Source: Octopus sinensis
Lineage: Eukaryota
Direction of reading: 5' to 3'
Assembly: GCF_006345805.1 (NCBI RefSeq)
Contig: NC_043002.1
Span: 114,142,001 to 114,206,000 of the forward strand
DNA: 64,000 nucleotides
Shown here: one piece after another, positions 1 to 64,000 of the stretch
How the letters are laid out: each line of letters opens with the position of its first letter
How positions within the stretch are numbered: position 1 is the first letter of the stretch
The notes under the pieces: model-generated
Seen by the model: the letters and a program-made list of their open reading frames with translations, nothing else
Database searches by the model: none
Told to the model about the DNA's origin: nothing
Program-made: the position numbers and the translations under genes

Positions 1-2317
1 ACTATTGTGTATGCTGTCAAGTGTTGATGCTTGATTCACACTGCTGAGAATGATACACATTCTATCATGCTTGGGTACTGGCTATTGTGTATGTTGTCAA
101 ATAATCGCTGTCGAGTGATTCTTGGTTCTGTCTGCCGAGAATGATTTACACATTCTGTCTTCAAGTCATGTAAATTGTATTGCGGTTGTATCTTGAATTC
201 CGTTCCAACGTATTAACTGAATCAAACTTTCATCAGTGGAATGGCGAAATATCTTCTGTTTTAAACTGTGGCGAAATACATTTTATTTTAAACCAACCCA
301 TGCCATGTGAAAATGAGCAAATCGTCAGAAAATATTTTAACCAAACAAACAGTGAACATCTAAGGAAATGCAAGTGTGGAAAAAAATTGACCCAGAAAAA
401 AAAAGAACTGGATGGACAAATCTTATGAATCATATAAAAAACCAGCATCCAGAGTATTCTACTACACAAACAACTGGACAACCATCTTTATTGAGTTTTC
501 TTTCACCAAGAAGTAGTTTGGTCAGTCGCTCGACCTCAAATATTTATGGTTGGACTGAGTGGGTATGTGTTGGTTTAAAACCATTTTCCTTTATTGAAGA
601 CCCACTGACTCGTAAGTATACAAACTTGGGGGTATGAGGGATGTGACCTTAAAGAAATACTATGGAGAAACTAACTCAAGAAGTGGGAAAGAAAATATTT
701 GATGAACTTCCAAGTAAATATAATTAAATCTCAGAATGAGATTGAAACAGTAATCGCTCGATAATGTAAAGTATAGAAGCCATCTTATCATGGCTAACCA
801 CATTGGGGAGGGGGTGTTACTGTACGTTGGTAATCAACGGTTGGACCAAGGGTTCAACGCATTTCATTGGACTTTCTGAATCTCATTCATGCAATTATCA
901 AAATGACTATTGTACTATGTTGGTGGAATTTTCGCCAATGGTAAGTGTAACATCATTCACTGCTTCTGATTCTGTCGAATTTATAGAGTATGTGTTAAGT
1001 GTCAATAAAAATTTTTAGAAAATGTAGCTATTACCAGAGATAATACTGGAGTGAACAAATCTATAGCGAATTTGTGTAGAATACCATTGATTGGATGTGC
1101 CTCATACATTTAAACTCGCTGTTTCTGCTTATCTCGACAAGCAGGAAGTTCTGCTTGATAAAATTAATATGGTGATGGGCAAGCTAAAATCATAAAAACT
1201 TGCGAGTAAACTTCGGGGAAAAAAACCCTTGGCAACCTATACAAAAAAATGAAACCCGTTGGTCCAGTACTTATGATTGAAAGGTACATCCAAATCAATC
1301 CGTTTTTAGACTCTTTTCAGGGCGATCCAAAGCTGGTTGATTATCTGTTGACTCCACGCAATCATAATGAACTACAGATTCTAAAAGACAATTTAGGATA
1401 GTTACGCTCAGTAACAGTCGCCTTGCAAAGAACAGAAATAGATTTGGGAGATGCTCGAATTCTTTTTGACGAAATTCTCGCATTGTATTCTTACGAGGAG
1501 TTTAAAAAATGCTTGCTTCCATCAGCAGCCATTGTGCACAGCCCAAATTTTGAAAGTGGAGTTGTGAAAAATTTTACAATATGCAGAAGCAGAGCTAACT
1601 GCAGATGAAGTGGCTGCCCTACGTCAGCTGAAAGTGGTGACAGACACATCACAAGAAGCTGGTTTATCTGTAGAAGATGATGATTTTGCTTCGTTTGTTT
1701 GAAAAAACACCAAAAAGATCAAATTTCATCTCAACAATATCCGAACTGTAGATTTTTGTTACCAACGTCCAACATTTTGGAACGTTTGTTCAGCTCAGCA
1801 GGACACGTTTTTAATGATTTTCGGCAATACTTAACACCAATGAATTTAGAAATGCAATAATTTCTGAAATAATCGCGCTTTCTGGGATGAAGACCTAGTT
1901 TCAGAAATCTGCAATCGTCCATGACCTTTTGCCATATTAGAGCATTTTAATTGTGCTACTCGTTTGAGAAACTTTTTCAATTAAAGACCTTCGATTTATT
2001 TGTTTTTCAACTACTGTACAATGTAGAGTATACACACATGTTGCTTGTTCCCTATTCTAAATCAATAAAACTGAACTTTGAACGTTTTCTGATTATAAAG
2101 TTTTTTGAAACTATTAAGACGTGCCTTTTATTTTCCTATCATTTTGGCTCTTATCTAAATCGAGGCTAACACCCCATAATATATGGTATTTTTATGTTCG
2201 GCAAAATAATTGACAATTAATTGTAATAACTAATTGACCTGCATCCCAATTAGAATTAATTGATTGCTAGGAAAATAATTGATTGGAAAAGTTCCAATCA
2301 ATTATTTACAACCCCTG
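1..2317 (+). mobile_element. Decayed hAT-superfamily DNA transposon (frameshifted transposase plus right end)
   Basis: Fragments across frames: BED-finger-like (KCKCGK..GWTNLMNHIKNQHPEY), NIYGWTEWVC..PFSFIEDPLTRKY, NETRWSSTY, IVHSPNFESGVVK, and dimerization-like FLLPTSNILERLFSSAG. AATTGA-rich subterminal repeats at ~2205-2305 end in ..TTACAACCCCTG (CAGGGG-type TIR) at 2317. Left end not seen. Confidence 0.75.
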
Positions 2318-2847
2318 CTCACAACCCTATATTAATCAACTAAAAACCTGGATCCAAGGCGTCAAACTTAAAGGAGTATCTGTCAAGTTCATCGCCTTCC
2401 CTTCTTATGAGGAATCCCAGCGCATATACATTGCAACAAAACAACCTGTGCATGTGAACCTTCTCCAGCATTCATTATACGACCTAGGAGGTCTTTAACC
2501 CTTCCCTGTTGCTGTTGAGTAGATTACTAGAACTTAGGCTACCATGACTAGACTTAGGATAAAAACTGGAGTTTTTTTCACCCCCGTTGCCTTCTACAGG
2601 CAGGTTGTATTTGAACTCAGAATGTAGAAAACCGAAAGATATACCGTAAAGCATCTCTGCTGACGTGCCAAAAATTCGGCCACTCCATTACCCTCAGAAG
2701 AACATGAAATGAAGTGTTTTGCTCAAAAACATAACGCGCCGCCCGGTTCGGGAATCGAACACTAACCACTAGGCCACACGCCTTCACATAACAACAAACA
2801 CATAACCAAAAGTCTTCGAGATTTATGTCCCTGACACTAAAATATAT

Positions 2848-3356
2848 GGATCTTTACCTTTTGACCGGCAGATTTAGAAAATGATTTTTTGTAACTAAAT
2901 ACTTTCAAATTTCGTTTACTGGTAGAATGTGTCATATAAAACATCTTTTATTCTTGGCGTTTTTTAGAAAAGTTTATATTGTCCCTGTTATTTATGACAT
3001 CGTTCGTGCGTTTGTACTAGTTTTAGCTTTAAGGAGTTAGGGTTAGGGTTTTAGGGTTAGGGTAATTTCAACCAATCAATGACGTGTATTCAGCTGAATA
3101 AAATTACTGCTGTTTGTCACTGTTATTTATGACATATTTCATCTCATTTACGTTTGTATGAACAAACGATAGTTATTGTTGACAAACAACGGCAGTAATT
3201 TTATTCAGCTGAATACACGTCATTGATTGGTTGAAATTACCGAAATACGACAACTTTAAAACGAAATAACTTCGTAAAAATGAACTTTTCTCAAAAACGC
3301 TAAGAGCAAAAGATATTTTATATTTTCTAAATCTGCCGGTCAAACGGTAAAGATAC
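2848..3356. mobile_element. Long-TIR MITE (Mutator-like, GGATCTTT termini) with internal TTAGGG-like repeats
   Basis: GGATCTTTACCTTTTGACCGGCAGATTTAGAAAA at 2848 is matched by TTTTCTAAATCTGCCGGTCAAACGGTAAAGATAC ending 3356. Further inner inverted blocks at ~3065-3120 vs ~3180-3240. Imperfect AT-rich 9-bp flanks. Confidence 0.7.
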
Positions 3357-3996
3357 AAAAATATTATAATTTATGCTATGTAAGCTAATACTAAGTGAGA
3401 GTTATATTTAACCCCTCACATTTTATAACTGTGTTTCCAATTCCGTAGATTTCTTGAAGCATTTAATTATTGTTGTTAAAATTTCATTGCTTAAACGTTA
3501 ATAATCTATGTTTGGTACTTAAACCACTTACATATGTAGAGGTTACCAGTTGTAACGATTAATTTTTCACGTCAGAGTCACCATTCGTAACGATATGTCA
3601 GAGGTAAACTATTTGTAACTGTAGATGCAGTAATTCGTTTTTGAGTCGTCATCAAAATGTAACGGATGTTGATGTTGCAGATGTGAAAGAACAGTGGTCG
3701 AAGTTGACAGCAAATTTTATTTAATGTTACTTTATAATTATAGCCACACACGACGGCAGGCGTGTATAATATAACTGATAGTTAATTTTTCCTTGTAGAA
3801 GTGTGTATAATAGTCTTGTCATTGTAGCAGTAAAAAGATAGAGATAGAGCGATGTTGAAGAGAAAGTGAGAGTGAGTAGAGGGAAGTTGTATGTATCATA
3901 GCAGCTGATTGTTTGGCTGTCAACCCTCCCGTGGCTGTCTGCCTGAGGTCGTCTCTGTTTACCAGCTAACTTTTCCTTACGAGATTTTAGAATTTA

Positions 3997-5222
3997 CTAG
4001 CAATATAGCCCGGCTTTTTTCGGAATTAAGTTAGGATTATTAAGCTAATCAAGCTCTTTATTTCAAAGTAAATTAAGTAACATCGACGTCAAATTTGAGT
4101 GAAATCCGTTGAAATTGGTAAACTTTTGGCTGAAATTTTGCAGACAATTTGATTGGGAAATCTCATAAGGAATCGGTTTATCGATTTTTCCACTCATCAA
4201 TTATTTTTTTTTCGTTTTTGGAGAACTTAAAGCATTCAAAGATCCCATGAGTCCTAAGTAATGCTGGCATCAAGTTTGAACAAAATACATCAAAATTGGT
4301 AGACGTTATGGTTGAAAATGGGGTGTAACCAATTTTAGTAAGAAGTCCTATAAGGAATCGGTTTATCGATTTTTTTTTTATCCTGATTAAACGGAAAACC
4401 CCATAAGGAAATAGTTTATTGATTTTTCACCCCAAATAGGACTTAACCGAACATTGCTGATTCAAAAACATCTATATTTATACTTTAAAGTTGGTTTTCA
4501 TACCCAACCCAGTTCTGCAGAATCAGTGTCGCGACGGGAGCGCATGGGTTGGGAGTCTGATCGGGAGACGTGATCAGGTTGCATATGCCAACCCTTTTGT
4601 AAACACCACCCCATCATGTAACCCCACTTTGTCCATGGGTTGAGAACCCTTCCAGCAAGGAAAATAGCACGCCCAAAAGGGCCCCCGATCCTCTGTGTGA
4701 GAAGCGGTTATGTTCAGATCAGAACTAAGTATATATATATGGGCAACACACACACAAACATATACGTACATACACCTATTGCATAGATGTTTTTGCACGC
4801 CTTTGCCCCTGCCACTGTCCCACCACCACCACCTCCTACCCGAGTAATACCACCAATTAAAGCAAATTTGGCACCCGGACGTAAGTTTTGTAACAGGAAG
4901 AAACGTTGTTTACAAAATAATAGCTGATCGTTTGCGAAGGAGCGTATCTACAGTCAATACGTAGGTCTTTTGTTCTAGTAACCTCTGCTCTCTCCTATGT
5001 CACGCACGACCAGCTATATATCGCTATGAGTAGAGCAACGGATTCAGCTAATTTGGAAATTAGTTATGGAGAAACGGAGAATAGCGTTTATATTGTATAT
5101 AAACGAATGTCCTCCTAAAATTTAAGCGACATGCGTGCTAATTTATGGATGTGCATAAACTAAATTCACGTACACCCATCCACACACACGTATACACACA
5201 TCCTGCCTTATATATATACAGA
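3997..5222 (-). mobile_element. Non-autonomous Helitron (copy 1 of a tandem pair)
   Basis: On the minus strand it starts TC (5222-5221) and ends with a degenerate hairpin plus CTAG (4000-3997). Both ends are similar to the adjacent copy. Confidence 0.6.
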
Positions 5223-5592
5223 CTAGCAGTATAACCCGGCCTTGCCAGGGATTAAGTTACGATTATTAAGCTAATCAAGTTCTTTATTTCAAACCAAACT
5301 AAGTAATATTGACTCTCAACAAAACACTTTTTTACTCGGCGTAAAATAAAAACAAAACTCTTTCGCACCCAAAGTAATGTATGTGTGTGAGAGAGAGAGG
5401 GGAGAAAGATGAACGATTTAAAATAAATAAATGATTTAAAATAAATATATTGTAATTGTTGTGTGAGAAAATATATATACTATGATTATAAAATATAGTG
5501 TCTTTCAAAAACATCCTGAATTTGAACACTATATCTCGTGTTTAAGAAAAAACAAAACATTTTACATTTTATTTTTTATGAACGTCGTCACT

Positions 5593-5648
<56 letters not shown>

Positions 5649-5934
5649 TTGTCTTTCCCGTGAAACTCTCCACATTTCTTTATCTTATTTTTTTTCGTTA
5701 GACGCCGTCAAAAAGCTATGGCTGATATTTTTTATGGTTAAAAGCTATGGCTGAAAACAGAAGTTTACCGCGATACGCGGATGCCTCGAGAAAAAAATAA
5801 GTTGACAAAACCCAGATGGGATGTTGACGAATGTCCTCCTATAAAATTGGAGCGACTTGCGTGCTAATTTGTGGACATGCATAAATTACAATCACGCACA
5901 CACACACACACATACATGCCTTTTATAGATATGA
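5223..5934 (-). mobile_element. Non-autonomous Helitron (copy 2 of a tandem pair)
   Basis: Plus strand CTAGCAGTATAACCCGGCCTTGCCAGGG is the reverse of a Helitron 3' hairpin+CTAG. Shares AATTAAGTTA..TTAAGCTAATCAAG and ACGAATGTCCTCCTA blocks with copy 1. Confidence 0.6.
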
Positions 5935-6750
5935 TAACCATGCAAGCCAGCTATAAAGAGGGACATATTGTTGAGAACAATAGGTTTGTTCGGTGTAGAT
6001 CGCTCTTACCTAACTTCAACTTTTGGTGGCATAGAAGAGGTCAAGAGTTAAACTGAAAATACATAAATTGTCTTGGCAATGCTATGTCAACTATTGCTTT
6101 TCTGTGAGAAAAATGGTCTTGCAATGTTAAGGGAAATTGGCAGATTCTGGTTCAAATCTACTCTGTGCCTAAATATATTGCGTCATTCCTAAACAAGGTT
6201 GAAGAAAAAAAGTTATCTTTTTAGAAAAAAGATGTTTGGCAACACTGACAAAATCCCTAGCGTGGCTAGAGTGTGTGCCGCCTGCGGTGGCCTTTCAGTT
6301 TGCCGCCCCCAGGCACCACAAAAATACATGTAACAAGATGAAGGTCTCAGGAACACTTGAGGGGTTTCTGTCTTATCTTGTTACATATAATTGTCGAAGG
6401 GAGAACCAAAATCCGACGGTCTTCAATAACAATAAATAATACTTTATTTTTCGGGTTTCGCAAATACAAAATATATACACACATATTTTCCTTAAGGGCG
6501 AACCGGTAGCCAAGTCCACAAGACTGTTCGCAAATGTTCACTTGTGTGAGCCAAAATTACCGTCTCCGTTCCCGCTTAGAAGAGACATGTAGGGTTTTCC
6601 CTGAGAGAAGGTTGGTCACGTCCACTCCGTAGGGTTGCTGATGCAGAAAGGACAGATTTAGCGGGAACGCTTTCAGGGAATTTCCGGTGGCCTACCGGAA
6701 GTAATCCAACTCTGAAAACTTCCAAAAATAGCGTCACTATATAAATATTG

Positions 6751-8090
6751 GGTACTTGTCTATTGTCGTGGTCCCAGTTTCTCACACGCGAATTCGCGCG
6801 CGCGCGCGTGTCAGACGTAGGTGCTCGATACTCGAGATCCTACGAGGTGACTTGCGCATGCGCAGTGCAGAATTCGCGCATGCGCGTTAAACCCCCCCCC
6901 AAAAAAAAAAGGTGTTGGATTTCACTAAAAATATATGTGTGTGTGTGTATATATAACATTTTCAATTTTACACAAAAAAATTACATAGTCGCTTTCCTCG
7001 CGGATTTACAGATAAATGAATTAATTACTATTTTACAGAATAAAATTAATGAATTAATTATATAAATTAAATAATTCTTGAAAATTAATTAATATTAATA
7101 ATATTTTTTGAACAAAGTAAATAATTTATAAAACTTGGTTAATAATTTTTTTTACACAAACGCGAACGTATATAATTTGTGAAACTTTTTTTTTTTTACA
7201 GACGTATATAATTTGGTAAACTTAATGAATTAATTTCTTCTCATCATCATCATCGTTTAACGTCCGTTCTCCATGCCAGCATGGGTTGGACGGTTCGACC
7301 GGGGATCTGGGAAGCCAGAAGGCTGCACCAGACTCCAGTCTTATCTGGCAATGTTTCTACAGCTGGATGCCCTTCCTAACGCCAACCACTCCGAGAGTGT
7401 AGTGGGTGCTTTTTACATGCCACCCGCACAGGTGCCAGGAGAGGCTGGCAACGGCCACGGTCGGATTGGTGCCAGTCGAGGCGGCTCTGGCATCGGCCAC
7501 GATTCGGATAGTGCTTTTTACGTACCACCAGTCCAGGGGTCCTGGCATTTGCCGGGTGCCACACTTGCCCCAAATTGTCTTCGCAAGCAAAGGGGGTTGG
7601 CGTGGGTGCTTGTCGTGGGATGAGGTTCGATATCAACTTCGCTTGCCTCAACAGGTCTTTGTGTATAAATGTATAAATTTTTCGCACTAAATTCTTTCCG
7701 TAGAATTTATCAAAAAACGCGCAAAATTATTCCGTAGAATTTATCAAATTAAAAAACGCAAAATTAATATATTTTTTGAAATTGCAAATTATTTAGAATA
7801 TAAAACAAATGAAGTTAAATTTTAAAAATAAATGTCATATACTTATACTCTGTAAGGTGCTGTGTTCACACTTCAATTTACTATTTTCTAGAAATGTTGC
7901 TTTTCTAATTGAAACAATTTTTCTCAATCTCCATTTAAAAGTCCATAATGCCTCTTGAGACATATCAAAATGAACAACTTTGAATTACGCGGTGGTGGTG
8001 GTGGTGTGAGGTTCTAATTTTTTTTCTGATCTCTCTTTGCCCCCCTAGATGGAGGTGTGGTGGGGAGACAGATGAAAGATGTTTCATTCT

Positions 8091-8141
<51 letters not shown>

Positions 8142-9626
8142 CTTAAACCTACACGATATAGTCTATAAATTTGGGATGTTTTTGAAAGATAATATATTTT
8201 GTCATCAGAATATATATACTTTCTCACACTACAATTAAGATATATTTATTTTAAATCGTTCATCTTTTCCCGCGACAACAAAAATTGGGCGCGAAAATTT
8301 TTCTAAATATTAGCGGAATGAACAACTGAGATAAAGAGGGGGCAAAGAGAGATCAGAAAAAAAAATTAGAACCTCACACCACCACCGCCGCCGCGTAATT
8401 CAAAGTTGTTCATTTTGATATGTCTCAAGAGGCATTATGGACTTTTAAATGGAGATTGAGAAAAATTGTTTCAATTAGAAAAGCAACATTTCTAGAAAAT
8501 AGTAAATTGAAGTGTGAACACAGCACCTTACAGAGTATAAGTATATGACATTTATTTTTAAAATTTAACTTCATTTGTTTTATATTCTAAATAATTTGCA
8601 ATTTCAAAAAATATATTAATTTTGCGTTTTTTAATTTGATAAATTCTACGGAATAATTTTGCGCGTTTTTTGATAAATTCTACGGAAAGAATTTAGTGCG
8701 AAAAATTTATACATTTATACACAAAGACCTGTTGAGGCAAGCGAAGTTGATATCGAACCTCATCCCACGACAAGCACCCACGCCAACCCCCTTTGCTTGC
8801 GAAGACAATTTGGGGCAAGTGTGGCACCCGGCAAATGCCAGGACCCCTGGACTGGTGGTACGTAAAAAGCACTATCCGAATCGTGGCCGATGCCAGAGCC
8901 GCCTCGACTGGCACCAATCCGACCGTGGCCGTTGCCAGCCTCTCCTGGCACCTGTGCGGGTGGCATGTAAAAAGCACCCACTACACTCTCGGAGTGGTTG
9001 GCGTTAGGAAGGGCATCCAGCTGTAGAAACATTGCCAGATAAGACTGGAGTCTGGTGCAGCCTTCTGGCTTCCCAGATCCCCGGTCGAACCGTCCAACCC
9101 ATGCTGGCATGGAGAACGGACGTTAAACGATGATGATGATGAGAAGAAATTAATTCATTAAGTTTACCAAATTATATACGTCTGTAAAAAAAAAAAAAGT
9201 TTCACAAATTATATACGTTCGCGTTTGTGTAAAAAAAATTATTAACCAAGTTTTATAAATTATTTACTTTGTTCAAAAAATATTATTAATATTAATTAAT
9301 TTTCAAGAATTATTTAATTTATATAATTAATTCATTAATTTTATTCTGTAAAATAGTAATTAATTCATTTATCTGTAAATCCGCGAGGAAAGCGACTATG
9401 TAATTTTTTTGTGTAAAATTGAAAATGTTATATATACACACACACATATATTTTTAGTGAAATCCAACACCTTTTTTTTTGGGGGGGGGTTTAACGCGCA
9501 TGCGCGAATTCTGCACTGCGCATGCGCAAGTCACCTCGTAGGATCTCGAGTATCGAGTACCTACGTCTGGCACGCGCGCGCGAATTCGCGTGTGAGAAAC
9601 CGGGACCACGACAATAGACAAGTACC
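6751..9626. mobile_element. Foldback/Mutator-like non-autonomous element with ~1.29-kb terminal inverted arms
   Basis: Arms 6751..8046 and 8337..9626 are near-perfect reverse complements (mirror ORFs 7273..7623+/8760..9110- etc. are identical). Termini GGTACTTGTC/GACAAGTACC. Exact 9-bp TSD TAAATATTG at 6742..6750 and 9627..9635. The ~290-bp spacer contains (TA)n. Confidence 0.9.
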
Positions 9627-10130
9627 TAAATATTGCCCCACAGCAGAACCAAAGTGATACTTGCCTTCATAAAAATGTCACTCGAGGCGGACTGCCCTCT
9701 CCGCTCCCACCTCCAGCTACGCTACTGGACGAAATAATTGCTAAACAACAATTGTTACTGCTATCATTAATACCAAAAACATCCCACTTAATAATTTGCT
9801 ATGCCCAATGAGGATGGAGTCTTTAAAGTGTATCTCTTTACAAGCTTTAATCCGCCTCCTCCTCAACTACTAATGTTTTGAGAGAAAAAATAAAACGAAG
9901 GATTGCCTAGCATTTGAATTGTCCTTTGTTGTTTTGTTTCTTTTGAGTACTATCAAATGTTTAAAAATAACCAATAAAGTCAGGAAAGCTCCTAACTTAG
10001 TTCACAATATTTGACAATCCTTAACAAAAGTTGTGTTTCATAAAGTATTGGTTAAGTGACAAACCGCTCATTGTGAAGTTGAGCTTTCACTAAAAGAACT
10101 TGTGATTCCGAAACTTGCACAAAATTGAAA

Positions 10131-10331
10131 ATGAATTTTATGTATATTATTATATTTTTCGTGCAACCTCCCATGTTTCTGTCAGCGGAGAAAACTTTTA
10201 AGGCCGCAGTTTTTGAACCGACGATATCAAGCAGAACACCCATGGGAAACGTATCACGCGATGATGCTATTAGTCAAATGAAAGATGTCCTGAAAGGATA
10301 CGCCGATGTTGCTACAAAAGCTAGTAAAGAG
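10131..10331 (+). CDS. Vanin/pantetheinase/biotinidase-like protein, coding exon 1
   Basis: MNFMYIIIFFVQPPMFLSA (signal-peptide-like), then TFKAAVFE..VSRDDAISQMKDVLKGYADVATKASKE, matching the vanin N-terminus (F.AAVYE..SREEA). Phase-0 donor GAG|GTTCGT at 10331/10332. Confidence 0.85.
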
Positions 10332-10532
10332 GTTCGTAAATGTCTTACAGAAAATATTTTACAACTGTTGTCCTTTGATATGAATCAAACATTAATACAT
10401 TTTGATAATTAGCTTCATTTTTTAGTGCGTGCGTGTATGCGAGTTCACGCGCGCTTATATATATATATGGATATTGATGTAGAAAGATGGATCGAAGCTG
10501 ATATTGTTTAACAACAAATAACAATTAACGTC

Positions 10533-10572
<40 letters not shown>

Positions 10573-10652
10573 ATGTATGATGTGCGCATGTATGTATGTA
10601 TGTATGCATGTGTGTATGTATGTGTGTGTGTGTATGTGTGTGTGTGTATGTA

Positions 10653-10683
<31 letters not shown>

Positions 10684-11162
10684 GTGTGTGTGTGCGTGAG
10701 TGCGTGCGTATGTGCGTGTGTACTACTGTCGCCCAACATGCTAGAAAAAGCAGTTACGTTCCCCAATCATATATAAATTTCATTTTCAAAAATCCATGTA
10801 AAAGAAGATCTGAAGATGTGATGGCCATGGATGGAATGACTTTGATTATTGGTCTGCTTGATAACTAGTGACAGATTCGGCTAAAAAACCCCAAATATCT
10901 ATCGCTCTCCAAGATAAATCACCAGTCAGAAAGATCAGTAAATCTGCTGCTGTTGTTGTTATGGTTGTTATTATTATTATTATTATTATTTGTTGTCAGG
11001 TGATCACAAGTCGGACAATACAGTCAATGGAAGTTCTATGGTAGTAATATGGATCTTTTCTGTTAGGCTGTCACGCACAAAATGACAGTTTTCAAATCCT
11101 GTTTTCTGGGGTTTTCCCTCATTGACCCTTGTTAGAGTTCCTCCTGCATCGTCCATATCACC

Positions 11163-11258
11163 TACTTTGTATACTAAGTACTTTGTATACTAAGTACTTT
11201 GTATACTAAGTACTTTGTATACTAAGTACTTTGTATACTAAGTACTTTGTATACTAAA
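11163..11258. repeat. 16-bp minisatellite (TACTTTGTATACTAAG) x ~6
   Basis: Direct tandem copies visible in the sequence. Confidence 0.9.
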
Positions 11259-11389
11259 TATAACTATATCGCATTTCACAATCTTCTCCATTTTTTTCTT
11301 CCCATCCTTTATGTAAATTCCCACACAAATTGTTGTCTGTTTTTGTGATGTCTCCCTCATCTCTGCCCCTGTGGCCAATAAGAGAATTT

Positions 11390-11625
11390 CTCCTCCCCAT
11401 GCATACCGGCCTCCCCTCTCCACACCACCAATGTTATCCAAGGGAAAGGCAAAGGGGCCGATACAGCTTGGCACCTGTGACATCGCAACTCATTTCTACA
11501 GCTGAGTGAACTGGAGCAACGTGAAATAAAGTGCATTGCTCAAGAACACAACACGTAGCCCGGGATTCGAACTCACAACCTCACGATCGTAAGCTCGATG
11601 CTCTAACCACTGAGCCATGCACCTT
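11390..11625 (-). mobile_element. tRNA-derived SINE fragment
   Basis: Minus-strand head TGGCTCAGTGG..GAGTTCGAATCCC (Pol III A/B boxes). Related bodies at ~2705-2787, 26660-26740 and 54945-55000. Confidence 0.6.
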
Positions 11626-11644
11626 TACTTTTTCAGCACTACAT

Positions 11645-12145
11645 TTATATATTTTTACTGCTGTTTTTCAGCAGGTGCTGCTTGAGTAATACCAAACAGC
11701 ATTGGAAGGCCGTCTGCACTGATCTCAGGCCTCTACCACCTTCATTTCTTCTTAGGTAGAGCCTGTCAACGTCACTGTTTCTGTGGAAGTTCCCAGTTGC
11801 TGTCAGGATTTTGCGGGTTTTGATATCTGTGGTGTGGATTTCCTCTACAGACCAATCAAGTATCCCAAATGCTAGAATCAGCACTGGTACTGCAAATGCA
11901 TTGTGGAATATTGTTTTGCTGTAAGAGGAGAGTTCCGAATGCCATATTTTCCTAAGTCTGGTGTAATATTCTCGGGTCACTCTATCTTTATTCACAGTGC
12001 CTTCATATGATACATTTTCGTCTATGCCTAGGTACTTGTAACATTCCTGGGGCGGAATGGGGGAGGTAGAGAGACCGTTGATGCACAGGTTTTGGGTTTT
12101 GGGACTGACTTTCCTCGTTCTATAACCAAATAGGAACATTTCTTT
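11645..12145 (-). mobile_element. R4/Dong-like non-LTR retrotransposon RT C-terminal fragment
   Basis: YKYLGIDE..NAFAVPVL..FGILDWS..DIKTRKIL..NSDVDRLYLRRNEGGRGLRSV is typical of RLE-type LINE RT thumb regions. Confidence 0.8.
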
Positions 12146-13243
12146 GGGCCAAATTCCATGTATATATGGTATGAATGTATGTACGTGCATGCATGTATGT
12201 GTGTGTGTGTGTGTATAGCTCCTCCCTCTTTTGTTGTGTGCGAATATATTTTGTACAAAGACATATTGTTTACTTTTATCTTTAACACACGTTGTTGAGT
12301 AACAGATCTACAGATATGTTCTATAATACACAGTGTAATGAGAAATATACTATATTTGAGAAAGGTGTTGTAGGCGTGGGTGGATTGCACTTAATCAACG
12401 TTCTGCTACATCAGATTTGTTAATGACGGGCTAATTTCTACAAATGAAGAAATTGGCAAGACTTCCTTTTGCACCATCCCCAAAACATCCCTTTTTATTT
12501 ATTTTTTTCTACACAGACCCCTGTTTTCTGCTACAGAGAATACGAATCTGCAAAAAGACTGGCAAAAATCAGCATTTTGAAATTCCCCACCCCTAATTTC
12601 TTCATTTTTAACTTATTTCAGAAATTTTTTTTTTCAAAGTATGCTGAAAAATACAGAGATTAAGATTATGAAAAAAATTTCCAAAACTTTTTGGAGTTAG
12701 GGTTAGAGTTTTAGGGTTAGGGTTAGGGTTTTAGGGTTACGGATAGGGTTAGAGAAAAAAGGTGAAAAATGAGGAAAGGTGGAGGAATTTCAAAACTCTT
12801 TACTCTTCTGAGTGGATTTAGTAGACAGGAACCAAAAGAAGCTCATTGTGTGTGTGTGTGTTTGACTCCACCCGTTCACTTGACAACCGGTGTAGGTCTG
12901 TTTATATACTGATAGAATAATAGCAAGCTTAAAAAATAAAAACAGTAAGGCCTGGGATTGATTCATTTGATCAAAAATTGAAGGCGGTGCCCTGGCATAA
13001 CTGAAACAAGTAAAAAAAAAAAGGTAAAAGATCTCTGTGTTGTGTTCTTGAGCAAAACATGTCATTTCCCATGCTCCTGTCCATTCAGCTGTAAATAGTG
13101 ACAGACGGGTGTTTCATTCAGGGAAAATGCTAAGGGTGGCATCATTGAAAACCTATAACAACGTGAAGAAGCACATTGTGACCACATCTGATAGTCTCTG
13201 GTTGATACAGTAGTAGGGATACACACATGCATGTGTATGTACA

Positions 13244-13540
13244 CAGTCATTATCTGTGGCCATGCTGGAGTACTGCCTTTAGTTGAGCAAATCGACCCCA
13301 AGACTTATTCTATCGGTGTCTTTTGCCGAACTGCTGAGTTATGGGGGACGTAAACACACCAGCATCGGTTGTCAAGCGATGTTGGGTGTTGGGGGGACAA
13401 ACACAGACACACAAACACTCACAAGGTTTTGGTCAACCCGAGGCTATAGTAGAAGACATTTGCCCAAGGTGCCACCCAGTGGGACTGAACCTGGAACCAT
13501 GTGGTTCGTAAGCAAACTACTTACCACACAGCCACTCCTA
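13244..13540 (-). mobile_element. tRNA-derived SINE family A (partial)
   Basis: Similar to full copies at 15530, 42888 and 58832. Confidence 0.75.
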
Positions 13541-13644
13541 CCCCTATATATATATATGTGTGTGTATGATAGAGTCCCCTGGAGCCACTTCCACTACTGA
13601 GTCCCTAGGAGCCACTCCTACCCCTATATATATATGTGTGTGTG

Positions 13645-14378
13645 TATGATAGAGTCCCCTGATCCCTTATTTGGTGGTCAATGCGAAAGCTAGGGATAGA
13701 TGAGTGGTTGGTGAGGCCTGTACAAGCCATGTACAGGGATGTTGTCAGTAAGGTGAAGGTTAGCAACAAGTATAGCAAGGAATTCAGGGTGCAAGTAGGG
13801 GTTCATGAAGGATCAGTCCTCAGCCCCCTCTTATTCATCATAGTTCTCCAGGCAATAACAGAGAAATTTAAGACAGGCTGCCCCTGGGAACTCCTCTATG
13901 CTGATGACCTTGTTCTATAGCCAAATCAGTTCCAGAACTAGAGAAGCAATTTCAGGTATGGAAGCAAGGTCTAGAATCAAAGGGCCTTAGAGTTAATCTA
14001 GCAAAAAACAAAGTCTTAGTAAGTAGGTGAGCAGATAAGTCACAAATCTCTTAGGTTGATGACCCTGCTCGACTTATAGAAAAGGTGTAGGTAGTAACAC
14101 CATAAGATGTACCCAATGGACACATAAGAAGTGCAGCAATATCAGAGGAAAGTTAACAGGGAAAATAGTTTTTGTGTGTAGAATGTACACAAGTACAATT
14201 AACACTAAAAATGTACAGAAAATAGACTCCAGGCTCCATCAAATTCCAGCAGGAAAAAATAATACTTGACAGCTTCCATTACCTAGGTGACCAAGTCAGT
14301 AGTGGAAGTGGATGGTCTAAGAGCATTGCTGCTAGAATAAGAATAGGCTGGGCAAAGTTCAGTGAGATCCTCCTTGAC
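13645..14378 (+). mobile_element. RTE-clade LINE reverse transcriptase fragment
   Basis: YDRVP..WWSMRKLGIDEWLV..VGVHEGSVLSPLLF..ELLYADDLVL, followed by degraded F.YLGD..RIRIGWAKF. Confidence 0.85.
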
Positions 14379-14603
14379 TGTTAGCGTTTCAGAGTATATA
14401 TATTTCTCGCTATGGCGTTTATGTAGCTGGAGTCAGGATTTATGTATAATGATAACACTTATAAGTAAGCTATAAGTGACGTATTTATCAATATATATTC
14501 CTACTTCAAAAGTAAAATATATTTATCTATTTCCAAATAAAAGTAGTGTTACACAAACAGTAACAAAACGCCGCTATAAAAAGTGGTGACCTCCTGATGT
14601 GAT
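14379..14603 (+). mobile_element. Putative LTR plus primer-binding site of an LTR retrotransposon relic
   Basis: Starts TG where the RTE similarity stops and contains AATAAA. Followed by TGGTGACCTCCTGATGTGAT (14584..14603), resembling the tRNA-Trp PBS TGGTGACCCCGACGTGAT. Confidence 0.45.
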
Positions 14604-15529
14604 CTCATAGATAAACCACCACATCATAAAAGTATAGACACTTGTGAAAAATGTATAAAATTTTCAATAGAAAATAGATGACAGTTTCATTACACAAAAT
14701 TTGATTAACAGAAATATTTGATATTAAAAGTTGAAGGAAAAAGCACATGAAGAAAGAGAAAATAATTACTACATTACTTTATTTATGTACATTTAACATT
14801 TATAGTACAGTTGGAAAGTAAAGTCATTTTGTTGTAGAGAATTACAACTTAAAAGTCACACTAGCTAATCTTTCTTACTAACTACTAGAGTTCACAACAA
14901 TTCAGATAAGTCTTGTTGGATTTTTATCATAGACATGGGATAAAAAATAGCCAATATCTCAAGGAGAGAGTCTCGTGGAGTTTAGCAACATTCTACGAAC
15001 ACTGATTAATTTTCCCAAAATCAGTTTTTTTATAACTGCTCATACCTGAATTCTAAGAACCATATTTTGTGAAAGAATTCTCTTTGACGAAAGTTTAGAA
15101 TTCAAACATGGACAATAATTTTAACCAATGGGATTACCAACAATTATGCTCGTTTGGGCAAACGACCATTAAGTCATATTGCCACATTTTATGACTTGCT
15201 ACAAAGTAAAATATTAGAAAGTAAAAAAGGTATACATACATACACATACACACATACATGTGCACACACACACACATATGTATATTGCCTTCCCAGAAGG
15301 TAACCAGGCCCCATTTTCCTGCATGACAAGCGGGGGGGGGGGCACTCCCCACTATACACACATATGCATATATAGATATATAAGTGTGTATACATACATA
15401 TAACAACCTGGGAAGAACACAACAGATCAAGATATGAACTTAACAAGACAACTTGGTTAGACTGACATGTTACCAAAGCTTCTCTGAACTTTATTGAATT
15501 TCCTGAGAGACTCAGTTATATCTCTCTTT

Positions 15530-15911
15530 CTCTCTTTTACTTGTTTCAGTCATTTGACTGCGGCCATGCTGGAGCACCGCCTTTAGTCGAGCAAATCGAC
15601 CCCGGGACTTATTCTTTGTAAGCCCAGTACTTATTCTATCGGTCTCTTTTTGCCGAACCGCTAAGTGATGGTGACATAAACACACCAGCATCGGTTGTCA
15701 AGCAATGCTAGGGGAACAAACACAGACACACAAACACACACTTATATATATATATACATATATACGACAGGCTTCTTTCAGTTTCCGTCTACCAAATCCA
15801 CTCACAAGGCATTGGTCGGCCTGGGGCTATAACAGAAGACACTTGCCCAAGATGCCACGGAACCATGTGGTTGGTTAGCAAGCTACTTACTACACAGCCA
15901 CTCCTGCGCCT
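15530..15911 (-). mobile_element. tRNA-derived SINE family A
   Basis: Minus-strand head AGGCGCAGGAGTGGCTGTGT.., internal (CA)/(TA) tract, tail GTAAAAGAG. The B-box region is deleted in this copy. Confidence 0.85.
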
Positions 15912-16603
15912 ATCTGTTTCTTTTTATATCACTTGTTGGCTAAACTGTTGCTCCACAAGTCATTGTTTGGCACTGATCATACAAATCCATCATCAAAAGC
16001 ATGAGGATCCTCTTATTTGTCTACAACTACATTGGCTAATGTCTCCTTTCATTTGTAAGTCAGTAAATAGTGATTTGCTTGAAATCTGACTGCCGTTTCT
16101 AGCATGTTGTATGACTATGCAGAAGCTCTTTTGTTCAATAAGGTACTTAGATTCACAGTCAACAACAAAAAACATTTTCTCAGTACAGAGAAAAAAAAAA
16201 TCCTTAATTTTAATATCTGGCTTCAGCATTAGTTAGAAAGAGGTCTGTATTTCGACTTGAACCTTGTATATAACTGGTATGAATTGCTGCAATCCTGGAG
16301 GACTGACAAATACCTTCAGCCAGATGTGGCAGTGAAATTGCAAAGCATTTAACTTACTGTTAAATTTATCCATTCACACTATTAATTCCTGCTGGAATTG
16401 ACTTGGCTGCAGTTGCTAAAATAAGTTCCAGCGATGTTCTGGCATTGATTTTATTGACTATACTTTATCCTTGAGCCAAGTTAAAAGGAACAATTTTCTT
16501 TTGTGAGTGCATATATTACAATGTGTAACATGATTTTTGTCCTTGGGTAACAACTGTCATTTCCTATTTCCTTACTCCTAGAAAGTATGAAAAATGGCTA
16601 ATA

Positions 16604-16968
16604 CTAGCACTATGACCTGGCAATGCCGGGTCATAGTGATTGTGCATGCATACACAGCTGCATGCGTGCACACATACACGCGAGTACTGTCCAAATCTCT
16701 GACCAATCACATACAGCTAGCTGGTATTCAATTGGCGTATCAAGTTTCGGGCATTTTGGTTGGGTTTTGGATAGAAAATTCACAAAAAAGTCACTTCTAT
16801 TGATTTTTTTAATGGCTTTGCGGGATGACTGGGGAAATGCAAAGATGTGCACGACCACCCTTGGAGGGTTTTGAATGACCATAGAAAGTGCAAGCTCTCT
16901 AACTGAAAAATTGTGGATTTGTATAAAGGACACACACACAGACATTTTGTCGTTTGTATATAGAGAGA
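16604..16968 (-). mobile_element. Non-autonomous Helitron
   Basis: CTAGCACTATGACCTGGCAATGCCGGGTCATAG is the reverse of a 3' hairpin+CTAG. The other end reads TCTCTCTATATAC on minus. Confidence 0.65.
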
Positions 16969-17311
16969 TTTCCTTCAAACTTTGCTTTTCTTACATTTAT
17001 TCAAACCCCAAAGAATCCCTTTCAACACATAGCTATGGTGCTCCCCCACTACTCCTGCTCATGATCAGAGATGCATATATTGGTAGCCACTAAGAGACAT
17101 GTTCAGGTGGTTAAGGTCAAGCAACTGACAAGCAAATCTGTGGTTTTCAGCAGAATATTTGCTATAATGATATTTCTGCTTCAGCAGCTCAGTGCTGAAT
17201 CTGTCTGAAATGTAATGGAAAACATTGATGTCCAGGTTACAAAAGCTAAGATTTGAAGGGAGTAGTAATCATTTCCTTTGATTTCTAGATAGACGCAAAT
17301 TGGAAATAATA

Positions 17312-17686
17312 CTTACTCTTTTACTTGTTTCAGTCATTTGACTGTGGCCATGCTGGAGCACCGCCCTTAGTCGAGAAAATTGACCCCAGAACTTATTCCT
17401 TGTAAGCCTAGTACTTATTCTATCAGTCTCTTTTGCTGAACCGCTAAGTTACGGGGATGTAAACACACCAGCATCAGTTGTCAAGTGATGTTGGGGGGGA
17501 CAAACACAGACACACAAACACTCACACATATATATACATATATATGACGGGCTTCTTTCAGTTTCTGTCTACCAAATCCATTCACAAGGCTATAGTAGAA
17601 GACACTTGCCCAAGGTGCCATGCAGTGGGACTGAGCCCGGAACCATGTGGTTGGTAAGCAAGCTACTTACCACACAGCCACTCATG
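17312..17686 (-). mobile_element. tRNA-derived SINE family A
   Basis: Same consensus as other family A copies. Confidence 0.85.
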
Positions 17687-18472
17687 CTCCTAGACTTACT
17701 GACTAAAAGCAAAAAAAAATTGAAATTTTGTTTCACAGTGTTATCTTTCTTGTACCAAACCACAGTTGATTTAAGCTTTTGTAAGTGTAAAATCTAAAAG
17801 GATTAAGCATTAAAAAAAATTGCTTGTTTTAATATTTGTGTCACTAATCTCTCTATGATGATATAGCAAATAAATTGAGAGGTTATTCACTTTATTTAGT
17901 AGACAAAATATAGGTCTACTGAATGCTTGAGTAGCTTTCTTGAAAGGCTTCATTCACAGTGATGGATTTTGCTAAGCATAGGCATTAAGTTTGCAAAAAT
18001 TATACATTCTCTTCAATGGTCTCAATGCTAGTGATTTAAATCAAACATCAATTTATATAAAAGTTGCTTTTGAAATATTCATATTATCTGTCTGTATATA
18101 TATGTGTGTGAGTGTGTGTAATATATTATATTATGTGTTAACATGGTCCTCCTAACGACAAAGTAAACTTCATTTAATCAAGATATCTTTGGCATGAAGC
18201 GTAACTTGTGGTATACACTTTGCTTGGATATTTGCCACTTCCAAGGTTCTACTTGCTACGAAACATATGTAGCCTGGATTTTATCTACTCCATTCCTTAA
18301 CTCTTGTATTTTTATTTACACACCTTGGCAACCCTGGCTGACAACCATGAAATATAAAATAATTTTCAGCTTAGCATACTTCAATATGGGAAAAATTCAC
18401 AACCTTCCACCCCAATAAACCACTAATGAAGCTCACTTTCGACCGATACCTTGATACTTAGTTTACATAGAT

Positions 18473-18506
<34 letters not shown>

Positions 18507-18521
18507 TATACACACACACAC

Positions 18522-18585
<64 letters not shown>

Positions 18586-18600
18586 GTATATATATATATA

Positions 18601-18641
<41 letters not shown>

Positions 18642-18708
18642 TATATATATAAAAATTAAATATATATATATGTATATAAATTAAATATATATATATATGT
18701 ATATATAT

Positions 18709-19197
18709 ACTTTGATACTTTGATACTTTGATAGGTTTCGGCCATTATTGGCCCAGGCCATGTCTAACTTAATAGCACCACCTGGTGAAGTCTTTCAAGT
18801 CAGAATTTGGGCACTATGGCCCACTCAAGTAGAGAGTTATTGTTTACAGAGACATATCCGGGTGTAGGGGGTTTATCCGGGATTTCTTGAAGGAATCTGT
18901 CCAAAGACTTCTTGAACCCTATAGGGTCAGTTTCTGTTTTAATGTGTTTTGGTGTAATGTTAAAGAGAGCGGGGCCAATTGAGGTGAAATAATTGTGCCG
19001 TATTGTTGTTATGAGATGAGAGTGCGATTTTTGTTTTGGGCGGATGACACGGGGCCCAAGCCTTGGATGTACCTTGAAGGTGATGCCAACATCATTTGGG
19101 CAATGCTGATGGAATATTTTCCACATCATGCAGATGATGTAGCGCTCACGACGACGTTGGAGAGAATAGAGTTTTAGCTTTTCTAGTCGACCCCAAT
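18709..19197 (-). mobile_element. 3' end of a CR1/L2/Jockey-group LINE with tandem-repeat tail
   Basis: YWGRLEKLKLYSLQRRRERY..GPALFN..FKKSLDRFLQEIPDKP, then a short 3'UTR and a (TATCAAAG)n tail on minus. Confidence 0.8.
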
Positions 19198-19569
19198 ATA
19201 TATACATATATATAAATTAAATATATATATATGTATATATATAAATTAAATATATATATATGTATATATATATATATACATATATATAAATTAAATATAT
19301 ATATATACATATATATATATATGTATACATATATATGTATCGCGGGCATGGCTGTGTGGTTAGGGAGCTTGCTTCCTAGTTACATGGTTTTGGGTTCAGT
19401 CCCACTGCGTGGCACTTTGTGTAGGTGTCTTCCGCAATAGCCCCGAGCCGACCGAAGCTTTGTGATTGAATTCGGTAGGTGGAAGTTACTGCCGTGTGTG
19501 TACATGTGCGTGTAGGTGCTCAGTGCCTCTCCGAAAGAGAGAGAAGGTATATACATATATATATATATC

Positions 19570-20093
19570 TCTCTGTCTCTCTCTCTTCTCCCGTCTGTCT
19601 TGATAGACAATGGGTCGCGCCAAGGGTGGGGCCTACTTTGATGATGAGCAGCGTCTGCTGTGACTGAACAGTCCAATTCTAGAGTGGCAGTCCCTGGTAC
19701 AGTTGCTGCACACGAACATCGATGGGTACGTGTGGGGTGTTGCTGCAGTTGTCCTCCTCCTGTCCCGCCTGTCCGACCACAGCTGTGCTCTCCTTTCCTC
19801 ACTGTCCGACGCCAGGCGGAGCGGTCAGCAGCTGTTACCTCCCATGTGTCCACACAGATGTTGGCAGTCCTCAGGTCGCGCTTGCACACATCCCTGTATC
19901 GTAGCTGTGGACGTCCCTTGGGTTGGGATCCCGTGGTGAGTTCGCTGTACAGGATGTCTTTAGGCATGCGGCAGACGTGTCCGAGCCAGCGCAGTCGTCT
20001 CCGCACGAGGAGGGCATGCATGCTTGGCATATTAGTCTGTTCTAGGATGACTCCGTTTGGTACTCGGTTCTTCCGGGAGATGCCAAGGATCCG
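19570..20093 (-). mobile_element. RTE (BovB-like) LINE 3' fragment
   Basis: [56 protein letters not shown], plus C-terminal [18 protein letters not shown] in another frame. Confidence 0.85.
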
Positions 20094-20158
20094 TATATAT
20101 ATACATATATATATACATATATATACACACATACATATATATATATATATACACATAC

Positions 20159-20219
<61 letters not shown>

Positions 20220-20839
20220 TATATACATACATATATATCAAGGTGTTGGGCTTCATGGAGGCAATGACAATGAACTGAGATGTCTGGTGATACGAGGTTC
20301 TTGAGAAGCTCCCTCTTACTTCAGAGAGACTCTGTTCTGGAAGTGCTGTATGTTCCACCCACATTTAACAATAAAACTTTTCCCTCTAAATCAAACTTCA
20401 TCTTCTCTTCCTCATTTTCATGCACTATGCTCATCTCTTGCTCCCAAATCCTATCCCCACAGTATCATAGCTATCCTGTTGTGTCCCCATCCTCTATATA
20501 CCCAGGTTTCACCAGTCACTGCATTTACCCCTGTTGTGTGCATTCATATGAATTCACCCTTAGTAATACTCTACCATCTCATTTATATTCTGATCCCTGT
20601 ACCTTTAGGGTCTGCCCTGGCACATCACCACCATCTCTCTCTTGCCAACTTCCTTTCATTCTTGATCATTCCTTTGCTTTCTCTCTCTGACTGGATAACT
20701 ATGTATCTCCCGTACAGCAAGACACCTATTTCTGGCCCTCTGTCACATTGTAACCTCTCATCACCTGGCACAAGGCCACCTCCACCAATACCCCACCTCT
20801 CAACGGATCTTTGTCTTGTGAGTTACTTGGTGACCCAGC

Positions 20840-21108
20840 CAGTGTTGATGCCATGTAAAAAGCATCCAGTCCACACTATAAAGTGGTTGGCATTTGGAAG
20901 GGTATTTACTTGTAAAACCCATGCCAAAACAGACCTTGCCAGTAGTGGTACCATGTAAAAAGCACTCAATCCACTCTGTAAGGTGGTTGGCATTAGGAAG
21001 GGCATCCAGCTGTAAAAACCATGACAAAACAGACAGTGAAACCTGGTGCAGTCTTCTGGTTATCCAACTCATGCCAGCATAGAAAATGAACATTAAATGA
21101 TGATGATA
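20840..21108 (+). mobile_element. RTE-type 3' tail repeat (family B), degenerate
   Basis: GTGGTTGGCATTAGGAAGGGCATCCAGCTGTA.. ending GCATAGAAAATGAACATTAAATGATGATGAT. Confidence 0.65.
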
Positions 21109-21191
21109 AAGTGTGTGTGTGTGTGTGTGTGTGTGTACGTATACATACAGTGTGTTTGCTATTAACAAATATATTATATTTATATTTTCAG

Positions 21192-22559
21192 GGTGTGAAT
21201 ATTTTGGTATTTCCTGAAAACGGCCTTATTGCACATCTGAGAAATTATTCTCGTACTGATATTGAGAACTTTCTTGACATTATACCACAGCCTAATAAAG
21301 TGAAACCATGGATTCCATGTGATAAACCTGATCTCTATCCAAGAACAGAAATTCAGGAAACTATTAGCTGCATTGCCAAAGAGAACAACATTTATCTTGT
21401 AGTCAATGTCGGAGACATGCAACTCTGCAATCACATGGAAGATTCAAGCTGCCCTTCGGATGGACATTACCAACACAACACTAATGTTGTTTATTCATCA
21501 GAGGGTGCTCTTGTTTCTAAATATCACAAGAAACATCTTTCTGATGAGCCTTATTACAATGCTCCCAAGGCTGCAGAATATGCAGTATTTGATACCCCAT
21601 TTGGTCGTTTTGCAAGCATCGTATCTTACGATATACTCTTCAATGACACACTAAATAATTTAATAGAAAAACATCAAGTTTCAAATATTCTTTTTCCAAA
21701 TCTATGGTTACATGTTCCTCCTTTCTTTTTATCATCTTTATTCCACAATTCAATTGCCAAAGCTTTCAAGATAAACCTTATTTCTGCAAATGTCAAAATA
21801 GCTATGTTCCCAGATATTGTATCGGGTGGAAGTGGTATTTATACACCTGATGAAAGTCTTTATAGATATAAACCCTTTAATTCTATTCCTTCAGACGGAT
21901 ATATTCAGTTACAGATTAAAAATATTGAAGAGTCAGAAAGAAAATTCCTTTGGCCTCTAAAACGTAAAGTTCCCACATCAGACAACTCTGTCGTTAAAAC
22001 AGCTCTTATGACAAACGTTTTCCCTGTATCTGCAGTGATACTTCAGAACGATTCAGGCATTGTTAGTGTGTGTAATTATAAGGTATGTTGTTCTCTTGAG
22101 TACGAATTCATGTCTAATAGAACTTTAAAATTTAAAATCAACTACATTTTAGCAATAAGTAATAAGAAAGATGTAGATCTGACTAATCCAGAAGGCAAAG
22201 AAATGCAATCATGTCTTTTATGTCCAATCTATGATGAAAAAATATCATGTTTGATGACTTTGCCAGCTGATATTCCCAAGGGAGATGTTAGCTTTCGCAA
22301 ATTAAAGATGACAGCTCATAATTTTAATACTCCTTATTTATTTCCCCACATTGCGACTTTTAATTCAAAATCTTACGATATTAATACATCTTGGAAACAT
22401 GACAGAGGAGAAATAGAAAATACAAAACCAATTGAAAAAGTTTTTACTGCTATAATATTTGGAAGATTATATCCTATTGCCTCATCAGCTCCATTTACAG
22501 TATTTCCAATCACTTCAGTAATCTTGTTAAATTTAATATCAAAGGAACTACTTGTTTAG
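21192..22559 (+). CDS. Vanin/pantetheinase/biotinidase-like protein, coding exon 2 (CN-hydrolase plus base domain, hydrophobic GPI-like tail); catalytic Cys replaced by Ser
   Basis: Acceptor TTTTCAG|GGT, phase 0. Motifs GVNILVFPENG (catalytic E), WIPC, ISCIAKENNIYLVVNVGD, CPSDGHYQHNTNVVYSSEGALVSKYHKKHL (catalytic K), FDTPFGRFASIVSYDILF, GGSGIY, VCNYKVCCSLEY, IFGRLY. Open for 455 codons to TAG. Confidence 0.92.
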   Translation, partial: GVNILVFPENGLIAHLRNYSRTDIENFLDIIPQPNKVKPWIPCDKPDLYPRTEIQETISCIAKENNIYLVVNVGDMQLCNHMEDSSCPSDGHYQHNTNVVYSSEGALVSKYHKKHLSDEPYYNAPKAAEYAVFDTPFGRFASIVSYDILFNDTLNNLIEKHQVSNILFPNLWLHVPPFFLSSLFHNSIAKAFKINLISANVKIAMFPDIVSGGSGIYTPDESLYRYKPFNSIPSDGYIQLQIKNIEESERKFLWPLKRKVPTSDNSVVKTALMTNVFPVSAVILQNDSGIVSVCNYKVCCSLEYEFMSNRTLKFKINYILAISNKKDVDLTNPEGKEMQSCLLCPIYDEKISCLMTLPADIPKGDVSFRKLKMTAHNFNTPYLFPHIATFNSKSYDINTSWKHDRGEIENTKPIEKVFTAIIFGRLYPIASSAPFTVFPITSVILLNLISKELLV

Positions 22560-22768
22560 CCCATTAGCATCTAAACTGGACATATCAGGCCCAAATATTT
22601 TGTGCTCAAACTGACCAGATCAGGCCTGTCACAACTACCCTGCAGTCATTCTAAAATTAAACAATCACATCCTTTAAATCTCAGAGCTATGAGATAATGC
22701 ATGATTAATTCAGAGCAATGTGAATAAATAAGCATTATATTTGACAGAATAATCTGAATGCTAAAGGG
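22560..22768. mobile_element. piggyBac-like MITE immediately after the vanin-like stop codon
   Basis: TIRs CCCATTAGCATCTAAA / TCTGAATGCTAAAGGG. Flanks TTAG (22556..22559) and TTAA (22769..22772). Confidence 0.75.
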
Positions 22769-23799
22769 TTAAGATATTTTTCCTTCTCACAATATATTTC
22801 TTTTTAATTCTTTGTCACAACTGCACCTCTGTGGAACGTCCTTGGTATCTGCTTTATCCATGTCCTAACCTTCAAGAATGCAAGTATTAATCATATTATC
22901 TCCACTTCCTCATATTTTGTGAAGTATTGAAAATGTTATGGAAACTACCTCCAAATTCTCAGATTAAGCCATATTACAATAATTTGTTAAAAATAAGAAA
23001 TGTCATTAGTTTTGTTCATTAATTAATAAAATCTAAAATCCCTTAATCATGCTTCTGGTTGATTTTCTCGATATTCAATGTTAAAACAATTTTCACATAA
23101 TTTTTGAATAATTCATTTATGGTAATAATTTTGTGCAGTTAACACATGTATATATTTTAATTCAATTATTATTTGTTTGGTTTGTAAATATCAGGCTAGT
23201 TCCAGTTTCATAAGATTAAGTAGACGAAACTTGAATTTCCTCCTGGAGAGGACAATATTAAAGATTCTCATGTGATCTACCATCTATTTCCATCATATGT
23301 TAAAATTTTCATCTCAGGAACAATATACTGGCCGATTTGAACTCTTAATCTATGAGAATGTGGTCTAACACCTTATCTACTCAACATTTATTAGCTATTT
23401 CAAATATGAGTGGAAATTGTAAAGAAATAAAAAATAGATTGGAATTCATAAATGTATTTATTTACATTAGCATAAGGCCATACATTTGTTTGAGGAGTTC
23501 TTGCAAATAATTTCATTTTAGTCCATTGCTAAGTATTTAATTTGTAACACCTTGTTACTTTGTACCAAAACATGATTGTGCAGTAGTTATAATTTAGTTA
23601 ATTAATTAAGCAGTTAGCTATTTTATCTATCTGTAATGAATTAACTTTTATTTATCAATTCGTTTATAGCACCCACTTTCAGTGGCAGGAGTAAGTATAA
23701 CACGAATGATGGCAGAGTAAAGGACAATTTTTATATGTCTGTTGGCCAATGCTCATTAGAACCTTTTTTTTCAGATGCTGAATCTCACCCTCTCCATGT

Positions 23800-25310
23800 T
23801 CTCTCCATTCATTTCCTCAGAGTTGACACTATCAATGTAGGCACATTGAAAGGTAGGTCAGGCAGCACTGGCAATGACCACACTCGAATGGTGCTTTTTA
23901 CATGCTGCCAGCACAGAAGACAGTCAGGCGGTACTGGCATCGACCATGCCAGAACTGTATGTCAGCATTAAAAAAGAAAATCCACAAATGGCAGACCATA
24001 TCTTTGTGGCCGGTGATTTCAGTGATCATGTTGGCCAGCACCTGGATGTCTTCAACATTATACATAGGGGCTATGAAATTTTTCCTGAAACAAGGAAGGA
24101 ACAGGGCTACAGGAGTTCTGTGATGTGAATAACCTCATGGTCTGCAACACCAACTTCAAGAAACCAGCCAGTAATCTGATAACCTACAAATCCAGTGACC
24201 AACACTAGTCAGATTGACTGCATTCTCACCAGAAAGTGAGATACATGGTTGCTTATAAATGCAAAGACCTTCCCTGGTGAAGAATGTACCCCTCCACAAT
24301 GGTTTGTCATGACTTCAGGTTAGGAGGATTCCAAGAAGCAGACCAGTCTGAAAACGAAGGATTTGGAAGCTTTAGAATCCTTTGAATAGTCAGTGATTTA
24401 GAGACGCCCTAATTGAGACATTTAATGAGGAAGAGCTATAGGCATGGAACAGAAGACAAGTTCCTATGGGTCAATTTACTAAATGCCACAGACCAAATGT
24501 GTGGATAGTGCAAAGTCCCAATCAGATCTAGTGTGGCATGGTAGAGGAGTGTGTAGTAGACAGGGCCATTGGAGCAAAGAAATATTCTTGGAAGAATGGT
24601 AGTAGCAGAAAGGAAGAAGTTTACCAACATTCTGTGGCATGAGGTGTTTCGAATTGTAAGACAGCGTCAGAGAGAATTGTGATGTAGGCAATGCGGAAGC
24701 TAGGGGGTAGATGGGAGTTGTACAAGCCATGCCCTCCAGGTAATAACAGAGGAATTTAATACTGGCTACTTTTTTTGAGTTCCTCTACACTGACGACCTT
24801 GTTCTTATAGCTGAATCAGTAAAAGAACTAGAAGAAATTTCAGGTAAGGAAGCAAAGTCTGGAGTTAAAATGGCCTCAGAGTTAATTTAGCAAAGAACAA
24901 AGTCCTAGTAAGAGGAAAACAGACAACTCACTGATCCCTTCAGGGAGATAGTCCTGCTCAATATGTAGGTGAAAGTTCCATATGGTGTACCCAGTGCAAG
25001 CTATAGACACATAAAAGGTGCAGTGGTGTAGTCATTACTTGCACCCTGAATTCTTTGCTATGCTTGTTGCTAACCTTCACCTTACTGACAACATCCCTTG
25101 TACAGCTCTCACCAACCACTCATCTATCCCTAGCTTTCGCATTGACCACTAAATAAGGAACATACAAGGGAATTCTTAGAAGTGGTAAACAGTTTCCCTT
25201 ACTTAGGTGACCAAATCAGCAGTGGAGGAGTCAGCTAAGAAAGCATAGCTGTTAGAATAAGAATGGGCTGGGCTAAGTTCAGCGAGTTGCTACTTTTGTT
25301 GATGAACACT
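23800..25310 (+). mobile_element. Heavily decayed, rearranged RTE LINE (APE endonuclease plus RT remnants)
   Basis: LRVDTINVGTLKGRSG, IFVAGDF.DHVG, SQIDCIL, FLYTDDLVLIAES, FPYLGDQ..RIRMGWAKF, with an inverted internal piece at ~25080-25160. Confidence 0.7.
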
Positions 25311-26439
25311 GAATGATGATTTTATACATATCACCATTGGTGACCGATAGTTCCATTGGTTACTGCTTTCCAACAGGAATTTCTGACAGTACAAGACAAG
25401 GGAGTGTATTTCAGTACAGAATAAAAACTAAGAATCTTATAGATCACCAATTTTTCTTGTTTTCTCATTGATGCTTATACCTTTCATTTGTTTACATTTA
25501 TATACACACATACAGAGTTGGTCAACCTAATGTAACATAGAAGACATTTGACTAAATTGTTCAGCAAACTTGGTATCAAATTGCAAAATGAACTTATATA
25601 ATACAATGCTAAAGTTTACTACCTTATCTGAACTGACAAGGGATTCCAAAACGTCCACTTTTCCATACTTGCATGCATTGGAGTTTATTCAGGCAGATTT
25701 TCTATGACCAGATGTCCTGTTGCCAACAGTTTCCAAGCAAGGTAATATTTCTCTATGGCCAGACGTATCCTTGCAGAATGTTGGAAATGAGATTTATGAT
25801 TACAAATGTCAAGACAAACAAGCACACATGACAGGTTTCTTTGTTTCTGTCTATCAAATCCTCTTACAAAAGTTAGGTCAGTCCAGGACAACAGAAGACA
25901 CTTGTCAAGAGCATCATGCAGTGGGACTGAACCAGAAATTATGTGTCACTGGTATATATTTTTTACTCCTGGCCTTCACCAACGACACTTATATCTGCTA
26001 TGTTCTGTTATAAAATGTTAGTCTCCCCTACCATAAGTATGTATTGTGTTAACCCTATTTATGAATAGCCACAAATTTTTTTTTTAACGTACCCCTTATC
26101 AATGCCATTCAAAATATGATTTGCAAAATGAAACCATTCTATTTGAAGTAGATACTTAGAACACTTGAAGGGGGAAAAAACAACAACAGATGAAATGTTA
26201 AATTTACAATTTATTTGAGAAATATTGTAAAATATTGTAACTTGAGAGAAATTAAAATAACATGAATTTGAAAACAGTTAATATCTAGAAGTAAAATAAG
26301 ACCCAATCCTTAAGGCTTTCAATAACCTGCATGCAATGTAAGATGAAGTACTCCCAAGTTAGGAATTATAAAGAAAAAAGCTGATCATTATTGTGTGTGT
26401 GTGTATATGTATATATACATAATATACATATATACATAT

Positions 26440-26650
26440 TCTTTTCTACTCTAGGCACAAAGCCCAAAATTTTGGGGATGAGGCCAGTCGATTAGATCGA
26501 CCCCAGTAAACAACTGGTACTTAATTTTTCGACCTCAAAAGGATGAAAGGCAAAGTCGACCTTGGTGGAATTTGAACTCAGAACGTAAAGACAGACGAAA
26601 TACCATTAAGCATTTCGCCCGCCGTGCTAACGATTCTGCCAGCTCGCCTT
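26440..26650 (-). mobile_element. tRNA-derived SINE family C
   Basis: Reverse complement of the 58002 element (GGCGAGCTGGCAGAATCGTTAGCAC..GAGTTCAAATTCC). Confidence 0.75.
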
Positions 26651-27074
26651 ATTGAAGACCAGCAGTCTTCCCATGCATACCAACCTCCCCTCTCCACGCC
26701 ACCAGTGTTACCCAAGGGAAAGGCAAAGGCCGATACAGCTTGGCGCGTGCACACACACACATAAAGTGTAAGATTTAACTGATTAGCATTAGCTATTTAA
26801 AATTGCCTTAAAACTTAATCTTATTAAGAATGTTACATAAAAAGCAAAGATTTTGTAAGAGAATGCTATAAATTTAATTATCTTCATAGAAGATGTTAAT
26901 CTGTTATTACCTCCCCTTACACTGTGGTTTACTTTATGTACAGCAGTAAATATTTATAGCTGGTCAGGTACACAAAAGGTATACAAAAGAAAACACCACC
27001 ATTGGATTTAGAGTTAGTCATCTTTAATCAGAGACTGGTTGCCAAAGCAATTCAAAATCTGAATCAGCCAGATG

Positions 27075-27090
27075 TAATAAATAATAAATA
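27075..27090 (-). promoter_or_regulatory. AU-rich element in the putative PPP1R15 3'UTR
   Basis: Minus strand reads UAUUUAUUAUUUAUUA (contains the UUAUUUAUU nonamer), ~380 nt after the stop codon. Confidence 0.45.
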
Positions 27091-27469
27091 GCTCTGAGAC
27101 CAGATATATTAATTAACTGTTGCTTGCTACATACATGTAATGAGAGAGAGAGGTGATGTGTCATGAAAGACACACCACCACTTCCAACACCAACCACAAT
27201 GTTGAGTTAGTAGTAATTTAAATATTAGGTCAAAGTTTATATGATCTACAAAGCTCCAAAAGACCATCACATGAAATGTTTTCTTTTTAGTTTAATTACA
27301 AAAATATTTCATTTTGTATCACAGAATGCTTCAATGATGACATTTAAGATGATGTCCATTTGATAGTTGTCTGTATGTGACAAGATTGCATTTAACAGTC
27401 TGTAATGTAGTTTCACCTAAACAAAAATACAATAAGTCTTCAGTTAGGGAAATTCTTTACTAGATGCAT

Positions 27470-27691
27470 TTAGTAATGTTCATATTTCTTCCGAAGAGCC
27501 AAGATCTTCAGTCTGTGACAAGGATCTAAAATTGGTTTCAACACTTGCTCAGTGTTTTCTATCCGACATCGGAACCTCTCTGAATCAATATGAATTTGTA
27601 CCCATTCACCTTTACGGGCAGCTTGGTAGGCATAGCTCCATGCAAACATAAGGTGCTTGGTTTCTAACTTCTCATCAGCAGCAAAACGAAC
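27470..27691 (-). CDS. PPP1R15: PPP1R15 (GADD34/CReP-like) coding exon 2: PP1/eIF2alpha/actin-binding core
   Basis: Acceptor TTTTCCTCCACAG|GTT. VRFAADEKLETKHLMFAWSYAYQAARKGEWVQIHIDSERFRCRIENTEQVLKPILDPCHR matches the GADD34/ICP34.5 core (KVRF..W...A.AAR.G.W....D..RF..RI....L.P.L). Confidence 0.92.
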   Translation of the reverse strand, partial: VRFAADEKLETKHLMFAWSYAYQAARKGEWVQIHIDSERFRCRIENTEQVLKPILDPCHRLKILALRKKYEHY

Positions 27692-28522
27692 CTGTGGAGG
27701 AAAAACAGTAATATGAAAATAAAAGATCAATTTCAGGGAAAGCAAACTAACACCACACTATTTCAATATTATTACCAGCAAAGTGCTGAAAGTATTTTTC
27801 AGCTTAATTCCCAGATGAATACATCAGAGTATGTGAACAATGAACATTTACCTTTCTGGCATATATGTATCTAAAAATATAGACCGATTTACATAGCAGT
27901 GATGGTAACATTATGGTCAAGCATGAATAAGCCCGATAGCTTTATAGTCCACTGTGCTTATAGGTGGAATAAAATACACCTGAAAACAAGATTCAGCACT
28001 AGAAACAGCCACAGCCATAGAACTCAAAAGTTTGGTTCAACCCATATCATTATAGGAAAAACAAAGATTGTTTAAAACGACTTCAAAAAACAAGACTTAC
28101 CCCTACATTTGAACAAGCAATACTGCTCTAGTCAATGGCAGATATACAAAACATAAAAATGGTGCTTATTATATTTTAGCCTTCACAATTTATTCAAGTG
28201 ATTTTGAAGATTTGTCATCCCATCATTATTCATACCTTTATTATCATCATCGAGTTTAATGTCTGCTTTCCATGCTGGCCTGGGTTGAACAGTTTGACAG
28301 AACTGGCAAGCCCGGAGGCTGCACTAGGGTCCAATCTGATTTGGCAAGGTTTCTAAAACTGGATGCCCTTCCTAATGCCAACCACTCCAAGAGTGTAGTG
28401 GGTGCATTTTACATGCCAGTCAGGCAGCACTATTATCACCCAGGACTACAATTTCACTCGGTTCAACAGATTTTCACAAGCATAACATACAAACCCAACA
28501 GAAGATAGGTGGAGCAGAGATG

Positions 28523-29274
28523 GGATCTTTTCCTTTTGAACGGCACTTTGTAACATAATTTCTAGGTAACTAAAAAGTTTTAAACTTCGTATATTGTAAA
28601 ATGTGTTTATAAAACATAATTTTCTCTTGGTTTTATTGAGAAAATTCTATAGGTTGTAAGATTTTCATCTTTAATTTCGGCAATTTTAACCAATCGCTGG
28701 AGTCCATTTAGGTAAATAACATTATGTGCATAATGAACATGTCCCTCCTTTAAGAAACAGATTGGGTTTATTTATATTTGTGAAGAAAAAAAAGATACCC
28801 TTCCCCAACCCTAAATCTAAAATAGATTGAAATGCAATAGATCAATACTAGGGCCATAATTATGGGTGACAATTTCATTTGACACCGCTAGAAAAAAATC
28901 CCATTTTCCATAGCGATGTTGTATGAAATTGTCACCCATAATTATAACCCTAGTATCGATCTATTGCATTTCATTCTATTTTAGATTTAGGGTGAGAGTT
29001 AGGGGTGGGGGAAGGGTATCTTTTTTCTTCACAAATGTAAATAAACCCAATCTGTTTCTTTAAAGGAGGGACATATTCATTATGCACAGAATGTTTACCT
29101 AAATGGAGGTAATCGATTGGTTAAAATTGCCGAAATGTTACAACATACAGAATTTTCTCAATAAAACCAAGAAAAAATGATGTTTTATAAACACATTCTA
29201 CCAGTATATGAAGTTTAAAAGTGTTTAGTTAACTAGAAATTGTGTTGAAAAGTGCCGTTCAAAAGGAAAAGATC
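28523..29274. mobile_element. Near-palindromic Mutator-like MITE (~370-bp arms) in the PPP1R15 intron
   Basis: GGATCTTTTCCTTTTGAACGGCAC .. GTGCCGTTCAAAAGGAAAAGATC. 9-bp direct repeat GCAGAGATG at 28514..28522 and 29275..29283. Termini related to the 2848 element. Confidence 0.88.
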
Positions 29275-30390
29275 GCAGAGATGTTTGTATATTTGAAGGA
29301 GAACATGTATTTCTACTTGTGAATCCTTTATATCACAAATAGAAATACAATGGCAACTTAATTGAGTTCCACTATAGCCCCGGGCCGATTAAAGCTTTGC
29401 AAGTGGATTTAATAGATGGATACTGAAAGAAGCCAGTCATTTATGTCTGTCCCCCCACCACCACTCAACAACCAGGGGTGGTTTGTTTACGTCTCTGCAA
29501 CTTAGCGGTTCGATCGAAGATTCCGATAAAATAGTACTGAAATGGGCGGAGTTCTGGTTTAAACATCCTATAAAACCCCTTACATTTTTTAGGAATTATC
29601 ATAAAATTTTAGCGAATTTTAGGCCATCTATTTTAGTTTTGAAGAGAAAGATGTCTGTGCCTGTATGTTATGTATACGTGCATACATAAATACATAGACC
29701 TTTTGTGTGTGTGTGTGTGCCACTTAGACATACATGAGAACACACATATACACTCTCTCTAAAATAATATTTTTTTTACGGAATCCCACGTTTCCGGCTA
29801 TAGAAATTCCGATTCTGAATTTTTTTTTCCAAAAATAGCAACTTCAAATTTCTGTCCCCCCCCCCACCACCCATTCTTCATTTTCCACCTTTTCCGGAAT
29901 TTTCTTATGCGAAATACATAGAATACGGGGATTATGATTCTAAAAATAAATTGTAAGATTTCAATTTTTCGGGGGGCCTTGGCCATCAAGCAGGCCACCC
30001 ACGTGCTAGAAATAACAGCCAAATCTAAAAAAACTGCGATTATATAATTCTTGAATTGAAATATTTTACAAACAATACTTTTTCAGAATCATAATCTCCG
30101 TATTTTTCTAGGAAAGACTCAAAATGAAGTCTTGCCGTTTTCTACGTATCTAAAGAAAAAAAAAAAAAACTAATTTCTAATTTTTCACTTTTTTCAGAAA
30201 TATTTTCTTCTACGAAATATGTAGAAAAATAGAAGACTGGGGGAAAAAAATGTATAATTTTAATTTTTCAAAAATAAACACTCCCACCACTGACAGGCGA
30301 GGTTGAATGTCTTTTGGAATCAAGAGACTTATGTAACAATTAGTGTTTTGCACACACACACACACACAACAAAATGACATTTAAATTTTG

Positions 30391-30595
30391 TTTTTTCGTA
30401 ATTCGTATTTAGAAAGTGGCTGTTGTTTCTAGCTTGTCAGACTTTCCGGTTGGAGCGTACGTAAAAGATTTTGAAAACCCCCAAAACACGTTTTCAAAAT
30501 CTTCAATCTTAAGTACGCTCCAACCGGAAAGTCCGACAAGCTAGAAACAACAGCCAAACCGAAGATCCACTTGCTAAATACGAATTATCAAAAAA
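30391..30595. repeat. Inverted repeat / hairpin MITE-like element
   Basis: TGGCTGTTGTTTCTAGCTTGTCAGACTTTCCGGTTGGAGCGTAC pairs with GTACGCTCCAACCGGAAAGTCCGACAAGCTAGAAACAACAGCCA. Outer TAATTCGTATTTAG/CTAAATACGAATTA. Confidence 0.8.
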
Positions 30596-31782
30596 GAAAT
30601 AATTTTTTTAAAATCCCTGAAGAAAGTGAAGAATTGGTGGGATGGGAATACAAATTTTGAAATGCCGTTTTTTGCAGATTAGAATCTTCGCAGTCAAAAA
30701 GGAGGGGGAACCAACTACGAATACGCAAAAAAAAAACCCCCCAACTAATTTCACCCCCTCTCCATTTAAAATTTTGAATGTCTTCCTGGAGCTAAATAGA
30801 TCAGTAACACTACGTATTCTTTACTTTCGCCCATTAATGTTTACGGGGAGAAAACTATTCAAAACAATATGTCAGATTGACAAAGAAACCAGGAAGGTAT
30901 TGGGTGGTCGTGAGTTGTGCAAAATCGTCCTTAAATCACACATACCCCACCCACAAAAACGTATGAATTCCTGTGTGGAGAATACAGATTCGCAAAACTT
31001 TACTGGAAATTTCAGAAAATAAAGTTTTGAGGTGTTATATCGGGTGCTTAAACTAGAATTCCGCCAAAAATCCTATTCTTCCGTGTTTAAAATAAATTAA
31101 AGGTTCTTCATAACAGAAAAGTCACAAAGAGAGAGAGAGAGAGAGTACTTATTTGGAGACAATTTTAAGCAATACATAACTAATCTTGTAGCAGCGTACA
31201 GAACCAAAACTTTTTGTTATTCTGAAAAGAAGAGTAAAAGTAGAATATTGAAGCAGTTACCCAATTCATAAAATGGGCGCGGTCCATTTTACAACAGATC
31301 TACTGCGCACTTGTTTAGGCGGAAGGGAAGAAAGGATTGTGGAGGGGAAACATTATTAATTAAGCCAAAGTTGTTCCGGAGTTCACTTGTAATAGTTCTT
31401 TACGACACGATAAATCTGGAGTTTTCGACAAAATTCCTTCGTCAAGTGTGTTACCTCAAAAGTTCCGGAAAAATTAAGATTTTTCTACAATTATTTTTCG
31501 TGGGGGAGGAGAAAGAAGAAATAGAGAAAAATTTCCGAATTATTCACACGAATGTCGACTATTTCCTTATAGCTTTCAGAAAGATGGGTAATATTAAACG
31601 AAATTTCCCACAAATACCTTTCAGATAATGTACATTACAATTACATACGAATTCAACGCGAAAATAATACACAAAAGAAATTGTGACACATATTACATAG
31701 GTACAAAGGCTTGAACATTTTTAGCCCCCACCCCACGGACATACAATTTCGATGTGATCATAATCCACACCATGTGAAATGC

Positions 31783-31976
31783 GGTACTACTTGCGAACAG
31801 AGGTCCCGGTGCGCGCATCCGCGCTAGCTAGTCATGACGAGTCGATCCTACAACGACTTCCTAGCAAAGTAGATAAAATACAAAATAAATAATTTTTTAA
31901 ACAAAGTAAGGATCGACTAGTTATGACTAGTAGCGCTGATACGCGAGTGCGCGCACCGGGACCACTGTTCTCAAAG
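31783..31976. mobile_element. Short TIR element (MITE)
   Basis: GAACAGAGGTCCCGGTGCGCGCA..CTAGTCATGACGAGTCGATCCT pairs with AGGATCGACTAGTTATGACTAG..TGCGCGCACCGGGACCACTGTTC. Confidence 0.75.
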
Positions 31977-32275
31977 TTATGAGGAAACAAATTCAGAGAA
32001 GGCAGGTGAGAGGAGGTATGCCTAATTAATTACAAATTATTTTGTAATGCCGATATTAAACTGGAAAATTTCGGACTCCCATATATTAGCAAGTTACTGT
32101 TAAGTTTTAATGTGCTGAAATTTCCAAATGAACTTTTGAAAATTTTCAGCACTGTTGCTGTTTCCAAGATGAGAAGCACAAAAAATATAGAGAAGAAAAA
32201 TAGATATGAAAGAGTGGAGGGAAATATACTATAAACCGGAACTAAATTGTATTGAAGCCCCCCCCCCCCAGCTAG

Positions 32276-32619
32276 TTTTATATATAAAAGTGAGGTTGTG
32301 TAGTGTCTGTCTCCTACGATTTAGATTCCTAACTACTCCCACATTTTGCGGTGCAGTTTAACCAAAACCGGGTATCTTATAGTCGTGGTTCATATCGATG
32401 AGTCTACAATTAAAAAAAAAAATTTACCATCATTTTTTTCCCATTTTAATGCATTTTTTCGCTATTATATAAGGGAAGTAACTCTCTAAAAATGTCTACG
32501 ATGGGACGATTAAAAAAAAATTTACCATAATTTTTTTGCTATTTTTTGGCTATAACTCTAAAAATGCTTATATAGTTATTTCCCTTACAAACCCGAGCAA
32601 CGCCGGGCGATACTGCTAG
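32276..32619 (+). mobile_element. Non-autonomous Helitron
   Basis: 3' end CCCGAGCAACGCCGGG hairpin plus CTAG|T. Homologous to the copies at 35630 and 40402. Confidence 0.8.
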
Positions 32620-33487
32620 TTTTTATATATTAAAAAAAAAAGCAGCCTTTCTTTCAATGTTTACACAAAAGAAGACAAATAATTTAAATAGAGGGAGTGC
32701 TTGATTAATATATTGAAAGTGTAAGAGATGGTGGCTGCGGAGGAATTCATTTAGACAGTGTGTGCTGCGGTTAAACTGCGCAGGAATATCTTTTGAACGT
32801 GTCAAGTGCGCGCCCTACTTTCCCCCCCAAATTAAAAAATGTCGAAGAAATTCACCGGCGCCATTTTTACTTTTCGATAATTTCTTCGGGTTTTTTTTCT
32901 TTTTTTTGCTGTCAACACGAAAAATTGGAATTCCAAAAAAAACAAAAACCCCCGTCTTTGAGCTCGGACTATGTACTTTGAAAGGAGTTATTTCCATTGA
33001 TTAGCTAACATTAATGTTAATTAGTATTAATAGAATCCTAATGAGGGAGAGATAGGAGGGAAACCCAAAATCCCCAGCTCGACCCTTAATCTGATAAAAA
33101 AAAGACAAAAAAATCGTAGTCAGTCGAAGAGGAGGACATGCAAAATGCTGCATCCGTTTGAGGGCCACGGAATTATATTCCGCTTTGTGAACTGTTATTA
33201 GATCAGCTTAAAATAGGTTGAACAAACGTTTCACATGATTTTCTCCCACCAAGAGTGAATGAACAACTGCAATTAAAGCAATTTAGGCGAAAAACAGTTT
33301 GAAATTACAGGGCAAATGTAAGAAATGCTGATTGAAAGAACCCAGCTGCTAATATAAAGAGAAATAAAAATTAGATTAATTCGTATAATATTCAAATATA
33401 CAACATATGGCATTCAATGGTTTACAGAAAAGAAATTACAATATATGTTGGCGTGAAATTTTTAAGGAAGTAATAAGAATATTCTAC

Positions 33488-34429
33488 CTTAGCAGCTTTT
33501 TGATGTTGTGTGTCGGTGTCCGGATAGACTTGGTTCCATCTGTGGTTGGCTTTTCCGACGGAATTCGGAATAACGGAGTCTGTAGTTTCAGTTTTTGTAT
33601 TTTGAGTATTTTCAAACAGTTTATTGAAAGAAAAGCAAGGAGTATCAGAGAACAAGATATCATCATCGCAGTCATCATCACTCACACAATCATCACTATC
33701 ACACTCATCATCATCCTCATCATCGCTGTCCACCAGCTGGAAAACGGTTTTCCAAAATGGAACGTCTTTGGTACAGGGTAAACCGTTACAAATTGGGTCT
33801 GAATTGAAATCCCAATTCTCCTCACTGCTCGCATCATCAAAAGAGAAATGTCCATCATCATCGCTGTCCTGGCCATCATGAACAGAGCTGTGCAGATCAG
33901 AAAAAGAGTCTAAATTAGTGGAGTTCATTGGACTTTTGTTGCTCGGACTGAATGACCAGTCGTACTCGCTTTCCTGGGGGAATACTTCTTCGTCTGAAGG
34001 GTTTTCTAACGAGTTAGATTCACTAATAAGACTATCGTATTCAATAGCTAAGTCGAATGGGGGGCAATTAAGATCATCGCTTATAGGGGTGAACAGGACG
34101 GGGTCGGCAATGGGACCACCGTCCGCGGACTTCGCATGCTGTCGGTTCATCTCAATGTTTTTTGTGTTCAATATACGGCTTATGTTGCTGTGGGTGCAGT
34201 CGCCGCAGTTGAGCTGCATAAACAGCATATGTCTTTGTAAATGCACGACACTTAACTTGGCAATAAAGTCTATCAGGGAATCGACTTTGGACGATTCTGG
34301 GGAGCCGCAATAAGTGAAGTCTCCTTCCCTGGGTGTCGTAGTCGTCCTCAGCTGACACACTTCAGGACCCGCCATCTCATGACATGCTTCGTAAGAACTA
34401 AATGGATTTATTAAAGCAGGTGGTGCCAT
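33488..34429 (-). CDS. PPP1R15: PPP1R15 coding exon 1 (acidic/PEST-rich N-terminal region)
   Basis: ATG in strong context (GCAATGG), MAPPALINPF..; D/E/S-rich tracts. Ends ..ANHRWNQVY..HQKAAK with phase-0 donor AAG|GTAGAA. Splicing to 27691 creates the RVxF motif KVRF. Confidence 0.85.
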
Positions 34430-34474
34430 TGCGATGCGAAATCCAATAATCAAATGCGATTTAGATGTGTTTTT

Positions 34475-34783
34475 TCAGAAATTGTTTTGAATGCAGTTTT
34501 GGTGATGGTCAACGAATGTAGCATCAGAAGTGTTTTTGTGGAGTTTGTGACAGGGTGGAAAGGAATATTGGAGCCAATATCTATCGAGTTTATTCCAGTA
34601 TTCATCTGTGTAATTGACTTTTGTCATGAAATATTGAGAATCGTCATTTTCAGTTGAGCTGAAATGTTTAAAGTCATCGGCGAACAAAGTAGACGAAAAA
34701 TCAAGATCTGAGCATAGTGCGGAACATAATACATCCATTTCTGTGATAAATATAAATCCAATTAGAGAAAGTAGACTTTGCAT
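34475..34783 (-). CDS. Long upstream ORF of PPP1R15 (102 aa from ATG 34783, or 87 aa from ATG 34738)
   Basis: MDVLCSALCSDLDF..DEYWNKLDRYWLQYSFPPCHK..QNNF*. Lies between the predicted TSS and the main ATG and ends 45 nt before it. uORF control is established for PPP1R15A/B. Confidence 0.55.
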   Translation of the reverse strand: MQSLLSLIGFIFITEMDVLCSALCSDLDFSSTLFADDFKHFSSTENDDSQYFMTKVNYTDEYWNKLDRYWLQYSFPPCHKLHKNTSDATFVDHHQNCIQNNF

Positions 34784-34826
34784 GAAACAAAAGTATCGAT
34801 TGTCGAAATTATTGAGCGGAGAAGAT

Positions 34827-34856
34827 TTAATCACGAAGCATTTGTATTCCTTTCAT
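34827..34856 (-). CDS. Short upstream ORF1 of PPP1R15 (MKGIQMLRD*)
   Basis: First ATG 11 nt after the predicted TSS; TAA at 34829..34827. Confidence 0.4.
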   Translation of the reverse strand: MKGIQMLRD

Positions 34857-34864
34857 ATTTTGGG

Positions 34865-34898
34865 AGTGACGCGGTCGACGGAAGTCGCGCTATTTATA
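34865..34898 (-). promoter_or_regulatory. Core promoter of PPP1R15: TATA box plus Initiator
   Basis: Minus-strand TATAAATA (34898..34891) in a CpG-rich patch. TCACT Inr-like motif with its A at 34867, 31 nt from the first T of the TATA box. Confidence 0.65.
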
Positions 34899-35115
34899 GT
34901 CGGCGCATTGATTTTTAATCAAGCACAGAAAATAGTTCCACATTAAAAATCAAAAATAACTAAAATTTCTCATTTTAGAAAAATACTAGACTTTGCATTT
35001 TCAAGTAACTAATATGAACTCTACTATTAAATTATATGAAACAAAAAAAAATTTCCACAAATTATTTCCTGTCGACGAAAACGAAATTTTGAAAATTTAA
35101 CATGGCTGCCCGGTT

Positions 35116-35124
35116 ATTGCATCA
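35116..35124. promoter_or_regulatory. C/EBP-ATF (ATF4) amino-acid response element
   Basis: ATTGCATCA (TGATGCAAT in gene orientation), identical to the CHOP/DDIT3 AARE core, ~250 bp upstream of the predicted TSS in non-repeat sequence. Confidence 0.55.
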
Positions 35125-35629
35125 GCCAAGAGAGAAAGAAAGCTAAAGAGTTATTCACGCGATCAGTTGCGTTTTATCATTATGAATTAAAAAAGAAAGT
35201 GAAACACAAATTACTGTTTTAAAATATTAAATTATATGATAGTACAATTATAAGCAAACATTTCTAAAACATAGCTGCAGAAGAAGCACACTGAGTGCGA
35301 AGATAAGGCTGTGTGTTTTCGGATTCCAGCATTTGTAGAAGTTTGATTTCTGCTGATAAATTAATTAGCAATGTCAAAAGTGAAGACAACATTTCCAGAG
35401 ATAAATAATCATGATTTTTATTGACGAAAGTTGGTGTATTTATAATCAACATTAATACCTGTCCATTTCACATTCAGGGTCATAATGTTGTTAATTTAGT
35501 ATTTTTAATTCTAGAACAAAGTAAATTTTCAATAGAGCAAATGGTGGGAAAAAATTTTAGGAAATTTATTTTAGTTGCAAATAGATTTCCTAAAATTTAT
35601 TTGCGTCTTTTTAGCATTATATATATATA

Positions 35630-36028
35630 CTAACAATATCGCCCGGCGTTGCTCGGGTATGTAAGGGAAATAACTATATAAGCATTTTTAGAGAGTTATA
35701 GCCAAAAAATAGCAAAAAAATGCATTAAAAATGGAAAAAAAATTATGGTAATTTTTTTTTAAATCGTTGACTCATCGTAGACATTTTTAGAGAGTTACTT
35801 CCCTTATATAATAGCGAAAAAATGCATTAAAATGGAAAAAATGATGGTAATTTTTTTTTTAAATCGTAGACTCATCGTAGACGCATGCTAATACCCAGAA
35901 GGACTCGATATGAATCACGACTATAAGATACCCGGTTTTGGTTAAAATGCACCGCAAAATGTGGGAGTAGTTAGGAATCTAAATCGTAGGAGACAGACAG
36001 CACACAACCTCACTTTTATATATAAAGA
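35630..36028 (-). mobile_element. Non-autonomous Helitron
   Basis: Reverse-oriented homologue of 32276..32619; 5' TCTTTATATATAAAAG, 3' hairpin plus TTAG. Confidence 0.8.
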
Positions 36029-36563
36029 TATATATTCTTGATTCAGACTGCGACCACGAGGAGTCCCCAACTTATGGGGACATAAACACACCAACATCAG
36101 TGGTCAAGTGGCGGTGGTGGGGGCAAACAGACACACATACACATACATTTATATATTTGATGGTCTTTTAGTTTCCATCTACCAAATTCACTCAAGGCTT
36201 TGGTTGGCCCAAGGATATAGTAGAGAACTCTTCCTCAAGGTGCTACACAGTAGGACTGAACCTGGATCTATGTGGAGGGGGAAAACTTCTTTATTTCTTA
36301 TAAATTACCAGAAAGGCATTAAATAGAGGGGTCACTACAACACATATAAATGAACATGAAACATTAAAATCAAAATATCAAAATAATGATACATGAATGA
36401 TAACTTGAGAAATGAGAATATGGAAATTGTGTCACTCCCCGCACCACTGAGTAACCCCACTCACCACCTCTGAGTCCTGAGTCCTCTTTAGTCCTTGATC
36501 TAGTCTTTCGTTTACCGTTTTCCCCATCACTGAGTGACAACAATCTCTCCTCCATCTACATGT

Positions 36564-36837
36564 TGTGGTGTGTGCGAGAGATTCGAAATAAAGGCACCTA
36601 CCTTCTCTTCTCTCAGACGGAGACCCTTCAACGGTAATGGATCCTTCAATGCAGCCTGACCCGAACACTAGAAATAGTGCTTCAACCTTACCTTAACAAC
36701 ATGCTCACGCGTCTTACTCCCTCGGCAACCTTGATCGAAAAGGCCGAATCCTGCCCTGCCTGCGCGCGCGTCACTCCTGCCCCTTCCGGTCAGCCCCAAG
36801 TTCCAGTCAGCTCCCCAGCTGCTGACGTCATCCCACA
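36564..36837 (-). mobile_element. Solo LTR of the Gypsy family found at 51043..53760
   Basis: TGTGG...CCACA termini; 5-bp TSD CATGT at 36559..36563 and 36838..36842; colinear similarity to 51043..51307. Confidence 0.85.
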
Positions 36838-36842
36838 CATGT

Positions 36843-37900
36843 AGCCTTTTTCACCAGGGGAGGGGTCTTGTAAATTTTGTGATGTCTGTTCTTTCTTTTT
36901 TTGCCTGTGGGGAGAGGGAGGGGTGGGTTTGGTGTTTGTATGGGGAGGGTAAGTCTGAGTGGTCTTGGGTGGGATGGAATTAGTCTGGGGTCCCACATCA
37001 CACTGACTGTTCTTCCTCTTCTTTCTCTTTCACTGTTCATTCATCTTCCTTGTTCCTTCAATCTATCTGTTCTTCTTCCTTTTTCTCCATCATCTCCAGC
37101 ACTGCTTCTTCTGTCATTTTCCTCTGTAGAGGGCAGTGAGCTCTAATGTGGTCTTACTGGCCACATTTAAAGCATTGCAGAACTCTGGCCTCTACCCATA
37201 CTCTCAATACTATTTCTCCCAACATCCCCGTCTCTGCCAAATTTTCCAGTTGCTTCGCCTCCGCTTGTATGATGATTTCCAATGTTTTTTCTTTATATCC
37301 TCCTTCCTCCATCTCTGTGGCTTGGAGGACAGCCACCTCCTCCCCACTACCAACGAGGACGGCTGCTGCAACCCAAGCCACTTCTATATCAGGTGGGAGT
37401 TCTTCTACCCTGCCCATAGAAGTCTTTCTTCCAAGGTAAGTAGGTAGAAGTACTACTTTCTCTGTTCTCACCAGCCTCTTTCTCTCCTCCGCTGTCCTAA
37501 ACTGGATAACCACCATCATATATCCATTTCCTTTCACTATATATGTCCCTTCCTTTGAAAGCGACTTCAGAGCTTTTTCTACTTTTTCCATCTCCATCCA
37601 CTCTACCTTTCTACTCTCCACTGAGTACACCTTGTAGGTAATGGTCTTCTTTTCCTTATTTTCCAAAACCCTTTTAGGGGGTAATAACTTTACGTCACTG
37701 CCCACCTTCCCTTTTCTTCACTTCTGCAAAACTCTTTGCTCTTTCCAAATGCTCATCCATTCTATTTACCACCTTAACGAGCTCCCCCTCCACTGAGGAC
37801 AGTTCGTACTCACTAAGGTCTGAATACATTCCTTTTCACTGGTACAACACTCACCGACAAACTGCTGCCAAGCAGCTCAAAAAATTCCGTCCTTCTCATC
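36843..37900 (-). mobile_element. L1/Tx1-like LINE ORF1 (gag-like zinc knuckle) relic
   Basis: ..VVLLPTYLGRK..VEARVLQCFKCGQ*DHIRAHC (CCHC knuckle with an in-frame stop). Homologous motif at 44.7-45.0 kb. Confidence 0.6.
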
Positions 37901-37959
37901 AAAAATCAACACAGTGAATAGACTGACAATGCATGGGAAGCAAGCTTCTTACCATACAA

Positions 37960-38800
37960 CCTGCTGGCATGGGTTAGACAGTTTGACTGAGGACTGACAA
38001 GCCAGGAGGCTGCACCAGGCTCCAGTCAGATCTAGCAAAGATTTTACAGCTGGATGATGCCCTTCCTAATGCCAACCACTCTGAGAGTGTAGTGGTTGCT
38101 TTGTATGTGTCACCAGCACAGGGCCCAGTCAGGTGGCACTGGCATCGACCACATTAAATGGGCTGGTTATGTGATACTGACATTGGCCATGGCTACAATC
38201 TCACTTGGCTTGCTGAGTCTTCACAAGCACAGCATATCTCCAAAGGTCTTGTCATTGCTTCTATGAAGCCCAATGCTTCAAGATCGTGCTTCACCATCGT
38301 TGAAAAGATTATGGAAAAAAAGCACAGGAGCTAAAACACTGCTGAGTTTGGTTCCGGCAGAAACAGAAAATGCCTCTGAACATTGACTACTAAATATCAC
38401 TGTTGCTATCATTCCTTTGTACAGAGGTACTATTACTCCTATCATTTTATCAGGAAGACCAACTTTAGACCAAATTTTCTAAAGCGCCTCATGATTCACT
38501 GTAACAAAAGCCTTTGTCAAATCAACAAAGACCATGTACAAGTCAGTATTTTGCCCATGTGGTTTTTCTTGAACTTGCTAAAGGATAAAAATTATGTCAA
38601 GTGTGCCAAGCCAGCAATCCACATTTGTATTCAGGATATATGCTGTTTACTACAAGCTCATTGATGCGGTTAAGGATCACCCACGCAAAGATTTTCCAGC
38701 TATGTGCAAAAAGTTAATCCCCTGTGATTATCACACGCCCTCTTCTTCCCCTTGTTTTTGTACAATTGCATTATAGAAGCATCTTTGAACTGTTGGGAAA
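37960..38800 (-). mobile_element. RTE-type tail repeat plus decayed RTE RT fragment
   Basis: Family B tail sequence at ~37960-38290. Minus-strand remnants resembling LYMVFVDL.KAF and GITL at ~38490-38730. Confidence 0.5.
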
Positions 38801-40401
38801 CAGATCCAGTTCATACAATGCTCTCAATTTGTGAGAGTTAGCAGCCTGTTCCAATTCTTGGACATTTTTTTTTTTTGGCCACCAAAATTTTTTCATTTCA
38901 TGCAGGTTTTTCTGAGTATTTTTTTTAACGCATAAAATGAGATGGAAATGTTAACCTTTTCTTTTCTTCTATTCTCTCATTATATCTCATAACTTTGAAA
39001 CCTTTCACTGTCCACGGTCAGATAACAACAAAATCATACAGCATATACTTGTGTGGTGTCTGAGCATTGCTGTCTTGTGGAGTTATGTCAAACTTCTGTT
39101 GTTGGATGTAGGACAAATCATATCATTGGCTGAGTCCATCATGAGAACTACCCCTCCATGCACCTTTATGAAGGCAGGGCATGTGGTGTTCCTCTGCATA
39201 GTGGCTATGGTGAAAGAGACTGAGTGGTGGATGAGGTTGAAAGGATTGAAAAGAGACACCTTCCTCTTTGGCCAAGCCCTCATCAACTTTTCTAAGTTCC
39301 ACTTCAAAAGGAAAGTGAGGGTGGAGAGGGAAGTGCTACCTCCCAGTGAATTTATGAAAAGATGAGTGATTGTGGTAAAAATGGTTTGGGTGAATGGATC
39401 TGCTCCAAGCATGCATCTGTAGATTGGAGAACAGGACTTGTGAATTTGATAGGGTAATCCTAGATCTGTTGGGTTCCTTAATTAGCCCTAGTTGGAGGTT
39501 TTCCATAGTTAGGAGGATTGCATCATTCATATGTTCACATACTTTCTATATAATGTAAATTTTTATCTGATTTCACTGTCTTTTCCTTTTCTTTCCCCAT
39601 ATCTTTTATGTAAACACCCAACACAAATTGTAGACTGTCCATTTGATGTACCCCTCATTTTTGCCCCTGTGGCAAATGAAAGAAATCATTATTATTTTTG
39701 TTGTTGTGTGGTATCAGAAACACAGCACTTGTAGGTTTTGTTTTATTTTAAGTGTCTTCTGAAGATATATGTTCAAAGTTTTCATTCTGAGTGTTACACA
39801 AACTCCCAAAGGTTCTGAGTAGGTGCCCAACTTCATTGTATTTTTGCCCTTAGTGGAGAGAGTTCCGCTCAATTTTGTAAAAATTACTCATTTCTTTAAA
39901 AGTTTCTAGACAGCATGGCGTTAAGTTTTCAAGTAAAATGTCAGGGTTGTGTAATCACAGATCGGAGGAATCTTTTTGACAAAACCTGCTCATTAAAACA
40001 AAGTACCACCATGCCCACTACTACTGCTACTGCCAGTGCTAACTGAAACCACGACAACAATATTGAAAATGCAAGCAACAAAAAAATGAAAACAACCACA
40101 AAAATGAGAATGAAGAACAGAAAAACGAGAAATTAAAATGTTATTTCAACACACCTGCAAATTCCATTACTGCTACCATCACAATCATTAAAATGAACAA
40201 AGTAAAACAAGAAAAAGAAAAAAAATCAAGCAGACATGACTTGCAAAACTTGTGTTGGAAGTTTCTGCCAAATAAAAAAAAAATTTTAATTATCGCAAGA
40301 TTAAAAAAAAAATGCAAACAATATCCTTATATGGTTGAGCCAAAACATAGTTTTTATTGGAATCCATTTAGTGGAAAAACAGCCTCAAGACTGTTGTTTA
40401 T

Positions 40402-40480
40402 ATTTTTATATATAAAAGTCAAGTTGTGCTTATATAGTTATTTTCCTCACAAACCCGAGCAACGCCGGGCGATACTGCGA
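40402..40480 (+). mobile_element. Internally deleted mini-Helitron
   Basis: 5' TTTTATATATAAAAGT fused directly to the 3' end CCCGAGCAACGCCGGGCGATACTGCGAG. Confidence 0.65.
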
Positions 40481-41179
40481 GTATCCATATAAATTTTAAA
40501 GAAATGTCCGAAAACTGCAAAACAGCAGCAAATAAAAAAGTGCTTTGTCATTAGGGGTTGGGGTGGGAATACTGCATAGTAGAGGTGGAATTTACAACAG
40601 AAGATAAGACCAGGAAACAATCCACAACAACCCCAATGAGAGACGGATTGGTCCTCAAATCAATCGACCTGTAGAGTAGTAATAATAAAGGTAGTAGATG
40701 AACCCTCAGAATTAACCATCTATTGGCTGGTTTCAGATGTCCTTTTTCACAAAGATAACAGCACTAATATTCTACAGGTCGAGAGGCTGCAGGAACAAAA
40801 TTAGACTGGTCAACAGATAGAGCTATTGATCTAACTGGATCATGACAGTAAGGAACCCATCTCAGACCTGAACAGTCTGCAAGATGACTCACAACTGTAT
40901 GTGACTGTTGAGGGCAAAAAGTGAAAGTGTAATTTGTGTGGTGTCACAAATCCCTTTTGGTTATAACAAAAGGGAAAGAATGAAGACCCCTACTTCTGTT
41001 GACACTATCACTATAACAATAACAATGTCAACAGCAACAATGCCAAAGAAAACGTGCAGCCAGAACAGCAACTGTGACAAAAACAAAAGAAACACTGCCT
41101 TCACAATATAACCAACAACAACAGAACAAAATTACAAAGTCCCCCGACCACCACCACTAGCAATGCATCCCTCTATTTT

Positions 41180-41472
41180 GTTTGTTCCTTCTCAAGTCAT
41201 GCCTGGCTCATAAGGGCTGGTTTCCTTGGCATATAGGTTCCCCACTTGGACAAGACGCTGGTCTGTCGCAGGTGATCTGCAAGATGCAGGAGGAAAGAGT
41301 GAGTGAATGTTGTGGCGAAAGAGTCAGCAGAAGTTCGCCATTACTTTCTGCCGGAGCCGTGTGGAGCTTAGGTGTTTCGCTCATAAACACACACATCGCC
41401 CAGTCTGAGATTCAAACCCGCGATCCCTCGACTGCGAGTCCGCTGCTCTAACCACTAGGCCATGTGCCTCCA
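41180..41472 (-). mobile_element. tRNA-derived SINE family D
   Basis: Reverse complement homologue of 62242..62510. Flanked by the direct repeat CAATGCATCCCTCTA at ~41161 and ~41473 (TSD-like). Confidence 0.75.
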
Positions 41473-42887
41473 CAATGCATCCCTCTACTAAAGACATTAC
41501 CCTCGATGCTGAGACCACTCAGACATGGTAGAAAATAAATTTATATAAACATGAATAGAGTCAACAGATGAGATCCAGAGCTTCTCAATATAGAAAATAC
41601 TTTGTGGTTTGAACTTACATTCCAAAACCAAGTCTGTTGAGTTAAGAATGGCTATAAGAGGAATCCAGGTGAGCAGATATGGAGACAATGATGCAAATAA
41701 ACAAATAAAGCTACTTGGGTTTGATGTACCAAAAGATATATACATGTATACATGTAAATAGAGAGGAAAAAAAGACTGAAAATTTTCAGATGATGAATAT
41801 TCAAGTATATATCTATATATATGTATATACACACATACATAATCTGATCAATAAGCATCCAGACTGTTGCCATAGTAACGAAGTTAAAGTATGCAGAGTG
41901 AAACCGCTTGCTGCAGATTGCCCTTCAACTCTGCTGTGCATGCACACTAAGTTTTGATATTCTAGCTCACTTCTGCTGTTTACAGCAGTGCTTGGAAGGA
42001 AGGTGTGTAGCATGTGATCATCGCATTGACCATGACAGAGAAAGTAGAACAAATTTTGCCAAAAGCTTGGCAATACCTGCTCAGAGGCCTATGCAAATTT
42101 TTCAAAAAGATTTCATTGTTCTCGACACAATCAAGATCTTGTGCAACTGAAACCTGAGTGTCTTTTTGGTCAACTGAAAGCAGCTTTCACAGAAACTTGG
42201 CAGACATGCGTCTCATACCCAAATCTTCAGTGATCATGGAAACAAAGTTCTTTTTTAATCTAAAACATACTCTCCTTCATTTTCTACAATGCTCTTCCAT
42301 CTATCTGGTAGACTTGCAAGGCTCCTCTTCCAAAATTCACCTGTCCCCATATATTGCATTAATATTCCTCACAGTTTCTGTTGTATTGTTATCTTTATTG
42401 AACTCACAAAGCAAAATATGCCAAATATGCTTTGTCATTTCCATTACAGCTTTGAAAAAATAACTGTATAACTGCTAAAATCGAACTGCACTCTTCAAAA
42501 ATCGCACTAAGAACAAGTACAAAGTAAAATTACTACCTGCTTTTATAGCAAGTTGATGCAGGCAGTTTATCATATCCCCCTTTGACTTTTAGTTCATGCA
42601 ACTGAAAAAGCTGCATTATATATGGAATGACCTGATACACACACACACACACACACACTCGCGTGCAGATGAGGAGAGTGAGCAAGAGAGAGGAAAAGTG
42701 ATAAAATGAGAAAGATAAAATATAGCTCATAGTAACTCAAAGCTGAATGATATTTTCAATATTGGTATGAAGAAAAAAGATATGAACAAGGTTTTGAAAC
42801 CAGCACGTTTAGACTAATCAGTTGCTAATTATCTTCATTATGTGATGCAAATTTTCAGCAAATCCTGTCATATTTTAAACTGTGAGC

Positions 42888-43300
42888 TCTTTTACTCTTT
42901 TACTTGTTTCAGTCATTTGACTGCTGCCATGCTGGAGCACCGCCTTTGGTCGAGCAAATCAACCCCAGGATTTATTCTTTGTAAGCCTAGTACTTATTCT
43001 ATTGGTCTCTTTTGTCGAACTGCTAAGTTACGGGGACGTAAACACACCAGCATCGGTTCAAGCAATGTCGGGGGGACAAACACAGACACACAAACACATA
43101 CACACACACATCCATATATATATGTATACAAATATACGATGGGCTTCTTTCAGTTTCCGTCTACCAAATCCACTCACAAGGCTTTGGTCGGCCCAAGGCT
43201 ATAGTGGAAGACACTTGCCCAAGGTGCCATGCAGCGGGACTGAACCTGGAACCATGTGGTTGGTAAGCAAGTTACTTACCACACAGCCACTCCTACGCCT
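42888..43300 (-). mobile_element. tRNA-derived SINE family A (full length)
   Basis: Minus-strand A box TGGCTGTGTGG, B box GGTTCAGTCC, tail GTAAAAGAGTAAAAGAG. Confidence 0.88.
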
Positions 43301-43643
43301 ATCTTTTTCTAAAAGTATCCTTCTAAACTTTCTCCATAATGAGCGATAAATGTGAGAAAATATATCTTTAGAGATTCTGAAATGAATGGCTTGTTAACAT
43401 TATGTAATTGGGTGTTTGAAGCCTCGGCTGATTGAGATAAAGTGCAAATTCTGTGGATGTGACGTCAGAGAATGAATAGTTTGTTAGTAATTTATTGCTA
43501 AGCAAAAACAAAGCAATAAAAAAGTGTGAGTATGGCTGTGTGGTTCAAAAGCTTGTTTCCCAACCATGTGGACTTGGGTTCAATTCCACTGCATGGCACC
43601 TTGCCTCCTGTATTGATTTGATAGATAGAAAGCCTGTTGTCTG

Positions 43644-43702
<59 letters not shown>

Positions 43703-43707
43703 GTCTG

Positions 43708-43774
<67 letters not shown>

Positions 43775-44415
43775 GTATGTATGGATACATGTGGTGTGTG
43801 TGTGTTGTATGTGTTTCCCGCCACTGTTTGACAACTGGAGTTTGTTCTTTTACATCTCTGTAACTTAATGGCTTGAGAATTTATAGGTGCAGGAGTGAGT
43901 ATGTGGTAAGTAGCCTGCTTACGCATGCGTTTGTTAGTTGCTTCCAAAGTTGAACACTGTCAAGACATGCTTTTGTAGGTGTCCTGAAGTGAAGAAAATT
44001 TGAAGGTGCAACTTTAAAGTAGGCATCTGTTTTTTGGGAGATTCAGTGGGGTTTGTTTTTTTCCGAATAAGAAATCCTCACTGGGTCTTGGACATTTGTC
44101 TGCTGTGGTCACGCTGAGTGACTCACTTGGCTGTGAGAGTTGTTGTTTGGTGGGCGTGTCTCGCCACCAAAATTTGGAGGATTTTTGTGTGTGTTCCTGC
44201 TGCTACTGTGACCTGGAGTACCTGTGTGGAGTACTCTTTTTTTGGAATACCTGTGGGTCAGGATTACCGAGTGGCTGTATTTGTGTTGTGGTGACTTGAA
44301 TGGTCTTCCCTCGTTCTTTTTCTCTGCTCTGTCTTTCTGTTCTTTTTTTTGTATTTTTGACTTTGTTTGGACTTTTTGGTTGAACATTTTTGGACTGTTC
44401 TTTCTTTTCTGCAAG

Positions 44416-45340
44416 CATGGCAAAAAAGATAAACACTGCGTTGGAGTGAAGGATTGTACCCACCAAGCAGTGGGTAAAAGACTTCAACGAGAGAACGGTG
44501 GTGTTGAGGATGTATTCCAAGTTTCAACACCATTACTGTGTTCTCTCAAATTGAAATTGAGAAAGAGTTGGCAGAATATCTGCCAACTATTAAGTTTATT
44601 GTCAGGGGTGTCAAATATGCAATGATGTGGTTGCTATTTGACACCCCTGAGGAAGCTCGCAATTTTGTGAGTCAGTCCTTAGAAGGGCAAAAAATTCTGT
44701 TTCTTCCCACATATTGTGGGAAGAAATTAACAAGAGCTTGGGTCTGTGGGCTGCCAACTGGGATAAAACCCAAGTGGATAGAAGACACTATCCGTCGGGG
44801 TCTGGGTGGCTGCAGAGCAAAGCTCCTAAATGTTTAAGTGTTGCCTGTGGCTAATTAGGTGGAGTTGAAAGCAGTTTTGACCCTGTGGGCCCAATCAGTA
44901 AATGATCTGGTTTTTTCCAGATTTTTTGAGGATGGCCGGTTCTAGGTATCCGGTGATTCTTGAGGGAGCCCCCTCAAGTGTAACCTGTGTAACCTGTGTA
45001 ACCTGTGCTTGGTACTGGGCCACATTATGAAAAACTGCCCCGAGGACCATGGTAAGATACTGGAGCAGTTAATAGAAGCCGTGGCCCCCGCTGCCCCATC
45101 CAAGGGAGAGATGGAGGTAGTCGAGGAGGTGAAGACTGCCTTGGAAAAAGGAAAAAAAAGAAAGAAGGTGGGCAACAATGGTTGCCCACCAAATGACCCT
45201 AAAGCTGCAGGATGGGAGGGAGATCCTCTGGATAAAGCAGTGGTACCACACCCTCCTATAGCAAAGGGGAGAAAAAGAAAAAGAACGGGACATTGCCGGC
45301 GGTTGATGGTACACTGCTGGCATGCCCTGAAACTTTAATG
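44416..45340 (+). mobile_element. L1/Tx1-like LINE ORF1 relic
   Basis: ILFLPTYCGKKLTRAWVCGLP.. and CNLCLVLGHIMKNCP zinc knuckle, with stops and frameshifts. Confidence 0.6.
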
Positions 45341-45546
45341 GTGGGAAGTGTGCTACTGACAGAGTTCCAGATGAGCTTACCTCACGGCAAGAGGTGCAAA
45401 TGAGGGTAGCTATATCAAATCCATTCTTCATCAAGTGCCACATATTAGAGGAAGCTCCTAGTAATAACAGTGTAGTGTAAAACGGCGGTGCATCAGCATG
45501 GCCGCAGCTCTGAGCTGAAACCAAATATATATATATATATATATAT

Positions 45547-45815
45547 CATCATCATCATCGTCGTTTAACGTCCGTTTTCCATGCTAGCATGGGTTGGACG
45601 GTTCAACTGGGGTTTGGGAAGCCAGAAGGCTGCGCCAGGCCCAGTCTGATCTGGCAGTGTTTCTACAGCTGGATGCCCTTCCTAACGCCAACCACTCTGT
45701 GAGTGTAGTGGGTGCTTTTTACGTGCCACCGGCACAGGTGCCAGACGAGGCTGGCAAATGGCCACGATCGAATGGTGCTTTTTACGTGCCACCGGCACGG
45801 GGACCAGACGAGGTT
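45547..45815 (-). mobile_element. RTE-type 3' tail repeat (family B)
   Basis: CATCATCATCGTCGTTTAACGTCCGTTTTCCATGC.. is the reverse of an (ATG)n-tailed 3' end. Confidence 0.8.
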
Positions 45816-46596
45816 GAGTTGAGTACTGGGCTCAATGTTCTATTACTCATTTATTACTGATTCATTCAACACAATGGTTTTAGGGGAAGAAATCACCCTT
45901 CACAAACAAGGATAAATGTACCTAATTTGTACAATTCTCTGATATTTGAACTCATCGTTAATGTCATTTCAAAGTCGTTATACTTTTTAAATTGATTGCT
46001 GTTGTTGATATTTTTTACATTTGGTTTAAATTTGGATTTCAGATTTTCTGAGGGACTCAAAAAATCCTTCTGTACGTCATGCTGAGCTGGTTCTTGTTCA
46101 GTTCCATCACTCAGCATACATAATCCTTCTTGTGTATCCTATTTCTTTACTACCCACAAGGGGCTAAACACAGACAGGACAAACAAGGACAGACAAACGG
46201 ATTAAGTTGATTATATCAACCCCAGTGAGTAACTGGTACTTAATTTATCGACCCTGAAAGGATGAAAGGCAAAGTCGACCTTGGCGGAATTAATTTATGT
46301 TTGTGTGCATATATGTATATATAAGTTTGTCTGTATATACACATGTATATATAAAATATCATAATGTAACAATTGTAAAATATATGAAAATATAACTTGT
46401 ACATGTTGCAAACATTATCTGATATAGAATTCAGTTCTTGAGCTTGAGTGGAAAGATTGAATTGTATATGACAGGCTACTCAAGTTTCACCTTCTTGTCT
46501 GGTGGCCTGAATGCAAGAAACATGAGCAGCTGGAAGGTAAATCTCGAGTAGATTGTCATTTTCTGACACAATAAATGTGTGTGTGTGTTTGTCTAT

Positions 46597-46998
46597 CTTT
46601 TACTCTTTTACTCTTTTACTTGTTTCAGTCATTTGACTGCGGCCATGCTGGAGCACTGCCTTTAATCGAGCAACTCGACCCCAGGATTTATTCTTTGTAA
46701 GCCCAGTACTTATTCTATCGGTCTCTTTTGCTGAACCGCTAAGTGACGGGGACATAAACACAACAGCATCGGTTGTCAAACAATGCTAGGGGTACAAACA
46801 CACACATGCATATATATATATATATATATATATACGACGGGCTTCTTTCAGTTTCCATCTACCAAATCCACTCACAAGGCATTGGTCGGCCCGGGGCTAT
46901 AGTAGAAGACACTTGCCCAAGGTGCCACACAGTGGGACTGAACCCGGAACCATGTGGTTGGTAAGCAAGCTACTTACCACACAGCCACTCCTGCGCCT
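46597..46998 (-). mobile_element. tRNA-derived SINE family A (full length)
   Basis: Same consensus as other family A copies. Confidence 0.88.
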
Positions 46999-47164
46999 AT
47001 CTATTTACATACACACACATACATGCATATATATCTATCTATCTATATATATATATAGAAATTCAGGGTGAGTACTTGATAATTGTAAGCACCTGTATAT
47101 ACCGTTTGGTGGTGTAGGTGGTAGTGTATATTAATCAAATTATAAACATGATGCCAAGGATTCA

Positions 47165-47242
47165 GCGGTACATATGTTTCGGGCCTTTATTAGACAGATT
47201 TATAACAATGCATAATGTGTGTCTATGGCCTTCTTCAGCCGC
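47165..47242 (-). ncRNA. Type I hammerhead ribozyme
   Basis: GCGG-CUGAAGA-AGGCC..GGCCC-GAAAC-AUAU-GUA-CCGC, with stem II extended by UAGACA/UGUCUA. Confidence 0.82.
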
Positions 47243-47858
47243 GCACAATTACTACCCCAAGGACATGTATTACATCAAAAATTCTACGTTGGGGATGCAA
47301 ATCCTCTCATTCGCGTACGACATAATGCGGCAACAGCACAAAAATGAAGCGTCCATCTCGTCCTTCTCTCAATGTAGAATGAGGAGGCTTGGATGTTGAG
47401 GTAATATAAATAAATGAATAAATAAATATATACATATATAAATACAGACAGCCGTGAAGGAACCTGGTAATAAGAGTAAATAGGGATAAAGATGGAGGGG
47501 CGAGAATTCAGGACGAAGGATAAAAAAATATAAAAATGTGAAAGATAAAAGAATATAAGTATAGAAATATAAAAATATAAAGTATAAAGATATAAAGAGA
47601 TATAAAAAAGTATAAATGAATATAAAGATATAAAGTTATAAAAAAATATAAAAAATTATCAGAAATATAAAGGATATAAGAATATTAAAATGTAAAAGAA
47701 TATAAGGATAAGGGATATTGGTCCGTAACAACTTTATATACGAGATGGACGCTTCATTTTTGTGCTGGTACAGCATTATGTCGTACGCGAATGAGAGGAT
47801 TTGCATCCCCAACGTAGAATTTTTGATGTAATACATGTCCTTGGGGTAGTAATTGTGC

Positions 47859-47936
47859 GCGGCTGAAGAAGGCCATAGACACACATTATGCATTGTTATA
47901 AATCCCTCTAATAAAGGCCTGAAACATATGTACCGC
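47859..47936 (+). ncRNA. Type I hammerhead ribozyme
   Basis: Stem I GCGG/CCGC, CUGAAGA (47863..47869), stem II AGGCC/GGCCU, GAAAC (47921..47925), palindromic ACAUAUGU stem III, GUA cleavage triplet. Confidence 0.85.
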
Positions 47937-47969
47937 TGAATCCTTGGCATCATGTTTTTATTTTGATTA

Positions 47970-48019
<50 letters not shown>

Positions 48020-48023
<4 letters not shown>

Positions 48024-48695
48024 ATGAGGACATGTGAAGGCTTGAAAGAAATGAAGCTAGTATGCTTCGCTGGATGTACAATGTCAGTGTGCATGTACAA
48101 CAGAGTGTAAGTGTCTTGAGAAAAAAGTTGGGCATAAGAGACATCGGATATCATGCACAAGGGAGACAACTGAGCTGGTATGGTTATGTGATGCATATGG
48201 ACAAGGAAAGCTGTGTGAAGAAGTGGAGGGAACCTCTTGAAGAGGTAGACCCACGAAGACATGGGATGAGCAGGTGAAGCATGGTTTTTAACTGTTGGGC
48301 CTCACAGAGGCAATGACAAGTGACTGAGACCTTTGGCAACATGCTGTGCTTGAGAAGATCCATTAAGCCTAGTGAAATTACAGTTGTGGCTGATGTCAGT
48401 GTTATGTGCCAGTGGCACATAAAAGGACATCATTCAAGTGCTGGGTGATATTCTGTGTTTGGGAAGCCCCGTCAAACCCAGTGAAATCATAGTTGTGGCT
48501 GATACTGGTGTTTTGTAACTGGCCCCCATGCCGGTTGCATGTAAAAAGCACCCACTACACTCTTGGAGTGGTTGGTGTTAGGAAGGGCATCCAGCAGTAG
48601 GAACCATCCCAAATCAGACTGGAATCTGCTGCAGCTCCCCAGCTTACTAGTTCTCAGTGAAATCATGTAACCCATGCCAGCAACGAAAACGACTT
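48020..48695 (+). mobile_element. RTE LINE 3' end (ORF C-terminus plus family B tail)
   Basis: RLERNEASMLRWMYNV..LRKKLGIRDI..LSWYGYVMHMDKESCVKK, running into the family B tail sequence. This links family B to RTE 3'UTRs. Confidence 0.7.
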
Positions 48696-48807
48696 CACTA
48701 CCTCATATGTTCTTAAAATTTAAATCTACATCTTTGTCTGTATATCTACCTTCTCTAAAATGTTACTACTTGATTTGAAAACTTTTGTATTAATGGAAAA
48801 CCTATTT

Positions 48808-48898
48808 AATTGGCTGATGAGTGCTCAGCATCTTAAATCTGTTGTAATACTTACAACTTTTAATAAAATGATGTAATGCGAAACAATCGTACTAAATT
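48808..48898 (+). ncRNA. Type I hammerhead ribozyme (probably partly decayed)
   Basis: UUGG-CUGAUGA (48814..48820)-GU..CAUC..GUUGUAA/UUACAAC..GAUG..GC-GAAAC (48880..48884)-AAUC-GUA-CUAA. Confidence 0.65.
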
Positions 48899-49287
48899 AC
48901 CGGAGTCATTCTTGTTGCTTATTTTGATTATAATCACCCCGCAAATTTTTATGGATAACACCATACAAAATTCTGGTGCATTTAAATTAAGTATCATATT
49001 CATTCGAATCTAAATTTTTGCTGAACTTATATATATATATATATATATGTAGCTGTCTGACTGGCAGGATGAAGCGGCTGACCTCCCTTGTTCGAAGGTT
49101 TGTAATGGACGCAGGTTCGTGTGTCAAATAGCTAGCTTGAGGCGGTGGCCTCTTGGAGCTAATCAGCGACAGCTTTAGTCTTATATTTATAAGACTGGCA
49201 TATTAGTATGGCGATAACTATTAATTTCCAGTAATGCTGCCGTAATCTCCTTTAGAGAGACTTAATAATTTTAATATTTCTATTATA

Positions 49288-49701
49288 TCATCATCATCAT
49301 CGTTTAACGTCCGCTTTCCATGCTAGCATGGGTTGGACGGTTCAACTGGGGTCTGGCAAGCCCGAAGGCTGCACCAGGTCAGTCAGATCTGGCAGTGTTT
49401 CTACAGCTGGATGCCCTTCCTAACGCCAACCACTCCGAGAGTGTAGTGGGTGATTTTATGTGCCACCGACACAGGTGCCAGACGAGGCTGGCAGACGGTC
49501 ACGCTCGGATGGTGTTTTTTTATGTGCCACTGACACAGGTGCCAGACGAGGCTGGCAGACGGCCACGCTCGGATGGTGTTTTTTATGTGCCACCGACACA
49601 GGTGCCAGACGAGGCTGGCAGACGGCCACGCTCGGATGGTGTTTTCGGGCGTGGCCGTCTGCCAGCCTCGTCTGGCACCTGTGTCGGTGGCACATAAAAA
49701 A
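49288..49701 (-). mobile_element. RTE-type tail repeat (family B) with three ~62-bp tandem units and a terminal fold-back
   Basis: Units TGTGCCACCGACACAGGTGCCAGACGAGGCTGGCAGACGGCCACGCTCGGATGGTGTTTTTTA; the last unit is followed by its reverse complement. Confidence 0.85.
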
Positions 49702-49818
49702 AAAATGATTAATTTATGGAATGAAGTTCGACAAATCCAATCATATTTGTCAAAAATGGAGGAGATAAGATGTTGAATTCATGCATAAAATTGTATATAT
49801 AAGTGTTATAATATCCTA

Positions 49819-49850
<32 letters not shown>

Positions 49851-49948
49851 ACACACACACACATATATAATTGTTAGAGGACACCAAATGTTAAGGCCAG
49901 GCAAACATCTCAAGTCATATACATTATTATTATAGGAAAAAATTCAAA

Positions 49949-50004
49949 GTCTTACAGCTGTTTCTGGGATATCCCTGAGTACAGGATATTCTGTCATCAG
50001 AGAC
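49949..50004 (-). ncRNA. Type I hammerhead ribozyme
   Basis: Minus strand GUCU-CUGAUGA-CAGAAUAUCCUG-UACU-CAGGGAUAUCCCA-GAAAC-AGCU-GUA-AGAC. Palindromic ACAGCUGU stem III; the base of stem II is mismatched. Confidence 0.75.
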
Positions 50005-50316
50005 AAATAGGGAAAATGAGAAGAGGGGATATATTAATGGAATGATGACCTGGAGGAAAGGAGTTAAGGAATAAAGAGATGAAAAGAGAGAAGAAAAAAG
50101 AAGCATTAAAGTTCATAGTTCAACTTTCAGATCTTGTAGAAACAAATGCATAAATCCTTAGGTGCAAACCTACGTAGACCCTTGTGGGTTAAAATCCTGA
50201 TATTGTAAACATCTAGACACAAAATGCGCAAACCTTGGAGCTGTAGTAATCCGTTACAGCACTTACCTAGTGTACCTAATCGTTTAGATCACCTGTGAAC
50301 TAAAAGCCCCATACTT

Positions 50317-50350
<34 letters not shown>

Positions 50351-50444
50351 CGATGGGCTTCTTTCAGTTTCCTTCTACCAAATCCACAAGGCTTTGATCG
50401 GCCCAAGGCTACAGTAGAAGACACTTGTATAAGGTGCCACGCAG

Positions 50445-50700
50445 TAATAGAAACAAGTCATCTTGTACCAGCTTCAGTGAATTTATTTGGGAATTAAAAG
50501 ACAGGAATAAAAGCTTTTCTGTGAAGTGGGAGAGTGTAAGCAAGGCTGGTATGTATAAAGTTGGAAACACCTTTTGTTTTCTCTGTACAGAGGAACTTTT
50601 CCAAATCTTGTATCTAAGGTGTCGACTCCTGAATGTGAGGGGGGAGACTGATTTTTCATGTGCTCATGCTTGTAAATATGTTTTCAGAAATTACCATTAG
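50445..50700 (+). mobile_element. Penelope-like element GIY-YIG endonuclease C-terminal fragment
   Basis: TSFSEFIWELKDRNKSFSVKW..CFLCTEE..LLNVRGE..CAH resembles PLE endonuclease C-termini (LS.YIW.LK..W..C.LC..E..LLN.R.E..C.H). Confidence 0.6.
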
Positions 50701-51042
50701 ATGTAATTTAAAGAATAAATTAGGTGTAATTGTAGGGTTACTGGAACCTTGAATCAAGAGGTATCTCATGATTAATATGCATACAACTGTAACTAAAATG
50801 ATTAGATTATTCTTAATAGATATCATATTGATATTAAAGTATAAATTAAATGGTTAATATGAATATAAGGTTTTATGTACAGATAACACTGGTATATATT
50901 ATATATAGTTTACTAAAACTTTAATTTAGGCACATAACTTGAGAATATATGATTAATAGCTTATGAAAGGTTAATTAATTTAAGTTAGAGATACAATGTA
51001 TTCATTTAATATTGGTTTTAACTTGATTAATTTCATAATTTA

Positions 51043-53760
51043 TATGGTGTATGCGGGAGATTTGAAGTAAGACACCTACCTTATCTTCGTCAAAGCAGAC
51101 CTCTCCGGTGGTAATACACCCTTCCACGTGCCTGACCCAAACACTAAAAATAGCAACTGCTTTTCCCTTACCTTGTCGAAGCACTCACACATCCGATCGA
51201 AAATGCCCAATTGTCCCCTGCCTGTGCGTATGTCACTCTTGCGTCCTTCCTCTTCTGGTCAGCTCCCAAGTTCTGGTCAGCTCCCCAGCTGCTGACATCA
51301 TCCCACATGCCACCCTAATCTTAAAGATCACATTCTCTCTACTCCATGTCGAAGTCCACCATCCAACCGGGAGGGCATCTTGCGCGTCAAGATCTTCTCA
51401 GGCTAGGCACCTCGTTCTCCTCCTCTCCACTATCGTCATCCAACAAAGTGACAATCCTGTGAAGGTCCAAGACGTGTCATGGCATTCCATCCACGGAGAT
51501 GTTGTTTCTGGAATTGACCGCTGCACTGTTCCTCTGCTTTATTGAGACATACAGCGCACCTTCCTCCCTTATTTTCAACAGGCGGGTCCCTTCTCTTCCT
51601 TGTGACACTCCGATGCTTTACTTTGATGCCTCCATTCATATTTAAATAGCGCTCTGTGTGGCACAGATTCTTCAGCTTGTTCGGATCGGGGAGACACATT
51701 GTACCAGAAAACTGCTTCCAGCAGCAAAATGTGCCCTCTTTCCGCTATGGCCTTGACTGTCTGATGGTGCCTCTCTACGATTCCATTACCGCTTGGCCTA
51801 TACACTGCTCTAAACAAGCGACACACTTTCCACCAGTCGTGCATATCCCTCAACACTTCCGAATGAAAAGCTGCCTCATTGTCCATTAGCAGTTCTTCCA
51901 TGAGACCCTTCTCTAAAAATATCCCATTCAAAATCTGCGCAATCTCGTTAGCAATGCCCATCCTCAACTCCCTCCAAATGGCCAGCAGGCCCGGCCTGCA
52001 GTCGACCATGGAGAGATACACTCCCTGACGGTAGTGCCTCACATCCACAGCTACTCTCTTCCAGTTGTGCTCCACCAAAAGGTTTCCTTGCTCATGCCCA
52101 CACGGAGCAGGGTCAATGGACTGACACCTGTCGCAGCTCCCGACCACTTTCCGGATGCTTCTCCTAGTGACGTCAGCATCAATCATCTTCATGAGATACA
52201 GGGTCCTGTCCACACCCAAGTGATGCATAGCATGCAGTCTCTTCAGTTCAAAGTCATCCAACCAACATGCCAGAGCTATCCCTTTCTTTGCCTCCTCCGG
52301 CTCCCCCAACCATGCCCTTTTCTCCCTGGTCTGTGCATCTGCCCTGTTTCTCTCTGAAGGTACGAAAACCACGTTCAGCTTCAGTCTGAACTTGGCAATC
52401 AATTCTCCTAGAACTCCTAGACAGTGTTTCATCAATATCTCCATGGTACCTTTCGTTCGAACTCTCCTCTCACTGTTGATCACTGATCCTACCCTGCCAA
52501 GCACAGTGACTGAATCCGTCTTTATTTCAATTGAGCACAGCCCCCATTTCAGGGCCAAGTTCACCCCCTTCAGCACTGCGTCTAATTCGGTGACATTAAT
52601 ATGGTTAAAGTCGTCTGCTTTCCGAAGCCAGGCTGCGTCCTCTACCTCGGTGCCTTCAATCTCCAACACAACCCCTATCGCTATACTGCTATCATCACAC
52701 CAGATGGTCCTGCATTCCATCTTGGGCACATACCACTTCCCCTTGACCAGGTCTTCTGCTCTCGTCCTCTCTGGGATTTCCCGCATCATCGCCACCATCA
52801 CTTCTCTCAACTTGTCACCCCAACTCCCCGCCTCCACTCGTCTCTTGGTGTAACTGCATGCTGTGCACAGCCATACAGTGATCGGGTAGTGACCGACCAA
52901 CTTCCCACACACCGAGAACAGCTCTCTCTTGCTGGAACTCAGCTCTGGGATTTTATTTCCTCTCCAGAACACCAACTCACCTGATCTATCTCTTCGCAGC
53001 TTCCCCTTCCATCGACTCCGGTGGCTTCGCAATCAGTCCGAACTCCAGATGTCTCACTACCTCGTTGGCTGGCACTACAGTTTCGTCCACCAAAATGTCA
53101 TCTATGTAGGAACTGGTGGCCTTTCTTATCTTGTCCTCTTTCCCTAGGATGGACTTAAGCACCACCGCCATGATCTTCGGAGCAGAATTCAGTCCGAAAC
53201 CCAGCCTAGTTAAACAATATTTCAGGCCCTTATACTGCACCAGCTGATATTGCCACAGTTTGTCGCTCACATGGAGCTGCAAGTATGCCGATTTCAAGTC
53301 GATAATCGTCGCTGCCTTGGTTGACTGTCTCCACACACGTAACGTCTCGCCACAAACGTCTGTCACTTCGCCACCTGTGTGGCATGATATATGCTCATTT
53401 ATCTCTCTCAAGTCCAGCACTGGTCTGACTTTTCCCTTTGTCGGCTGCACCACTGCCATCAGAGGTAGCACTCCGCCCACTACCTTCTCTTCCCACAGGA
53501 CAAGGATTCCTTCCTCGATCCACCTTGTCTTCGAACTCAACCCTGGCGTGACCTTTCAGGGTACGCTGGTAGCAGCTCACCCTGTTCTTCAGCATCGGGG
53601 GCTCATCTTTCCATCGCCATTCTATCGTCTACCACTGACCATCGAACGCCACCTGAAAATCCTTGTCCTCAATGGTGTAAGTGGCGCAGTCCCTCGCAGG
53701 GCTCTGCTCTCTCTGGCGATCCTGACTCACAGCACGATTTTATCTCTGCTTTGTGATACT
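51043..53760 (-). mobile_element. Ty3/Gypsy LTR retrotransposon relic: RT, RNase H, integrase, 3' LTR (51043..51307)
   Basis: KVRPVLDLREIN..IDLKSAYLQ..RLGFGLNSAP..SYIDDILV; WCDDSSIAIG..HINVTELDAV..KTDS..NRADA; H..HHLGVDRT..CDRC, VAVD..LMDNE..GNGIVERHH. Frameshifted and 5' truncated. Purine-rich tract precedes the LTR TGTGG on minus. Confidence 0.9.
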
Positions 53761-54638
53761 TTATAACATGAAAAGAATACCTAGAGGTTAATTGGCAATT
53801 TCTTATTTAAATACAAAAATACTAATTTGGTTAGAATTGTTCTTAAGACCTGCAAACAAATTACTCAAACAAGAACAGCAAATGAATTGATTAATTTTGC
53901 ATAAAAACATAATAGATTTCTAAAAATAAAGACTAAAGATTATACTGATCTTCTACTTTGAGACTTTGAGACCTAAATAAGTAGGAAATAACTGACCCAC
54001 TTTCTTGAGTGGTTTAAGCCATAAATTTGGTTTTATTTACTCTTTCAGAGAGCTTTATTTATTGCCAAGATGTAATATGATGTATGTGTATTTATTGTCA
54101 AACTTAAGCTGAATAAAAGAAACTTTGATGCTATTTACAGATTGTATAACAATTGAGCAAAAGTACTGCAGAGTAAACCCTCAGTCTCCAAGCCTGTAAT
54201 GCAGGTTCAATTTTTAGTTGAAGCTGAGCCATTTTATTTTACTGAGTTGTACTTTCAATTTCCAAGGGAATTCAGTAACCTGGAGACAATAAGCCTGTAA
54301 AGTCCCAGCCACTTATTTGTGTTCATAGAATGTTTTCATTTTTGAGAATAGATATTTGACTCTGTAGATATATTGAAATAAACTCTGGCCAATGCAACAT
54401 AAACATTAGGCACCACTGTTTTGCTGACATGTCTGGGACTTGTTTTGGACTAAATGGGACATAGAAAAGAGGATGCCAATATGGTAATTGTTATAAGCTA
54501 CAAGTTTGCAGACAGGTTATGCATAGTTTTTTTCATTATTTTTTGCAAATGAAGATCTAATGAGACCAAAAACCAGAGCAACCCAAATTTCCTTCAACCT
54601 ACAGAGATAAAACATAGCTGTATATCTGTCTGTCTGTG

Positions 54639-54755
<117 letters not shown>

Positions 54756-55169
54756 GTCTGTTTGTCAGCCTGCCTTGTCTGTTTGTCAATCTACACACAC
54801 ACACACACACATACATGCATGTATATTTCAGCATACATTTTTCTAGTCTATTATAGACATTTTGATTATCAACATCTGGAAAGTTTCCCAAAGCACAGGC
54901 CTAAGCAAAGTTTTCTTTTTTTCTCAGATGAGCATGTAAATTCTCCACTTCCCCACAGCCAATGTTATCCAAAGGAAAGAAAGGGCCAATACAGCATGAC
55001 ACCAGTGTCCTTGTAGATATCACATTCAGAATGCAGTGAGCTAGAACATGCAGGCAGTTCAACACTCTAACATTTCCATACCAATTCACCACACACACAC
55101 ACATATATATATATACACACACACATACACACATATTAGTTATAATTAAAAAAAATTTGCATCAATCTG

Positions 55170-55565
55170 AAGGTGCAGGTGTGGCTGTGTGGTAAGTAGC
55201 CTGTCTACCAACCACATGGTTCCGGGTTCAGTCCCACTGCATGACAACTTGGGCAAGTGTCTTCTACTATAGCCTTGGGCCGACCAAAGCCTTGTGAGTG
55301 GATTTGGTAGACAGAAACTGAAAGAAGCCTGTCGTATATATGTATATATATATGTATATGTGTGTATATGTTTGTGTGTCTGCATTTGTCCCCCCTAGCA
55401 TTGCTTAACAACCGATGCTGGTGTGTTTATGTCCCTGTAACTTAGCAGTTAGGCAAAAGAGACCGATAGAATAAGTACTGGGCTTACAAAGAATAAGTCT
55501 CGGGGTCGATTTACTCGACTAAAGGCGGTGCTCCAGCATGGCTGCAGTCAAATGACTGAAACAAT
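55170..55565 (+). mobile_element. tRNA-derived SINE family A
   Basis: Head AGGTGCAGGTGTGGCTGTGTGG..GGTTCAGTCCC. Confidence 0.88.
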
Positions 55566-55589
55566 TAAACAATAAACGAAACGAATATA

Positions 55590-55920
55590 ATCGAATGTGA
55601 CTCCCTAATCGATGCTTGGAGACCAGACATTGTTGTTGTTGATAAATGAAGAAGAAAATCAAGAGTGTAGATATTGCAATACCTGTGGATGCATGCATCA
55701 GTGACTAAAAACTAGAAAAGATGGAGAAGTACAGACTACTAAAAGACAAAAATGACAGAATTTGGGCTATGAGGAGAGTGTCGGTCACACTAGTTGTTGT
55801 AGAGGCACTTGAAACACTAACAACTAAGTTCAAGAAATATGTCAGAGAAATCAGAATCGACATGAGAGCAGAGCAGACTCAGAAACTGTTCTGTTGGGGA
55901 CAGCTAGAATTTTGAGATTG
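55590..55920 (+). mobile_element. R4/Dong-like restriction-like endonuclease fragment
   Basis: RPDIVVVDK..DIAIP.D..EKMEKYRLLK..IWAMRRVSVTLVVVEAL. Confidence 0.65.
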
Positions 55921-56578
55921 GTGTTTGGGTGTTGAATGTCATCCACAATAATTAACAACCGATTATCAAAGCAATTATCAAATGTGCAAAAAGAGATCCT
56001 GTGAGGCCTATGACAGGCTGCTGTCCACTCTCACAGAATCAACCACAGCAAGCAAGACCAAGCACACTGAGAAGTAAAACAATGATAAAAATAATCCTTT
56101 CTACTAATAGGCACAAGGCCAGAAATTTGTGGGGAGGGGGTAAATCAATCACATCAACCCCAGTGTTTTACTGGTACTTAATTCATTGACTCTGAAAGGA
56201 TGAAACGCAAAGTTGACCTTGGTGGAACAATAATAACAAATAAAAATAATAATTGCAGCAATATCTCGAGTATCAACTACAGTAATAGGCCTTCGGAGGC
56301 AAACCAATGTTATAGGTACAAATGTTATCCATTGTAGTGAAAACACTGGGTGCAGAGTGGACTACCCTAAGCCCTAGCACGCCCTCTATAATACAGCATC
56401 CATTTCACGTCCATTCTGCTGGATAGTAGAGCAGTCACTGTATTTCATTCCATAACAGCTACCCCTGAAGAGTACAGTGTTACAAAATTAGATTGTTATG
56501 TAACATTCTGTTGTACTCCTCATGTGAAACCAATTGGTAAGATTGGCTGTAATGGATATATAATATTGTACAGTTTGA

Positions 56579-56610
<32 letters not shown>

Positions 56611-56615
<5 letters not shown>

Positions 56616-56743
56616 AATAATGTGACATGTAGATGGAAAATAGCAGGCTTTATTAGCAAATCCCAATATATTTTTTTGCAGAACCAAATGTAATTTGCTA
56701 CTAAAGCCTGCTATTTTCCATTTTTGTGTTATATTATTCTTAT
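56611..56743. repeat. Imperfect ~50-bp inverted repeat (hairpin)
   Basis: ATGGAAAATAGCAGGCTTTA..TAGCAAAT pairs with ATTTGCTA..TAAAGCCTGCTATTTTCCAT; outer AAGAATAAT/ATTATTCTT. Confidence 0.75.
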
Positions 56744-56895
56744 ATTATTTCTATGGAATTGTGAAGTTATGCATGTTTATCCAACCTTGGAAAATATGCT
56801 GCTTTAGGGTATCATGTGGTAGCCAATAACAGTATAGTATCTTTTAAATGCACATTATGAGGTTATTACCCAGATTATATTATATTATATATATA

Positions 56896-56984
<89 letters not shown>

Positions 56985-57241
56985 TATATGTAAATAAATA
57001 TATATAATACATATGTGTATGAAAAATGCAGCTTAGTGTGGTTTCAATTCATGGATAGGAAAGTATTGAGTTCTTGAGCAAAACATTTCATTTTACTTCA
57101 TTTCACTTTGATTCAGTCCACTGAGCTGGCAAAAATGAGTAATCCTGTGATAGACAGGTGTCTTGTCCAGGTGGGATATATATACAGCACAGAGTCCATG
57201 AAGCAGGCCTTATGAGCCTATGGCTCAGGAAGGGCCTTTGA

Positions 57242-57790
57242 TCATCATCATCATCATCATCATCATCGTTTAACGTCCGTTTTCCATGCTAGCATGGGTT
57301 GGACGGTTCAACTGGGGTCTGGGGAGCCCGAAGGCTGCACCAGGCCAGTCAGATCTGGCAGTGTTTCTACAGCTGGATGCCCTTCCTAACGCCAACCACT
57401 CCGAGAGTGTAGTGGGTGATTTTATGTGCCACCGACACAGGTGCCAGACGAGGCTGGCAAACGGCCACGCTCTGATGGTGTTTTTTTATGTGCCACCGAC
57501 ACAGGTGCCAGACGAGGCTGGCAGACGGCCACGCTCTGATGGTGTTTTTTATGTGCCACCGACACAGGTGCCAGACGAGGCTGGCGAACAGCCACGCTTG
57601 GATGGTGTTTTTTTTATGTGCCACCGACACAGGTGCCAGACGAGGCTGGCGAACGGCCACGATCGGATGGTGTTTGTTACGTGCCCACAGCACGGAGGCC
57701 AGTCGATGCGGTACTGGCTACGGCCATGTTCGGATGGTTTTCTTATGTGCCACCAGCACTGGTACCACAAAGATACAAATTCCATTGATG
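57242..57790 (-). mobile_element. RTE-type tail repeat (family B) with four ~62-bp tandem units
   Basis: (CAT)n tail plus the same unit as at 49.4 kb. Confidence 0.85.
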
Positions 57791-57844
57791 TTCATCTATT
57801 TTGATTTGGTTTGATTTTGGTTTGATTTGGTTTGATCCTTTATA

Positions 57845-58231
<387 letters not shown>

Positions 58232-58254
58232 TATATATATATATATATATATAT

Positions 58255-58547
58255 ATAAGAAATATTGAATTTCTAAATCTCTCGTAGAGACCTGTACGGT
58301 GGTGGGGCGATAGAATGGTTGTATACTGTCAATCTAACAAGAACGTAACAGTAGGGGGTACACCACCGTTGTATAGCCCTAGGAGGCATCGAACGCCTCC
58401 TGACAGCTTCGACACATTTTTTCCCTGTGTCCTTATACACATATACGAAGGGGAGACAAACACCCCCAACCGCCAGTATACAACCATTCTATCGCCCCAC
58501 CACCGTACAGGTCTCTATGAGAGATTTAGAAATTCAATATTTCTTAT
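58255..58547. repeat. 74-bp near-perfect inverted repeat element
   Basis: 58255..58328 vs 58474..58547 (one mismatch seen); internal hairpin AGGAGGC-ATCGAAC-GCCTCCT. Confidence 0.85.
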
Positions 58548-58831
58548 TTTGATAATCAGTGAATAGACTTCACAGACCTAAATGTCTGGCACCCCCTCTT
58601 TGAGTGGCAAAAAAACAGGACAGGTTTCACCTCTTATTTTTCTTCGTTTTTCCGCCATGTCTCCTCCACATTTGCTGCATGGGTCAATATCTCCATGTTC
58701 ATCAAGGAGTCCATAGCTTCGGAGAAATTCTATTGCAGCTTCTTCATCTCAAATAACCTGTGTGTAAATTTCTTTTGTACTCACCACGACTTCTTTCCAT
58801 GGGTTCAGGACTAAAAGTGTTTGAATCATAA

Positions 58832-59241
58832 AAGCAGGAGTGGCTGTGTGGTAAGTAGCTCGTTTATCAACCACATGGTTCCGGGTTCAGTCCCACTGCG
58901 TGGCACCTTGGGCAAGTGTCTTCTACTATAGCCTCAGGCTGACCAAAGCCTTGTGAGTGGATTTGGTAGACGGAAACTCAAAAGAAGCCCGTCGTATATA
59001 TGTATATATATGCGTGTGTGTGTTTGTATGTCTGTGTTTGTCCCCCTAGCATTGCTTGACAACCAATGCTGGTGTGTTTATGTCCCCATCACTTAGCGGT
59101 TCGGCAAAAGAGACCGATAGAATAAGTACTGGGCTTACAAAAAGAATAAGTCCTGGGGTCGAGTTGCTCGATTAAAGATGGTGCTCCAGCATGGCTGCAG
59201 TCAAATGACTGAAACAAGTAAAAGAGTAAAGAGTAAAAGAG
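58832..59241 (+). mobile_element. tRNA-derived SINE family A (full length)
   Basis: A/B boxes and (GTAAAAGA)n tail. Confidence 0.88.
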
Positions 59242-59811
59242 TATACCAAACTAACTGGAAGTTGAGTAAATAGATGAATTTTAAATGTAGATCAAAAAGT
59301 CAGTGTAGATCACAAACTATACCAATTGAACTAATGTAGATCAAAAGCTATACCAGAAACATGTATGTAGATCACATACTACACCAGTACCAGCTTTTCT
59401 TTCAGATATGTCATGCTGAAGACATGCTTGAGAATTAATCTTTTTATTGAGATGTCAGTTGTCAGTCTTTCACATACAGTTTGGAATAATGACATTGCTA
59501 AATATACATAGGAAGAATGAATGCACATAAATTTGACACCAGGTGGGTGGTTTACCAAGCAAACAATACAACCTGAATTACATGGAATTCATTTAACTTC
59601 AAACTTGTTTGACTGGTTCAAGTCTGCAGCATGAAAAAGGAAATAAAAGAAACCCTTTCCTTTATTTCAGTAACTTATTAGTTTGATAATCAAATAATAT
59701 TTTAAAAACCATCTTTACTAACATACTATCTTCTTTTAGCACTTGCAATTTCATTTGCTGCTGTAAATGGTTTATTCCTAAACATATTAAATAAAAAAGA
59801 AAATCAACTAG

Positions 59812-60334
59812 TTGCAAAAGATGTTGTCTGATGGATGAGGTTGGAAAGCTTGTGGACAGAGACTTGTCTCTTTGATAGATCCCTTACTCTTTTACTCTTT
59901 TACTTGTTTCAGTCATTTGACTGTGGCCATGCTGGAGCACCACCTTTAGTCAAGCAAATCGACCTCAGGACTTCTTCTTTGTAAGCCTAGTACTTATTCT
60001 ATCAGTCTCTTTTGCTGAACCGCTAAGTTACAGGGACATAAACACACCAGCATCGGTTGTCAAGCGATATTGGGGGGACAAACACAGACACACAAACATA
60101 TACACACACACACATATATATACATATATACGATGGGCTTTTTTCAGTTTCCGTCTACCAAATCCACTCACACTTGCCCAAGGTGCCACACAGTGGGAAT
60201 GAACCCGGAACCATGTGGTTCGTAAGCAAGCTACTTACCACACAGCCACTCCTGCACCTTGTAAATTTTTTGTAAGATAACGGTTTGACTTCCCATTCAA
60301 GAAGCTTATAAACATGAGATTTTCTAAATTTGTT

Positions 60335-60395
<61 letters not shown>

Positions 60396-61153
60396 CACGA
60401 CGACGACGATGACCACGACCACCACGACCACCACGACCAGCCGTTCAAGAATTTGGACCTGGAGATCTCCATTTCCAGCGACTTCGAGGTGTCAGGCATC
60501 AACGAAGAGCCCGCGACTACAACAAGTCGACCAAAGTCTTTTTTCTTTCAAGGTCTGGGGTCTCTCGCCCCGAAGCCCTAGACCATCACCTAATCACCCT
60601 TACCCGTATTGTTGCTTAACTACCACCACCAAATTCACTCAAAGACTGCACCTTCCTCTCTATCCTCATTTTCTTCTTCAAGTGAAACTTTACAAAAAAT
60701 TTACAAGGTGCAGGAGTGGCTGTGTGGTAAGTAGCTTGCTTATGAACCACATGGTTCCGGGTTCATTCCCACTGTGTGGCACCTTGGGCAAGTGTGAGTG
60801 GATTTGGTAGACGGAAACTGAAAAAAGCCCATCGTATATATGTATATATATGTGTGTGTGTGTATATGTTTGTGTGTCTGTGTTTGTCCCCCCAATATCG
60901 CTTGCCAACCGATGCTGGTGTGTTTATGTCCCTGTAACTTAGCGGTTCAGCAAAAGAGACTGATAGAATAAGTACTAGGCTTACAAAGAATAAGTCCTGA
61001 GGTCGATTTGCTCGACTAAAGGTGGTGCTCCAGCATGGCCACAGTCAAATGACTGAAACAAGTAAAAGAGTAAAAGAGTAAGGGATCTATCAAAGAGACA
61101 AGTCTCTGTCCACAAGCTTTCCAACCCCATCCATCAGACAACATCTTTTGCAA
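59812..61153. repeat. Inverted duplication, ~464-bp arms (SINE A plus flanks), microsatellite-containing spacer
   Basis: 59812..60275 vs 60690..61153. Both SINE copies share the same internal deletion and non-SINE flanks. Confidence 0.9.
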
Positions 61154-61950
61154 TTGCCACCAGACAAAGGAAAACTGTCTTACCTGTCTAATTGAAGGAA
61201 GGTTGTCGGCCAATCATCACTATGAAGTCAGCCAACTGATAGATCCATACCACACACAACAACAGCTGTTCAACAATACTCCACAAAAACTCAGTAAGGT
61301 TGGACATTGAAAAAGTGTACATAGAAAGATTTCATCAATCTTTGTGCATATGAGACAAGCTGATCTGATGGCACATCCATGCCTGTAGAGTTTATCACAA
61401 ACTTGTAGCACCCTTCAGTAGCACTGCAAGGCCAAGGACTTCTGGAAATTAGCCACAGTGGCCTCTGACTGGAAAGTCCTCCAAAATAGACTAGCCAGTT
61501 CATTTTCATCAATGCCTGGAGTCTTCCTGAGAGCATCATCACATTTCCTACACTAAACCCCTATCCTTTATATATTGCTAGAGTGGAACATCCATTGTTT
61601 GACTGGTAAAGGTCTGTGAGCACCAGATGACACTCAAGGCGCCAGGCACCCAGTCTCTGACTTTCCTATACCCAGGATGCAGCTCTGTCAAGGATACAAG
61701 CTGCAGAAAAACTTGTCTCACAAATGGGGCTCAGACACAGTCACTGCCTTGGAATCATGGTAGGTACAAAACCTCAGTACGTGTCTGTGTATTGGAAGCC
61801 ACAGCATACCCGGTTCACCATGCAGAAGGTGCTGGCAGCACTTTGACTGCCTGGCCATTGAAATACATCCTTTCCACAAGAAAAATAGATAACAGGCATT
61901 CCAACCTAATCAAGTGGTAGCCAGAGCAAAGCATAACAGGCAAGTGGTAA
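61081..61950 (-). mobile_element. L1/Tx1-like LINE ORF2 C-terminal (zf-RVT-like) relic
   Basis: NFQKSLA..VLQVCDKLYRHG..SACLICTKIDE..TLFQCP. Confidence 0.55.
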
Positions 61951-62072
61951 ATAATAATGGGAGTGAGTGACTTATAAGCACCTTCCATGCTGCAATTGTT
62001 TTTGTTTCAGCACACAATCTCAGATCAGGTCACTTGCTATGCAAGTACATCTCTGTAATATATAAATGAATA

Positions 62073-62234
<162 letters not shown>

Positions 62235-62241
62235 CGTGTGT

Positions 62242-62510
62242 GGAGGCGCAATGGCCTAGTGGTTAGGGCAGCGGACTCGCGGTTGTAGGATCGCGGTTTC
62301 GATTCCCAGACCGAGTGTTGTGAGTGTTTATTGAGCGAAAACACCTAAAAGCCCCACGATGCTTCGGCAGGGGGTGGTGATCCCTGCTGTACTCTTCCAC
62401 CACTCTTTCTCTCACTCTTCTGTTGGCCTGCTCACTTAGCCAGCAGGGTGGCGTCATTCGAAGGCTAAAACAATGCGAACGCATTGTGACTGATGGTCTG
62501 GTCGGTCACG
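62242..62510 (+). mobile_element. tRNA-derived SINE family D
   Basis: GGAGGCGCAATGGCCTAGTGG (A box)..GGTTTCGATTCCC (B box). Confidence 0.75.
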
Positions 62511-62512
62511 TG

Positions 62513-62543
<31 letters not shown>

Positions 62544-62549
62544 CGTGTG

Positions 62550-63744
62550 ATGGGTATGTGAATGGCCCCCTCCTTTGCTAACATAGTCATGGGATATCTA
62601 GAAAATAGTCTTTATCGTAAGGTTCTAGAAAGATACGGCAGCCCTTTCTCCCTCTACATAGAAAGTAACTGGAAGAGATAGCTAGATGACTGTTTCATTC
62701 TTTGGTATGAAAATATAGAGAAACTTAAAGAATTCCAAGCACTTATAATTGGACTTGACGTAAGTATTCAATTCCTTCCTTTCTTCGACATCCTTGTTAA
62801 GAAATCTAACAACTAAATAGAAACAGATATATACTATAAGCCTACGGATTCCAAGCAATATCTACCATTCAGTTCATACCACCCCAGACACACCAGAATG
62901 AATATCTCTTTCAACCTAGCAAAAAGGATATGTACTATAGTTTCTAATGCAAACACTAGAGACACACAACTATATGAACTAAAAGATACACTCATCACCA
63001 GGAACTACCCACCTTCACTAATTGACATATGCTTTCAAAGTGTCCTTCAACTCAACATCCAGGAACTAAGACACCCCAAATTAAAGAAAAATTTACAACC
63101 AAAAGCCCTACCATACATCTCCACACACAACCCTCTCAACAATGAAGCCTTCGACTCCATCCTCCAAAACATACCTCTGCTAAAAAAGGACCACAGAATG
63201 AACTTAATCTTCCAAACACACACCATCATAAAAAGCAAGAGACAGCCCAAATCTATGAAAAGTCTCCTAACACAAGCCTGAATATGCTCAACAACACAAG
63301 CTGTCAGTAAAATAATGTGCAAGACCCAATTGTGGGATATGCAATTATCTAATTGAGGGATCAGAGTTCTTCTTCAAACAGGGACAATGTTTCACAGTGA
63401 AAAGCAACTTCACATGTGCTTCAGAGAACCGGATATACACACTAACCTTCTCTGGGTGTCAAGAGCAATACATAGGCCAAACAAAAAACAGTCTACGTAC
63501 AAGAATGGCCCTGCACAGATCCCAGATAAAAATTCCCCAAAACAGAAAAATAGCATTCAGCCAACACATAGACATTTACGCCAATAACAAAAATCCAAGC
63601 TTCAGAATTTTTCACCTCTACCAATTCAGGGACGATACAACCTGGAGCCAACGAATTAGTAAAGAGACTCTCTTTATTACAAAATACAGGCCCCTTCTGA
63701 ACGCGTCTATGACAAACGACATATCCACCTTGGCCTTAGAATAA
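62550..63744 (+). mobile_element. Penelope-like element relic (RT C-terminus plus GIY-YIG endonuclease)
   Basis: MG..MAPSFANIVMGYLE, WKR.LDDCF, PFF.DILV, TDIYYKPTDSKQYL..SYHPRHT, RNYPPSLID, FTCASENRIYTLT..CQEQYIGQTKNSLRTRMALHRSQI..E..I....PLLN. Stops and frameshifts present. Confidence 0.9.
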
Positions 63745-64000
63745 CACAAATTCACACGCAAATATTAAAAATGATACAATCAAGAGATTCCCAAGAATTC
63801 ATTAAAAAACAGTCCCAATCACTGCTATAGTCCATAACGTGCCAATTTTAAAGTCATTTAAACATTTAACACCTTACTACTTTCACACTACCTACATTCC
63901 TTCCTATTCTCCCTTCTCTTTCCTCTTCTTCTTCTTCTTCTTCTTCTTCTTCTTCCCTACCAAGAATTCACAACAACCTTGAACCCACAAGAGTAAATAA

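Follow-up and report, generated by a model that had tools for sequence, protein, structure and literature searches.

The leader of the octopus PPP1R15 gene carries a real, unannotated and peptide-conserved upstream open reading frame (uORF) of 87 codons, at 34475..34738 on the minus strand of the window, the whole 64-kb stretch of Octopus sinensis DNA analysed here. It is a variant of the known GADD34/CReP control. We give a probability of roughly 55% to the reading that it is a conserved-peptide inhibitory uORF, slowing ribosomes near F75-P76 and thereby making PPP1R15 stress-inducible. The preliminary description had called it an undescribed system, which overstates the case because uORF control of PPP1R15 is reported in mammals (PMC4383229) and flies (PMC10743859).

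The two-exon gene downstream of the uORF is PPP1R15, a GADD34/CReP relative, as judged by its sequence. Coding exon 1 (33488..34429, minus strand) has 314 codons, is acidic and ends in KAAK, and coding exon 2 (27470..27691, minus strand) starts with VRF and encodes the PP1/eIF2-alpha-binding domain in 73 codons and a stop. The KVRF sequence, an RVxF-type PP1 motif, spans the exon junction, and the C-terminus holds both this motif and the eIF2-alpha-binding region. The joined product is P0005, which is annotated in Octopus sinensis as an uncharacterized protein. When five such proteins are combined in a profile (A2), it matches the human PPP1R15A chain 7nzm_C with an E-value of 4.6e-6, and also chains of DP71L (E 0.003) and PPP1R15B (E 0.06). 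The Pfam family PP1c_bdg (PF10488) matches below threshold, with an E-value of 0.01 and 16 bits vs the cut-off of 26.1.

The GT..AG splice between the two exons is present in the contigs of all four runs, which come from four studies and organisms A and B. Their records are not labelled RNA in the databases; the joint shows them to be spliced. They all cover exon 1 without a joint up to the splice with exon 2, and their matches begin at 34867 in three runs and at 34862 in the other. Contig 5′ ends cannot prove a transcription start, which is likely at 34867, the A of an initiator-like TCACT (34865..34869, minus strand). A TATA box by sequence (34891..34898, minus strand) lies 31 nt ahead of the transcript 5′ end. 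An exact copy of TGATGCAAT (35116..35124, minus strand), a candidate C/EBP-ATF element of the ATF4/C-EBP type, lies some 250 bp ahead of the transcript start. It occurs twice within the window vs 1.05 times expected by chance.

The leader is 438 nt long, unspliced and single-copy in its own genome. Its 12 ATGs comprise that of a 9-codon uORF1, three in frame for the long uORF and others out of frame. The uORF1 (34827..34856, minus strand) begins 11 nt from the 5′ end with A at -3, precedes the long uORF and was absent from the preliminary description. RNA folding gave z-scores of -0.26 to +1.23 across all five pieces of the leader, and no RNA structure was found in the conserved core by its folding z-score (-0.26).

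The uORF lies entirely within this leader from ATG to stop, and its stop is 45 nt upstream of the PPP1R15 ATG at 34429. Its longest form has 102 codons (34475..34783, minus strand), whose first ATG is in weak context and not conserved. Organism D has 2 extra nt at 34777-34779, between the first two ATGs. Since this frameshifts the first ATG, the 102-codon form is local and the conserved frame is that of 87 codons, running from M16 (G at -3 and G at +4) to TGA. The uORF encodes ...EYWNKLDRYWLQYSFPPC... and has a conserved core of 28 residues, S49-P76 or SQYFMTKVNYTDEYWNKLDRYWLQYSFP (34556..34639, minus strand), with DRYW at 34585-34574. A third in-frame ATG within the core, M53 at 34627, is in weak context.

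Thus, an ORF of 87-102 codons containing EYWNKLDRYWLQYSFPPC in the PPP1R15 leader, its second ATG at 34738 and its position in the mRNA could all be verified. Its alleged protein-like composition is not shown at the DNA level, because the GC content of the uORF (35%) is about that of the flanks (33%) and below that of the CDS (44%).

Two other ATG arrangements are seen inside the core. The M53 ATG overlaps the TGA of an out-of-frame 36-codon uORF as ATGA (34627-34624, minus strand), a possible stop-start coupling. An out-of-frame ATG at 34605-34603 (minus strand) depends on the E61 codon, and it is probably missing in both relatives examined below because K replaces E61 in both.

It is very improbable that the ORF is untranslated, either as a chance frame, by splicing out before M16 or by lying upstream of the true start site. 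A branch-point-like CTAAT-pyrimidine-CAG stretch does precede 34739, and ATG-started ORFs of 87 codons or more arise in 2% of dinucleotide shuffles of the leader (67/3000; at least 102 codons in 24/3000). On the other side, the leader is crossed without a joint in two sets of four runs each, one run being common to both, the 5′ ends agree with the TATA box and the initiator, and the frame and the core are conserved. For the main isoform, this reading is refuted, and splicing of the leader was rejected as well. A transcription start downstream of the uORF, which would have undone the preliminary description, is not the case since the leader contigs of all four runs place the uORF inside the mRNA.

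The informative relatives are two proteins only, P0003 and P0004, both from Logan. P0003 is a machine translation of the corresponding leader with TGA read as Trp, and its changes agree with those in the organism D contigs. These contigs cover the leader and the CDS start, linking P0003 to PPP1R15. The N-terminus of P0003, obtained by the TGA read-through, matches another frame of the uORF1 stretch, so the uORF1 DNA is probably retained in that organism.

From the common length of their contigs (2122 nt), their only link, we infer that P0004 comes from the same species as P0008, a PPP1R15 protein, and is encoded upstream of it. P0008 is closer to the octopus than the Argonauta protein is, because their identities to P0005 are 71% and 46%, respectively. 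Between P0008 and the octopus protein, 65/73 residues of the PP1-binding exon-2 domain and 189/314 of the remainder are identical.

The octopus frame, P0003 and P0004 have in common M16, the reading frame and the terminal QNNF. In both relatives, 27 of the 28 core residues are identical, with 55-73% identity in the flanks. Apart from one E/K change, the core is invariant, with 12 residues on one side of it and 15 on the other. For Q50-P76, the identity is 26/27 in either relative, with 44/60 (P0003) and 33/60 (P0004) in the flanks. Between the octopus and the P0004/P0008 species, conservation of the core equals that of the best-kept stretch of the PP1-binding domain. The peptide is conserved ahead of the PPP1R15 frame in the organism of P0003 and probably in that of P0004, and by this conservation the uORF qualifies as a conserved-peptide uORF (CPuORF). 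A lack of amino-acid conservation in related species, the other finding that would have told against the preliminary description, is not seen with such a core.

Frame-breaking indels in the relatives, 3-5 events according to the counting of neighbouring ones, all fall outside the M16-stop stretch, and the sole indel within it is a deletion of 3 codons. This placement has a crude p of 0.01-0.025, in a frame test biased by the fact that both relatives were found as ORFs. Among the 8 listed changes in the N-terminal flank in organism D, 4 alter the amino acid and 4 are silent, not significantly below neutral. Organism B has no listed change within the uORF. The terminal QNNF (34475-34489, minus strand) is invariant in all three sequences, while the preceding 20 residues drift, and may be a termination-context element.

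Peptide-level constraint on the core is likely from these comparisons. The alternative is an ordinary inhibitory uORF that represses by its length and start contexts, with an irrelevant peptide and a core kept by slow divergence or at the nucleotide level, for instance as a protein-binding site or the initiation context of M53. Best-window permutation for the core clustering gives p 0.001 for P0004 and a non-significant p 0.12 for P0003, so the latter alone is compatible with such a uORF. The organism D contigs do not span 34451-34619, and the core comparison with the diverged relatives is at the amino-acid level. There is also a precedent: the human PPP1R15B uORF has a PhyloCSF of -721 in mammals, as given in PMC10032668, and still regulates translation (PMC4383229).

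Against it, the 84 nt of the core show one amino-acid change in P0004, while 45% of the flank residues have changed. Moreover, the core has no RNA fold, and its conserved residues follow a helical, amphipathic pattern. We thus regard the ordinary uORF as rather unlikely.

Structurally, the core is predicted to form an amphipathic helix (D60-S74) with a hydrophobic moment of up to 0.65. The AlphaFold helix is of low confidence, with a pLDDT of about 53 in the core. The core is about one exit-tunnel length long and its last residue is Pro. Arrest peptides are about one exit-tunnel length long and end at Pro.

The same helix would allow another reading, a bicistronic mRNA whose uORF makes a stable microprotein that binds a partner or a membrane in trans through D60-S74, as with the MIEF1 and SLC35A4 uORFs. 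The conserved start, frame and terminal QNNF over 84-87 codons and the hydrophobic moment of about 0.6 are consistent with it. Bicistronic stress-resistant mRNAs exist (PMC4383229), and the human uORF of GADD34 was among those that scored in a Perturb-seq screen (PMC10032668). This is nonetheless improbable, as two thirds of the peptide drifts at 55-73% identity and only 28/87 residues are conserved, where a microprotein of the MIEF1/SLC35A4 type would have a known domain or a folded product kept over most of its length. No Pfam family was matched by the uORF peptide, and the mean AlphaFold pLDDT is 43, weak evidence on a 3-row alignment. In mouse, the GADD34 uORF peptide went undetected by several methods, as reported in bioRxiv 10.1101/2021.12.11.472232.

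In this genome, 118 codons separate the uORF start from the main ATG in one frame with a single stop, and the uORF might be an N-terminal extension of PPP1R15 if the TGA were read through, decoded as selenocysteine or edited (A-to-I). Only in this genome does the spacer of 45 nt (34430..34474, minus strand) lack stops and keep the PPP1R15 frame. An insertion of 10 nt in the spacer breaks the frame in organisms B and C, although no change is listed for their uORF; organism D has an AT microsatellite there, and the frame of P0003 shifts directly after the stop. Organism A contigs show no other letter at the stop, contigs being prone to drop rare variants, and the annotated relatives start at MAPP or just before. 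Readthrough or A-to-I editing into PPP1R15 was rejected because the relatives' spacers break the shared frame, and the extension is hardly credible.

The human GADD34 uORF2 has 26 codons with DRFW at 13-16, PP at 24-25 and a PPG-stop end (PMC10032668), as the preliminary description had it. The human frame has a PhyloCSF of +77 in mammals (PMC10032668), and the mouse one retains FWQ and PPG-stop (bioRxiv 10.1101/2021.12.11.472232). Reinitiation is reportedly blocked by PPG-stop (PMC9971878, citing Young 2015; PMC10962698). The importance of PPG-stop for repression, as stated in the preliminary description, agrees with this, and PMC9971878 gives it second-hand from Young 2015.

Aligning the octopus DRYW with DRFW gives a BLOSUM62 score of 25, and no better alignment was found by eye. 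Among random 26-mers compared with the 27-residue core, 141/10000 and 279/10000 reached this score on two backgrounds and 11/3000 with GC-rich codons. The chance is thus 0.4-3% against the core and 2-6% (2.4-6.1%) against the whole uORF. A DR[FY]W occurs in 11/20000 shuffled leaders, the motif having been chosen after the fact. With M53 as residue 1, DRYW occupies 15-18 and PP 24-25 of the octopus peptide, and this coincident position of PP favours the proposed likeness at the sequence level.

The octopus PP is internal, as had been described, 26-27 codons ahead of the stop, and all three sequences end in QNNF-stop. The octopus uORF lacks the terminal Pro-Pro-Gly-stop, which makes it less probable that it is the GADD34 uORF2 itself and leaves unaffected the idea that it works like one. 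As for the proposed DR[FY]W-x5-7-PP motif, its first half stands within the conserved block and its second half is not kept, the second Pro being Arg in P0004 (PR). Bilaterian-wide conservation goes beyond the data: only two close relatives were found, the human likeness is four residues and P0004 does not share PP.

The four-residue likeness is suggestive as to common ancestry. That the octopus core (25 residues from M53 to PP) and the 26-residue mammalian GADD34 uORF share a bilaterian ancestral regulatory peptide would be possible yet doubtful. The W-to-Pro spacing is 6 in the octopus vs 8 in human, PP is PR in P0004 and DR[FY]W is absent from the human paralogue PPP1R15B. In addition, a chance match with 46% identity over 26 residues (L002) turns up in the octopus's own genome.

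If ancestral, this amphipathic peptide with DR[FY]W would have tuned the PPP1R15 feedback by ribosome arrest for >500 million years, with the stall at termination in mammals and during elongation in the octopus. The DRFW would then be functional in the human uORF besides PPG-stop, and its mutation should weaken repression. Otherwise, the octopus frame is still an unannotated octopod regulatory peptide of a familiar kind.

Homolog searches returned the same two relatives. The word-indexed search, for unfused, full-length forms, found two matches among 2 candidates with the query P0001 and the same two among 6 with the alignment A1. The HMM search, run with HMMER over 1,835,955,588 representatives of all lengths, brought one match, P0004 itself. 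Hence, no uORF homolog beyond P0003 and P0004 was found in 1.84 billion proteins, where uORFs are poorly represented. These blanks say little because even the close relatives have only two uORF products in the database. In the ESM Atlas, the best scores of 0.87 and 0.84 were under the lead level of 0.9. The pattern matches in metagenome contigs were verified in 0/252 (A1) and 0/216 (A2) cases and those in viral contigs in 0/94. No intermediate taxon carrying a DR[FY]W-type uORF was found in the protein, ESM Atlas and metagenome searches.

The second protein match in the octopus's own genome, L002 (E 0.8), was rejected as a uORF homolog since it has no ATG and lies among repeats. It is taken as chance, which shows that aromatic-rich matches arise easily.

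In a fly-table survey of conserved frames, a frame of 26 codons reportedly may lie below the length limit of the study. No conserved Gadd34 peptide in flies appears in that table (PMC4568590) or the main text of PMC2276209, and the part of the PMC4568590 supplement examined has no PPP1R15/Gadd34 row. The main text of an animal CPuORF survey (PMC7530721) does not name PPP1R15, and its supplement may include PPP1R15A. Among the titles and abstract starts listed in literature searches, none dealt with a mollusc or cephalopod PPP1R15 uORF or with cross-phylum conservation of the GADD34 uORF peptide.

For the preferred reading, a peptide-dependent inhibitory uORF, the nascent peptide would repress PPP1R15 translation in cis by slowing the ribosome near F75-P76. 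The short uORF1 would let ribosomes resume scanning, while others leak past it, and those past it would start at M16 in strong context or M53 in weak context. The long, slowly decoded frame would block scanning and allow little reinitiation, and queues would keep PPP1R15 low. With the uORF stop some 990 nt ahead of the single exon junction, the untranslated mRNA would become open to nonsense-mediated decay. Simple leaky scanning would be inefficient because up to 12 upstream ATGs must be passed.

Upon stress, eIF2-alpha phosphorylation would leave fewer ternary complexes, delaying reinitiation and reducing collisions. More 40S subunits would then reach the main ATG, and PPP1R15-PP1 would reset eIF2-alpha. 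This would be the feedback loop of GADD34/CReP, except that ribosomes would be slowed inside the frame, during elongation, instead of at the mammalian PPG-stop. The candidate ATF4-type element upstream would add a GADD34-like transcriptional induction. Models predict resistance to stress, on a fall in ribosome loading, for uORFs that are long or slowly decoded (PMC6033536; PMC9648851).

Among known systems, the mammalian PPP1R15A (GADD34) uORF2 shares the gene family, the leader place and another uORF ahead. It differs in that the octopus frame has 50-102 codons and no PPG-stop, the likeness being limited to four residues and PP. The human PPP1R15B (CReP) leader also has a short uORF and then a long one ahead of the CDS, 8 and 52 codons, and its long uORF alone confers stress resistance (PMC4383229). 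Its peptide has neither DR[FY]W nor coding-like conservation according to PMC10032668, whereas the octopus core is conserved. The PPP1R15B uORF is reported as essential in three cell lines (bioRxiv 10.1101/2025.07.07.663426).

Elongation-stall uORFs encode a conserved nascent peptide by which ribosomes are slowed and the main ORF is buffered when loading is low (PMC6033536, PMC9648851). Those of DDIT3/CHOP, AZIN1, AMD1 and CMV UL4 (uORF2) are alike in peptide-slowed ribosomes, which the octopus uORF would have too, but no likeness of their sequences to the octopus core was found. Drosophila also has a single invertebrate PPP1R15 (Gadd34) under uORF control, with a translational, uORF-based stress induction (PMC10743859), but shows no conserved peptide in two fly surveys, as far as these were searched.

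PPP1R15 controls how the integrated stress response is switched off, and tests of its mammalian uORF as a target for drugs are under way. With the peptide-conserved uORF of a mollusc, the uORF control of PPP1R15 would reach a third animal lineage. This uORF is also a natural variant without the PPG-stop thought to act in mammals.

Within the main ORF, residues of about 50-70 (34282-34220, minus strand) form a helix-like stretch, SLIDFIAKLSVVHLQRHMLF, conserved in P0008 and the Argonauta protein. By its sequence, it is a candidate membrane-targeting helix of PPP1R15. Three 5′-truncated PPP1R15 duplicates (L004-L009) lie at C18:17045610-17045828, C18:16810607-16810825 and C18:17166423-17166641. 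They retain the intron position and a PP1/eIF2-alpha-binding exon with 96-97% identity, but the leader, the uORFs and some 165 codons of the N-terminus are missing. Two of the three are annotated, with 162-171 aa (P0006, P0007). If expressed, the duplicates would yield uORF-free mini-proteins, possibly constitutive.

Elsewhere in the window, a repeat element in two copies of opposite orientation (32300-32620 and 35630-36030) brackets exon 1 and the promoter, and the high read depth of the same short flanking repeat marks it as common. Downstream of PPP1R15 on the same strand, an open frame of 489 codons (21090-22559, minus strand) looks by eye like an exon of a vanin/biotinidase-type nitrilase. 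At 51575-53555 (minus strand), there are LTR retrotransposon fragments with open frames that by eye resemble reverse transcriptase and integrase.
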